DNA from: Zygnema circumcarinatum SAG 698-1b
Taxonomy: Eukaryota > Plantae > Zygnematophyceae
DNA length: 64,000 nt
Reading direction: 5' to 3'
Assembly: GCA_037447605.1 (NCBI GenBank)
Contig: CM074812.1
Location: 1,860,001 to 1,924,000, forward strand
Position 1 is the stretch's first letter; every line of letters starts with the position of its first letter. Below are positions 1-64,000 of this stretch, piece by piece. Under the pieces are notes generated by a model that was given only the letters and a program-made list of their open reading frames with translations, had not been told where the DNA came from and ran no database searches. Made by a program: the position numbers and the translations under genes.

Positions 1-728
1 TGCCCCTTTTTTGTTGAGTAGAGGGACTGCTGAAGACAATCTCTCAGCCAAAGGCTGCTCGTTTCATGACGGTTCCAACTTTGATGTCTAGGCGAGGATA
101 TACGAATGACTGACTTACATTCCGTACTCGGGCACAGTAGCTACAAAGACGATACGAGGCCAGCCTTTGTTATAGACGGAATTCCAGTTAGTTTATGGTT
201 AGCTTGTGGTTAGCTGCTGTTTCACTTAGGAGCACTTTCAGCTCACGATTCTGCTAAACGAGGTAGTCTACACTGTTAGTCTTACCCCCAATTAGTGCGT
301 TGCACGATTGGGCATAGAATACGATAATAGAGGGCTACAAAAAGCAATCAAGCGCAAACGAATTTTTACCATAATAAGTGAATAAAAAGTGATTTATTTC
401 GCAGTACTTAATAATCAAAGAGAGTGAGTTTTTCCTGCAATTCCGCTAAGACTTTGCGCTAAGCTACGCGCTTCGATCGAGAAAGTTCAAAGATGAAGAA
501 AGATTATCCACTTTCCGCTGCTGTTTGCTCGTTTCCGAGCTTTGCAACGCCCTTCATAAAATCTCCCTTCAGGGACGATACTACTACAAGCCACAATCTG
601 AGCTTATACTCTTCAAACTGCTCACTCCAACCTTAGAGCGTTTGCCAATCCGGGTTCGAGAGTCAAAACGATTTTTTGCATTGTCGTGCCGTGAAACGAG
701 ACACAGGAAGAGAGAAGAGGGTGCCAAC

Positions 729-2684
729 CTGAGGTGCTGCAAACGCCATCCTTTTGATAATGGTGAAGTTCTTGGACGAGCCGCCCTCCACTATGTACGA
801 GGCGAGGGTGAAGGGAGCCCCCACAAAGCCCAGTACGGCCGAGGCATTGCCAAGCTGCAGACCAGACACAGTGTGAATTGCAGCTTCTAACTATACAATA
901 TATATATATATATATATGTATGTGTGTATGTATGTATGTATGTATGCAGAATCTAGTGGCACATATCCCACGTCTATCATCTATCGAGTAGCGCAGAAGA
1001 GCTTCTTTGCTGGAGCATGAAGCAGGCAGAGCTTGGCCTCAAATAGGAAGGTTCAGGCACAAATGAACACTTTAACAATTGGGTCTTAAAAAAAATTCAG
1101 CAATTGCTGCAAGCATTTTGTAGACAGGTTTTACGAGGGTTCCTCCAAAAAGAGTGAGAGTCTTACTTCAGAGCGCAAAGCTCGAAGGGTCTCTCCCACA
1201 TAGGGGACCGCCTCTTCAGGAACGAGGTCCCTAACCTCTGCCACGTCAGCAGCTGTCCTAATGGGCTTGTGAATGATAGGCCCTTTCGTCTTCACAATGT
1301 CGAAAGGAATGTTCATTCCTGTCAAGGGAGTCAAAATATCGGAGAACAAAATAACCTGCACAGTTTCTTTCCATCTCGTCAGACCTTCCGTCACGCTCGT
1401 GTAACTGAAAAACGCAGCACAGTATAGCAGGCGAAGGGCGAAAGGAAACAATCTACAGAATATGGGCTGGATTGAGAAAGCAAACAATGAGCTGAGAAAA
1501 CCACAAGAAATCTAGAGCCCAATTTTTTTTCCAAGAAGAACATGAGATTGATGGCCCATGAAGCATAACAAAAGCTAACGTCAGCAAATGCCAAAAGCTG
1601 TTACGGAAAATGGAACTCACTCCATCTGGTTTAAAGGCTTTCCAGGGCTGCAATGAAATCTCCACCGACAAATCGACATTCTCTGACCGTTCCCTAAATG
1701 TGGGATACTTGACACAGAGCTCTTGATACACCTGCAGACGTCATCAAACAAGAAATAACTCCTCAGTCCAATAGCTTTTCTGTTAACACAACGCAAAGAC
1801 CGTGATAGGAGAAGCACAAGTCTGCATAGACTTCGACGTCTAGTCCTCAAACAACAGAGAACACTTTTGAGACTCTCAGAAGAAAAAACCCAATGAGGAA
1901 AGAGCAATTGGAACGTCAGCTAAATCAGACTGCTAAAATTCCTTCCAAAATCGATCATGACTCGTGTAAGAGAACGAAAACGGACACCTTCATGTATCGT
2001 CCAGCCTGCCGCATCATCCAAACGGGCGGCCTCTCTACTTTCTCTCCTCGCACCACGCGCACGAGGAGGGGCTCTGAGCCCACCTGCTCGGACGACGGCG
2101 TAACAGGCTCTGTAGTGCACGCACATCAGCACAAGCCACATAGAATATGGATTCGCAAAAGTGAATGGCGCCTTTTTTTAATAACAGGCGAACAAATGAC
2201 AGAGCGCATTTTGTTTCTTCCCTGAGCACAAGCACTGAGGGTGTGATAAAAATAGCACGCTTGCATTTAGACCACTCGGACCATTCAGCATTGTGTGCAA
2301 GTGCATCCTCTCTTCGCCTTCTTTCTTCACACAAAAAGCCTCAGCTTCCACCATTTTTTCTCCACCAGAACCACCCCCTCTCTTCCTCCACCACTCGTGC
2401 TCCCCCTAGCTGTACCAGCAGCCTCTCTCCCTCTCTCCTCCCTTACCTGCTGCCACAGCTGTGGCCACACACCGCAGCCTGGACCTCCTTCCCGCCCCGC
2501 CGTACTGAGACCCCCCTCTTGCATGCGAGAGCTGCTCCCCTGCGAGAGCCGAGCGCAGGCTGCATCCCGCCGCGCTCCGAGGCCTGCTCTCGTCCCGCAC
2601 CTGCAACGCCCGCGCGGCGCCAGCCTTCCCCGGCAGCCCCTCCTGCAGCCGCACTGCCGGCGGAGAGGCGAGAGCTGCAGCCAT
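729..2684 (-). CDS. UROD: Plastid uroporphyrinogen decarboxylase (HEME2-type); 5 exons seen, 3' part not found in the window
   Basis: Exons 2684-2447 (transit-peptide-like [13 protein letters not shown]...), 2109-1988 ([28 protein letters not shown]), 1731-1621 ([36 protein letters not shown]), 1355-1167 ([20 protein letters not shown]...[14 protein letters not shown]) and 854-729 ([24 protein letters not shown]). All have GT-AG boundaries and consistent phases, and the motifs match plant UROD. Confidence 0.96.
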
Positions 2685-3844
2685 GGCTTGGTCGGCCTTC
2701 CTTGCAGGAACCCTGCTCGGAGGGAGGCAGGAGGGAGAGACTGGGAGAGGGAGACAGAGAGAGAGAGGGAGAGACAGAGAGAGAGAGGGAGAGAGAGTGA
2801 GAGGGAGGGGAGGGAGGGGGGGAAGGGAGAGGGCGAGGGAGAGGCTATCCACGGCGGCTTTGCCGTAGCCAATGGTGAGCGAGGACTGCACGCGCCGCCG
2901 AGCCCTCCAGTTATCGCGCAAATTGGAGAAGTTGCAAACTTTCCGGCGTCATCATGACGTCAACTTTTTTTGGCTTCACGGTTGTGGTTTCTGGTTTACT
3001 GCCGGAACCCCTCGCGGTTTCGAACCTCCAGAATCGAGCCCAAAATTCAAAATATATTTTAGCCAGTAGTATGTTGTCACGTAAGACAACGTTTTCAACC
3101 GTTGTCGGTCCGCCAATCGCAGCGGCCCGGTGAATTTTCGGCCCCGCCTCTCAGTTGCAAACCGCGTCGCATAAATGTGTCGAAATATGGGGAAAGTGGA
3201 AACTTGGGTTTTTTATTTAGTTTTTTGGAGGTCCTTTCTGGTCCCGTACGGCTGCCCGAAGATCGTATGAAGTGACGTATTGTACAAATGCTGACGTTGC
3301 GGAGTGCATATCTGGAAATCATACCGCGATTGTTTTGCCACGTGTGAATGCCACGTGGTCCGTACGGAGCTTCCATGTTGCCAACCATTGGTCGCAACCA
3401 ATGGTCGATGTCCAATGGTTGGCATCCATTCCAAGTGGCCGAATGTTTGAACTTCGCGTTGTTGAACCATGACGCAAATTCAAGCTTATGGGCTTTTTTC
3501 GTTTTGTTCGTAGGTCCTTTGTGAGCGGTTCCTCGTGGTTCCCCATGTTATTGTTGTCTATGCACATTTGATGGCATCATCCATCGCCATAGTGAGACCA
3601 ATGCAAATTCCTTTTTACTATGTTTGCGTTGGGCATCATCTATGGCATCACCATTGCCATTGGTTCTGGACTATTGGTCTAGTCATGAATGCAAGATGTC
3701 AAGCACTGCCCTCGTCAACAAAAGCCGCAAGATATTTACTGTAAGGGTACCGTATCGAATACGACATCGTATCGTATCGCATCGTACTGTATCATATCGT
3801 ATTGACCCTCTTCTGTAGCACTATCCTTTTCCTAGCGGAAACCT

Positions 3845-6800
3845 TTGAACCCTTACCGCGCTGAACCCCCCTGCTCCAAGGTCCGCCATGGCTCCCGCTC
3901 GCAGAGCTCTGCTGCTGCCCGCCCTGCGGCCTGCGTCTTTTGCCCGTTAATTGATCGCAGCAGTGGCAGGAGTCGATTCTGTGGCGTTTCTGAACGATCG
4001 ACTGCTGTATGGCCGTCACATAATGAGGGGAATTGCTTAAAGTCCCGGAAAAAATTGAGTAGCAACCCAAGCTTTGGGGGGGGGGAGCTGAAGTTGATGG
4101 ATGTTCTGCCTGCTTGGTGTGGACAGTTCGCGGTCCGCACGAGGCCAAGAGACGGGCGGGCATCGCCGTCTCGCAACGCTTTGCCTGAAAGAGCTCGAGA
4201 AGCAATCTCTCAAGTTTCTTCCAGCGCGCAGCAGCAGCCCTGCTTCATAGAGAAACAGGAGGCGCATCCAGGCAGGCGCCATGGGTCCGAGCACTTTCCA
4301 GTCGTGCCGCCCCGCAGACAGAGCCTCATCCGGCGGCTTCCAGATTTGAAAGCTCGCAAGGAGGGGGTCGCTGGCCATGTGCGGCAGTCTGCAGGGCGGG
4401 TGTGTGCTCGCTGCAGGCGGACCATTGACTCGCGCTCGGGCTGCTGCAGAATTTGCCAAGCGGAGTCCTGCGAGCCAGTTCTCGCGACTTCTTCGAAAAG
4501 CGAAGGAGTTAGCATCAATGGAGGAAGGCTTGCAATGGCGAGCACTGGAAGTAGGGATGTGGATAATCTCGAATTAGGGGCTGAGGTTTGGAGAATAAAC
4601 GACATTGAGGAAGGAGCATCACGGAGGGCAAAAACCGACAGTTGTCAGTCTCCTTTAGGTATCGACAATTTTGATGCTGTTGAGAACTTCAAGCAAGATG
4701 ACGGCACCGTTTTTGCAGCTGAATTTGTGAAGGTAGCTCCTGCATATCACGGATCATTTCAGGCCCTTTGGAATTTCAACACATTAATTGGGCATTATCA
4801 CAGTGCCTTCAATTCCTGAACTCAACAGAACTCATAGCAGTTTGATGGCCTCTCAGGAGCAAAAATTTGGAGGAGACAGCTGGGTATGATAATAGCAGGC
4901 CATCTGCACTGCTTGCATCTTGTTACTGGCGGAAAACTATGCAATTCAATATCAAGCCAGAGCAGATCAGAATGAACCAGAATCGAGCTGTATTGGCGAA
5001 CTGCCATTCCCATTCAGATAAAGCTTTCTTTTCGACTTATCATTTAGACAACCTGACGGAAGAATTCTGGAGGTGCAGGTTCCTGAGGCAGTTAAAGGAA
5101 AGGTGGTTGGAAGCAAATGTCGACACCTCGCGCAACTCCGAAAGTCCACTGGTGTGATCAACATTTTTTATGACGACCACAGACTGGAAGCTCAGGTGCT
5201 TCCAGAGTTAGTCCGTTTACAAGTTATTGTTCCCGAATAAGGAAGTCTGTTCTCACCTGCTTTGTATGGGTGTGCCCGCATTCACCTGTCGTTGGGCAAC
5301 ATCTCGGCAGGACCGTGTTAGTTGCAGGAGACACGTTTCAAACTAGTGATCACGTATGTAGCACGCGTTTTCAGGACGAGAAGGACGAGGGAATAATTGA
5401 CGCCATGGAGAGGGAGAGCAAGGGGGGGTGAGAGAGAGGGGAGGGTGGGAAAGGCCTAAATATGGAGGTGGGGACTAGGGTGGGACAGAAAAGGGAGAGA
5501 GAGAGAGAGAGAGAGAGGGGAGGAGGGAGTGAGGAGGGGTGTGAGAGACTGCACGTGCCCTTGTATGTGATCATTACTCTATATGTTTTGTAGAGAAGAT
5601 AATAGATAGTCTTTCATTCCCCTACCTGTAATTGGGTGTAAACGTTTCATCCCTTTGAATCTGCTCTATTTTCTGTGAAGGTGGTAGGCGACCCAGACAG
5701 CGTGGCAGCAGCTGTAAAGGCCCTCCAAAAAAGAATTGATTTTTTCCAAAATGCACACCAACTCCAGGCGGCGCTGTATCCTCATCCTGTGGAGTCATAT
5801 TTCTTGCTGTCAAGCAAGTTTACTCAAGCAGGTGGGCTTGCAACATGGCCCATGTAACTACTCTGGTGAAACCCTTGAAACCATTTGAACAAGCCAGAGG
5901 TTTTGATCATTGGTAATTGCTCCGACATTCACAAGGAAGCGCATCGGTGCGTTGTAATGGCACGTTTGGATGCAGCGGCGCTTGAATTCGTCCAATCAAA
6001 GGCACGAGCCTGCCTTGGTGGAGCCATGGCTTGCGAGCTGCGGACTGCAGATGACGAATCATCCACTCCCGCTACTTGGAGCGATGTCAGGCAAGGAGAC
6101 TGAGGCATATCACATCACAGTGATGAAGTGCCATAACTTGCGTCTGTACTTTTGCTGATACTAAAGAGCTGGGTTTTTAGTGAAGCTGCCTTGTCATGCA
6201 CATGATAACTTCAAACCCTCATTTCAGGGCATGCTTGTCGATCTTCAGCCCTCTAGCATGTTGCCTTTCTGTATACTCGTTTGTGGTGCATCATTGTCTT
6301 GCCCCAGAAAGGGAATTCCGATTGCGGACTACACCTGACACGTGTGGGCTGGTTGGGAGATTGGCAGAATGGCTGACGGTCAGATGGGAGCAGATCTTGA
6401 GAGTCAACCCTCTCCCTTTTTCGAAAATTCTAGCAGGGGAGATCTCATCAGGGTGAGGATTAGCAAGATGGTAGTATTGGCTCAACCATTCTGCCCTAGG
6501 CTACACAACTCAACTGAAACATCATAACTCATTCAATAACTTCCCGTCTGAAACTCATTTTGACTTGTCACTCCAGAAACAATGCGAAGAGAACTGCTTG
6601 TGTTTTGGCAGAGGCAAAGTGATGATTCAAGCTGTCTCAGTATGATACCTTACTTGCTCTGCTGCTTCGATTGCAGCGATTCATGTCCTCTGCGAGGCGA
6701 GTGCAAGCACACGAAGTCCCTGCTCCCTTTGACCAAGTGAAGGTTCTCTTCATTATGGGCGTTCAGCAGTTTTATCCTCTCGCCTCGTGGGATCGACCTC

Positions 6801-8115
6801 TTGGTGGACTCCAAGTATCGTTCAAGCAACTGCAAGAAATGAGGGTAAGCCATAAGAGCTCAAGCTTGGGAGTTTTGCACGCACATTCTCATTGTACTTT
6901 AGCTTGAACTCTTGCTATTGTGGGTAGGAAGGACAAGGCTTCGTTTAGTCCAACGAAAACAGAGTGGTGCTCTAAACCTCTTTAAGCCTTTTTGGGGCCT
7001 TTTCCCTCTGTGCAGGTGATAGAGCCCAAGAAGTCAATGAGAACTGAGTTTTGCACAGTACTCTCTGAAAAAGCTGTGAAGGCAATTGCAGCACGATTCA
7101 GGAGTATTAGCACAGTTGGTGTTCGTGTCAGCCGATCTCGAGGACTTGATCTTTATCTCAATGATCACGAGGTATTCTAGCCTGACCTTTTTCTGAAAGA
7201 CCGGAATTCATTTTGCATAACCACATGCCAAAGTTATACTGTAGGGGAGCTAATATTTGCTGCCTGACTAACCTCTGACTAGCATTTAGCATTTCTTTCG
7301 TCCGGGAACTTTCAGTCTATGTTAATAATGTTCAGTTAGCCGATTGCTACGCAGCTGTCCGTGGCCTTGAGAATTCGATTCGAGATTACAAGTGGGGCAC
7401 CATTCTCGGACAATTGGCGAAGATTACATCCACTGAGCATAAAGACGACCAATACAAGGCCGTTCATGCTCACAGTAGTTAATCCGGCGGGAGTTCTCGA
7501 TTTCAGGATAGAACTTGCAGCTTGGTATCAACTGCAAAGAGATGGAAAGGAAGAGTTCAGGTGTGTAGGGCTCCCTCCCTGCATCCAAATACTTGATGAT
7601 GAGCTCTCTATTCAAGGTCTCTCAAAAGAAATTCAGGTTACACTATTCAAGTACTTCTCTATTGTTATTAGGACGACTGAAAGCGAAGAGTAGTATCCTA
7701 TTATGTGGAATCAGCTTCTGTTTGTGTTGATGAAAACTCCGGTCTTGTGAGCTTTCCTCCTTCACAGGGAAGCTTGGAGAGTGGCGAAGGCCTGTTTATG
7801 GAACTCCCAGAAGCCGTCGGAGGTTCGGCTTCCTTCTGACAGCCATGCACGCTTCACTGTGCGGCGGGTAGGCCATTCTCTTCCTCCTTGTTTGGTACAT
7901 GTTAACAACAACATTCTCCGGCAATCATACTACGACAGCAGCGTACACAATACTGCTCTTGCATATTATTCTCACTCTTTTGTCCCTTCGATTTGAAGCA
8001 GTCTGAGTGGTGGTCGTAGAGTTCAATGTGAAAACCGAATTGGCTGGCATTGATTCTCCTACAGGTGAAGTACTGGGAGGATGTGACGCTGATGGGCAGA
8101 CTACCATGGGCAGCA
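3845..8115 (+). CDS. Multi-exon gene of unknown function; C-terminal half resembles an uncharacterised plant family (possibly DUF7903-like). Start and stop uncertain
   Basis: A 975-nt stop-free ORF (3845-4819; first ATG about 4097, possible donor 4732) is followed by exons near 4841-4888, 5013-5068, 5681-5830, 5898 onward, 6678-6845, 7016-7171, 7355-7560, 7768-7867 and 8064-8115. Phases are consistent from 6678 onward; the join before it is unresolved. Translation includes KKSMRTEFCTVLSEKAVKAI, GLDLYLNDHE, RPFMLTVVNPAGVLDFRIELAAW and VRLPSDSHARFTVRRV. The family resemblance is from memory only. Confidence 0.55.
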
Positions 8116-9723
8116 GTAAGCGAGAGGTTGGAAGAAGGGGGCATGCACGCACGACATGAAGGGGATGGGGAGATCAAGTAACAGCAGCCTAAACCCTAAA
8201 AATCCTAAAACCCCTTTATCAACTTCGTTGCTCACCAATCTCCCTCACAAACTGCGCGGCAGCAGTGCGTTGTTTTTGCTTTTTGCTTCCAACATCAAAA
8301 GTCTACGGTTTCACTCCAACTCAAAAGCTTCAGCTTGCACATTTGTGGATGCAGGAGTGGCTGCGACCTTCACGTGGTGGTGACGAAATCAATTGAAAGG
8401 AAAAAGATTTGCTATGCGGTTACGGGGTGCTGCCCGCAGATGGTGGGCTCGAACGGCCCACTCGACATCAAGGAGAGGGAACTGGCCACTGTCATTGACT
8501 TTTGTAGCGATACTTGTAACCTGGACATCTGAGTTGTTACGAAGGCCATTTAGAAGCACGCCTTCATAATTGTTGCTCCTGCGGCTGCAGAGAGCGGTTG
8601 AAATGCGCCTGTCTAGACGTTCGGTAGACTTTTTCTGAAGCAAATTTGCTTCAATCGAATTTGTCCAAAATTGAAACGATTCTGCCACTTTATTTATCAT
8701 AAACACATTCTTCATCTGAAGACACGAGGATTCGCAGGCCTAACCTTTTGCAGCCTGCAAGGCGCTACTTGGACTCGGCGTCCAAGGGCTGCACTCAAAT
8801 GCTTTTTTCCCCCTCAGGGCACGCAGGTGTTCACCACCGCAATGGCGTATAGTCAGATGTCAAACTTGGCAGGGTTTGTATTCTCATTGAACGATTAGGT
8901 TGAAGAAAATAATTAGCACTTGCATATTACTGAACTACCTGAATTTAACCAAACACCTTCCGCTTGAAAATTCTCAATTTCACGGCGCTAATGAACCCCA
9001 CTGTGAGAACAGGGTATTTTCACCCGGCAGAACCCATCATTGCATGCAACAAGGCAATTACGAGCAAACGAAGCCACTGAGCTGAGCCATATTTCTTGTA
9101 CCAGAACTAGTCCCCAATTGCTATTGGAGCAAAGTCTAGGCTGGAATATGGAAGGAATCCATTCAAAAGGAAGCCCCTTTAAAAATCGGTATAACCCATA
9201 ACTGTAGCTGACCGCCAATGCTGCGACGCTCAAGCCGCGAGCGGAATCCTATCTTGTGAAACTAATACGCGGTTTGCAGTGTGCAGCAGTCTGGGTACCC
9301 ATTGCTGCATTGCTACACGCAATATCCTCTGTCCTGGGACAGCTAAATAACAAAGCTGGAACAGACAGCATTTGGGTTGTCATACTGGCAAGTGTCACTG
9401 ACTGCAGCTCCCAGTCACAATCTGCCCGCTTATGTCTGCACATATTTTCCCCTTGAGCCCAACTATCTGCTGAATGAATCCCATGGCTCCAAGTTGAAAT
9501 GGTGACCATAAAATGACCTCTTTCGTATTTGCTTATGTACTCGCAGACCCTTTACGACACAGCCAAGTCGCTTTTCCATGTCAATTCCAGGACTTCTGCA
9601 TGATACAAAATCCACCATAACGAACCATGGTGCATCAGGACTTGAGCTCCTTTTTCAGATGTAGACCGGTCTGATGGGAAAGACACAAAGAGCATAGCGA
9701 TGCAAAGTAATAGTTGACATTAC

Positions 9724-10438
9724 CTTCTGACGTGCAAGGCATGCTCGCAGCTGCGTTTCAAGCTGGTCGCAGTTGCGGCGACCGTCCTGCATGCACTCCC
9801 ACAGAGGTGCGCAGTCGCAGTCCTCCATAGCACCTCCTGGGACTGCTTCAAACCCACGACAGGAACGGTCATAAAATGCACTTGAACTCACGAAGAAAGC
9901 CAAACCAAAAAATAGTTAGCTACATATGTGATTGCTGACAAAGAAAATTTTCCATGGAGTGTCTTCGCCCACCCCTGAAAGAGAAACAAGAAGACTTTTG
10001 TTGCCACAAGTCCAGAATTAGTTCAATGAATCTGAACGGCATGAGCTTAGTCAAATAGGGGATTCACACATTTCTTGGAAGTGACGCCTAATTCAGAAAT
10101 GGTTCAGAAATAGTTTCCAGCGCAATTTACTAATGTAAAGATAATAATCCTACGCGCTCCAAATTGGCATCCCTGTAAGTGCATTGAGAGTGGCTGGAGG
10201 AAGATGCAAAGGCACAAAGGAAGCAGCTCCTGTAACGTGACGCAAGCAGCAGCCATGACCTCGTACCGTCCTCTTGCGAAGCTGCTCCGCTCTCCGCCCC
10301 GCGCGATAGGGACGAGCGGTACAAGCTCGCCGCCCCGAAGCCTGTAGCACTCGCGGCAAAGAGACCCGCCATGGCTGTGAGCCGCCCGCCGGTCTTCCCG
10401 GGTGCAGGCACAGCCAGTCGGCCGATAAGAGACGCCAT
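9724..10438 (-). CDS. Small Cys-motif (CHCH-like) protein with N-terminal basic/hydrophobic targeting segment; last exon undetermined
   Basis: ATG at 10438 and donor after 10267 (phase 1) join the acceptor at 9842, giving ...SQED-VPGGAMEDCDCAPLWECMQDGRRNCDQLETQLRACLARQK before a GT donor after 9724. Confidence 0.6.
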
Positions 10439-11128
10439 AGCTCCCCCCCTCCTCCCTCTCCCTCTCCCTCTCCCTCTTCCTCTCCCTCTCTCTCTTTCTC
10501 TCCCTATCCCTCTCCCCCTCTCCCACAACCTCTTTCCCTCTCTCTCTCCCTCTCCACCCTCCACCTCTTTCCTACTCTCCCTCTCTCCCTTCCACTCCAC
10601 CTCTTCCCCTCTCCCCCACTCTCCCTTCCTCTCTTCTCCCACGAGCGAGGGAGAGCCGTGCCCTGCTGGCGGCCGCCCTCCAGCTCAGCACGGAAGCGAC
10701 GCGCCGCGTGGCACTCGATACCATACGGACCGTACAGTTAATACCGTACAGTACCGTACAAAAGACGGCACGGTACAGTACGGTATGCACGGATGACCGG
10801 AAGGTGTGAACGTCGAGGCGGGCGGCGGTGGGGGCACCCGCAGGGCCTGAACCGTGTGCCCCGAGCGGTGTGGATTTCAAGTCATGCATGTATGCATACA
10901 TGTCATGAACATTTGGAGAAAAAACAATTCACCCATGTATGCATGAATGCATGCATGCGCATGTCCACCTTCAAGAAATGTAAAGAATTCTGCCACGCTC
11001 CAATCCTCGCCATCTCGCTCGATCGATCGATTGTCCAAAGCCTCCAACCGCGGCACAAATGTCACTTCGCTGAAGCCGTAATACCTCCGAACTGACCCCC
11101 TCGTGCGCACTGCCGCAGGTGTCGAGGG

Positions 11129-11275
11129 GTCAGGGCGGAGGGCGGAGGGCGGAGGGCGAGGGTTTGGGGCTGAGGGTTTAGGGTTTAGGGGCTAGGGCTT
11201 AGGGGCTCAGGCTGAGGGTTTAAGGTTTAGGGTTGAAAGTTGAGGGTTGTAGCGGAGGGTTCAGGGCTGAGGGGC
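11129..11275 (+). repeat. Degenerate 7-bp-period telomere-like repeat (GGGCGGA grading into GGGTTTA) just upstream of the DUSP12-like ATG
   Basis: Read directly: gggcgga x3, then gggttta gggttta ggggcta gggctta ... ggtttagggtt. Confidence 0.75.
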
Positions 11276-11288
11276 GCATCCCTGCAGC

Positions 11289-14034
11289 ATGCGGCAGGTG
11301 CGGCGGGGCCTGCACGTGGGCGCATGGCAGGACGCCACGTGTCCCCGCACGCTGGCGGCGGGCGCTGTCTCGCACGTGCTGTCGCTGGCCATCCCACCTC
11401 GCCTCCCCCCCGGTGCGGCCCCCCACAGGTGGGAGCGGGGGAGGGAGGGAGGGAGGGAGGGNNNNNNNNNNGAGGGGGGGAGGGGAGGGAGGGACGCGAT
11501 GGCCCGCGCATGGGACCAGCGCATATGGGAGAAATTGGGGGGAAGTGAAGGGGGGTGGCACGCGGGGGGGGGGTGTTGTAGGGTGTACTTGGGGGAAAGG
11601 CAGAGGAAATGAAGTAATGGGGAGGGGACGGAAGCGGTACGAAGGAGGAGAGGGTGCGGGTGGGACTCGGAACGAGCACTTGTTCATTTTTTGTTGATAC
11701 TTGTGGTCTCTGTTTGAATGCAGCTGAGAGCGATGATGTCTCTTTGCGCACACCTGTGAACCAAGAAGATCCATGTGCGGTAACGCGTCTGAGCATTCCA
11801 ATTTTGGACTCCGAATCGGAAAACCTTTTGGATGTTTTGGAGCGCTGTCTTGCGTTCATAGAGGAGGGGCGGGCGGGCGGCGGCGTGCTCGTGCACTGCC
11901 ACGCGGGGGTGTCGCGGAGGTGCCCCCCCGCACTCCCCCCATGCATGCATGCATTGATATGGCCGGGAAAAAAGGGTTTACATGCATGCACGCATGTGGC
12001 CATGCGCACCACCCCGCATGAATGCATGCCTGTGCATGCATACATGATACGGTGCATCCGAATGCACATGCATGCATGTGTCCATGTGCCTTTGATTGCC
12101 TTCAACACGCGCAAAGGCATTCTCATGAATGTGCAGCTTCGGCACCGCGTGCTTTGTGGGGTTTGTGGGAGCAGTCCGGCAGTAGTGGTGGCATACCTTA
12201 TGCGCTCTGAAGGGCTCTCGTGTTCGGGTGAGCATGCAATACTATCCATTACGCATTGTGTGCATTTGCACTCCCACATTATCGTTTGAAACTTGCAGAG
12301 AATTAAGAGTAGGTTCGTGCGGAGACAGCTGTCATTTAACTGCGAGACCGAAGAGTAAAAGTGATCATACGTAACGGACAGTTTTTTCGTACACTGGAGA
12401 CAACTAAGTTGATCTCATTTAGGGATTCCGATGTAATAATTGTTGAACATGAACAATCTTTTGGAGTGATTCCCTAGAAGCAACTGTCATTGGCGGCATA
12501 AGGCCAGTTGTTGGAACGGGCAAACATCACCTCCTCGCCTGCCAGTTCGCTGCCAAAGGCAAGAGAGAGAGACAGAGCGAGAGAGGGAGAGAGAGAGAGA
12601 AAGAGAGAGAGGCGGTGGCGAGAGAGCTGACGGCCGAATCGTTGTGCAGAGGCTCTTCAGGAAGTCCGCAAAGCAAGCCCAAGTGCATCTCCTAACGATG
12701 GTTTCCTCAGACAGGTATATGCACCTCACCCTGCTGACTTGTCAAAAAAAAAAAAAAAAAAAAAAATTCTTTAAATGGAAAGATCTCCTGGGTGGCGTTC
12801 CCTGGTTGACTTACAGTTCCTACAATTTTCACTTTCTGTGGCCGAAGCTGAGGGAAGTGTTGAGAAGTGCGATTTGTGCGCTCGTCTGCAAGGGCTGCCA
12901 TGCCTCTTCCCTGCCTCTCCCCATGAGACTGACTGCTCGCGGGGAGGCTGCAAGTGCAGCTGCGAATGTTTGAGGAGATGGGCTCGCAAGTGAATCCGGC
13001 CCACCCTCTCTACCGTCAGTTCCGACTGGAAATGCTCGGTGAGGGAGCGGACTGGTTGGGGGGGTTGAGGGCTCTAAGAAGCTGTAGTTGTTCTGTATCT
13101 AAGCAGCTTTCAATACATTACTCTACAGGAGCCCAACTGGCGAGGTTAATGAATCAGATTGGGGTCCCCATGCACATCGTGATTAACCTGACATGGTTAC
13201 GGCATCTCCATTAACTGTAGAAGTAGAGGTTGTTGGAATACAGTTGTTTGCAGAACCGCAGCCAAAAGCCTCTTGCTATACCTTAAGCATCAATGTTGAG
13301 AACCGTATTAAACCTGTTGCAAGAAAACTTCCCCTGCGTGCAGGGCGAATGCACACAGAGGGCCATGCACTGCAGAACGATCAGTTTGCCCTCAGTCCCC
13401 CTCCGGACCGACCTGCCCTCTACCGCTGCCGCAAGTGCAGGTCTGCCCTTGCGGTGCCGGAAAACGTTCTTCCTCACGAGGTGGGAGGAGGGGGGGGAGG
13501 GGGAGAAGCTCCCTCTTGGCGTAGGAGAGAGGCTGTGCAGCTTCAGCCGCAGCGGATACAGTGCTCCTCAGTGTTCGTGCAGCCCATGCAATGGATGCAG
13601 AGTGGTGAGTGAGTGAGGGGGATCTCAGTCACACATTTGGGTCTAGTCATAGCTGTGGGTTTTGGCAGAGATGGCAGTCAGATGTTATTGTTTTTGCACT
13701 AACGTGAAGTTGCAAAGGAAATGTATGTGTACCGTTGCGCATCTGCTGCCTTCAAGTGGCCTAGCTTCGAAGTGTTTGGATACAAATGGTCCAAATGAGT
13801 GGAAGCCATGACTGAGGAACTTTCTACCATCACAGAGGAGGTTAATTGTAATTGTTAGTTGTATTGTTATGATGTGCAGTGCAAGATGGCAGCGTCGAAG
13901 GCAAGCTGCTTTGCCCCAAATGCAGCTCCCGACTGGGCAATTACAGCTGGGCAGGTTTGCGGTGCAGTTGTGGCACGTGGGTGGTCCCCGCCTTCCAGCT
14001 GCACAAGAGCCGAATGGATGAAGCATGGCAATAG
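11289..14034 (+). CDS. DUSP12: Dual-specificity phosphatase with C-terminal zinc-binding domain (DUSP12/YVH1 type), 7 exons
   Basis: Exons 11289-11412, 11724-11919 (catalytic VLVHCHAGVSRS), 12175-12227, 12650-12714 (SPNDGFLRQ), 12960-13038 (LRMFEEMG...YRQFRL), 13344-13604 (YRCRKCR...CSSVFVQPMQWM) and 13880-14034 (GKLLCPKCSSRLGNYSWAGLRCSCGTWVVPAFQLHKSRMD). Phases are consistent. Confidence 0.93.
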
Positions 14035-14547
14035 TACAGACTCGCCCTTCCTTCTCTTCTCTTTCTCTCTTCTTTCTCGTTCTTTCTGTTCCCGGTGCAG
14101 TGCGATACAGTCAATCTCAAAGAAATGTTCTTTCTTTCTTTGCCTTTTTTTGCTTGGCTGCTTTTTTTGTTCGAGTCCATAATTGTGAAGGCAGGGTTAG
14201 CGGAATGATGTGGACCAATGGGAGACTGCAACTTTTTTTGACTTGTCCACTGGGCATGTCAACTTTTTTGTTCAATGTTCGGTTGGTGGGCAATTTTTGA
14301 AAAAACAAACGATAAAAAGAGAAGACACAACACATTATTTTGATAAATCTTCATGCCTTTCCAGACCTCAGTTTGTACTTTCGACAAATTCATTGTCAAG
14401 ATCACCATTGCACAAGCGGTAGAACCTTAGGGAAAATTGGCTTTCTATAAAAGACAATACATACATATACATATTGAATGGTTTGAAAGAAATCGAACAA
14501 ATTAAAAAATGAATCAACCAGTTAAGAAAACCTTTCAGTAACAATTA

Positions 14548-16015
14548 TCAAAGGCAGTGTTCGGTGTAGAGCTCGGAAGCTGCCACGTGGAGGAAACAAT
14601 GCCGGCGCGCCAACTCCTGAATAAACTCACGCAAACGTCGATTTACATCAGAGGCAAATGTTCCAATAAACACAACACAAATGTTCACTTGAAGACAAGG
14701 TTCATGGAATTCAATTTTAGTTCGTAGGCTTCGATCTTTAGAACGAAAAATAGCGGGAGTTACCCCGAGATTGGAAGAATAGCCGCCTCCGACAAGGCAG
14801 GCGATGGGAACTCCGAATCGTAAACACGTGTTGATGACCTGAAGGGTGGGGGAGGGAGAGGGAGAGGGAGAGCGAAAGGGGAGGGAGCGGGAGAGGGAGA
14901 GGGAGAGAGAGGAGAGCGAGAGGGAAAGGGGAGGGAACGAGAGAGAGAGTAAGGGAGGGAGAGAGTGATAGGGGGGTTGGGGGGGAGTGGTGTCGTACAC
15001 ATCATGAACACTCCTGGGCCCATAATTTCATTACTCAACAAACCTCCCCTTTAACTCACCCACTTTTGACAAAAGAAAATTCACATTTTCACAACGACAA
15101 CAAAGAAAAACAAAACTGCTGCCAGGTGTCGAAATGTTATTGGCCAACACCTGAAAGTCCCTCCGATAAATCCCCTGGTCGGTCAGACATAGCCTGCAGC
15201 CAATCAAAAAGCTGTCAGATGCCGGAGAGGGAGAGGGAGAGGGAGAGGAAGAGGGAGAGGAAAAGGGAGAGGGAGAGGGAGAGGAAGAGGGAGAGAGAGA
15301 GAGAGAGAAACGTACTTTCCAAGAGTGTCCTCTACATGAGGGTCGACTCCGGCATCGTACAAAACCAAATCCGGTCGAAATTTAGTCAGCACCTAAACCA
15401 CCGCAATTTGAAAGAAAGCAAACGAAAGAGATCAATATATGTCTGTTCAAAACACACCGAGCAGCGCAAAAGAAGAGAAACATCATACGATTAACAAAAA
15501 CACAATGAACCCTAGCTGCTCGGAATAATTGGAAGACAATGCAACCATAATTTCGAGTTTTCAGAATAATGAGTTTTCGCACCGGAGGTAAACTCTCTTC
15601 CAAAATCCGTAAGTACTCTTCGTCAGCAGTGCCAGCTGGCACGTCAATATCCAGATCGCTGCGCTGACATGGCACCCACAAGGCCACGTGGCAATTGAGT
15701 GGCGTGACAGCTGTCATACTTTTGTCAAAAGTCACGTTTCAAAACCTATTGCCGGCATCAAGAAAAAATGCTCTTTCAACAACAACTCAACTTTGATCCC
15801 CTATTTTCCGTTTGGAAAAAAAATTACTTGGGTTTTTCGAGTTTTTACCAAAAAGCTAAACTGGAAAGTCCCCATTCACACCTGCTTCCGTGCCGGGAAA
15901 TTGGACCCGCAGTGCATGCTCAGTGTGAACACTCTCGGGTCGTCTTCAAATATGGAGGCCGTACCATCACCCTATCCCAAAAACGAGAAGTTAAAGGGAG
16001 AGTGAAAGAGAGTGG

Positions 16016-16074
<59 letters not shown>

Positions 16075-18650
16075 AACTCAAATGATAACTTTTACGATAC
16101 CCGAACGTTTCAAACGCATTAACCAGAATTTCTTCTACATTTTCTCCTACTTCTCCTTTTCCACGCTGCCCACATTGTTTCAAAACCCTAAAGACGCTCC
16201 TTTTGACCTCTGTTGAAAGCCCCTGAAATCTCACCTGATGTACATCCAAGTCCACAACAAGGACCCTTTCCACTACCTTCATTTCTAGCAGTACTGCTGA
16301 CGTAACCTGTCCCACATGCACCACGACGATCACGTCAGCAGCCAACCTGTCAAAACATTGCATGACATCGGCAAACCAATCTTGATCTCGATGCTGACAT
16401 CAGCATGCAATACTCATCCCAAGAAACTTTACCGCGATGTCATTGATTATGCAAAAGCCGGACCCATAATCCCGGAAGGCGTGATGTGTGCCTGCATCAT
16501 CACATCACATAACATCTCATCATGTCATGTCATGTCATGCATATCCTGCCACGTCATGTCACATCACATTGGATCATATTGCGCTATGTCATGTCATACA
16601 TGCGGTGGCGCATCATATCACGTCACGTCAATCGGAAAAAAACGAGCAACATAGGGTTCATTCATAACAACGACATTGGATGCATTGAGTGTTTAAAATT
16701 CAAATCTTTAAGACTTCGATTCTCACCTCCTGCAGTGTTGCACGCCAACCTCTTCTGAAGGGCCAACTCAGCAGTCAGCAGCGTGCCTGCCACCTGTCAC
16801 CCCTTTGGCAAAAATCAAATTGCAAAATTGTAAACATTAAAATGGTCTCCATTTTGAGAGACAAACCCTCAGTTCTCTTTCCCTCCTACCCTTCCTCTCT
16901 CTCCCTCTCTCCCTGCCATCTCTCTCGTTGCCTCCCCTTCCTCCTTCTCCCTCTATTCCTGCATGCCCTCTCCGCTTCTTTCATGCGTAAAAGAATATAA
17001 TATAAGGCTTAGAAATCTTAATCCTGTAGAGATCCAAAAAAAACCTCTGGAAAAAGTACAGGGAGTAAAACAAAGCCATTTTCGGTACATATTAAAGGAT
17101 TTTATTTTTATTTTTATCTGCTTTCTCTGCAGTGAAGTTCAGTCATGCCTCAGAAAGTGTTCGTGTAACCAAATCTGAACTCCATGGAAGTCCAATTCTC
17201 CGCAAAGCGGAGTCGCCAATGGAACCATCCATGAAACTTTTGACATAGCTCATGTCATGCACCTGCAACAAGAGAGTAAAGAAAATGGAAATGGAAATGA
17301 AAAAAAAGGAAATGGGAGGGAACATCTTTAAACCTTAAGAAATTTTGGGGCTTCCAAGGTCTTTATGGAGTTGAGAGTTTAAGGGTTTCTAGACAGTTCG
17401 AATTTCGAAGAATTTGAGAAGCTCATTGGGCGATTTGAAAGAAGGGAAGGTGGCAAACAAAGTTGTAGTACTGTGAACCATTCTGAAGACTATTTGTTGA
17501 GCAAAGTGGAGGCACAAGTGTCGTGAAATTGGAAATTCAGAACTTAAATTAAAAGGTATCGAGGCTGACCAGGCCTATCTGTTTGTGAGTCGGCATCTTT
17601 AACGGAAACTGGACCTGCACGCACATAGAACAGCAGTGGCGAGGAGGCCGTTCATCAAAATGAAGAAGGTGATGTCTTTATGATTTTTATGATGTTTATG
17701 ATAATAAACGTATTTTCGGGTTTTTTACCTGTCGGGGCAGAACTATACCGTCCTCAAGCAATTTCTCGTAAATCGTGCGAAAAATTGCTATTGGAAATCG
17801 GTGCCCGGGTGGAAACACAGGCGCGCTATATGCCGGGTGGTACACCACCGGCAGACAGCCCGCCCTGCAGGACGCAATGAACATACATATGAAAGAGGAA
17901 TATACATGTACATGTATCGGAATGAATGTGTGAGAATTTGAAAAATGGGAAAGGTATGAGCATGCGAAAAGACACTAGTAATCTGTGAAAGTTTCAGAAA
18001 CGTGAAATAAAGGGACGTGATTGGAACGTAGAAGAAGGAATGTTGAAAATAGGGGGTGAGAGAGCCAGAGAGATAGAGACAGTGATAGGGGAAGAGAGAG
18101 GAGAGGGAGAGGGGAGAGAGGGGGGAGTGAGACAGAGGGAGAGGCAGAGAGGGAGAGAGGGAGAGAAGGGACGGAGAGGGGAAGGAGGGGAGAGAGACAG
18201 AGAGAGGGAGAGCGAGAGAGGGAGAGAGAGGGGGAGAGAGGAGAGGGGAAGGGGAAGGGGGCAGATAGAGAGACAGAGAGAGGGAGGGGGGGAGGGGGAG
18301 AGAAAACAGGGAGAGAGGCGAGAGAGGTAGGGAGAGAAAGTGAAGAGCGAGAGGAGCGGGGGGAGGGAGAGACAGAGAGGGAGGGAGAGAGAGGGCGAGA
18401 GTGGACAGGAAGAAGGGAAGAGGCAGAGAGAGAGAGAGTCAGCGAGAGAGGAGAGACAGCGAGGGGAGAGACAGGGGAAGAGAGGGAGAAAGAGAGAAAA
18501 ATCAATGCACCTTGCAAAAGAGTCCTTCCTCCACTCCATAAATCTCCCATCAGGGTAAAACGCAGCTCCCCCCGCCATGGTCGCAACTCCTCTTCTGCTC
18601 CCCCTAACCCTAAACCCGCCATGGCCTAAAACGAAGCGGCCAATCCCCAT
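14548..18650 (-). CDS. Zn-dependent deacetylase, histone deacetylase superfamily (class IV-like, bacterial/cyanobacterial type), with N-terminal organelle-targeting-like extension
   Basis: The spliced product contains [84 protein letters not shown] and LVGGGY. All Zn-ligand and catalytic motifs are intact. In-frame ATGs lie at 18650 and 18578; stop at 14548-14550. Confidence 0.93.
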
Positions 18651-19860
18651 ATGTGAAATTTTGGGTTTCAGAAGAGTCGAGAAAGGCTGCATTGGCGCTA
18701 TCCGAGATTTGGGGTTCAGGCCCGACCAACGCTCGTAACCCTAAGGTCATGCCACGTGGCGCGCATGCAGGAGGCGCCACGTGGCAGGGGCGCACGGCGA
18801 AGGAACACGATTACATGAGTCGCTGTATTTCGCCGCGTGCATGCCTCCTAGGGCGGCAGAGGAGCTGACAGCTGGCGAGTGCTGCTGCTGCACTGCTGCC
18901 CTGCAGGCCCTTGCAAGGGAAGGGGGAGGTCTGCAGAGAGGGTCAGCGAAGCTTTTTATTTCCCCTTTTTTTTTTTTTTGGACTCCTCTAGTTAAAGGAC
19001 TTCATTACAATATTTGGAGGTTTTTATCAAAAAATAGTTTTGATGGCTTAGCCTTCAAAATGCAAAAGGGGCACAGAAAAGTGTCACAACCGTTTGAAGA
19101 CGGCAGCATGAAAAATGATACGCCAGGGCTTCCATACACCATAGCTTGCCACATATGCACAATCATGAGCAAAAGAGAGCATCTTCTGCTAGCACTGAAC
19201 AAGCCATGCTCCCTTTCTTGAAGCTCTTGGCACAGTACATTTGCCGAGCTCATCACTATCATCTACACGCTTCAAGTATACACAGTCACATGGCATGATC
19301 ACAAATGGGTGGCACGTACAATGGCACGAGACATGGTGTGGCATACTTCATTAGCACAAAAAGATTCGATAAAAATAAAGCAGACCCATGAAAACTCTTT
19401 TTTTTTAGAAAAGAAAAAAAAGGAGAGATTCCTCCTATTGCAAGAAGGTCAAAATTGGACGTCTTTGAGCGTCTGTCTTTGTCAAAATACGAAACAGAAA
19501 ATAGAACGGGATGAACTGCATTTCTGTCGAGCCTCTTTAAGCCACACGTGCGTCGGTATCCGTAAACTCTCCTATACACCTCCCTCTCCCGGAATGGCCT
19601 GGCTTACGCTAAACAGAAGAGGAGCCATCGCATAGCCCTTACGGAATTTACACCATATACTGAGGAAGACCTCCAATATCCGCCCAAAAAAAGACCCTGA
19701 ATACCCTGAAGACCCTCATATACGAGTACTACTAGAGGGTACAACTCCAGCTATACTTTACAGTGTTTCGTACAGACTTCCTTGTATGTATGGTAGATCG
19801 TTCATGACATGGGCAGCATCTTCCCCCACCCGCAGAAAATCCACCTTTTCCGTCGTTGCA

Positions 19861-22800
19861 TCATGCAAACATGGACGAAGAGTACTGAGGCCCAAACATG
19901 TCGGTTTTGGGTTGACCAGTTCCTTTGGGTCCTTTCGGTTTCGACAAGGCTTTAAGAAGGTCTTTCTGCCCTTCAGCACTATACAGAAGTGCCCTTGTTT
20001 CCAACCAGCTGCTCCAGGCCTGCATTGCGTTTCCCCCAAAGGTTTAGATAAGAGTGCATTTCTTAGATAGAGTAAGATTAGGGTATTAAGGTTTTACTAC
20101 CACACTGACGATGGAGGTTGTTCCACCATTCAGAGTTCACTATTTTTAGGGAGGTACCTCTCTGTGACGTTCAAGGATAGAGAGCTGCAGACTTGGCGCC
20201 CCTCCCGGAAGGTGCTGTTGAAGGTGGGATGAAAGAACATGAAGGTCCTGCAAGTCTCCGAGTACGCTCTGCAGCTTTCGGACATTAGAAAGAACCCGTT
20301 CAAAGCGCTCATGCCCTCCATAGACAGGCTGGAGGAGCTCCATAGAGTAACGTAATTCTGCACCTCATAACATACAAAGGAGCACTTTAGTAAAGCAGAA
20401 CGAGACTGATCAAGTCCATAACGGTACACGCGTGTTGTGTATGGGTATGAGGAGGGAAAGGGGGATGGAGAGAGAGAGGGGGCCGGGAGAGTTAAACCAC
20501 CCATAACGTATACAACAAGAATCAGAGTAACGCAAACTCCTCCAGAAAACATTGCAAAGAATTTCAGCAATGTCAATGCTTACCACGGAGATTTTTGCGT
20601 AGATCATGCATAGTCGCGCACTGTTTTCCATCCAAAGTTGGCAGGGAGTCTATCGCACTGCTTTTTTTGGATGAAGTTTTCTTCTCCTTTATGCCCAAAG
20701 CACGGACACCCTCTTCCTTACATTCCAAATCTGCTCTCGCCAACCCCCCCACCCAGAATCACACAATGGAATAGGCCAAAAATCTATAAACAAGCACGCC
20801 TGAAGGAAGTCAACACTGCAACTACAGCCGCCTCTGCCTACGAAACTGAAAAAGCTAGTGGATATAAGCAATTGACAGCAATTGACAGCAATTAGCCAAA
20901 CACAGAAAGACTGACGAAACTAACAAAAACAGCTTACAGCTGCAGCTTACGTAGAACACGAATATAATATGAAGCTCTAACTCAACTGAACTGTCTGATG
21001 TAACATGAAAGCAATTTTGAGAAACAATTATAAGATTTCAGGGACCCCTTACCGTCAACATGCCATGCTGGATGCAGCAGCAAGTGGGCGGCCTGCTGTA
21101 CAAGAAGAGCAGGAACCACAAGTCCTGATGAAGAGCTTCCAAGACCCACTAAATTTGTTTTGAAGTGTGGCTTCTTCGCCCACTCCTGCAGAACCCACAA
21201 ATTCACACATCTAATGTTACAATACATCATCATTTGAATCTGCCTAACCCAGGTCCCTACAAGACAGCCATAAAATGAAGTTGAAAAAGCACTAAGAGGG
21301 TAAGCATACTCTAATGCTCACATTGCACCATTTCTTGAACAAAATACATACTCGAATCCGAAAGCCTTACAAGAAGTAACTATAAAAGCAACTCACCAGA
21401 AGTGACTTTTCAAGGCTGACGGCTGATTTGCCTTGCAACACATGAACTGACTTCGAGATTACTTTGGAGCGTTCCGTCTTCAAGCGTTCCTGAAGAGCTG
21501 TGAGAGCCTTCACCTCCTCCTCCTTCACATCCAACGCTGCCTTCCTGACATCGTCCAGTCTTTCCTGCAAACGCCCAAGTTTGGTTGTTGCATTAGCGCA
21601 CTATCACGGACGCAGTCATCATCACAAAAACAATAAAGCATGCAATACAAGCATTAATGCATTAAACATTCTGTGGTTACGTCAGTGTATTAGTCAAACT
21701 GTGTAAGTGTTGCCCATTGTTCTACTTTCACTGACCATTCAAATGCTACAGTACCCCAATGACCAAACTTTTCATCCACGTCCTAACTAACGATAATAAG
21801 ATATGATATTTATCAGCCAACGTTAGTATCTGCAAAACATCTAAGAAAAAATTAAATGGAATACATTTCCAAACGGCGCTTCAGTAAAGGCCAATGATTC
21901 CAAGGCGAGCACAGCAGGACAACCGTGACAAGATCTGAAAATGAATTCAGTGCTAACAAAACTTACTACAACTGTACATGCAGTTACTACATTCAATTGC
22001 CGTGTCATACCTGCATGACATCAGCGTCTCGCAAGGTACCAAGAACGCGAAGAAGTTGCGAAATCTTGTTCGCTTCTAGAACCTTGGGAAGTTCTGCAAA
22101 TACAAGAACATAAAATCCAATTCACTATGCAAATTCCTTCTTTTTCGATTTAGAAGTTCATCACATAAATAAGTGTATCAAGCCGAAACTCAAATGCCGT
22201 GAAAATGTACAGACAAGAGTTTCAATCCGCTCAAAGGATCCTGCAAGATTTCAATCCCTCGCCATTGTACCAAACAGAACGCACACTATCTTTGCTGCCA
22301 ATCTCACTCCCTCTCCCTCTCCTTCTCTTCTTACCAATGAAGGGCCTAAAAGTGTTGACCGCATTTCGTAGCCTGCGCAATACCACTCGGAGGTCGTGAA
22401 TAACCTTTTCTTCCTGCAGAGACAACTTCAAAAACTGCGTCATAGAGTGCCAACAAGTGAATGATAATACTGAAAAACAAAACCAGTTGCTAGAACATGT
22501 GCAAAGGAAGAGAGATCATCACACCAAAGTCACGAGGTACAAACCAACAAACAGTTTCATTCAGCTACTCCAAACAGCGATCTCATGCTTCATATTGCCA
22601 AAGCCACGAATGTCAAAAAAATCCAGAGCAAATTTCTTGTCGTTTAGTCCCCCGCATTTCTCGCTTTCGTGTAGTTTGCATCCACTCACAAGTGACTCCG
22701 ATAGGCGATTGAACTTCTGTGAACAATCATCTTGCAGCTTCAGCATGCCCTTTGAAAGCACACCTTCCAAAGCCTCTTTGTATGCTGGGACAGAGTCCAC

Positions 22801-23832
22801 CTGCACAGGATGGTACAGACAAGGCACGAGTTTATGATGAGAAAAAAGCCATCAATTACATCCATCATACATTTCGATTAGTACATCATTCATTCCATTG
22901 AAAACAGCACCTTCAAGAACTACAACATTTATCAAACCCAGGTAATAGGTCAGGCGTATTGGGAATTGCAATCTTGGCATTCAAAGATCTGCACTTGCAC
23001 GAACCTCTTCGTCAGAAACAGATGGCAAGGGAATTTCTTCGTCTGCTTTGCTGACAAGAGGCCCGTTGACTCCCCTCACATCATCATCGTTGGCATTTTC
23101 AACTTTTTCTAGCTCATTCTTCTTCCCTTTTTTTCCTTTTCCCTTCTTTTTCTCCTTCTTCGCATGGACCTCGTTTTCTTGAACGGTGATGATGCCAGTT
23201 GGAGCAGGCAAGGCGGGAAGCCGCTCCTCGTTAACTTCTTCATCTTCTTCAGAAACAGTTGGCGAAAAGTTTTTTTCCTCTGCCTTTCTTACATGAGAGT
23301 CATTGACTGGGGTTACATCATCATCGTCATCATCATCATCATCAGCACCTTCACCCTTCTCCCGCTCATTATACTTCCCTTTTCTTCCTTTCCCCTTCTT
23401 CCTCTCATCTTTGAAAAAACCAGTAGATTCATTCCAAGATACATTGTCCACAGCAGAGTCTCTCCCCTTTTCTCCCTTCAAACCTCCGCTTCCAATCTTT
23501 TTGCCATTTACTTTGGTCCCATTCACTCGCTGCTCCTCATCCGCCTTCAACACAGCGCCGCCTTTGCTCGCCTTGCAGACGCCGTAGCTCCTCCTTCCAC
23601 AGCACGTCCAAAACCCTAACCTCGTGCTGCTTCCAAAACCCTCCTGCAGGCCCTGTCCCTGCTTCAAGCTCCTGCCAACGAGCCAACGGTTGGCAGAAAC
23701 TCCTGCGGCTGCAGAAGCTCCCAATTCGAATTCAAACCCACATTTGGCGGAGTTCTGGGTCCCAACGGCGAGGGGCGGGCGGGCGGTGCAGGCGGGGGCG
23801 AGGGGGAGGCGGAGGAGGGAATATGCCGCCAT
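19861..23832 (-). CDS. CHAD-domain (polyphosphate-binding) protein with transit-peptide-like N-terminus and Lys/Asp/Glu-rich linker, 9 exons
   Basis: Exons 23832-23005, 22800-22690, 22413-22335 (VIHDLRVVLRRLRNAV), 22093-22011 (LLRVLGTLRDADVMQ), 21564-21397, 21185-21053 (HLLLHPAW), 20730-20584 (MHDLRKNLR), 20357-20158 (ELRYSMELL...VLGDLQDLHVL) and 20019-19861. All phases are consistent, and both HxxRxxxRxxR / LGxxxDxxV CHAD half-repeats are present. Confidence 0.92.
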
Positions 23833-24926
23833 GGCCGGAAGATGCTCTCGCAGCCAATACTGGCCGGGAAAAGGGCATTTTCCAATTTTTTGACGGCCGG
23901 ATGCCGGCCAGCCGAAAAAGTTGACGATGACGGCCGGCGGGGCGGTCTTCTGGAGATTTCCGAATCGGGACATGGCACGACGAATGGTAGCGGGCAAGAA
24001 AGTGTTCGTTTTTGATTTCGGGTACCGATTCTGCGTTATCGAGAAAATACGGCCGGCGGAAAATTTGTGGGAGGGAAACCTCGAGAAGGAGGCGGTTACT
24101 CGCCGACCAATGAACAGCCTGGATGGGTCTCAACCATTTAAAATCCGTACTTTGTGGAAGGGTTTTCTCACTACAGTACTTTACTGTATTGAGGAAGCCT
24201 TCGAGTACGGCTTCTTTGTTGGATGGTCCTGTCAAACCAGACATGTAGACGTACGGACGATTTACAATTTGAGTTTCATGTAGAAAGGAACCGCACAAGT
24301 AATTTAACTGCATCAGGACATGGAATCCAGTTAAGCGTTGAACGCATTTCAAAAAATACTCACAGTGATGTACCACCTTTGACTTTGACTTCTGGTCGTC
24401 GCGTGCTTTTGAACAGGAAGGAACGCGTCCCTGCGATGCTCGTACAACTTCCAACCGTCGTATGTGCGACTTTGTGCGACCATTTCAGCGAATCCATGTA
24501 ATCGCATGCCCTGCGACATTCCCTGTGACTAATGAGAGACCCATGCGACAGGTACTGCGACTTCCGTGCGACGCGTGCGACATCACCTGCGACGCAATTT
24601 CGGCCGATTTTCTTTCCTGGGCCTTTGACTCCCTCCTTTTTTTCTCAACTCCATCGCGAACCAAAAAAAAACAAATATCGGACCACTCAATTTCTACCAC
24701 GTGGACAACCTTGGACACGTGGCGCGTTGCCAATGGAAGTCGGTCTCCATGGGAAGGTGGCACCTTGTCCATGTCGCTTTCATGTGGGCATCCATTTTAG
24801 CCACCAATCTCCCTCTTCCACTCTTTCTCTCTCTGTCTCTCTCTCTCCCTCTCTCTCCCTCTCTCTCTCTCTCTCTCGTCCTTCAGTCTCCCTCTGGCAA
24901 CCCGCAGCAGCAGCCGACTCGCGGAC

Positions 24927-25996
24927 ATGGTGAGTGAAAGTTGATATAATAACTTTTTTCGGAAATTCGACGGAGAATATGAACGAGTGACTTCAGGAAG
25001 GAAGGAGACTTTAAAAAAAATTGTGTGATTCTAATGATATTTTTTTGCATTAATGCGAACGATTCAATACATTTTCGTCTCTTGCTATCGTCCCTTTCTT
25101 TTCACTCCGCTCTTCGACTTCTCGTCTACGCATCTCTCAATCTCTCCCTCACTCTCTCTCTGCCTCCTGCATCTCTCCCTCTCTCCCTGCCTACCTCCTT
25201 TATCTCCCTCCTCGCTATCCTCCCTCCTTTTTCTCCTCTCCCTCACTCTTTACTTACCTTCCCCTTCTTCCCTTCCTTCAATTCTACCCGAAGCCCCAGC
25301 GTCATTCCCCCTAAAAAGGAAGGAAAAAGAAACGCATGAACGAATGAGTAGTTAGGTTTTCTCTTTAGATTGTTCTTTACATTATCCATCGATTAAATTT
25401 AAGGATTTTGATCATTTTGTGCAGGAACTTATTCCTTTAAATGGCGAGCGCACTGCCCTGCTATCCTCCTCCCCCCTCTCTCCCTTCCTGGAGGCCTCCC
25501 CCTCCTCCTCCTTCTCCAGACCAAACATCGAAGAGAGGAAAAAACTACATTTTTCGCGCGGGCTGACTGACGAGCAGGTGGATGAAATCCGGCAGCAGTT
25601 TGACTTATTCGATGACGACAAATCAGGTGTGAAATTATTACAAATTGGGCCCGTTTTGGGTCCGTATAAATGCAGGGTTCCTGGCTTTTAGGGTTTTTAG
25701 GGTGGATGCGTGGGGGACTCAGATGGACCTATATTTGGGGATAGAGGAAATGCTGGAAATGTGAACTGTTGAAGAAACAATTAACTTTCTGTAAGGGGTG
25801 CCGGTCGCTTCTCTATCTTTCCTTTTCCTTTTGTTTTTATTTAACTTAATGACGTGTTTGCTTGAATACCATGTTAAAGATAATAACAGTGAAAGCGATT
25901 TGTGCTTGGTGTTGCCATGCAGGCACCATTGATGAAGATGAGATTCGAGGCGCAATGAGGTAGGAGGCCGCCTGAATGAGAGAACAGTGGTCGAGA

Positions 25997-26067
<71 letters not shown>

Positions 26068-27335
26068 GAGAGAGAGGGAGAGAAGGGGGGGGGAGGTGGG
26101 GAGGGGGGAAAGGGGGAGCGTGGCGGAAAGAGGGGGGAGGGGGACCGGGAAGCTTATTGAGGGCAGTGTGCCCACCAGGAAGCTTGTAACAAGGGAGAGA
26201 TTTAGAGCTTTTTTTTTTTTATTGTAAATGAAAGAACATGATAGGTAATTTCGTGATGAGTTTGAGGGTTGAGTTGGATCTTCTTCTGTGTGATCACGTC
26301 AGCTCTATGTACCAACTTTGTTTATTGGGGGGGAGGGTTCTGTATGCAGGGAACTAGGCTTCGATTTCAGTGACCAGGTAATCCTGCACACATGTCTCTC
26401 CCTCTCTCTCTCCCTCTCTCGCCCTCTCTCTTGCTCTGCCTTTCACCATCCCTTTCCTCTCGTCCCCTTTCGTTTCCCCAAGTCGGCGATGTTGAATGAT
26501 TGTTTGATCTTGAACCGAGAATGGATTCTTCAGCTGCTAATTTTTTCAATTCATTTCAAAAGTGAAAAGGCATCGAATGTGAAGGCCAAGGATTGATGAC
26601 GACCTTGACATAGAGGATTTGGAACTGGATGGTGGAACTGAACGGACAGGAATTCAGTCAGATCTTTACGAGCATGGACAGCGACGGATCGGGACAAGTC
26701 ACTTTTGAAGAATTTGTGAAGTGGATGACGAGTCTACATGGCAATAAATCTGTCCGAGAAGAAATACTGAGTCTCTATGACCAGTTTGTTGACAGTCGAA
26801 CGGTAAGAATTTACTTTGTTTCCTTGTTTTCAGGAACCTTACATCTAGGTATTCAAGATTGAACATGCGTTACTTCAGTGTTACTTTTGTTTTTTATTGT
26901 TTTTTTTTTTAATGGTACTATGTTTTTAAGTGACAATGTGGTCGTTGTACCCTTCTTTCTTTTCTATATGTGGAGGTTGTCGTTGCAGGGAAAAATTTCT
27001 TATCAAACTCTAAAACGAGGAGTCCTTGCGCTTGACGAATTTTTCCCGGAGGATGAGCTCCAAGAGATGTTCGATGAAGCCGACGTTGGAGGTGAGGGGA
27101 GAAAGAGTCCATTTCAGCCATTTTTCCTTCTTTAAAAAAAAAAAAAAAGCTTAACAAAACAGATATAGGATTTATAACTTTGTTTCAGTGTTTTTATCTT
27201 GTTTTGTTTTGTGTTTTTTTTCTACTTCTATTCATTCGAAATTCTTATTCTTCTTGATGAGATGTTGCAGGAGATGGGCAAATAGATGAAGAGGAGTTTG
27301 TCGCTATCGCAAAACGGACGGGACTGTTTACATGA
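24927..27335 (+). CDS. Divergent centrin-family EF-hand protein, 7 exons
   Basis: The ATG (24927) is immediately followed by a GT intron, as is typical of calmodulin/centrin genes. Further exons: 25425-25626, 25923-25959, 26350-26377, 26650-26802, 26989-27091 and 27271-27335. Motifs: [87 protein letters not shown]. Confidence 0.88.
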
Positions 27336-27496
27336 ACGAATCTTGTTGCACCATTGTGGCTCAATTTAAACGATTCAGGGTTTTGACGGTTTGCAACAGA
27401 GGAAGCTCAAGTTTACTTTTAGGGTTTTCACACACGTACGTCTGACGACAGCGAGAGGGAAGGAGTGAGAGGAGGTTGCAGCCAACGGCCTTGCGC

Positions 27497-27586
27497 CATT
27501 TGGCTGCATTTGGCTGCATTTGGCTGCATTTGGCTGCATTTGGCTGCATTTGGCTGCATTTGGCTGCATTTGGCTGCATTTGGCTG
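27497..27586. repeat. Perfect 10-bp tandem repeat (CATTTGGCTG)x9
   Basis: Nine consecutive exact units, read directly, downstream of the centrin stop codon. Confidence 0.97.
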
Positions 27587-28378
27587 AAGTTCAAAGTACC
27601 TTCAAGATGGTGACATTCCTCATAAGTCACGACAACGAAAAGAAAAAAATATTGAATTTTTCGAGCATGAAAGAAATTACAAACTATAACTGCCTATTTT
27701 ATTCACTTAATACATCTGCGCATAAAAAAGAGACCACGATATTCTAATGAGACAACGACAACATCAATCTTAAATTAGAGAAAGAGAGAGAGAGAGAGAG
27801 AATTTTTTCCTTGAAAATCAGCGGACATATGGAAAAAGAACGAACTAAACATAATATTTGCCTTTTGTCATTTCCATTTCCTTGACAGAGCATGATCAAT
27901 TGCCAAAATTCTTTTGCTGATGACCTTTATTTGATTTGCCCAGAAGCAATATGCTCGTTGGACCACTAAAAAAATTACGATTTTCGATCTTCTTTCACCC
28001 TTCCCCCCTCACCCCACCGCCGAAGTCCCACCAATATTCACACCCACCACCTCCAACGGCTCGAACTTGACACCTATGTAATCAGGGACAACGAGAAAAG
28101 GTGCTAAAAAAAACCCTAAATCCGACTACAGTTCAGATTAAGATCCAGGTTTCTGAGAGATTTTTCAGTTTTCTACAAAAAACCTTCAATTTCTTCTCCC
28201 GAACTAGACACTCCACTTCCCTCGTCTTCGAAGGGGGTCGAAAGTAGCGTGAAAAATGCTGCATGTTTTCCGAAACAAACTTGTGGTTGGGAACTGAATT
28301 CTCCAGTTTGTTTCATAATTCAGTTTGAGACTTCGAATTTATTGAGCCCCACATTTTCATAATTCGTTCAGAAATAGT

Positions 28379-30072
28379 TTATGAATTCGCAGAAACAGTT
28401 CCCCATCCTTCACCCCAGTCGTCCCAGTTATCATTGGAGGGCCTGATCGTTGACTTTGACTTTGAGTTTCCTGCAAACCGATTAGTGGAGGAGGCGGCCT
28501 CTCTTCGGCACGTTTCCGCAAGCTTCGGCGCCTGCAAAACAAAGAAAAAACTTCAGCTATGAGATATTTTCAAATGAATAGGAAATATAAATATACATAG
28601 ATATATCAGGAAATCATCACGACAAGGTGAATCTGACCCATTTTGAGAACCCTGAAGAACCGAAAGGAAAGAGTGAGAACAACACGAAAATCCCTAAAGG
28701 ACGCTCAAGGAAAGAAATACAGTGATCCGTACAAAGAGAAAAACAAGAATTCTGCAAAAGAATAAATTAATATAAAATAAATTACCCGAGGAACCCTCTT
28801 TGGAGGAAGAGGCGGAGGATTCCACTGCCTCCCTTCCGACAAGGCGGAAATTTTCTCTCGATATAATTGGCACGCCTTCGTGTTATACTTCTCAGCAATC
28901 GTTTGATTTTCAGGCTCATCGCCGTCTCCATACCGATCCAAAAAATCGGACAGAGCAGCATTGCCTCCCACCTGAGGAAAGAGGAGCACTGAGTCAGATA
29001 CTGTGCACCTCTCCCTCATTAGCTCTTCAGTGCGAGAGAGAAAGAGAGGGAGAGAGAGACACCTATTCACACCCACTCCTCACAGAACTCACTCTCCCGC
29101 CTTTCCGAGCTCCATCCTCTGCCCTCTCTCACCCATTCTATTCTCACCGACTATCACACCCCCATATCCTCCTTCCCGTCATAACACCCCCATTCCCCTC
29201 TCCCTCCCCCTCCGTTTCATTCTACTCCAGATACCAACCTTATCCCAAACTTCCCAGTCCTTACCCCTCCCACGCAGCCATTCCCGTCCTCGGCCCTTCC
29301 CTCGCTCCCTCCTCCCGTCCCCTCCCCTCCACCTTCCAACTTCCCTCCAACATCAACCGCCCATCCCTCCCTTCCCTCTCCTCCCCTCCCTCCGGTACCA
29401 CCCTTTCCTCCCCTGCCCTCCCTCCCTCCACGCCCTCACTACCCTGCCACACATCCCTCCCCTCCTACGCCCCTCCTCCCTTCCCCCCTGACTCCAAGAG
29501 CACCCTCCTCACTCCTCCCCTGCACTCTCGTCCCCACTCCTCCCCTCCCCTCCCCACTCTTTCCCTCCCCAATCCTCCCCTCCCCTCCCCACCCCTCCCC
29601 TCCCCACTCATTCCCTCCCCAATTCTCCCTCCCTTCCCCACTCCTCCCCTCTCCACTCCTCCCCTCCCCTCCCCACTCCCCCCGCCTCCCCTCCCACTCC
29701 CGTCCTTTCCCCACTCCTACCCTTCCCTTCCCTCCCCAATCCTCCCCTCTCCTCCCCACTCCTCCCTCCACTCCCTTCCCTCCCGCCCTCCAACCCCTCC
29801 CTCCACCTCAATCTCCCAGTCCAATTCCCCCTCGCACTGACCTCCATCCTGCGGACCTGCGCGGCGCTCCATGCGTCCATCCCGACGCTCCGCACGAAGC
29901 TGACGTGCACGCCGAGCGCGCGGTGCGCGCCGGAGCAGTCGAGGCAGAGGAAGGCGCCGTGCGTCACGGAGGCCCACGCGGGGTTGCGCGCGCGGCAGTC
30001 TGCGCACACCCTGTTGCCGCCCTGCGCCTGCGCCGTCCGCAGCCGCCGGGCCAGCGCCGGCTCCGTCGCCAT
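28379..30072 (-). CDS. ADP-ribosylation factor GTPase-activating protein (ArfGAP1/AGD6-7 type), about 189 aa, 3 exons
   Basis: Exon 30072-29842 carries the CADC-x16-CLDC zinc finger with [22 protein letters not shown]. Exon 28971-28786 reads [10 protein letters not shown]...[14 protein letters not shown]. Exon 28531-28379 ends ...[18 protein letters not shown]. Confidence 0.92.
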
Positions 30073-31290
30073 GGCTGCCGGGGAGAGGAAGCGGGAGAGG
30101 GAGAGGGAGAGGGAGAGGGAGAGGGGGGGCGAGAGGGAGAGGGAGAGGGAGAGGGAGATGGGGGGGGAGAGGCAGGGGAAGTGGAAGAGTGGGAGAGGGA
30201 GGGGGTGAGTATGGAGAGCGTTCAAACCCTAACGGCGTCGACGACGGTCAGTGAGAGCACATCGAACAGGCCTCTTTCAGCCGTCCGATTGGACAGACAC
30301 TGCACTGCGACCGTCCGATCGACCTGCGGCTGCGGGCGGCGACCGGGGATGTTTGACCAGGAATTCCGCACACGTATGAGAAACGACGGCCGTCCGATTG
30401 CAGCCTGTCAGTGATGGACGGCAGAGACTGCTTCAGTAGCTGAACGGGCGCATTTGAGGAGGTGCGCTGTGCGCCGTTAGATCGGGGAAGAGGCTGTGAT
30501 CGACGGTGAATATTGATCTGAGATGTCGGTTGGCGTCCTGTCACGGATCGGACGGCGGCGACGGCCGGAGCACACTGACGGAGTAGCGGTCAGCCGAAAC
30601 GGGCAATAAGAAAATGTATTTTCTCTGCCCTAATATTCCAATGCTCCTCAAACTGAAATTTCATTGGACCGTAAAATTTTGAACCAACGGGTGAAAGTTT
30701 TTCAAGATATTTTATCCGACCCGCAAAAAAAAAGTTTTCGGTTATTGAACGGTCTGGGAGTGCTACGTGACGGAATGTTGAGCTGGCGAATGTAAGAACT
30801 CAGAAACGACAAAATTATTAAATGTGTGCTTGAATTTTGTCGTTTTGTAAATTTCCCAGATTTGTCGTTTTAGGGACAGCGAGAATCTCGGAATTCAATT
30901 TCCATTAATGGGCGAGATCAACGGCAGAGAAAAGGGCGATGGCCGGCCGGCAGACAAGGCGCCGGTGGCGAAACCGGCAGCTTCTAGCCGTACAGCCGAT
31001 ACGTCTGCGATTTAGCGATATATCGCAATTTCCGGTTAACGCCCTGTCGCCCCAAGCTCCAGCGAGTCAAGCTCGACTGCCCGGAAACTGCGTCACCCAG
31101 TTGTCGGTGGCTCCTGATTGGCTCGTTCGAGGCGTTTTTGGCGGCCCAAAAAATTCTTTTGAAGTGCCCGTTCCAACGGGCAACAGTTTGCAAAAAATAA
31201 AATAATGGGAACTCCGAATTCCAAAACTCGTAGAAATTCGTAAACGAAAATTGTCAGAATTCGTTGCCGATATCTCGACAAGTTATATCA

Positions 31291-31540
31291 TGCCACGTGG
31301 AAAAAACAGCTGTCGACCGCTCTCAGAACTAAGCACGTGGCAGCTGCACTTGATTCGATTCGTCCGAGCTCGCCGGCAACTCTCAGAAGTGACCACGTGG
31401 CAGAAATGCTCGATTCTTATTGGTCCAGTCTGGCGGAAAAAAATTGGAGGCTTCCTGACAGGCGCAGTCTTGACGGCGGTTTGTCGGTGGCCAATCAAAA
31501 AGCTCCGCCAGGGCGGGAACCAATCAGTGACACGCTTTAC
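31291..31540. promoter_or_regulatory. Cluster of three G-boxes (CACGTG) with CCAAT-type boxes
   Basis: CACGTG at 31294, 31334 and 31394; ATTGG at about 31420; CCAATCA at about 31490 and 31521. Similar modules lie upstream of most genes in the window. Function is inferred. Confidence 0.5.
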
Positions 31541-32452
31541 ACTTGCCCATGAATTTCCGGACCGACAGTACGGCAGTAGCCATTCCCTCCATCGCACGAT
31601 CGCGCGGATTTGCATATGACGGTCGCAGGACTTCTCAGACCCAAACTCAAGATAAAGAAAATCGACGGCGCAGAGCTGTCCATTGCGCGCATTTTTAGGC
31701 ACGTAAATCGGACGGTCGTCATAGAAAGGATGTGACATTTGATCTCACGATGGCGATGATGCCATCAAATGTAACATGGCCAAAACCATCATGGGGAAAC
31801 GAGGAACTGAGCGCAAAGGCCCTAAGCACAAACGAAAAAAGCTAGGAGCGGAAACCTACGCATAGGCGCAACAACTCTTCAAGACCTCGAAGCAGTCGCC
31901 ATCCATTTGTCACGCTCGTCCCAAATCGACGGTCAGGGCCTTCCTTGGACCATCGCATATGCAAAGAATCGACGGTCGTGAGCGCTTCGCCACACTTGCG
32001 GCTTGCAGTAAGGCCGCCGTCGATACCTCATCAAATCGACGGTTGAGAGTCCTCCGATCCTTCGATTCGCACTCAACGGAACTGTGAACAGTCCGCTATT
32101 AACTTTATCAAGTGTTACCAAAGGATAAAGTGAATGAGAAAAATGGAAAATGACATAGTCACAACTATTTGTCTAAATACACACCTTTTTTAGCAGGTCA
32201 GATTATATCTTCAGGGTTTTTATGGTATTGGGTTTTTTTAAAGGTGTGTATCTAGACAAAAAAGGTGTATAAATATTAAATTCCTTTATTTGTACATGTA
32301 TTTTTCTTGAAGTCATGTAAGCGAGCACATATTGTACAGACCCTACATCCCCCAAAACTCGACTAAATTACAAAAAAGAAAAAAAATGAGCAGAAATATT
32401 TCGAGCAACCCTACAGAGAAGAAGACCCTCTCTTCTCCTCTCCACATTCGCA

Positions 32453-33572
32453 TTATTTTTTTCTCAAAGTTATTTTCAGTTTCTTCGGAGCGGCAGTGCT
32501 CGCTGCGGGGGACTCCGACGACCTGCTGCTATATGCTGCGAACGGTAACTGCACGTTCCCTGTGACGCTCCCTCCGTTGGCCTCCACCCCGCCCCCCTCC
32601 TCACTCAATACCTGCTTCTCTTTTCGCATCAAAATTGAAGTTTTTGCTTTTTTAGACTCAATCTCCGTACTGCCGCCCTCGCCGACGTAGCTGGAACTGT
32701 TTCTATGTGGAAAATTTGGGACCAGTTCGTCGTTTAACGGAACGGATGTTGGTGCAGAAATCGGCGGCTCTTCTTGAACCGTTGCAGCAGACGGAGGAGC
32801 ACTCGCTGTAAAAGCGCCACATGGAACACGCCGTAATTTGGACAAGAGTTAGAACGGAACTGCAGAAAACTGAGCGCACACGTGCAAAGAACCACTTTCC
32901 AACAAAAAGAAAAACTAAAGGAAAAACGTAACTGACTGCGTGCACATGGAAACCAGCACCTTCATTCATCACGTTGAAAAAAACATGGAGCTGCAATTTT
33001 CGGGGTTAAGGGGATGTGAAGGGCATGAGGGTTTTGTGGTTAAGAATTTTGCGTATAATTAGGGTTTAGGGTTTTGAAAGATGGGTTCAGAGTTTACTAG
33101 TGTTTGGAGTTTAAAATTTACCAGAGTAATAGAGATTATTAGGGTTTAGCGTATCAGAGATTATTAAGGTTTAGGGCTTTAGAGATTACTAAGGGTTTAG
33201 GGACTTAGAGATTGATTCAATTGAAACTACTGGGGTTTAGGCTTCAGGGTTTAAGTTTTAGAGTGCAGAAAAAAGGGTTCAGGGTTTAAGTTTTAGGGTT
33301 TAGGATTTTTTGAAGGTGTGAGGGTCTACCAAGAATCAATGTTCGAATAAAGTCGTCGGTTGTCACGTCACAGGCGGTTTCCCGCCGGTTGTTTTTCACT
33401 GTCACGTCGCATCCTGCAAAGGAAGTAGGGGGTTCAAATTGGAAGTTTGGTTCAAAATGAGGTAAAGAATGATTCCAATTTCACTCTTTCAATGGTAAAG
33501 GCTCCATATCATCATAAACTTTGAATGCCTGGAGAGTTAATTGCTCACTCTCACTCTCTCTCTCTCTATATT

Positions 33573-33611
<39 letters not shown>

Positions 33612-34611
33612 CTCTCTCTCACCTGCTGACAGAAGCACTTCCACCAATTGCTCTTGATTAGCCTTCGCAGCCCATAACAGAGGAGTGTCTCCATGCTGCA
33701 AATTTCCGTTCCGTTTAAATTTTCAACCCCCTCCCAAACAAATCAATTCCATTACTGCTGTCTTTCCCCGAGCGAGGAAAAGCCAGAAAGGAAGAGGCAA
33801 GGAGGGTGGGAGAGGGAGAGAGAGGGCAGGGAGAGGGAGTGGGAGAGAGAAGCAACAGGAGAGCTATCGAGAGTGCTAGTTTCTTGGCTTAATTTATCGG
33901 GTTGAAGGCCCAAAGCTGACCTTAGTCGTGGTGTTAATTTCCGCTCCGTAATCCAAAAGGAGGAGAGTCGCTTCCATCCATCCTCGATCGCAGCACCAAT
34001 GGAGCGCCGTTCTATGGGCGGAATTCCAACATAGAAACCGCGGAACAACATACAAGACACCCACAGAAACTGAAGAAAATCAGGACAGAAGACCCTTCAA
34101 AGAATTTGCGCACAGTTGGAGGAAGTTTGGAGGGAGAGGGGGAGAGTGAGCTGGAGGTAGAGGGGATGTGTGAGAGAGAAGGGGGGAGGGATAGTGGGAG
34201 AGGGAGGGGGAGGGGGGGGGTGGGAGGAGAAGGAGAGGTAGAGGGAGGACAAAGGGGCAGGGGAGGAGGGGAGGGAGAGGGAGAGGGACAGGGAGAGGGA
34301 GGGAAAGTGGGTGAGGGCAATCACCTTCCCCAGTCATCCTTCCCATTAACATCCGCCCCACTCTCCAATAAAACCTTCACAGCTTCCGCGTTTCCAATCT
34401 CCTTACAAATGAGAGAGAGGGGAGTCCGCCCAAAACTGTCGTTTGCGTTCGGATCGGCTCCCGCACTCAACAGCAGCCGGAGACTATTTAGTTCTGGAGA
34501 TTTGAATTCTTGCAATTGGCAGACAATGTGGAGGGGGGTCCTCCCAGGGCCGTCACGGGTGTTCGGATCATCGCCCGGTTTCCATGTGAGCTTCAGTGCA
34601 GCTGGTTCCAT
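32453..34611 (-). CDS. Ankyrin-repeat protein with low-complexity, basic-ended C-terminus, 5 exons
   Basis: Exons 34611-34325 (GRTPLHIVC, GADPNANDSFGRTPL, GADVNGKDDWG), 34011-33921 (RTALHWCC..GAEIN), 33695-33623 (GDTPLLWAA), 33413-33330 (GCDVTVKNNRRETA) and 32805-32453 (ends KKLKITLRKK*). Phases are consistent. Confidence 0.88.
33061..33304 (+). repeat. Degenerate interstitial TTTAGGG telomere-like repeats in the last intron of the ankyrin gene
   Basis: Multiple gggtttaggg / gggtttaag / gggttcaggg units separated by AT-rich spacers. Confidence 0.7.
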
Positions 34612-36761
34612 GGAACTGAACGAAACGGAAAACGGTTGGAAGTTGAGAAGATTAAAGGTGAGGGAAGGGAGATGAAGGCGTTCTTTTTCCTTCTTTCTAT
34701 TTATTTATAAAAAAAAAAAAAAAATTTGGGGAGAAGGATGGGAAGATTACTGTCCTTCAAAATGAGTATGTCGACAGAAAGTTTACATATAAGGGGTTTT
34801 TTTTTTCTTTTTATTGGTTTTAAGGGGAAAGGTGGGGCTGAGAGTGAAACCTTCAAAACCCTAACCCTAAATTCACGCTCCTGCAGCCCGCTCGCTCGCC
34901 CGGAGGGGGCGCAAAGGAAGGAGAGGAGAGGGCAAACCCTAAAACGGTTCTATGCCGGCAGCTGCTGGCATATGTTTCGATACTCCTGCCATGTTCGCTG
35001 TTACAGTTCCAGTTCCAGTTCCAGTTCTAGATTTCGAGTTGGGCCAAAGTCTAGGCCTTTCTCCCTTCTGCCCTTCTCCATGGTTAGCTAACTTGAGCCC
35101 TTTAGCCAGCAAAGGTCTACGAAAATTGGTCAGTCGTTTTTAGTCAAACTGTTCAACTGTGAAAAAGATGGCTATTTACTTTAGCTAACTCGAGCCTTTT
35201 AGCCAGATCAGCTCTTGCGAAATTGATCAGTCGATTATAGTCAAGCCAGTCAATAGTGAGAAGCTGCATTGGTTGACCAGAGGCAGACAATGATTAGCCA
35301 GTCAGTCACGCGGAAGGCGAACGTTGCGGCGGACCCGTGCGGCCTGTCGGGCGGCCGCGGACACGTGGCAGCCGTCACGACAGGTGGCAGCCAGCTGTTT
35401 TTCCGGCAAAGACCGACTTTGACCCGCCTTGACCGTGTCGGAAAAACCCGCGGGGCCAAACCCAGCCCGGTTTTTGCTGTCAAATGTGGCCTTTGGTGAC
35501 GCCATGAAACAGATACAAATAACGTTTTGACGCTTGTTAGTGCATATAGATTGATACGTGTACAGTCCTGCAAGTGCCACTTATTCAATGTGACGTCATA
35601 CCCATGTCTATGAATTGAGATCTGGCTGTTCAACACATTTCGTCGCTGCTGAACGGGCACGGAACCGAGAGACCAAAATGTACGGACGAGGCTTTAACGG
35701 CTCCATTTGGAGAGCTGAGGCTGCGATCGCGGGATCTGTGCCGTCGAGTGCGGGCAGCATGCCACGTGGCGCTGAGGGGACTTTTGACCGATGAGGACCC
35801 TGCAGTGTCAGTGGAAGGGGGAGAGGTGGGAGAGGGAGTCAGGGAGGAGGTGAGGGAGTGGGAGAGAGAGAGGGGGAGGGAGTGAGTGATCGGACGGTCC
35901 TGCGAGCGTTTTGGAGGTAAGTTGAAACCTGCTGCCTTTCAGTGTGAACTCTTGCCCTCTCGCTCTCTCACACACTCTCTCCCTCTCGCTTGTTTCTCCT
36001 CTCTCGCCCTCGTCCTCCTTGGCCAACTGTATTTGGCTATTGGCTCAGAGTTTGAATCTGCGATTATTCTAAATGGAGAAAACCCTAAAAGAGTTTTTTT
36101 TGCATGGTAGGAGGGAGAGGAAGGCAGGGGAGAGTGAGAGGGAATGGAAGGAAGGGAGAGGGAATGGAAGGAAGGGAGAGAGAGAGGAAAGGGAGGGGTG
36201 AGCAGATGTAGGGGAAATGCTGGAAGGAGGGACAGGAGAAGGGAGAGAGCGGAGAGAGAGAGAGAAAGGGGGGGGGGGGGATGAGGGTAGAGTAGAGAAG
36301 ATTGAAATTGGAGAGGGAGGGAGGGTGGAGTGCCAGGAAAGTATAGTAACAAAAAAGTAGAAATTGAAGAAGTAATATTTGTATTGTTCGAGGATACAGC
36401 ACAGCCTCTGTTACAATTACAGCTACTGTTACAGTTACAGTTACAGTTCAGTTTATGCTCCTAGGAACGGAACAATCTCACATGGAAGCCCTTATCTTCT
36501 CAGGAACTAAGCTTCTCTCTTCCTTTGGCGCTGTCTGTGGGTGGATCCAGATCAACCTCAAAGGTTACTTTTTCGGTTGATCAGATTTTGATCTCATCTT
36601 CACTCCAGGAAATGCGAAAGCGACCGCTGAACTTGGACACTTGCTGCTATTCAGTTATTTATTCAAATTGAAAATCGAACGCGACGTAGTGTCAACGGAG
36701 AGAGGGAGCCCATCGTCCTCGGACTTCAATTTTTATTCTGATTTCTTTGGTTCACTACAAA

Positions 36762-39583
36762 ATGGAAAGGCTTTCTTCGGCGAACCTTGTGCTGCTCAAT
36801 TTTCTGGTCGCCGTGGCACTAAGTTTTCCCGGTTTGGCTGCTGCCCAGGTGAGGATAAAGGAAAGAAAGATATTTGCTGCACAAAAGCTGCTTGCTGCTT
36901 GTTGCTTGCATTATGGTTTTTACGAAAAAGTTCATGGATAAATTGTGAATACAAAGTACGTTAACACGGGACTGGTTACGGAAACGTTAGGGTTGAAAAT
37001 TAGGGATTTAAATTTCACCTCTTCTGCATTGTGCCCGTCTTGCGGACTCCTGTTAACTAAACGTTCAACCTTCTCCCTCTCCCTCTCCCTCTCCCTCTCC
37101 CTCTCCCTCCCTCTCCCTCTCTCCCTCCCTCTCCCTCTCCCTCTCCCTCTCCCTCTCCCTCTCCCTCTCCCTCTCCCTCTCCCTCTCCCTCTCCCTCTCC
37201 CTCTCCCTCTCCTTCTCCCTCTCCCTCTCCCTCTCCCTCTCCCTCTCCTCTCCCTCTCCTCTCCCTCTCCCTCTCCCTCTCCCTCTCCCTCTCCTCTCCC
37301 TCTCCCTCTCCCTTCCTCCCTTCCTCCCTCCCTTCCTCCCTCCCTTCCTCCCTCCTTTCAAACTAGTGTTTCAAATCTTCCCTATACTGACCCTCCCATC
37401 GTATTCCCCCCTCCTCCCAGACCCCTGCTCCGGTGTACAACAAAGACACCGACGGCAAAGCTTTGCTTTTCCTCAAGAACAATGTTGTGGACAGCAAGGG
37501 GGCCACTCTCAATTGGACGAATACGGACCTTGTGTGCGAATGGAGCGGAGTTGAATGTGTGGGAGATCGAGTAGCGAGCATAGTATTGGAAGATGCAGGC
37601 TTAGTGGGGACTTTTCCGAACAACTTTGTTCCCTTAACCAACTTACAGAGGTTCGTTGTGACCGGAAATAACTTGACCGGAGCGATCCCAGCAACTCTCA
37701 CATCATGCATTTCTCTCGCAATTTTGGACCTTTCGGATAATTTGTTGACCGGGGAGATTCCTAGCAGTCTCGGAAGTCTGAAGGGGCTCACTTACCTCTC
37801 TCTGAAAGGGAATCAGTTGACGGGAGAAGTTCCCACTCTCACTTTCAACTTCTTAACTCATTTCGACATTTCGGAAAATACTCTTGTCGGAAATCTTCCC
37901 TCAACTTTATCTCAAAGTCCGCTCACAGACTTGTACGTGAACAACAATGAGTTTTCGGGATTCCTCCCCTCTGACCTAATTTTGGGTCTCTCACAAACCG
38001 TAATTTCTCTCGACTTTTCGAACAACAGATTTTCAGGAATCGTTCCGGCAGCTTTCGGAAACTGCACCAATTTAACTTCTCTTTATTTGAGCAATAACTT
38101 GTTAGAGGGAGCCCTTCCTTCTAGACTCCCTTCCTCCTTGACAACTCTTCACCTTTCAGGAAACCGACTGAGTGGGAGTCTCCCTCTCTCCCTCACCAAC
38201 AGCTCCACTCTCACTGAAATCGATGTATCCCAAAATTCCTTCTCTGGAAGCTTCCCAAGATTCTGTGGCGGAGATTATTCTCCCCTTGAAAAATTTTACG
38301 CATCATTTAACAACATGTCAGGAACGATTCCCACAAGTCTTTCAAACTGCCAATCTCTTCAAGAACTCGATTTAAGTCACAATTTTTTATATGGGGTTCT
38401 CCCAACCCTCTGTCAGCCGAGCTTACTTATTTTTAACGCAAGTGACAATTTTTTGACCGGAGGGTTTCCTTCAGATTTGAGCAAATGTTCGAGTATTTCT
38501 GAAATTATTTTGAGCCGAAATAATTTGACAGGTCCCCTTTCCTCTGCCCTCAGCTCCCTCCCTTTCCTCTCAGTTCTGGATTTGAGCAATAATCAAATTG
38601 CGGGTGGAATTCCGGCCAAATTCTCCAATTTTCCGAGCCTCTCATTTATCGATTTATCGGCCAATAATTTGGACGGAATCATTCCAAAATTGACTTTTAA
38701 TTCAAGTAGTGAAACTCTTGAGCAGATCAACCTGTCACACAATCGATTTTCAGGCGCAATTCCTTCAGTTTTTCCCACACTTCTTGAATATGCTCTTTCA
38801 ATTTTGGACCTCGGATACAATGAGCTCTCGGGAGGATTATCCGACGCATTCAATGCCAATGTTTCTGTCGCATATTTGGGATTAAACAACAACAAATTAT
38901 CCGGAAATTTAGTTCCCCTCGACATTGTGGATATTACTCTGCTCGATCTCTCATCAAATTTCTTTTATGGACCTCTCCCTGATATGCCTTTAAGACTGGA
39001 GGACCTCAGAATCAACAATAACAGCTTTTCTGGTGAACTTCCGATTCAGATTACGAATCTGACCCTCTTAAAATCGATCGATTTATCGGAAAACAAGTTC
39101 ACTGGAGCCATTCCTCCGGAAATCCGGCATTTGGATCAACTCGTTTACCTTAATTTTTCTTCTAATCTCCTTTCCGGGGAGATTCCCACTGAGCTCGGAA
39201 CTCTGGTTGATCTTCAACTTCTTGATCTCTCCAAAAATAGCCTCTCGGGAGCCCTCCCTCCCTCTCTCTCGGATCTCGCCCTACTAAAAAATTTCAGCGT
39301 CGCTGAAAATCAATTAACTGGGGCAATTCCTGGGGGTGCCCTTCAATTTTTTCCGACCGAAAGTTTTATTAACAATACTGGCCTTTGTGGGTCTCCCCTC
39401 CCTGACTGTTCTGGAGGAATTGGGGGGCCCATAATTGGAGGAATTGGAAGTCCCCCTCCCCCAGGAGCAGCTCCCTCTCCCTCAGGGACGGAACGGCGGT
39501 GTTCAGTGATGCAGTTTCAGTTTCTGTTACAGGTCACGGTAGCGGCCGCATCTGTGTTACTTTTGGGGGTCCTCTTTGGGTGA
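36762..39583 (+). CDS. Extracellular leucine-rich-repeat protein (receptor-like, no kinase), probable GPI anchor, 2 exons
   Basis: Signal-peptide exon 36762-36848 (MERLSSANLVLLNFLVAVALSFPGLAAAQ) splices to 37421-39583. It encodes an N-cap (ALLFLK..W..CEWSGVEC), about 25 plant-type LxxLxLxxNxLxGxIP repeats, a C-cap (FINNTGLCGSPLPDC), a Pro/Gly spacer and a terminal hydrophobic stretch with no cytosolic tail. Confidence 0.93.
37072..37350 (+). repeat. (CTCTCC)n-dominated pyrimidine microsatellite in intron 1 of the LRR gene
   Basis: A long near-perfect hexamer array followed by three CTCCCTTC-type units. Confidence 0.9.
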
Positions 39584-40586
39584 GGGAGGGAAGGCGAGGA
39601 GGAGGTGATGGAGGGGGAGGGTGTTCCATGTGGGATTCCGTTCCATCACGGAGCTCGATCAGTTTAATGGCTTCCAGAGCACGTCTGTTGTTCTCCATTT
39701 GGAACTACTGCATCCGCTGTGAAGGAGGTACTGGGAAAGGCGTAAAGGGAGATGCAAGTCTGTTTGAAGTTTTTTTTAGCATTTAGGGTTTCGAATTTCG
39801 ATCCAGAACTGGCGAAGTTTTAGAAGGGCGTGTTTGAAGAAGGAGCCGACAGTTGGAATTATTTTTTATTTGGTTTTCATCCCGAGGGGGGGAGAGATGA
39901 GAGTAGAGCGTTGAGAACCGGAATAAGGCGAAGGCTGAAAGGCTGTCTCTATCATAAAAGTGAGGCTCTAGGGTTTCAGGATTAGGACGTAGGATTTATG
40001 GTTTAGGATGTTGAGTAGACATGGCGAGAATTTGGCTGTGTGGTTCACGTGGATGTGACGCTGCCAAACTTTGGGATCTGGGGAGGGATTTTGACCAGAT
40101 TTAGGGCTTTCATAGATGTGGTTTGTGGAATAACTTCCAAGGTTCCAAGCTGGCATTTTGTTGTTTGTATAACATTTCCTCCATGGGTTACTTGCGTCTG
40201 TCACGCGCTTGCTCCCTCTCCCTCCCCTTCCCCCTCCCACTCCCCCTCCCCCTCTCAGCTTTGCTCTCCATAATGATACGCTGTTAATCCTCAGCACCTG
40301 AGCAAATGTGAGTTAATTGAATTGAATTTAATTGAATTCAGTTTGGTAGTTTGGTTAAAAAGTGTTATAACTAAAATCTTTAATTTTCTTTTTTCTTAAA
40401 AACCATTTTGGTGATACTGTACGGTAAACCACTTTGCGAAAATCTGAGTCTAATGACACGCCCTGGTTGTGAGTAAAGTGATTACTACTTTGGAATTGGC
40501 AAGATTGCACAGGTCGGACCATTGGATTGCCAACCATTGGCCAACCATTGGATGGCAATACCAATTGGATACACTTTAACAGATCC

Positions 40587-43500
40587 TCACTCCTGACCTC
40601 CCCCCACGTCCCATCGCGCTACTGCTGCCTCTAATGTGCGCCTCTCTCCCTTCCTAAGTCTCAACACCAACTCTCTCTCCTTCTTCAAAGCTCTCTTTAT
40701 TCCCTCCTCACTCTCTCCACTCCCAACCCCCAACCCTAATCCCGCCGGAGCCCCTCCCCCCCCCTCTTCCTGAGTCTCCCCATTCTCCCAAGTCTCATCT
40801 ATGTCCTTCAAAAACTCTTTACACATTGTCACCAAAATCTTGGATTCGCTCGTTGTGAGTCCAACCCCCACAATTTTCTCTCCTTCCCCCTCCTTCCCAT
40901 TCTCCTGCAACGTCTCGCCTTCTTTTTGCTCCTCTCCCTCTCCTCTCTCACCCTCCTTGCTTCCCTGCTTCACACTTTCCGCCAAAGACAACGCTGCTTC
41001 TGCAAACTTCTCCGTCTCCTTCAACTGCTCCCCTTCAGCCATGGCTGCCTTCTCTTTGAGCTGAAGAGCTGTGGCTTCTGCTCTCTCTGCTATCACCTCT
41101 CTCATTGTCTTCATAACAGCTGCATCGTCCTCCATAGCCGCAACCTTAAGCCACTTGGCGAGGTCCAAAGAAGGGGACCCGTCCCAAAAGAGATCGAGAA
41201 GTGCCTTCGGTTTCACCTCCAGCCATTTGAGAAGAGCAAGCTGCTTCCAATAATAGCAAAAAGAGGTAACATTCAAATTTCTAAAGCCATGGGAAGACCA
41301 TAAAGATTCTCGGGTTTCAATTTAAGGTGATATTCGAATTCGTGAAGAGGCCAAGAGACATCCTTATACCACCGTTTCTTTCAAAAACTATCCATCCAAC
41401 TCGACATACGAACTAATGAGAAGAGAAGGAAGAATAGAGAGAGATACGAGAGCGTGTGAGAGAGGAGAGAAAGGTGATCGAGAGAGAGAAGAAACTGACT
41501 CATTGTGGAGGTTTTGGTCATACCTTTTTGGTGTAGAGTGGATCCGAAGATGGCAAATCCACTCGCAGTCTGCACGACAGGTGGCAAATCCGACGGCACA
41601 GATCAGCTAATACCAAGATTCTGATATCGCATCATCTCAAGGAGGAGGATGAATAAAACTAACAACCCCCATTTTCTGGAAGTGAACACAAGCTCTGATG
41701 TAAAAGACAACGAAAAAGGCATGGCTGCTTACCTAATCCGGTCAACAAAATTTTGAGATGGAAGGAATCCTGCATACAGAAGGTACAAAATGTTCGGTCG
41801 AGTGCCATAGGATATGTAAATCTGCAAGGAAAGGAAAGGACCCTCTTTGTCAGAAGTCAGAACTATCACCAGCCATCCATTCCTTTGAAATCTGAACAAG
41901 AAGAGAAAGAGAAATTAAATGCATAAAACACAAAAACCATCTTGAAAGTGTTCACACCTGACTCCCAGGCAAGAAAGCTCGTTTTGCCGTTACTTCCATA
42001 ACCTTCGTCCCGAAGTCGAAATGGGTAGTCAAAGCTCCCTCCTGCAGTACACGAAACGTTACAACCGTTTACTAAAAGAAGACATAATTATTAAAAAGGT
42101 CAAATTACAGCAAGACTCTACATATAGCGACTCTTCAGAAAAGTTGAATTTCAACAATTAGGGTTTGACCAACCTCATGATTGAACATGTCTAAAAGCGG
42201 AACAAGCGCCATTGCATACTCCTCTCCCAACGGAACTCGATTCTGCCTCATCATCACCATCTGTAGCAGAAAAAGAGGATTACATACACCCCCAAACGAG
42301 GATTACAAACTGTGTTTATGTACGAATAAGAGTAAAAAAGCAGTCGAGTTGCATACAGGTCTCGCCCTTCGTCAGTCGAACTGTCTCACATTCTTTCTCA
42401 ATGTTTGTTGCTTTTTTAAGGTTTCGAAAGTGGCACAATTTTAGGGTTTGGAGAAAGGGGAAGAGGGAGACTGACCGACACCGCCCATCGGAATTCCACA
42501 AAAGTGAACCATGACAGAGCTCGGCCAATAGCAGGGCAGGAAGGTGCCAGCTGTCGCAACGCGATTCGCATGTGGCAGTACTGCTTGGCGATGCTCGCCA
42601 ACATTTTATGATACTCTGCAAGGGCCTGTTTTCACACTCTCCACAAAATGGGGACAATGTCAGCATAAAAAGACCACTCGGTATTCCTTGTAATCTTACA
42701 TTTTCAAGCAAAAAAAAAATCAAAAGTTTTTGAAGTTTCAGGCCTACCGAGGTTCCTCTAAGCATCTCGATCGTTTCCATGCTGTTCCCACCCTCCCAAG
42801 AAAACCCTAATGCTCTCAGAAGTGCAGGGATATGGTCTCCCTCACTCTCCCTCTCTCCCTCCCTCTCTCCCTTTCTCCCTCTCTCTCCCTCTCTCTCCCT
42901 CTCTCCCCTCTCTCCCCCTCTCTCTCCCCCTCTCTCTCCCCCTCTCTCCCCCTCTCTCCCCCTCTCTCCCTCTCTCCCTCTCTCCCTCTCTCCTCTCTCC
43001 CTCTCTCTCTCTCGCTCTTTCTCTCTCTCTCACTCTCTGTTAACGATTTCTCCAAAGCCAAATCAACATCAGCAGCTGTATATTTATTTAGCCTCTCGCC
43101 ATACCTGAATGCGAGAGGAAGCAAAATTTGATCGGGACCGTCCACATTCATCTCATGGACACTCCGTTGACCAGGCAGCGACTCTATGTATCCTCGCCAT
43201 ATCGATGGGGTTTCCGTTGGCCGGAACTGAATCACGAAGCATGTAGCAGCCGCCGCCCGTTAGCTCGCATATCTTCTAATATCACTCCATATAAAAAAAA
43301 ACTGCAAAATTTTAACAAAAGTAAAAAAAAACACGTCGTGCTATAAAGGTTGAGATGCTGAATTACTGTCTCCATGAAACCCGATAAATTGTCACACTTC
43401 AGGACATAAACAAGCGGAAAAGTCTTAGTGTAAAAGTGTAAAAGTGAAGAAGTGAAAAAAAGTACCTTTTCAAAGAGTAGATGCATGGCAAGAACGAGAG

Positions 43501-44543
43501 AAGGCACTGCTCGAAACCACGGATCGTGAGCTGCAAGTAGCCCCACATCTTCCTGAAAATATTTACAATAGTAGCCCCCACCAAAACGAAAATGTATTCA
43601 GCAAAAGAACCTTTCGCTGAAAAAGAAACGCACTAACAAAACACGCTATCGAGAAAAGGAGGACAGCGAAATTCTGTTTTTTAGGGCAGGTTGTTCAAAT
43701 GAAGTGGTGGGTTTGTCTGCTTACCTTGGAGCTGATGGCAGTGAGAGTGGTCATCATAACGCTGGTGGGAATGGTTGCCAAAATTTCTCCCTCAGAAATT
43801 TCTTTTGTGGCGATCACTCCCGAACCTTCCGGAAGATTCTCCTCGAACCGAAATCCGTCTGTCTGAAAGAAGAAACTCAACAAGCGTTGTAAAGCGGAGA
43901 GTTCGATAAGCAAAGCATAGATTGAAAAAAAAAAAAAAAAAATGGGGTACTGGATAAAAAGCCCCGACGTCTCGGCCCGCAAAATTACGAGGCATATCGA
44001 AGAATGTTGTCGCATAAAAGCAGAAATTAAGCACGTAAAATAGTTCAGATAGCTAAGGAATCACCTGAATTCCATGTTGAGCGAGCCAATTTGAAAGAAC
44101 TTTCATTCGAGAAGCTGCATCTGAAGCAGTTCGGCTTCGACTAAGGGGCCGCTCATGCTTTTGAACCTGCACAACAAGATTGAAACAAGAAGAAAGAAAT
44201 TGAGAGAAGATAACTACCGAATCTACAAATACAGACCAGGTTCAGTATGGGCCTAATAGAAGCGTGAGGTTCAAAGAATTCAACTTCATGCATTACAGCG
44301 AAGGTCGGAACAAAAGTACAGCAAAATTAGAGGTGGAAGGCAGAACCTGACCTGCACAAGAAGGCGGTGAATTGCGCGAATTGCGGCCAAATGGTCGACC
44401 TTCTCTGCATCGACGAGATCGAGCGGTTTGTACACGCGCTGGAAAAGGTCGGTAACGAGGCCGTCCAACACAGCGGCTGCACATGGAAACAGAAACTCAG
44501 ACAGGACAGGTGGCATTGTGATAATTGCCTACCTTTCCCTCTA

Positions 44544-44589
<46 letters not shown>

Positions 44590-46139
44590 NNNNNNNNNNT
44601 CTCTCTCTCGCTCTTTCTCTCTCTCTCACTCTCTGTTAACGATTTCTCCAAAGCCAAATCAACATCAGCAGCTGTATATTTATTTAGCCTCTCGCCATAC
44701 CTGAATGCGAGAGGAAGCAAAATTTGATCGGGACCGTCCACATTCATCTCATGGACACTCCGTTGACCAGGCAGCGACTCTATGTATCCTCGCCATATCG
44801 ATGGGGTTTCCGTTGGCCGGAACTGAATCACGAAGCATGTAGCAGCCGCCGCCCGTTAGCTCGCATATCTTCTAATATCACTCCATATAAAAAAAAACTG
44901 CAAAATTTTAACAAAAGTAAAAAAAAACACGTCGTGCTATAAAGGTTGAGATGCTGAATTACTGTCTCCATGAAACCCGATAAATTGTCACACTTCAGGA
45001 CATAAACAAGCGGAAAAGTCTTAGTGTAAAAGTGTAAAAGTGAAGAAGTGAAAAAAAGTACCTTTTCAAAGAGTAGATGCATGGCAAGAACGAGAGAAGG
45101 CACTGCTCGAAACCACGGATCGTGAGCTGCAAGTAGCCCCACATCTTCCTGAAAATATTTACAATAGTAGCCCCCACCAAAACGAAAATGTATTCAGCAA
45201 AAGAACCTTTCGCTGAAAAAGAAACGCACTAACAAAACACGCTATCGAGAAAAGGAGGACAGCGAAATTCTGTTTTTTAGGGCAGGTTGTTCAAATGAAG
45301 TGGTGGGTTTGTCTGCTTACCTTGGAGCTGATGGCAGTGAGAGTGGTCATCATAACGCTGGTGGGAATGGTTGCCAAAATTTCTCCCTCAGAAATTTCTT
45401 TTGTGGCGATCACTCCCGAACCTTCCGGAAGATTCTCCTCGAACCGAAATCCGTCTGTCTGAAAGAAGAAACTCAACAAGCGTTGTAAAGCGGAGAGTTC
45501 GATAAGCAAAGCATAGATTGAAAAAAAAAAAAAAAAAATGGGGTACTGGATAAAAAGCCCCGACGTCTCGGCCCGCAAAATTACGAGGCATATCGAAGAA
45601 TGTTGTCGCATAAAAGCAGAAATTAAGCACGTAAAATAGTTCAGATAGCTAAGGAATCACCTGAATTCCATGTTGAGCGAGCCAATTTGAAAGAACTTTC
45701 ATTCGAGAAGCTGCATCTGAAGCAGTTCGGCTTCGACTAAGGGGCCGCTCATGCTTTTGAACCTGCACAACAAGATTGAAACAAGAAGAAAGAAATTGAG
45801 AGAAGATAACTACCGAATCTACAAATACAGACCAGGTTCAGTATGGGCCTAATAGAAGCGTGAGGTTCAAAGAATTCAACTTCATGCATTACAGCGAAGG
45901 TCGGAACAAAAGTACAGCAAAATTAGAGGTGGAAGGCAGAACCTGACCTGCACAAGAAGGCGGTGAATTGCGCGAATTGCGGCCAAATGGTCGACCTTCT
46001 CTGCATCGACGAGATCGAGCGGTTTGTACACGCGCTGGAAAAGGTCGGTAACGAGGCCGTCCAACACAGCGGCTGCACATGGAAACAGAAACTCAGACAG
46101 GACAGGTGGCATTGTGATAATTGCCTACCTTTCCCTCTA

Positions 46140-46185
<46 letters not shown>

Positions 46186-46195
46186 NNNNNNNNNN

Positions 46196-46241
<46 letters not shown>

Positions 46242-46778
46242 CTCTCTATCTCTATCTCTATCTCTATCTCTCTCTATTTCCCCCTCAAGTCTTCAACCCC
46301 CCTCCCTCTCCTAGCTCGCCTCTCTCAATCATTCTCTCCTTCGCTCCGCTCTGCCTCAGTCAACCCCCTACCTTCTCCCAATCGGATTTTATCCTCCACT
46401 TCTGCTCTATCATTCTCCCCCCCTTTCTTCTCCTCGTTTCACCAAACTCCCTCCACTCCCCACCCACTCTCTCACTCTTCCTCACTCGTCGTTTCCCTAG
46501 TCTCCCCCTTCTATCCTCTCCTCTATTTCCACATTCCCATCACCTCTATCCCGCGTCTCCCTCTCCTCACCATTCCTCCTTCACATTCCTCTCCCTCTCT
46601 ATCCATCCCCTCTCCCTCTCTCTCTCTCCCTCTCTCTAGCTCAAACACCCCACCAACGACTCAAGCAACCAAAAAGCACACAGTCAAGAGCTGCATCCTT
46701 ACAGGATTTGTCCTTCTTCTTCGCGACTCCTCCTCCATCTCCGCCTCCCCCCCCCGCTCCCTTCCTCGCCGGCGCCAT
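40587..46778 (-). CDS. SET-domain protein methyltransferase with Rubisco-LSMT substrate-binding-type C-domain, SETD3-like; exons 2-6 appear twice in the assembly
   Basis: ATG at 46778 (MAPARKGAGGG...). Spliced motifs: LSNWLAQHG, GSGVIATKEISEGEILATIP, WRGYIESLP, FTFVEFRWAVSMVMMRQNRVP, ALVPLLDMFNHE, LTTHFDF, IYISYGTRPN..LYAGF, RVDLPSSDPLYTKK. Final exon about 41242-40587. The run RWAVSxVMxRQN...YGTRxN follows SETD3 closely. Confidence 0.88.
43004..46185. repeat. Apparently identical 1,586-bp tandem duplication (43004-44589 and 44600-46185), 1,596-bp offset, probable assembly artefact
   Basis: The ORF track repeats exactly at +1596 (e.g. 43695/45291, 44286/45882), and an 18-A homopolymer has the same length in both copies. 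Each copy ends in (TC)n followed by a 10-N gap. Confidence 0.95.
44590..44599. other. Scaffold gap placeholder (10 N); others at 11462-11471, 46186-46195, 48752-48761, 49605-49614, 57336-57345
   Basis: Uniform 10-N runs, mostly within microsatellite or purine/pyrimidine tracts. True gap sizes are unknown. Confidence 0.99.
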
Positions 46779-46790
46779 GCTTTCAGGAGG

Positions 46791-47050
46791 CGCCACGTGG
46801 CAGTCAAGAAGCTCTTCCCTCCATGGCGGCCCCTATTGCCTTTTGGTTCAGCGTCGCCGCTGAGCCCTAAAAAGTACAATGGTGACATCCAATGCTGGAT
46901 CGCCACGTGTACCATGTTGCCTACGTTGCGCGTCAAGATTGGATGATGCATGACTGTGTTGACAGCGTACTGCAATCCAAATCCATTTCGTTGGCCACGT
47001 GTCAAGAATGAACCCATCACAGTCTGCCACGTGGAGAAGATATGACGTGG
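46791..47050. promoter_or_regulatory. G-box cluster immediately upstream of the SETD3-like ATG
   Basis: CACGTG at 46794, 46904, 46996 and 47028, plus TGACGTGGC at about 47043. Confidence 0.5.
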
Positions 47051-47470
47051 CAGCCCATGACTGGATCACGCTTACAGGGTAGCCCCTTCAATTTTGCAGC
47101 CGTGGGAAGGCCCCTTCCCGCCGCATTGGATCAACGATTGGCAACGGTTGGCAGCAAAGCGATTCTCGCGCCCCCCCCCCCCCCCAACAATGCCTACCAT
47201 GGTTGCGAGCCATTGGCCGGGCAACCATTGCCATCCAATGGTTGTCCAATGCTTGACGATCCCATGGTCCCTCCGCCTCTGTCACTCGCGAGCCTGCCTG
47301 CCCATCCCATGGCCACCATGCGCATGCGCATGTGCATGATGACTCCGCACCATGCCATGCCATACCATTCCATGGGACATTCACATTGTCCCGTCCGTTC
47401 ACATCGCATGTTGTTGGTAGGACCTAGGACCTTGGACCTAAGCCTGCCCGCTGCGCGCACGTCCCAGCGC

Positions 47471-47900
47471 TAGGGTTGGGGGCACGGTCCCCCTCCGACC
47501 CGTGCCCAGGGGCACGTGCCCCCCCCCCCCAAGGGGGGGGGCATGCCCCTTTTCGTGCCCCGTGACGTGACTGCATTGAGCAATTCAAATCGGCCCCAAA
47601 AAGAATATAATATTTTTAAAACGGTACGGATGAAGGTACGGAAAGTACAGATGAATGTACTAAATGTACGAATAAAGGTACAAATGTACGGAAAATATGA
47701 AAAGTACGGACAGTACTCAACACCAATCGTCACCGGCCCGGGCCCGGTCGCACGAGGTAAGCGTCACGTGACAGGGGGCACGGGGGGGCACGAAATATAT
47801 GGAGAATATTTTTGGAGGCGTGCCCCGGGCACGGACGGTCAAAAATGGGGGGCATGCCCCCCCCCCCGGGCATGCCCGTGCCCCCGTGCCCCCAACCCTA
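47471..47900. mobile_element. Non-autonomous hAT-superfamily MITE, 430 bp
   Basis: Perfect 17-bp TIRs (TAGGGTTGGGGGCACGG at 47471-47487 and its reverse complement at 47884-47900) and a perfect 8-bp TSD CCCAGCGC (47463-47470 and 47901-47908). TAGGG termini with an 8-bp TSD are hAT hallmarks. Confidence 0.93.
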
Positions 47901-49420
47901 CCCAGCGCGGCCCAATCAGATTGCGCGTACGGACGGAAGGAGATTGTGGGCAACGTGGCGACGCCCCCCCAACCGGTTATCGACACGTGGCATCACGACA
48001 AAGCCGCCGCCCTCAGGGGAGAGCTCGTGCGGAAGGCGACAAGCGCGTGTTACGCTAGGGATGGATTAGTTACGACTATATAATATATATTATATTATAC
48101 AACTGTGACGACTAGATAACGGCTGATATATATTAATTTACAACGCCTTTACAACATGTACGGTCGTATGGTCGTACGACTATACGGTATTATGCGGCCC
48201 GAGCACGAGCAGACAGAGAAAACCAGACGAACGCATTTCGCAACGCTGTAGCGTAACGGAGCTGCGTTCGACGGATTTGCGTCAGTTCAATTGTACTTGA
48301 CGTATGCCTCTTCCGTGTCACGGATCAACGGAATCCAGGAGCTGCCAACGGAGATTGAGAGAAGGCGGCGCCATGCGTTGGCGGCCCACGGAACAGCACA
48401 CCATCCAGCAAGGCGCACTCGGGAACACCGCCTGAGGCCGCCGATTATCATTCGTTGACCTATCCGAAGGCTCCACGTAGTCAGTCAGGCCTCTCAGTGG
48501 GCAGTTGGCCAATTAGAGACTGTCACTGCTAAGACTCAAGATCTATTGTCAGTGTTAAGTAGATGGGATGTCAGTGATGCTTCTTTGTCTTTTAGTGCTG
48601 GGCTTAGTATTTGTATTTGCTGTGTGGTTTGTTGTCTTGTTCTTCTTTCTTCTTTTCCTTCCTCTTCAGTTACAGCAACAGATGCTAAGTAAGAGAGAGA
48701 GAGAGAGAGAGAGAGTTCCATGCCATAGATAGAGAGAGAGAGAGAGAGAGANNNNNNNNNNAGAGAGAGAGAGAGAGAGAGAAAGAGTCTTCTTGCTGAT
48801 AGCATTTAGACGTCCCATTCAGCCCAGTTAGACAAAGATTTCAGTGAGAAGACAATTTCATTGTAATGACATTCCCCAGCCAACCGCTGGCTGGGGTGAG
48901 TTTCCAAAATACCACCTTTATCTAAGTTGTGTCCTGTTTTCCCTCTGCTGTCACTATGCCAAGCCCCTATCTTGCTCTATCCTGCCTTGCATTGCTCTCA
49001 ATGACCAATGATCACTAGAAGCCTAGCTAAGAGACTAGCCGAGGAGAGGACAGGGGAGGAGGGTCCCCAAGGAAGGGCTCTTTGCGCATCAAGTCCAGCC
49101 GCCGGTGGGAACGTCTTCAGAATCCCTACGTCTTCCGCTGCGCGTACCTCTGAATCCCCCGGATCCTGGCTCTATGCTGCAGGCAGACCCACAGCACCAC
49201 CCCAACCCTACGTCAGTTTCAGCACGGACACGCGAGTGGCCGTACAGCACCTGCAGCTAGCTCAGCAGTCTTTGTTTAACCCCACTTATCTTGTGCTACA
49301 ACGCCAACGCCAAAACGACCTAATTTTGGTATGGTACGACCGTACGAGTACGGTCGTACGGTCGTTAATTGTTCAAAACGAGTAGGTATAATATATGTAA
49401 TAAAGTGTTTTACTTTGAAG

Positions 49421-49706
49421 CCGACGAGTTTGTTCCTATGGCTATTGAGATTTTTGGCTGCCTCGACACCCGTTTGGATACCTTCCTTCGCCAGTGCGCC
49501 CATCGCTCTTTCGAGATGCACGGCCCCGGAAGCCCTCCTCCGGCGATCTTGGCTACCTTTTATCGACAACGTATTTCCGTCGCCCTTCAGCGTTGCCTCG
49601 CTTCNNNNNNNNNNGTGCTGCAGTTGTTGGTGACCGTGTTGGTGGACTTCCGCCGCTCCCTCCTCGCGACGTGCCTCACATCGGTGACCTCCGCGGCTGC
49701 TTCTAG
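49421..49706 (+). mobile_element. 5'-truncated fragment of an RLE-type (CRE/R2-like) non-LTR retrotransposon, C-terminal endonuclease region
   Basis: Translation FVPMAIEIFGCLDTRLDTFLRQCAHR...ILATFYRQRISVALQRCLA matches the FxPxxxExxG...xSxxLQRxxA tail of restriction-like-endonuclease retroelements. It is interrupted by the gap at 49605-49614, and no RT domain lies upstream. Confidence 0.7.
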
Positions 49707-50089
49707 GGCTGCGTTGTTGTGCCTAGGCGTAGTTTTCCGCTCCTAGCTTCGTTTTATTGTGTTTCGGTCCTTTGTGACCAGTCCTTCGTGGTTCCACATT
49801 TTGCCTTTATCCATGTAAATTTGATGGCCTCGCCATCGCGAGTTCAATGAAAGTTTGTGTATTTGTTTTTACTTTGTAATATATTACTAATTTTAAACCC
49901 GTTGTAAAATATATAATATATTCGGAATTTATAACGCGGGCAATAGCGTAACTTACGCTATTGTGGACGGACCGACCGTTGACCCGGCAGTGTCCGTACT
50001 TGCACGTGCGAGGCCGAGCTCTGGTTGGATGGCAAGGCCGGAGGGGCTTCAGTGTCGCGGGGAGAGTGTGCGAGGGAGAGAGAGCGGAG

Positions 50090-50830
50090 AGGAGCTGGGG
50101 AGAGCGAGAGGAGGGAGCGGAGAGGATCTGGGGAGGGAGAGAGAAGGGAGAGGAAAGGAGCTGGGGAGGGAGAGAGGAGGGAGAGGCGAGGAGCTGTGGA
50201 GGGAGAGAGGAGGGAGAGGCGAGGAGCTGGGGAGGGAGAGAGGGAGAGAGGAGGGAGAGAGGAGGGAGAGAGGAGGGAGAGAGGAGGGAGAGAGGAGGGA
50301 GAGGCAAGGAGCTGGGGAGGGAGAGGAGAGGAGCTGGGGAGGGAGAGAGGAGGGAGAGGCGAGGAGCTGGGGAGGGAGAGGAGAGGAGCTGGGGAGGGAG
50401 AGAGGAGGGAGAGTGGAGGGATAGGAGAGGAGCTGGGAAGGGAGGGGAGGGGAGCTGGGGAGGGAGAGGAGGGGAGCTGGGAAGGAAGGGGAGAGGATCT
50501 GGGGAGGGAGAGGAGAGAATCTGGGAAGGGGGAGAGCAGGAAGAGGAGAGGAGCTGGGGAGGGAGAGGAGAGGAGCTGGGGAGGGAGAGGATAGGATCTG
50601 GGGAGCGAGAGTGGCGGGAGGGGAGAGGAGCTGGGGAGGGAGTGGAGAGGATCTGGGGAGGGACAGGGGAAGGAGAGGAGAGGAGCTGGGGAGGGTGAGA
50701 GGAGGGAGAGAAGAGGATCTGGGAAGGGAGAGAGGAGGAAGAGGAGAGGAGCTGGGCAGAGAGAGAGGAGGGAGAGGAGAGGAGCTGGGAAGAGAGGAAA
50801 AAAGGATATTACAGGGGCTGGGAAGAGTAA
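50090..50830. repeat. Degenerate purine-rich minisatellite, about 24 GGAGCTGGGGA / GGATCTGGGGA cores spaced about 22-33 bp
   Basis: Cores counted by eye within a near-pure G/A background. Confidence 0.85.
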
Positions 50831-51419
50831 GGGAAATATAATTTGTGGAGCGGGTGGGAGGAGAGAGTGATTTGGGGAGGAAAAGGTGGCGGAGAGGGCG
50901 GAAGGAGTGGAGAAAGCTAAGAAGCGGTAGTCAAAGGTGAAGGAACGAGTGGAGTGAAAGAAGAGAGGGAGAGAGGAGAAGCTTAAAAGTAGAGTGAGGG
51001 AGGGCGAGAGCGTGAGAAACATTCATCGGACGAGAGGAGTGGCGAGTGAGAAGGAGATAGAGAGGACATCGGAGAGGAGAGGCGGGGCGCAGGAAACTAT
51101 TAAGGAGGATTCAAAAGAAGGTATGTCTGAACATTGCGAGATGCCACGACTGATAAAAATTGGAAGTAGTCCTCGAATGGACGAATATTGCATTGACGGA
51201 GATACTCGTCACAGAAGCTAAAAGGGACTAATAAGTACAAAAAAGAAAAGGGTAGAGGACGAGGTAAACGATAAAGTACCACTTAACTGTTGATGCAGAG
51301 GCTACATCAATGTGTTGGTCCTTAGTTCCTAGCATGAATGGCATCAATGTGTTGTTATGGCGTGCATTCCTGCGCTCACACCTTCTCCTCCTCCTGGTGG
51401 CGAGGCGAGGCGGTGCAGG

Positions 51420-54400
51420 ATGGGGCGGAGGCCATGGCTGCCGCTGTTCCTCGCGCTCTGCGGCGCCGCATACTTCGGCGGCATGCACGCACATGCACGC
51501 CGCCTATCATCCGCCAAGCCTGCTCACCCGCCCCGCTTCTCTCCCTCCCTGGAGGGAGAGGGCCTCGAGAGGGAGAGTGCACTCTCACAGCAGGTGCTCC
51601 TCTCTCGCAGCTCTTCGCCAAGGTTTTTCATTTCCATTGGTTTTTCTAATGCCGAGTAGCTTTCTGTTTCTATACGCGGAAGGCTTGAGTTCACTCCGCC
51701 TTTTGTGTGGAGAGGCGCTGTGCAGACAAGCCATGGCGGAGGCGGTTTGTCGATCTATGACGCGTCGGGTGTGGAGTTGGAAGTGACGACCGCCATAGCT
51801 TTTGCGCACTTGGGCGTCTTCGCGGAGCCCTACAAACCCACCATCTTCTGTGAGCTCCCTCACTGCTCCTCCCCATATTCTTAAAATATGAGCTTTGGAG
51901 GCCATAGCTGACTTCCTCAATATGGGCACAAGCTGAGTGGGGGCTCCCTTCTCCTTTGCTTTTGGCCCCGCAGCGTTCAGCCTCTTCCAGCAAAACCGCA
52001 ACATCTCAGAGGGGTGGCTCCTGCACGCGGAGGGGCCCAAGGGCCAACGCGTGGTTGGGCGCCAAGGAAGCATCACGTTCTACGAGCCCGGTCAGCACCA
52101 GCTCAAAGTTTCCGCCTGCCCGATCTCCGCCGACTCCACTGAGGACTGCTCGACGGGTACAGCCACAACGGTGTGAACAACTTACTTCCCATAAAGAATT
52201 GGGGTCTCGAGACTCGTTAGGTTCTGAAAGCCATCTTTCTTCTCCTTTTCAACGTGATTTTGTACCATTCGACATTCTCATGACCTTTAGTTTTGCTTGT
52301 TTTGCATGTTTTGCCATTGCATGGTGGCAGACCTTCCTCGTGCCTGTGCGTGTCAACTACGTCCGCAGGAGCATACGCTCTCTTGACAAAGGCGAGTTGG
52401 GGAAATTGTTTACGGCCGTCAAAGTGATGCGGAACCACACTACAGATGAAGGAAAGGCTCTATTCGGCCCGAGGTATCGCCCTGTCTGCCTTATCATCCC
52501 GCCCTCCCCTCCCCTTTCCCCCTCTTTCCACACTTGTCCCTCCCCCATGCCTCTCATCCTTCTTTTTGCACTGCGGTCCCCCCTCTGAGTCCACATCCTT
52601 CCGTTCTATGTTGGACTCCGACTTTCTCTGAGGGAAAAAATGTCATCTTGAGAAGAATCGTGCCACTCTAACTCAATGCAGCTCCACGCGCTGCTTCCGG
52701 GCAGGTTCCGGAGCTACTTGGAGCTGGCGGCGTTCCATGCCGCGGCCGTGTGGGTAAAGGCACCGGAGTGCGATTTCGGGCACACGGGACCCGCCTTCGT
52801 CACCTTCCACCGCGCCTTTGTGCGTATGTTCGAGCTCTCTCTCCAGGTGCGTTGCTCTCACAAGCATGGGGCCCTTTCGAAGCTTTTCATAAGAAAAAGT
52901 AAAATAATGCTTCATATATTAGGGGGGTCTGTGTTGATAGTACGGGCGCTTCTAACGTCAGCTTCATGTGATGGGCAGTCAGTAGACCCCAGCCTCGCTA
53001 TGCCGTATTGGGATTACTTGAATGAGGAGAATCCCCTCCAAAGCTTTTTCTTTTCAGACGACTATTACGGAAACTACAGCGGGGACCCCTTGAATGACTA
53101 CCAAGGTAACATCTCCGCGTTTCCTACTCGTCACTCAGATGTTTTGATTACGTTCTCGCATGTAACAAAAGTTTGTTTTAAAAAACCCAATACCAATATG
53201 GAAGGTAGCGAGTTTGATCCATTTCGGTAGTTAGCGTTTTCTTCATTTTTATTAATTTATTTTATTTTTGCTTTTTTCAACTCATTATACTTCATGGGTC
53301 CCATTTCCATGGGTGCAGTTCTTTCTGGTCAGTTCGCGAACTGGGTAATACCATCCGGCAAGGAAGCGTTGGCGCTCGCGCATATGACGTGGGGAAGGCT
53401 GGGCCCGAGCGATACGACAAATGCCTATGGCTTCTTTCGAGGGTCAGTTCACATAGTATTCCCCCCGCCTCCATCAGTCGACATTTTCTCCGTCTATCCC
53501 ATGCAAGCTCTTGCAATTTGAATACTAGAGCCTGTCTCCATTGAATCCTCAGCGTGATCATGTGCTCTTATGGCGTTGCAGACCTGATAATGTGAACAAA
53601 GCTCCTTTCCTCACACGATATGGTCCTCAACCCGGGTCAACTCCACCAACCCTTGCAACCTGGGAAACTTGTGCGGAGAATAATGTGTTCGGCGCCTATA
53701 TTCGTTGCTTAGATACTTCCGGTAAGTCAAACTCAACTTCAAGGATCGCATCTGTTCCGCTATTGGACACGGGGTTGAGTTTGCTCGTTGTCTGAAGGAG
53801 CACTGCGCAAGCATTGGCACGTTCGGATGGTAAACTCGCGGAGACCTTACTGTGCAGACACGCATCCCTTCTATCATGATGCCATCGGCGGCTCGCACGG
53901 TGCTCCCACGTTTGACGAAGTCGTTGACCAGCTCAACTGCTCCGGTTTCGCAACACTCGACGAGTGCAACACCGCCTTCACTGCGGCCGTAGTGAGCGGT
54001 GGAGCGTATCGGAGCGTGGGCGTGAGGGAGAGTTGCACCCTGTGCGACTGACGCTGCACTTTGGACCAACCGTTGCAGGACTGCGGCTGTCTGTGTGAGA
54101 TGGTGAGCACTTAGTCCAGTAGTCGTGAACATGCAAGAAATGCGAATGCATTCTTTGTTCCCTTGCAGTGCAATGCACATTATTGTTCAGATACTCGGAT
54201 GCGAGAGGGTCAGAACATTTCGAGGCAAATAGGCCAGCTGTCTCATATCGCGCAAATGGGTGCATGCTCATCTCGAACTGGTCCTTTCAACTTTAGTGTG
54301 AAGGTTTCATGCAGAACACAATGCAGCCAAAAAGCACATACCCCAGAATGAGTGCAAATGTAAGCTATTCAGTGGACCATAAGAATGGGTCGATCTCATC

Positions 54401-55428
54401 ACTCGTACTGTGGATGAATAGCTTCTCTTTAATGCTAAAGTGAGGCGACTACACCATTTTTTCCTAAGTAGGTCTCTTGCACTTTCCTGAGATGTTTTAT
54501 CTCTCGGTATTCAGGAAATGACCAAGTTCCTTCCTCAGAACGCCATCACCCGGATGCTCAATAAGGTGGGGCTGGAGGCGTCCGAGACACTCAGCGCGCA
54601 TTGGGAGTTCGCAGCCTACGGCATGTGCAGCCCTGCGAGGAGCGCAGGAGACTACCTCGGTAGGCTCCTCTCTCCTCCCTTGTCAAGTGCCCGTGATTTT
54701 AACTTTGGTGACAGGTGAGAGCAAGGAAAAAGGATAGAAGTGCACGATGACGATGGAAGGGGGTGCGTGTGGAGGGAGGGAGGAGGAAACGGACAATGAC
54801 GGACAAACGAGGGCGGGGTAGAGAGAGAGAGAGAGAGAGTGAGAGAGAGAGGGGGGTTGGGGATGGATTGGGAGAGAGCTAGATTTAGGGAGGAGAAAAT
54901 GAAAGGGAGAGAGGACGAAAGCGAGGTGGACAGCGACAGAGAATGTCTTAACCCGCAAATTTGTTCCTGCTGTGGCTGTGTGAATTGTTCGATGTATTGT
55001 TCAACAACGCAGACAGCGCTGTGTCTCCCCTTGATCCGGTATTCTATCCCATTCACACCAACATCGACCGCCTCCTTGTGTCGTGGCGCATGCGCTACCC
55101 CGACATTCCGTGGAACGAGTCGGGCTTCACATATCCCAGCCTCGACCCCCGAGTGTACCCCGACTACTCGAGCTTCACCAACATTCTGGAAGAGGGAAGT
55201 ATTTACCCTGGCGTTTTCTGGCCTGGAAATGACAACCCGTCAGGCGTGTGTGTCGGTCATGGCCTTTACGATGAGATCGCGGCTGGAGGCTTTGTGAATG
55301 TCTTCAGATCTCTCCCTGCAGATCAACCGCATACGAACTTGGACATATTGGAGACAATCGACCTTGAGCTCGCGCATCCTCACTTAGCAGAATACATATA
55401 CGACCACTATGAAACGCATGAAACCTAG
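51420..55428 (+). CDS. Secreted tyrosinase-family (type-3 di-copper) oxidase, multi-exon
   Basis: Signal peptide MGRRPWLPLFLALCGAAYFGGMHAHA; YVRRSIRSL. CuA exon 52705-52846 (FHAAAV..DFGHTGPAFVTFHRAFVRMFELSLQ) followed by SLAMPYWDY. CuB motifs THPFYHDAIGG (from 53858) and SPLDPVFYPIHTNIDRL (last exon 55013-55428). Exons between the two CuB parts are only partly resolved. Confidence 0.9.
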
Positions 55429-56949
55429 TGGTCAGGTCTACTGCACATACTCTGGTCAGGGCCTCTTGCCTGGAGATGGTGTTCTCCATAATTAAATGAA
55501 GGTTTCATTTTTGCACCCCGTTGGTAGCTATAACATGATCGCAGGTTGTAGTTTACGAGAAATGCAGCCGAAGGGCTCCATTTTTAGAAGCAGGCATCTC
55601 TTTGGATCCTTTGCGTGACTGAAACTTTGTACAGAAATGTTGTAAATAGGAGTTAGGAAACGCACGCTTTGCTAGAGCCGAGTTCTACGGCTTTGCGACT
55701 TACAGTAGCAGAAGTTCCATTTGATGTCTCGACTAAAAAGAAATGAAATGTGAACGTGACAATGTTCCATGATAACTTTTCACCGGAGCAAACGAGCGTG
55801 TACTGGAATGATGTGGCTGCTGGCTTCATTGAAAGATGTCAAGCGACCAAGTGATGCGCAGGCTCTCGCTTACTTCAGTGATGTGGAGCTCACTCAGCTA
55901 AAATGATGCAGGAACCCACTACCGTCAGATGGCATAGCGCTGCGCCATGTCATGTGTTTTTCTGCCATCACATTCAATCACAACCGCGGCGATGTGTCTT
56001 TAAATCGTCGTCAAGTTTCTTAATGAGTTAGAAATGCAGCGCAGTCAAGAGACGATCCCGTTCATTCCGAATCCAAGGCGTCGTCGCCATCAAATGTTGA
56101 AACAAAGGGCCGCCATTGCGTCAAGCACCGTCTTAAGGGAACAAGTGCCCAAATCGATAGAGCAGCAGCGCCCGCGCGCGCCGCTCAGCTGCGGCAGGTG
56201 TCGCTGTTCAGCTCTCCGTTACGGCCCGCACGGGGAACGGAACAAAACAAAACGGGAATGGTTCAGGGTTTATGGTAGACCTTTAATTACATCAATTCAT
56301 TTCCAGTGAACCAGTTGAACATATTCACCACATAGAACCCTCGCACTGGCAGTTTGACTTCTGGTCGCCGCACGCCATTGGCCGCCGCGCAGCCGCCACG
56401 CGCGCGCCGGCCAATCAGAGGGTGCGGTTTCGTCAACGCGAAGGTCACGTGGCATTCAGGGATTGGCTTGGAGGAAAAGGAAAATGCTCGCAGTCAAACT
56501 GTCGCCGGGCCAGCCAATTCACAGCACGGCCGCCGACATTTGATTGCCACGTGGCAAATACTCATTGGCGCACCCTTCAAGGCTCTGAAGAAACCACTTT
56601 CCCGCCCGCCTTCCGCACTCCCTCTCAGTCCCACTTGCCCTTCCTCTACCGCTCCCGCTCCCTCTCCCTCTCCCTCTCCCTCTCTCAAATCATTTGGTCA
56701 TCCGCTGCCACCTCTTTTTGAACCCTTCCTTTTTTACGACCGCATTGGAAGAGGCAGAGCTAGAAATTTGGGCCGAAGCAAAGGTTCAGGTGAGAGGATG
56801 ATGCCCTCAGACCACCAGACGAATGCTTTGGAAGCAAAAGGAATTCACCGAAATTCAGTTAATTCAAAGGCTGTGCATGAAAGTTGGCTGATGGAGATTC
56901 ATGTGGACGCAAAGGGCTCACATGTGATGTGATTGTTGCTTTCAACAGC

Positions 56950-58102
56950 ATGGACACGAGCCTTCAGTTTACCGTTATCCATGATGAGACGGCCTCTCTC
57001 CTCAGCGAGAAGGAGAATTTGGAGGAGAAGGAAAACCTCTTCCGGGTAATGGAACCCACTTCTCACTTAAACAGAAGCCACTAGTAGTGCGGTTACTCAT
57101 ATCACCATCACTGTCAGCGAATATGCCAATCTCCCTCAGTCCCTCCCTCCCTCCCTCCCCACCCTCCCCTGTTCCCCTCCTCCATATCCAATCTCTTCTC
57201 TCATACCCCCCTCCCCCATCCCTTCTCCTTCCTTCTCCCCACTTCTTCCCCTCCCCTCTTCCCCCTCCCCCCTCCCTTTTCCTTCCTTCTCCCCACTTCT
57301 CCCCCTCCCCTCTTCCCCCTCCCCCCTCTCCCCTCNNNNNNNNNNCTCCCCTCTCCCCTCTCCCCTCCCTTCCTCCCCGCACGCAGCTGCCTCTACGAGA
57401 TGTCCTCTCGCCACTCTCCCGCCACCATGCCTCCGAAGCTCCCCCAGCTGCTTATGGATGATTTTAGTCTGACTATCCCACTCCCCCTCCCCCCCTTCTT
57501 CTTGTTCCCTGTTCTTTTCTACTTTCAGATCTGCACCGGAGTCGTGTTCGCGACAGTGCTCCTCGCGGTCCTTCTCACCGCCTCGTTCTCCGTCGGGTAC
57601 TCCGAGCAGCTCCAAATAAAGGAGCCGCATCCGACCACCTCGATCAGGCGGCTCTTTCAAAAGTTCGAATTCAGGGAGGCGTTCGGGAGAGTAAACCCGC
57701 TATGGAAAGTGGCTCCTGTGGGAAATTCAGGTGACATGCATTACTATTAAATGTAGTTTTGCTACTATTGCTGGCATTATTTTTGTTTTTGTAGCAGTGG
57801 TATTTTGCTATTTGAATCTGAGGAGGTTGCGCTCGCGTTTAAATCATCGTTTTGAAGGGGTCCGGGGAAAGAGAGAGCCGAGAGTGAAAATGAGAGAGAG
57901 AAGCGAGAGCGAGCGAGAGAGAGAGAGAGAGCGAAATGGACAGATAGAGAGAGAGAGGGGTGGAGAGAGAAGGATTCAGGGGGAGAAAACAACGAGAGAC
58001 TTACATCAACTTTTTTCCTCACCTGTTTTCTACCGTCTACACGTCTCTCCCTCTCCTTATCTCTATACTCTCTGTCTCCCTCCCTCCCTCTTGCTCTCAC
58101 TC

Positions 58103-58133
<31 letters not shown>

Positions 58134-60805
58134 CCGCCCTCCCTCGTGCTGGCAGCCAGCGAGACCCCTGCGAATTTGGGAATTAGTGTCTCCCACACTG
58201 AGATGGGATGCGTGAGCCACTTCCCGTTTCTATGCAAGTTCATTGAACCAGTTTCGCAGCCGCCTCAGTTGAACCTTTCCACACGGAACGCCGTTACCCT
58301 GTCGGCGTACGCAGTTCAACAGGTACGGCAAATCGTCCCAAAGTGGTTCAAAAGTCATCTTAAATTCTGCACCTAACACTAGGACCTTCTACTTTACATT
58401 CTGACTATGTATTTAATATACTATACTTTACTCTATACTGTACTTGAGGGCTCTTCCAGCTCTCCTTTACAAATGTAACAAATGTCTCTCACATTTTGAA
58501 TGCAGAAAATTCATCCTCATCTTCCGGCATCATCAGTTCATGCAATCGGCGAGTCTCAAGCAGAAGCGGCATTTCCGGGACCGACATTGATCGCAGTGAG
58601 ACACGTTCCGGCGCTTATTCATTGGAAAAACGAAATCCCCCACAACTTGATGTTTCAACGGGCCCTTACAAAGGACCCCAGCTTTGGTCGGCTAGGTATG
58701 TAAAAAAGGTCCCAAAAACCCAAAAGAACCTGGATGTGCATGCATGCACTTTTTAAGCATTTTTAAATGGAGTAAGAAACTGAGAGTTCTGTGTTTGGGT
58801 AGGAGGAAGAACTCTGATTGATGCGCCATTGGGTGTCTTTCCTTCTTAAATTTTATGTTTTTTTTTCTGCAGCAATGCATCTTCACGGAGGGGAGGTTGA
58901 ACCGGGCTCGATGGGACACCCCAGAGGGAGGCGAGATGAAGAGGGCCCAAACAGTAAAAATTTTGAGACGAATTTGTACACATATGCGAACGGGCAGGAG
59001 CCCGCCACGCTCTGGTACCACACTCACTCTTTTGGGTCGGCGACGGACGGCGTACTTTCAGGTGAGCAATACTGTTTCTTTTTTTAAAATATACATAGTA
59101 TAAAAAAACTAGTAATGCGAATAAGAACTGTGTAAATATGAAATGAGATAAATCTACCGTTAAAAATAGAACTAATGATAGCAATGTACGGTGGGGGGCT
59201 GGCGCAGGGCTCGGTGGATTCTATCAGCTGTTGGATCCACCAGGGCTGGAAGCCAATCTGGAAGTGCCACGTGGCGAGTCAGAGGCGCACTTCATGATCC
59301 AGGACGGGGCAGTTTTTGCAAACGGCACATTTTCTTCGTTAAACCCAAAAAGTAGCGCCGTTCCGACGTTAAACGTTGTGATGGTGAATGGAAAGGTAAT
59401 ATCAAACCCTATAGATATCGCACCCAAGACAGATAAATACTGCAAATACTGAATCCTTAATCAAAGTGTGGCGAATTGCTGATGTCTTTTTTGCCTCCTT
59501 TTTTGTGTTCAGGTGTGGCCCTTTATGAAAGTACGCCGAACAGCGTACACATTTCATCTCCTGAATGCGTACTCATTTCAGCCGCGAGTGCTCGCATTCA
59601 CTTTTAAAAACCGGACCCTCAATGCAGAGAAAGTTTCAGACGAGACCAGCATGAAATTTTACCAGATAGCGTCTGATGGGGGTCTCCTGAACTCCCCCAT
59701 AGAGACAACGAGCCTCACATTGGGGCCGAGTGAAAGGGCCCGAATTGTAATTGATTTCAGTTCTCTCCCTCACGGAGTGAACGAGGTCTACCTCGCTGAC
59801 GGGACAAAGGGGGACTCCTCCCATGAGAGTGTGTGGGTAGCTATGAAGTTCATTGTGGGGCAGAGCGAGCGAGAGGGAGAGAAAGCGAGAGAGAAGCTCA
59901 AGCTGCCCCTGCGAATGAATGACATAGTCGATGTGAAGGAGGAGAATGTGACAAGGACTCGAAGCTTCTCAATCACTCGTGAGGTGAATGGTGAGGGGGA
60001 GAAGAGTGGTAGCGATGGGAGTGAGGAGCGGAGATGGGTCTTGGAAAGCATCGACAGATTGAACGAAAAGGAAGAGGAGGTGGTGGAAGAGGTGCGTCTC
60101 TTTGCGTTTTGTGAAATACTGAATGTCTGACGAGAGCATTCTCTTTCTCTCCCTCCCACCCTCCACCTCCCACTCTCCCTCCCCCTCCCCCCTTCTCTCT
60201 CACCTCCCCTCTCTCTGTGCCCCTCTTTCTCTCTACTTAAGTGGAATGATCGCTTATTTATTTATTTTTTTTCTGCCAGGGTACGTCGGAGATATGGTCA
60301 ATTTTCGGCGCTTACGAGTCGGCGGCCCTGCACATGCTCCACCTCCACTTCGGGCAGCATCAGCTTTTGGGTCGCCGGAAATTCGATTTGGGCGCGTTCC
60401 GCGCAGGGCTGTGCGCGTCCACCAACCAATCAGAGCTCGCCAGCTGTCTCTCAGGCCCTGTGGAAAGGCCACGTGGCTTTGAGACGGGTTGGAAGGACAC
60501 ATTCCAAGTGGAAGGAGGAGTCGTAACGAGCATTTGGGTGAAGATCAGTAATCAGGTGAGCACGCGCCTGATTGGGCGTTTTACTTCTTTTTAAATTAAA
60601 GTTGTGCTTTATGTTGTAAATGATAATTATATGCAATTTTGTTAATTAAATTAATTGGTTTCCCTCCCGTGCATGCATGCAGGCTGGCAAGGCATTTCCG
60701 TTCGACCCAACGGCTGAGCCGGGCTACATGTGGACTGCCACTCCGGTCGGGCACGTGGGCAGACCTCTCGTTCGGACACTCAGAGTCGTTTCTCGATCCA
60801 ACTAA
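56950..60805 (+). CDS. LPR1/CotA/bilirubin-oxidase-like multicopper oxidase with N-terminal membrane anchor; C-terminal HCH copper motif replaced by TAT
   Basis: ATG at 56950, then a hydrophobic anchor (ICTGVVFATVLLAVLLTASFSVGY). Motifs: FPGPTL, MHLHGG, LWYHTH, VMVNGKVWPFMKVRR, IASDGGLL, LGPSERARIVIDFS, HMLHLHFG, GWKDTF. Last exon 60683-60805 reads FPFDPTAEPGYMWTATPVGHVGRPLVRTLRVV. Confidence 0.9.
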
Positions 60806-60820
60806 TGGAGATGGAGGGAA

Positions 60821-60883
<63 letters not shown>

Positions 60884-61597
60884 CTCGTTTTCACAATCCC
60901 ATTGAAAAAAAGCTTGTACATTAGGCCACTGTCTTGTTGGAGAACGGGCCCTTGTAAAATGCTGTACATAGACGAGTTTAAAAGCCGAGGCTCAGTAGAA
61001 CTGAGAGGCATAGAGCGCACGGACTGAATGAGGAAAAGTAGAACCAGCAGTTCCGCTTCTTCCCTGCTTGGAAGTAAGAGCTTTCAAAGTATTCACACCA
61101 CAGCTGAAACTTGCACTCTTTACATTTCTAGAGTCAATCGACGATTGACTACGGATTACCAAACGTTGTAACCTCATCCCTATCTGTACATTCCCCCCTG
61201 AGTACGCACTCGTGTTTTTCAAAAATGCTTTTCAACTACCTCTCCTTGTCACAAAATGGTTACATGCTCGAGTCTTTTATTCGGCTGAAGAAAGAGGGCC
61301 TTGTCGGCTTCTTTGCGATGCGTCAGGAATCTCTAAAATGCCCGTCGCACACAAGCTCACATCGCAAACTTGGCATCTGCGCACATGCATAGATACGCGC
61401 ATATTAGACATCCGCAGTGATCAAACATAGAACGCAAAAACGTAAAAAAACGTAAAAACCCACATGCAAAAACTGAAAAGGAAGACCTTTCAATTGCAGT
61501 TCAATATTCAATGCAGCATGTCCAGTGCTTCCTTCTGCTCAGACCCTCCTTTTTCGCGATCAATCTCAAAGGAGGTGAGAACATGGAGGGAGGCAGC

Positions 61598-62293
61598 TTA
61601 CAAAACGCAGCCGGGGGAGAGTTTTGCAGCGACGCATTGTGGGCTCCACGGAGAGTTGCGGCACAGGTCGCAGTACTTGCGTTTGACCCACTTGCAAGAA
61701 GGGGGGGAGGGAGGAGGTGGGGAGGGAGAGGGAGGAGAGGGAGGAGGAGGCCGCGGAGATGGGTGTCTGCGATGATGATGATGGTGCCCATGATGGCCAT
61801 GATGATGGTGATGGTGATGATGGTGGTGATGATCATGTCGATGATGTCGCCTTCTGGGAGAGGGAGGGGGGGGATGAGGGGAAGGAGAGGGAGGAGGAGG
61901 GGAAGGAGAAGGGGATGGACGTGGAGGGGGAGGAGAGGGAGGAGGGGGGGAGGGCCGGGGAGGGGGAGGAGAAGGGGAGGGGTGGGGAGGAGGAGAGGGA
62001 GGAGAAGGGGAGGGAGGAGGAGGAGATGTGCTATCCAAAGACACCAATCTTAGAGAAGGCTTTCGATTTTTTATCCAATTCGAAAACGTGCGTCTAATTC
62101 CCCTTAAAGACCATCTTTCGCTGGAAGAGTCCGCTTCCAAAGCTGCAGGAAATTCTCGTCGAGAATAAAGGGAGGACAGGGAGCGAGGAAGGGGGTTCTC
62201 GTCAAAAGGCGGCCTCTCCTCTCTCTGGGCTGCGTAGGTTGTCAGTGCTCCACTTAGCAATAGAAGCTGCAACACTACGGTAAAGACAGCCAT
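61598..62293 (-). CDS. Secreted extensin/HRGP-like protein with poly-His tract and Cys-containing C-terminus, intronless, 231 aa
   Basis: Signal peptide MAVFTVVLQLLLLSGALTTYA, SP2-4 repeats flanking a block with about 22 His, and C-terminal CKWVKRKYCDLCRNSPWSPQCVAAKLSPGCVL. The start context is good and the single ORF has an ordered domain layout. Confidence 0.85.
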   Translation of the reverse strand: MAVFTVVLQLLLLSGALTTYAAQREERPPFDENPLPRSLSSLYSRREFPAALEADSSSERWSLRGIRRTFSNWIKNRKPSLRLVSLDSTSPPPPSPSPPSPPPHPSPSPPPPRPSPPPPSPPPPRPSPSPSPPPPSPSPHPPPPSPRRRHHRHDHHHHHHHHHHHGHHGHHHHHRRHPSPRPPPPSPPSPSPPPPSPPSCKWVKRKYCDLCRNSPWSPQCVAAKLSPGCVL

Positions 62294-62741
62294 GGTCGGC
62301 CAAGCAACCTTCCTCGTATGATGAAATTGGAAAATATGACCTTCCTGGCGGGAATTAGTAGGCCAGAGGAGGGAGGGAGGGAAAAGGAGAGCGGGTGTGG
62401 GAGAGGCAGAAAGCGATAGGAGAAAGAGCCCAGAAATTCAATGGAATATGATGTTCTCGAGCGCAGAGAGGGTGAGAGGGGACAGGGGAGAGAGGCGGAG
62501 AGAGCGAGAGAGAGAGAGAGAGAGAGGAGAGAGGAGAGAAAAAGAGGGAGTTACAGAAGGAGAAGGAAGCCTCGGATTGCTCCACGGCGTGGACTTGCAG
62601 ACAAAGGGAACGATGCCACGTGACCTGCATGGTCAGATCCTCTCAATTTTCAAGGCTCTGTGAGCGAGACACGTGGTCGGTGTCGATTTCCCCGAGGTCC
62701 TTCCCTGCTTCATCTGAACCGTCCGATCTGAAGACAACGAC

Positions 62742-63024
62742 ACATGTTCACAGTTCGGACCAGTGGATCGGCAACCATTGGACAACCATTGGATGGCAAT
62801 GGTTGGACGTCTACTGGTTGGCAACCAGTCGACTGGTTGCCAACCAGGTATGCAACCAGTCGAATGGTTGTTTCGGTCCGCGACCACTGGTTGGCAACCA
62901 GTCGACTGGTTTGGAACCAGTGGATGCCACTGGTTGGCAACCAGTCGAATGGTTGTTTCGGTCCGCAACCACTGGTTGCCAACCAGTCGACTGGTTTGTC
63001 TAATGGTCCGATCTGTGCACATGT
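62742..63024. mobile_element. Foldback/MITE-like element with imperfect 23-bp terminal inverted repeats and an internal array of CAACCAGTCGACTGGTTG palindromes
   Basis: ACATGTTCACAGTTCGGACCAGT (62742-62764) versus the reverse complement of 63002-63024 (ACATGTGCACAGATCGGACCATT): 3 mismatches. A perfect 20-bp palindrome lies at 62821-62840 with several variants. Partial copies occur at about 3380-3440, 40505-40560 and 47200-47270. No TSD identified. Confidence 0.6.
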
Positions 63025-64000
63025 TACGCTGGCGCATTTTAAAGATGCAGAGAAAACTGCACATGGAACAAAAATCTCCATGCGGATGTCATAAACTTTT
63101 CGTCCCGTTCCGTTCTCAAATTTTAGGCTCTATGCCACCAGTAGGGCGTGGCAGGATAGAAAGCCGTCAGCGTTATTGCAATGGAAATTCGCGTCAACGT
63201 CACAATTAAAAAGAGTACTCTAGTAATAAATTGGTACTGGTTCAAATAAGTACTTGTTCTAGAACCACTTCGATTTTTCTCTGTCGATTTTGTTCTGACA
63301 TGATGTGGTGTGCGTTTACCGAATGAGTGGAGTTTTTTAACGTATGCGGATTGTGCCACCAGTCAGCACCGGCCAATACCAATAAATGAATGCGGGTATA
63401 GGCACATCGCACCGAGACGGTTTCCATCGAACAGTTGTACGGCGCACGGAACCGTTCTGGCCGGACGCCCGTTTTGGCTACCGTCCAAAATCGGCCGACC
63501 AGTTCCGGGTCACGTGGCCAGCCCAACGAATCGGATGCGAGCACCGACAATCCGACGGATCGGCACAGATCTCGCACCGACCCGGCTGTGTCGAGAAACG
63601 CTCTCCGCTGATTGGTGGATCGCACGACCTCCACCGCCTCCGCCGCTTCCTCTCCCTCTCCCCCACTCCCTCTCCCCATCTCCCTCTCCCACCCTTTCCC
63701 TCTCCCTCTCCCTCCCTTTCCCTCTCCCTCCCTCTCCGTCCCCTCCCTCTCCGTCCCCTCCCTCTCTCTCCCTCCCTCCCTCCCCCCTACCATTCACTGC
63801 CTCCCTTCCCTTTCCCATGCATTCGCTCCCCCGATGTTCCCTCCCACTCTCCATTCGTTCTCCCGTGATTTCTCTTCTTATCGTTTCCTCTCGCCCTCTT
63901 CCTCTCCATTCTATGTCTGCATGAGCGTTTGACCCAACATTCTCCACTGAGCTCTCCCTATCTCTCCTCTCTCGTGCCCCCTCCTCCATCGCTCCCCCTC

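Follow-up and report, generated by a model that had tools for sequence, protein, structure and literature searches.

This locus raises the question of how a gene for a CHAD protein comes to stand in the genome of the streptophyte alga Zygnema and where, and on which ligand, its product would act. CHADs are mainly prokaryotic, as the earlier reading of this DNA, made from the sequence only, had stated in agreement with the literature, in which a Ricinus protein is called the only plant CHAD (PMC6537752). According to reviews, neither a bona fide PPK nor Vtc4 is known from plants, and the one CHAD known is of doubtful origin.

The gene lies within the window, i.e. the whole 64-kb stretch of DNA analysed, and its limits are identical to those given in the sequence-only reading (Table 1). 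Joining of its nine exons yields a coding sequence of 1908 nt with a single open frame for 635 amino acids. All eight introns are of the GT-AG type (CT..AC on the plus strand) and are confirmed by spliced RNA contigs from three runs of two studies (run X1 of study P1, runs X2 and X3 of study P2), the phases at the ends of exons 1 to 8 being 0, 0, 1, 0, 0, 1, 1 and 0. Joint 20730/21053 is present in X1, X2 and X3, joint 20357/20584 in X1 and X2. The depth of the RNA contigs amounts to ~1000–2600 over the exons compared to 16–30 over the introns. Both the acceptor of exon 3 (22413) and that of exon 7 (20730) were placed from RNA joints, which rule out the ab initio acceptors 22434 and 20649, respectively; an AT..CA joint of low depth (21528/22307) was judged an artefact. 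At the 5' end an X3 contig follows the genome without a break as far as 23823, and upstream of 23828 the RNA depth drops to 0–65, indicating that most transcripts stop short of an in-frame upstream ATG near 23973. The CHAD gene is a genuine spliced and expressed nuclear gene, and the nine phase-consistent exons from which this had previously been concluded are borne out by the RNA.

Table 1. Positions of the CHAD gene and its features within the window (aa, amino acid residues of the encoded protein).
Feature	Position	Strand	Residues and remarks
CHAD gene	ATG 23832 to stop codon 19861-19863	minus	
Leader-like segment, putative transit peptide	23548..23832	minus	aa 1-95; assigned by composition
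Polyampholyte region	23005..23547	minus	aa 96-276; 35 K/R, 46 D/E, pI 4.9
Poly-Asp run	23316-23344	minus	encoded by (CAT)n, in polyampholyte region
AG acceptor inside exon 1	23652..23654	minus	RNA contig loose end at 23653
Exon 1	23005..23832	minus	aa 1-276; leader-like N-terminus and charged repeat region; joint 22800/23005 in X1, X2 and X3
Exon 2	22690..22800	minus	aa 277-313; first helix of CHAD; joints 22800/23005 and 22413/22690
Exon 3	22335..22413	minus	aa 314-340; ends in phase 1; H319, R322, R326 at 22398-22375
Exon 4	22011..22093	minus	aa 340-367; LGTLRDADV including R361
Exon 5	21397..21564	minus	aa 368-423; long helices of first bundle; joints 21564/22011 and 21185/21397
Exon 6	21053..21185	minus	aa 424-468; ends in phase 1; LLLHPAW at 21083-21063
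Exon 7	20584..20730	minus	aa 468-517; ends in phase 1; variable Lys/Ser-rich linker, then MHDLRKNLR (H509, R512, R516)
Exon 8	20158..20357	minus	aa 517-583; LRY (R519, Y520) and LGDLQDLHV
Exon 9	19861..20019	minus	aa 584-635 and stop codon 19861-19863; joint 20019/20158
CHAD domain	19921..22755	minus	aa 292-616, over exons 2-9
3' untranslated region	19400..19860	minus	at least 460 nt; X1 contig unbroken from 19400 into exon 9

A profile of cyanobacterial stand-alone CHADs matches the CHAD region as a single domain with 211 bits (E 1.5e-64); with the same profile, non-cyanobacterial CHADs reach at most 137 bits and are mostly split in two. Pfam was searched exon by exon, the joined protein being compared only locally with fetched sequences. 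Matches to Pfam CHAD (PF05235) were obtained on exon 3 (profile positions 22–46, E 1e-4, 22.7 bits), exon 4 (57–75, E 0.08, 13.3 bits) and exon 8 (185–228, E 3e-10, 40.9 bits at a cut-off of 25.6) and follow the order of the profile, while exon 1 matched no Pfam family and an NCBIfam scan of the single exons returned nothing meaningful. The translated ORF of exon 1 has no identical entry on exact look-up. HxxRxxxR occurs at residues 319 and 509 and LGxLxDxxV at residues 357 and 549, one pair per domain half, so that the two-repeat CHAD is complete, as had been read from the sequence. Equally, the LLLHPxW motif then ascribed to cyanobacterial CHADs is found as LLLHPAW at residues 458–464 (HPAW at 461–464), H212, P213 and W215 of the HPxW motif being invariant in the cyanobacterial alignment A1.

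For the CHAD of Chlorobium tepidum (CtCHAD), mutation of H253, R256, R260, R296, R418 or Y419 is described to weaken the binding of polyphosphate (polyP) (PMC6537752). Carrying the CtCHAD alignment of P0002 onto the algal protein assigns H319, R322, R326, R361, R519 and Y520 to these positions, hence all six are present. CtCHAD (6qv7, 6qva, 3e0s) and the bacterial phosins (Ralstonia PptA-type; Streptomyces PptA, 6rn5) consist of two four-helix bundles whose pore residues have counterparts in the alga. The predicted structure of the orthologue P0001, which is 43% identical to the Zygnema protein, is all-helical (pLDDT 86) and finds its best match in the CtCHAD·polyP complex 6qva (TM 0.61–0.71 at 18% identity), followed by PptA and RcCHAD, the CHAD of Ricinus communis; the match spans both bundles, with 330–346 columns aligned to the CHAD crystal structures. 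Judged from the retained contact residues and the fold of this orthologue, the algal CHAD is likely to bind polyP. Since the His, Arg and Tyr residues lining the polyP pore are kept, the domain most likely binds polyP chains or coats polyP granules.

The sequence-only reading had taken the CHAD to be of cyanobacterial type and had proposed a phylogeny against cyanobacterial and other bacterial CHADs as a check. In the maximum-likelihood tree (94 rows, 337 columns, RcCHAD not included) the eukaryote and the cyanobacterial stand-alone CHADs group together against the nearest other bacterial CHADs with a support of 100/100. The eukaryote sequences, namely the Zygnema protein and those of Klebsormidium, Closterium, Netrium and a Prasinoderma-like marine alga, form a clade of their own (100/100) on a long branch of ~1.1 substitutions per site. 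The tree is compatible with this clade being sister to the cyanobacterial proteins or nested among them and singles out no exact sister group, and early horizontal and endosymbiotic transfer are therefore indistinguishable. All eight introns are common, in alignment column and phase, to Klebsormidium or Closterium, and six of the eight to both. In addition, a CHAD homologue is located on a TARA scaffold on which a neighbouring protein clusters at ≥90% with Prasinoderma singulare. The common introns together with the Prasinoderma-like homologue argue for an old origin which fits an endosymbiotic or a very early transfer. Thus, of the endosymbiont-derived protein proposed earlier, the cyanobacterial affinity and the old origin stand, and the data fit an early horizontal transfer as well as the endosymbiotic route.

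CHAD homologues were found in Klebsormidiophyceae, Zygnematophyceae and the Prasinoderma-like alga. None was seen in embryophytes, red algae or glaucophytes in patchy word searches and an exhaustive search with exon 8 only. A word search with the Klebsormidium protein missed known kin, and absence from land plants can accordingly not be claimed. An Atlas feature search returned generic bacterial CHAD clusters only, and two exon 8 matches, the 794-residue repeat protein P0003 and P0004, were discarded as spurious as they have no match to the CHAD profile. The homologues constitute a true eukaryotic CHAD family in green algae, which is ancient, spliced, expressed, of cyanobacterial descent and equipped with an import-type leader. 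A literature search retrieved no paper describing an algal CHAD family and no study on the orthologues of Klebsormidium nitens (KFL_010270010, GAQ92488.1), Closterium and Netrium, which carry automatic database names only. These proteins have the layout of leader plus CHAD and six to seven introns in common with the Zygnema gene, yet they are without its Lys-rich/acidic repeat modules.

Compared to the cyanobacterial stand-alone CHADs (~320–390 residues; Limnothrix, Microcoleus, Microcystis, Crocosphaera, Anabaena), whose own function is untested (PMC13081873), the algal protein comprises the same domain over its full length and shares the HDLRK...LRY and LHP(G/A)W motifs. Like these, it is devoid of a CYTH, PPX or HD partner domain. 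It differs in being nuclear-encoded with eight introns and ~30% identical, in the addition of the 95-residue leader and a charged repeat region of 180 residues, and in the greater length of the Lys/Ser-rich linker that separates the bundles.

The leader begins with MAA, is rich in Ala and basic (11 K/R versus 3 D/E, pI ~9.8), has its first acidic residue at position 34 and contains four Pro among its first 20 residues, which agrees with the Ala/Ser/Arg-rich N-terminus noted previously. In five full-length orthologues, extensions of 63–290 residues precede the CHAD, which are absent from the cyanobacterial homologues. All five start with MA and are acid-poor, with the first acidic residue at position 20–88, and leaders of the same Ser/Thr/Ala/Pro/Arg-rich type are present in the full-length orthologues from Klebsormidium, Closterium and Netrium and in P0001. 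CtCHAD and the bacterial phosins, in contrast, are cytoplasmic granule proteins without an import leader, although CtCHAD has an N-terminal region of its own. The composition of the leader and its conservation in kind across five orthologues suggest, at somewhat better than even odds, that the algal CHAD protein is located in the plastid. The cyanobacterial descent of a CHAD is in itself no proof of plastid residence.

Between the leader and the domain, the polyampholyte region harbours a module of about 60 residues in two copies (residues 140–206 and 224–282), in each of which an acidic block comes after a Lys/Gly-rich one. Self-alignment of this duplication scores 128 as compared to 38.6 ± 6.7 in shuffled sequences. 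Among the orthologues, a similar charged repeat region is found in P0001 only.

The explanation which we favour, and to which we assign a probability of roughly 0.6 as a whole, is that of an old nuclear gene of cyanobacterial descent whose product binds polyP and is targeted to the plastid. The expressed streptophyte gene would encode a 635-residue "phosin", a non-enzymatic polyP-binding CHAD protein, the domain of which (residues 292–616) derives from cyanobacterial stand-alone CHAD proteins. It was nuclear and in possession of most of its present introns before the split of Klebsormidiophyceae and Zygnematophyceae, and was probably already present in early Viridiplantae. The acid-poor, Ala/Ser/Pro/Arg-rich leader gained ahead of the domain would most likely be a transit peptide for the plastid. 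The duplicated Lys-rich/acidic (PASK-like) module, a presumed gain found only in the Zygnema protein and its closest relative, could provide further contacts of a multivalent kind, be it to polyP or to other polyanions. We infer that the protein would act together with a cyanobacterial-type PPK1, as PPK1 of cyanobacterial affinity is reported from green algae, red algae and a moss (PMC3680246).

Of the competing explanations the one that survives best, though we regard it as unlikely, places the same protein in the nucleus and nucleolus or in the cytosol, where its ligand would be a pool of nuclear polyP or some other polyanion and the Lys-rich blocks would function as nuclear localisation signals. 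The Lys/Gly-rich blocks at residues 144–152 and 224–237, which are part of the duplicated modules, are indeed NLS-like, and interaction of polyP with lysine-rich and PASK regions is chiefly a matter of nuclear proteins (PMC13511156). Moreover, RcCHAD, the sole plant-derived CHAD tested, is nuclear and nucleolar in Arabidopsis and tobacco (PMC6537752). Finally, the N-terminus might vary. Some contigs of X1 and X2 extend upstream of the acceptor at 23652 into 255 nt which are absent from the window and which, read on the gene strand, are in frame with codon 61; an alternative first exon may thus join at 23652 in place of residues 1–60, which may then not be the sole N-terminus, and this leader portion would be dropped. 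Neither the loose end at 23653 nor that at 21507 has a sequence that occurs within the 64-kb window. Against a nuclear or cytosolic residence stands the observation that the orthologues of Klebsormidium, Netrium and Closterium, which lack the Lys-rich region, retain an acid-poor leader of 60–140 residues directly before the CHAD. RcCHAD (6qv5), for its part, was expressed heterologously and is a leaderless CHAD of another, betaproteobacterial type. It is encoded in a plant genome, expressed, and binds polyP in vitro, but unlike the algal CHAD it is regarded as recently transferred. Its relation to the algal protein is distant, as P0002 matches 6qv5 with 30 bits only (E 2e-6), which rules out close kinship with the RcCHAD/Duganella type, and its structural match is weaker than that of CtCHAD.

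Quite improbable is a leader which targets mitochondria, alone or in addition to plastids, with the protein binding mitochondrial polyP. While a basic, acid-poor N-terminus is also a trait of mitochondrial presequences, Pro, Ser, Thr and Ala abound in the leaders, eight Pro occurring in that of Klebsormidium in addition to the four near the start of the Zygnema leader, and this abundance of Pro would argue against an amphipathic helix. The plastid is, besides, the better fit to a cyanobacterial ancestry. Still less probable appears a CHAD fold that was kept while its ligand changed from polyP to nucleic acid, a sulfated or acidic polysaccharide, or a metal. The long branch of the eukaryote clade would permit such a change and CtCHAD binds heparin as well (PMC6537752); the conservation of all six polyP-contact residues tested speaks against it, as do tests on CHADs of three domains of life, which bound polyP but neither DNA nor RNA (PMC6537752). 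That the gene stems from bacterial contamination or was acquired recently by horizontal transfer, an origin suspected for the CHAD of Ricinus and conceivable in view of CHADs being ~99% bacterial and of RcCHAD being ~80% identical to a Duganella protein (PMC6537752), is ruled out for practical purposes by the eight RNA-confirmed spliceosomal introns, all of them common to other streptophyte algae, by a best bacterial identity of ~30% and by the plant-type neighbourhood of the gene, which includes an ORF with LRRNT_2 and LRR.

Going beyond the plastid-targeted phosin which we favour, the protein might do in the plastid what a granule organiser does in bacteria. It would hold plastid polyP made by a cyanobacterial-type PPK1, its Lys-rich/acidic modules would tether or condense polyP at the nucleoid of the plastid or at its carbon-fixing machinery, and an isoform made from an alternative first exon might go to another place. 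This extension, which draws on the analogy to cyanobacteria, where polyP organises nucleoid and carboxysomes (PMC13081873), is a speculation that we consider decidedly unlikely to hold in full. The two cyanobacterial neighbourhoods inspected, the CHAD loci of Crocosphaera and Anabaena, have no adjoining ppk, ppx or CYTH genes and hence offer no operon clue to function. If the granule-organiser reading were true, a cyanobacterial polyP system would have survived in the chloroplasts of streptophyte algae and been lost towards seed plants, and the gene could help to date this loss. For the question of where, and whether, extravacuolar polyP occurs in the plant lineage the gene gives a handle, as a leader-bearing CHAD points to an undescribed polyP store, probably in the chloroplast. 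In tests for polyP in the plastids of those algae that are related to land plants it would provide a native polyP probe, a target for knockout and a partner of the cyanobacterial-type PPK1.

The charged modules also recall, by analogy only, Pseudomonas AlgP and the PASK or lysine-rich polyP-interacting proteins, whose Lys-rich low-complexity repeats are tied to polyP granules or to interaction with polyP. In the algal protein, by comparison, Lys-rich repeats and acidic blocks take turns in a region that is joined to a CHAD.

There can hardly be any doubt that the minus strand of this region carries a real, expressed CHAD gene. Its first model, comprising nine exons, had been built from stop-to-stop frames and GT/AG sites, and contigs of four public RNA runs of the same organism were aligned to positions 19400-24300. 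Spliced contigs extend across the gene in three runs from two studies (X1 from one, X2 and X3 from the other) and define eight splice joints, all of which read CT..AC on the plus strand and hence GT..AG on the gene strand. Six predicted junction pairs are confirmed by the RNA and two acceptors had to be reset (exon 3 from 22413, exon 7 from 20730). Word depth amounts to about 1000-2600 on exons versus 16-30 in introns which, together with the eight joints, indicates that the gene is transcribed and spliced. A script run on the window sequence joins the nine exons (end phases 0,0,1,0,0,1,1,0) into a single frame of 1908 nt coding for 635 amino acids. The sequence-only reading of a genuine, phase-consistent nine-exon nuclear gene is thus borne out, and the limits it had proposed, 19861-23832, are exactly the stop and the ATG of the RNA-backed model. 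An upstream in-frame ATG near 23973 is apparently absent from most transcripts since depth collapses upstream of 23828 (0 in X1 and X2, 65 in X3, compared to 1083 just downstream). Run X6, from a third study under the same species label, yielded only 20-nt low-complexity pieces and leaves the gene without real coverage, which may mean that expression varies with condition or strain or that the library is of a different type.

Exons of the CHAD gene and further features of the window
Feature	Position	Strand
Exon 1	23832-23005	minus
Exon 2	22800-22690	minus
Exon 3	22413-22335	minus
Exon 4	22093-22011	minus
Exon 5	21564-21397	minus
Exon 6	21185-21053	minus
Exon 7	20730-20584	minus
Exon 8	20357-20158	minus
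Exon 9	20019-19861	minus
(CAT)9.7 tract in exon 1	23316-23344	plus
10-nt tandem repeat in intron 6	20867-20893	
Leucine-rich-repeat ORF	37433-39583	plus

Exon 8, searched exhaustively with HMMER, returned only 14 proteins at E <= 1e-3, the best being P0001, a 665-aa transcriptome protein in which leader, Lys-rich/acidic repeats and C-terminal CHAD follow each other in the same order. Word searches seeded with P0001 and a further relative, P0002, added eukaryotic kin from Klebsormidium nitens (KFL_010270010), three Closterium species and Netrium digitus and, on TARA Oceans scaffolds, a protein of 496-550 aa. On one of these scaffolds the product of a neighbouring gene clusters at >=90% identity with a Prasinoderma singulare protein, and that scaffold also bears eukaryote-type genes (SUEL lectin, RCC1), so that it most likely derives from a prasinodermophyte. 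Among bacterial proteins the word searches place stand-alone CHADs nearest, with lengths of about 350 aa and E-values of 1e-23 to 1e-30 (one is named Limnothrix); CYTH-CHAD proteins follow only after a gap, at E > 1e-11. Scanning GTDB species genomes with these stand-alone CHADs yielded 80 loci, 77 from named cyanobacteria and three from unnamed MAGs. On the Prasinoderma-like scaffold L081 (10001-14123) about 1.4 kb separate the CHAD homologue, which has no introns, from an LpxB gene called in two pieces, a closeness which may be due to chance.

The annotated Klebsormidium and Closterium proteins were mapped exactly onto their locus DNA with GT/GC-AG introns. Six introns share both alignment column and phase (0,1,0,0,1,1) in all three genes; in addition, intron 1 of the Zygnema gene is common to Klebsormidium and intron 8 to Closterium. 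Since each of its eight introns is shared with one or the other, all of them must be older than the divergence of these algal classes. The shared introns together with the Prasinoderma-like homologue, which lacks introns, argue for presence of the gene in early Viridiplantae and rule out contamination or recent transfer, as the earlier exclusion of bacterial contamination had anticipated. The Klebsormidium locus has a phase-0 intron of its own and, close to the 3' end, one in phase 2, the Closterium locus a phase-1 intron in the leader and one GC-AG intron; these extra introns suggest that gain or loss has continued at the gene ends only.

The origin of the gene was addressed by a tree of 94 CHAD domains (337 columns, LG+C20+F+G4), comprising eight streptophyte and two TARA sequences, 31 from named cyanobacteria, nine close metagenomic kin of cyanobacterial proteins and the 44 nearest other bacterial CHADs returned by searches. 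Both the split of cyanobacteria plus eukaryotes from all others and the eukaryote clade itself receive 100/100 in the careful tree, with which a quick tree agrees. The Zygnema protein falls into a 99/94 clade with P0001, P0002/P0101 and Zygnematophyceae. Grouping with cyanobacterial rather than other CHADs, as proposed from the sequence, therefore withstands phylogenetic scrutiny, and we assign a probability of about 0.85 to cyanobacterial descent combined with ancient nuclear residence. Of the proposed endosymbiont derivation the cyanobacterial origin stands; endosymbiotic and early horizontal transfer from a cyanobacterium are both compatible with the tree because the position of the eukaryote clade within the cyanobacterial group is poorly supported.

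Pfam and NCBIfam scans were run on the exons singly. Pfam CHAD (PF05235) is matched by exon 3 (profile 22-46), exon 4 (57-75) and exon 8 (185-228), the last by itself exceeding the curated cut-off; the NCBIfam scan of single exons added nothing. Against a profile of the cyanobacterial stand-alone CHADs (alignment A1) the joined protein gives one 211-bit domain at aa 292-616, compared to at most 137 bits, mostly split in two pieces, for non-cyanobacterial CHADs. Each half has one HxxRxxxR (at aa 319 and at aa 509) and one LGxLxDxxV (at aa 357 and at aa 549), so the CHAD is complete with two repeats, as first read. LLLHPxW, named at that stage as a cyanobacterial motif, is present as LLLHPAW at aa 458-464, its H, P and W being invariant in A1.

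CHADs bind polyphosphate (polyP) and have no enzymatic activity; in bacteria they are found on polyP granules and go by the name of phosins (PMC6537752; reportedly also Tumlirsch and Jendrossek 2017). Mutation of H253, R256, R260, R296, R418 and Y419 in the Chlorobium tepidum protein (CtCHAD) cuts polyP binding up to 150-fold (Lorenzo-Orts et al., PMC6537752). Mapped via the printed P0002-CtCHAD alignment and then transferred to the Zygnema protein, all six contact residues are conserved (H319, R322, R326, R361, R519 and Y520, the last two within the LRY motif at aa 518-520). The CHAD part of P0001, the nearest orthologue at 43% identity to the Zygnema protein, was modelled with AlphaFold; the model is all-helical (pLDDT 86, pTM 0.83) and best matches the CtCHAD-polyP complex 6qva, followed by 6qv7, Streptomyces PptA (6rn5), 3e0s and Ricinus communis CHAD (RcCHAD, 6qv5), after which the structural matches drop sharply. 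The Zygnema protein is accordingly predicted, with good confidence, to bind polyP. At two cyanobacterial CHAD loci no polyP genes adjoin the CHAD gene. Ostreococcus, Physcomitrella and red algae are known to possess a PPK1 with cyanobacterial affinity (PMC3680246).

Papers from 2019 describe RcCHAD as the sole CHAD known from plants. It shares about 80% identity with a Duganella protein and, when expressed heterologously, is found in nucleus and nucleolus (PMC6537752). In contrast, the algal family is cyanobacterial-type, ancient, intron-rich and leader-bearing. Its members carry automatic database names only, and we found no paper linking CHAD or phosins to streptophyte or other green algae.

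The N-terminal 290 residues match no Pfam family. The protein starts with MAA, has four Pro among its first 20 residues and no acidic residue before position 34, and aa 1-95 are basic (11 K/R vs 3 D/E). Other full-length orthologues likewise start with MA and stay acid-free until a late position (first acidic residue at 20 in Netrium, 49 in P0001, 77 in Klebsormidium and 88 in Closterium); the Klebsormidium leader runs directly into the CHAD, and the cyanobacterial homologues have no comparable extension. A leader kept in kind but not in sequence has the look of a putative transit peptide, and from its composition we slightly favour a plastid location. A nuclear or cytosolic location appears less likely; the charged region at aa 96-276 resembles nuclear localisation signals. 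This region, a polyampholyte with 35 K/R and 46 D/E common only to P0001, consists of two copies of a module of about 60 aa, in each of which an acidic block comes after a Lys/Gly block (self-alignment 128 vs 38.6 +/- 6.7 for shuffles); in one copy, (CAT)n codes for a run of Asp. Mitochondrial or dual location is more doubtful still, as the many Pro, Ser and Thr in the leaders would disfavour an amphipathic helix. As regards the earlier interpretation, origin (100/100 tree) and domain (211-bit CHAD) are thus upheld, with plastid location and polyP as ligand staying predictions. For specialists in polyP and in plastid evolution, plastid polyP in algal relatives of land plants becomes directly testable.

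The 5' part of exon 1 holds a loose end. Some X1 and X2 contigs match the gene to 23653 and continue with 255 nt that the 64-kb window does not contain; the break, in the span 23652-23654, coincides with an AG at 23654-23653 on the gene strand, and the foreign stretch is in frame with codon 61. Upstream of the break depth is roughly halved in X1 and X2 and unchanged in X3, whose transcript is collinear with the genome up to 23823. Possible sources of the break are a paralogue or allele, a chimera made in assembly, or an alternative first exon that lies on another piece or at a distance of more than 40 kb. If real, the alternative would swap the first 60 residues, which matters for targeting. 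A second loose end at 21507 in X2 and X3, again with 255 nt absent from the window, and a low-depth non-canonical joint at 21528/22307 (AT..CA, depth 32-48) probably represent artefacts of assembly or rare products of mis-splicing. RNA contigs also break across the CAT tract (23312-23358), which encodes a nine-residue Asp run, so its length may be variable or mis-assembled. Intron 6 contains a perfect tandem repeat of a 10-nt unit (AGCAATTGAC x 2.7). Elsewhere in the window a single ORF of 716 aa combines a plant-type LRRNT_2 cap with numerous leucine-rich repeats and resembles a receptor-like protein, which identifies the window as streptophyte DNA.
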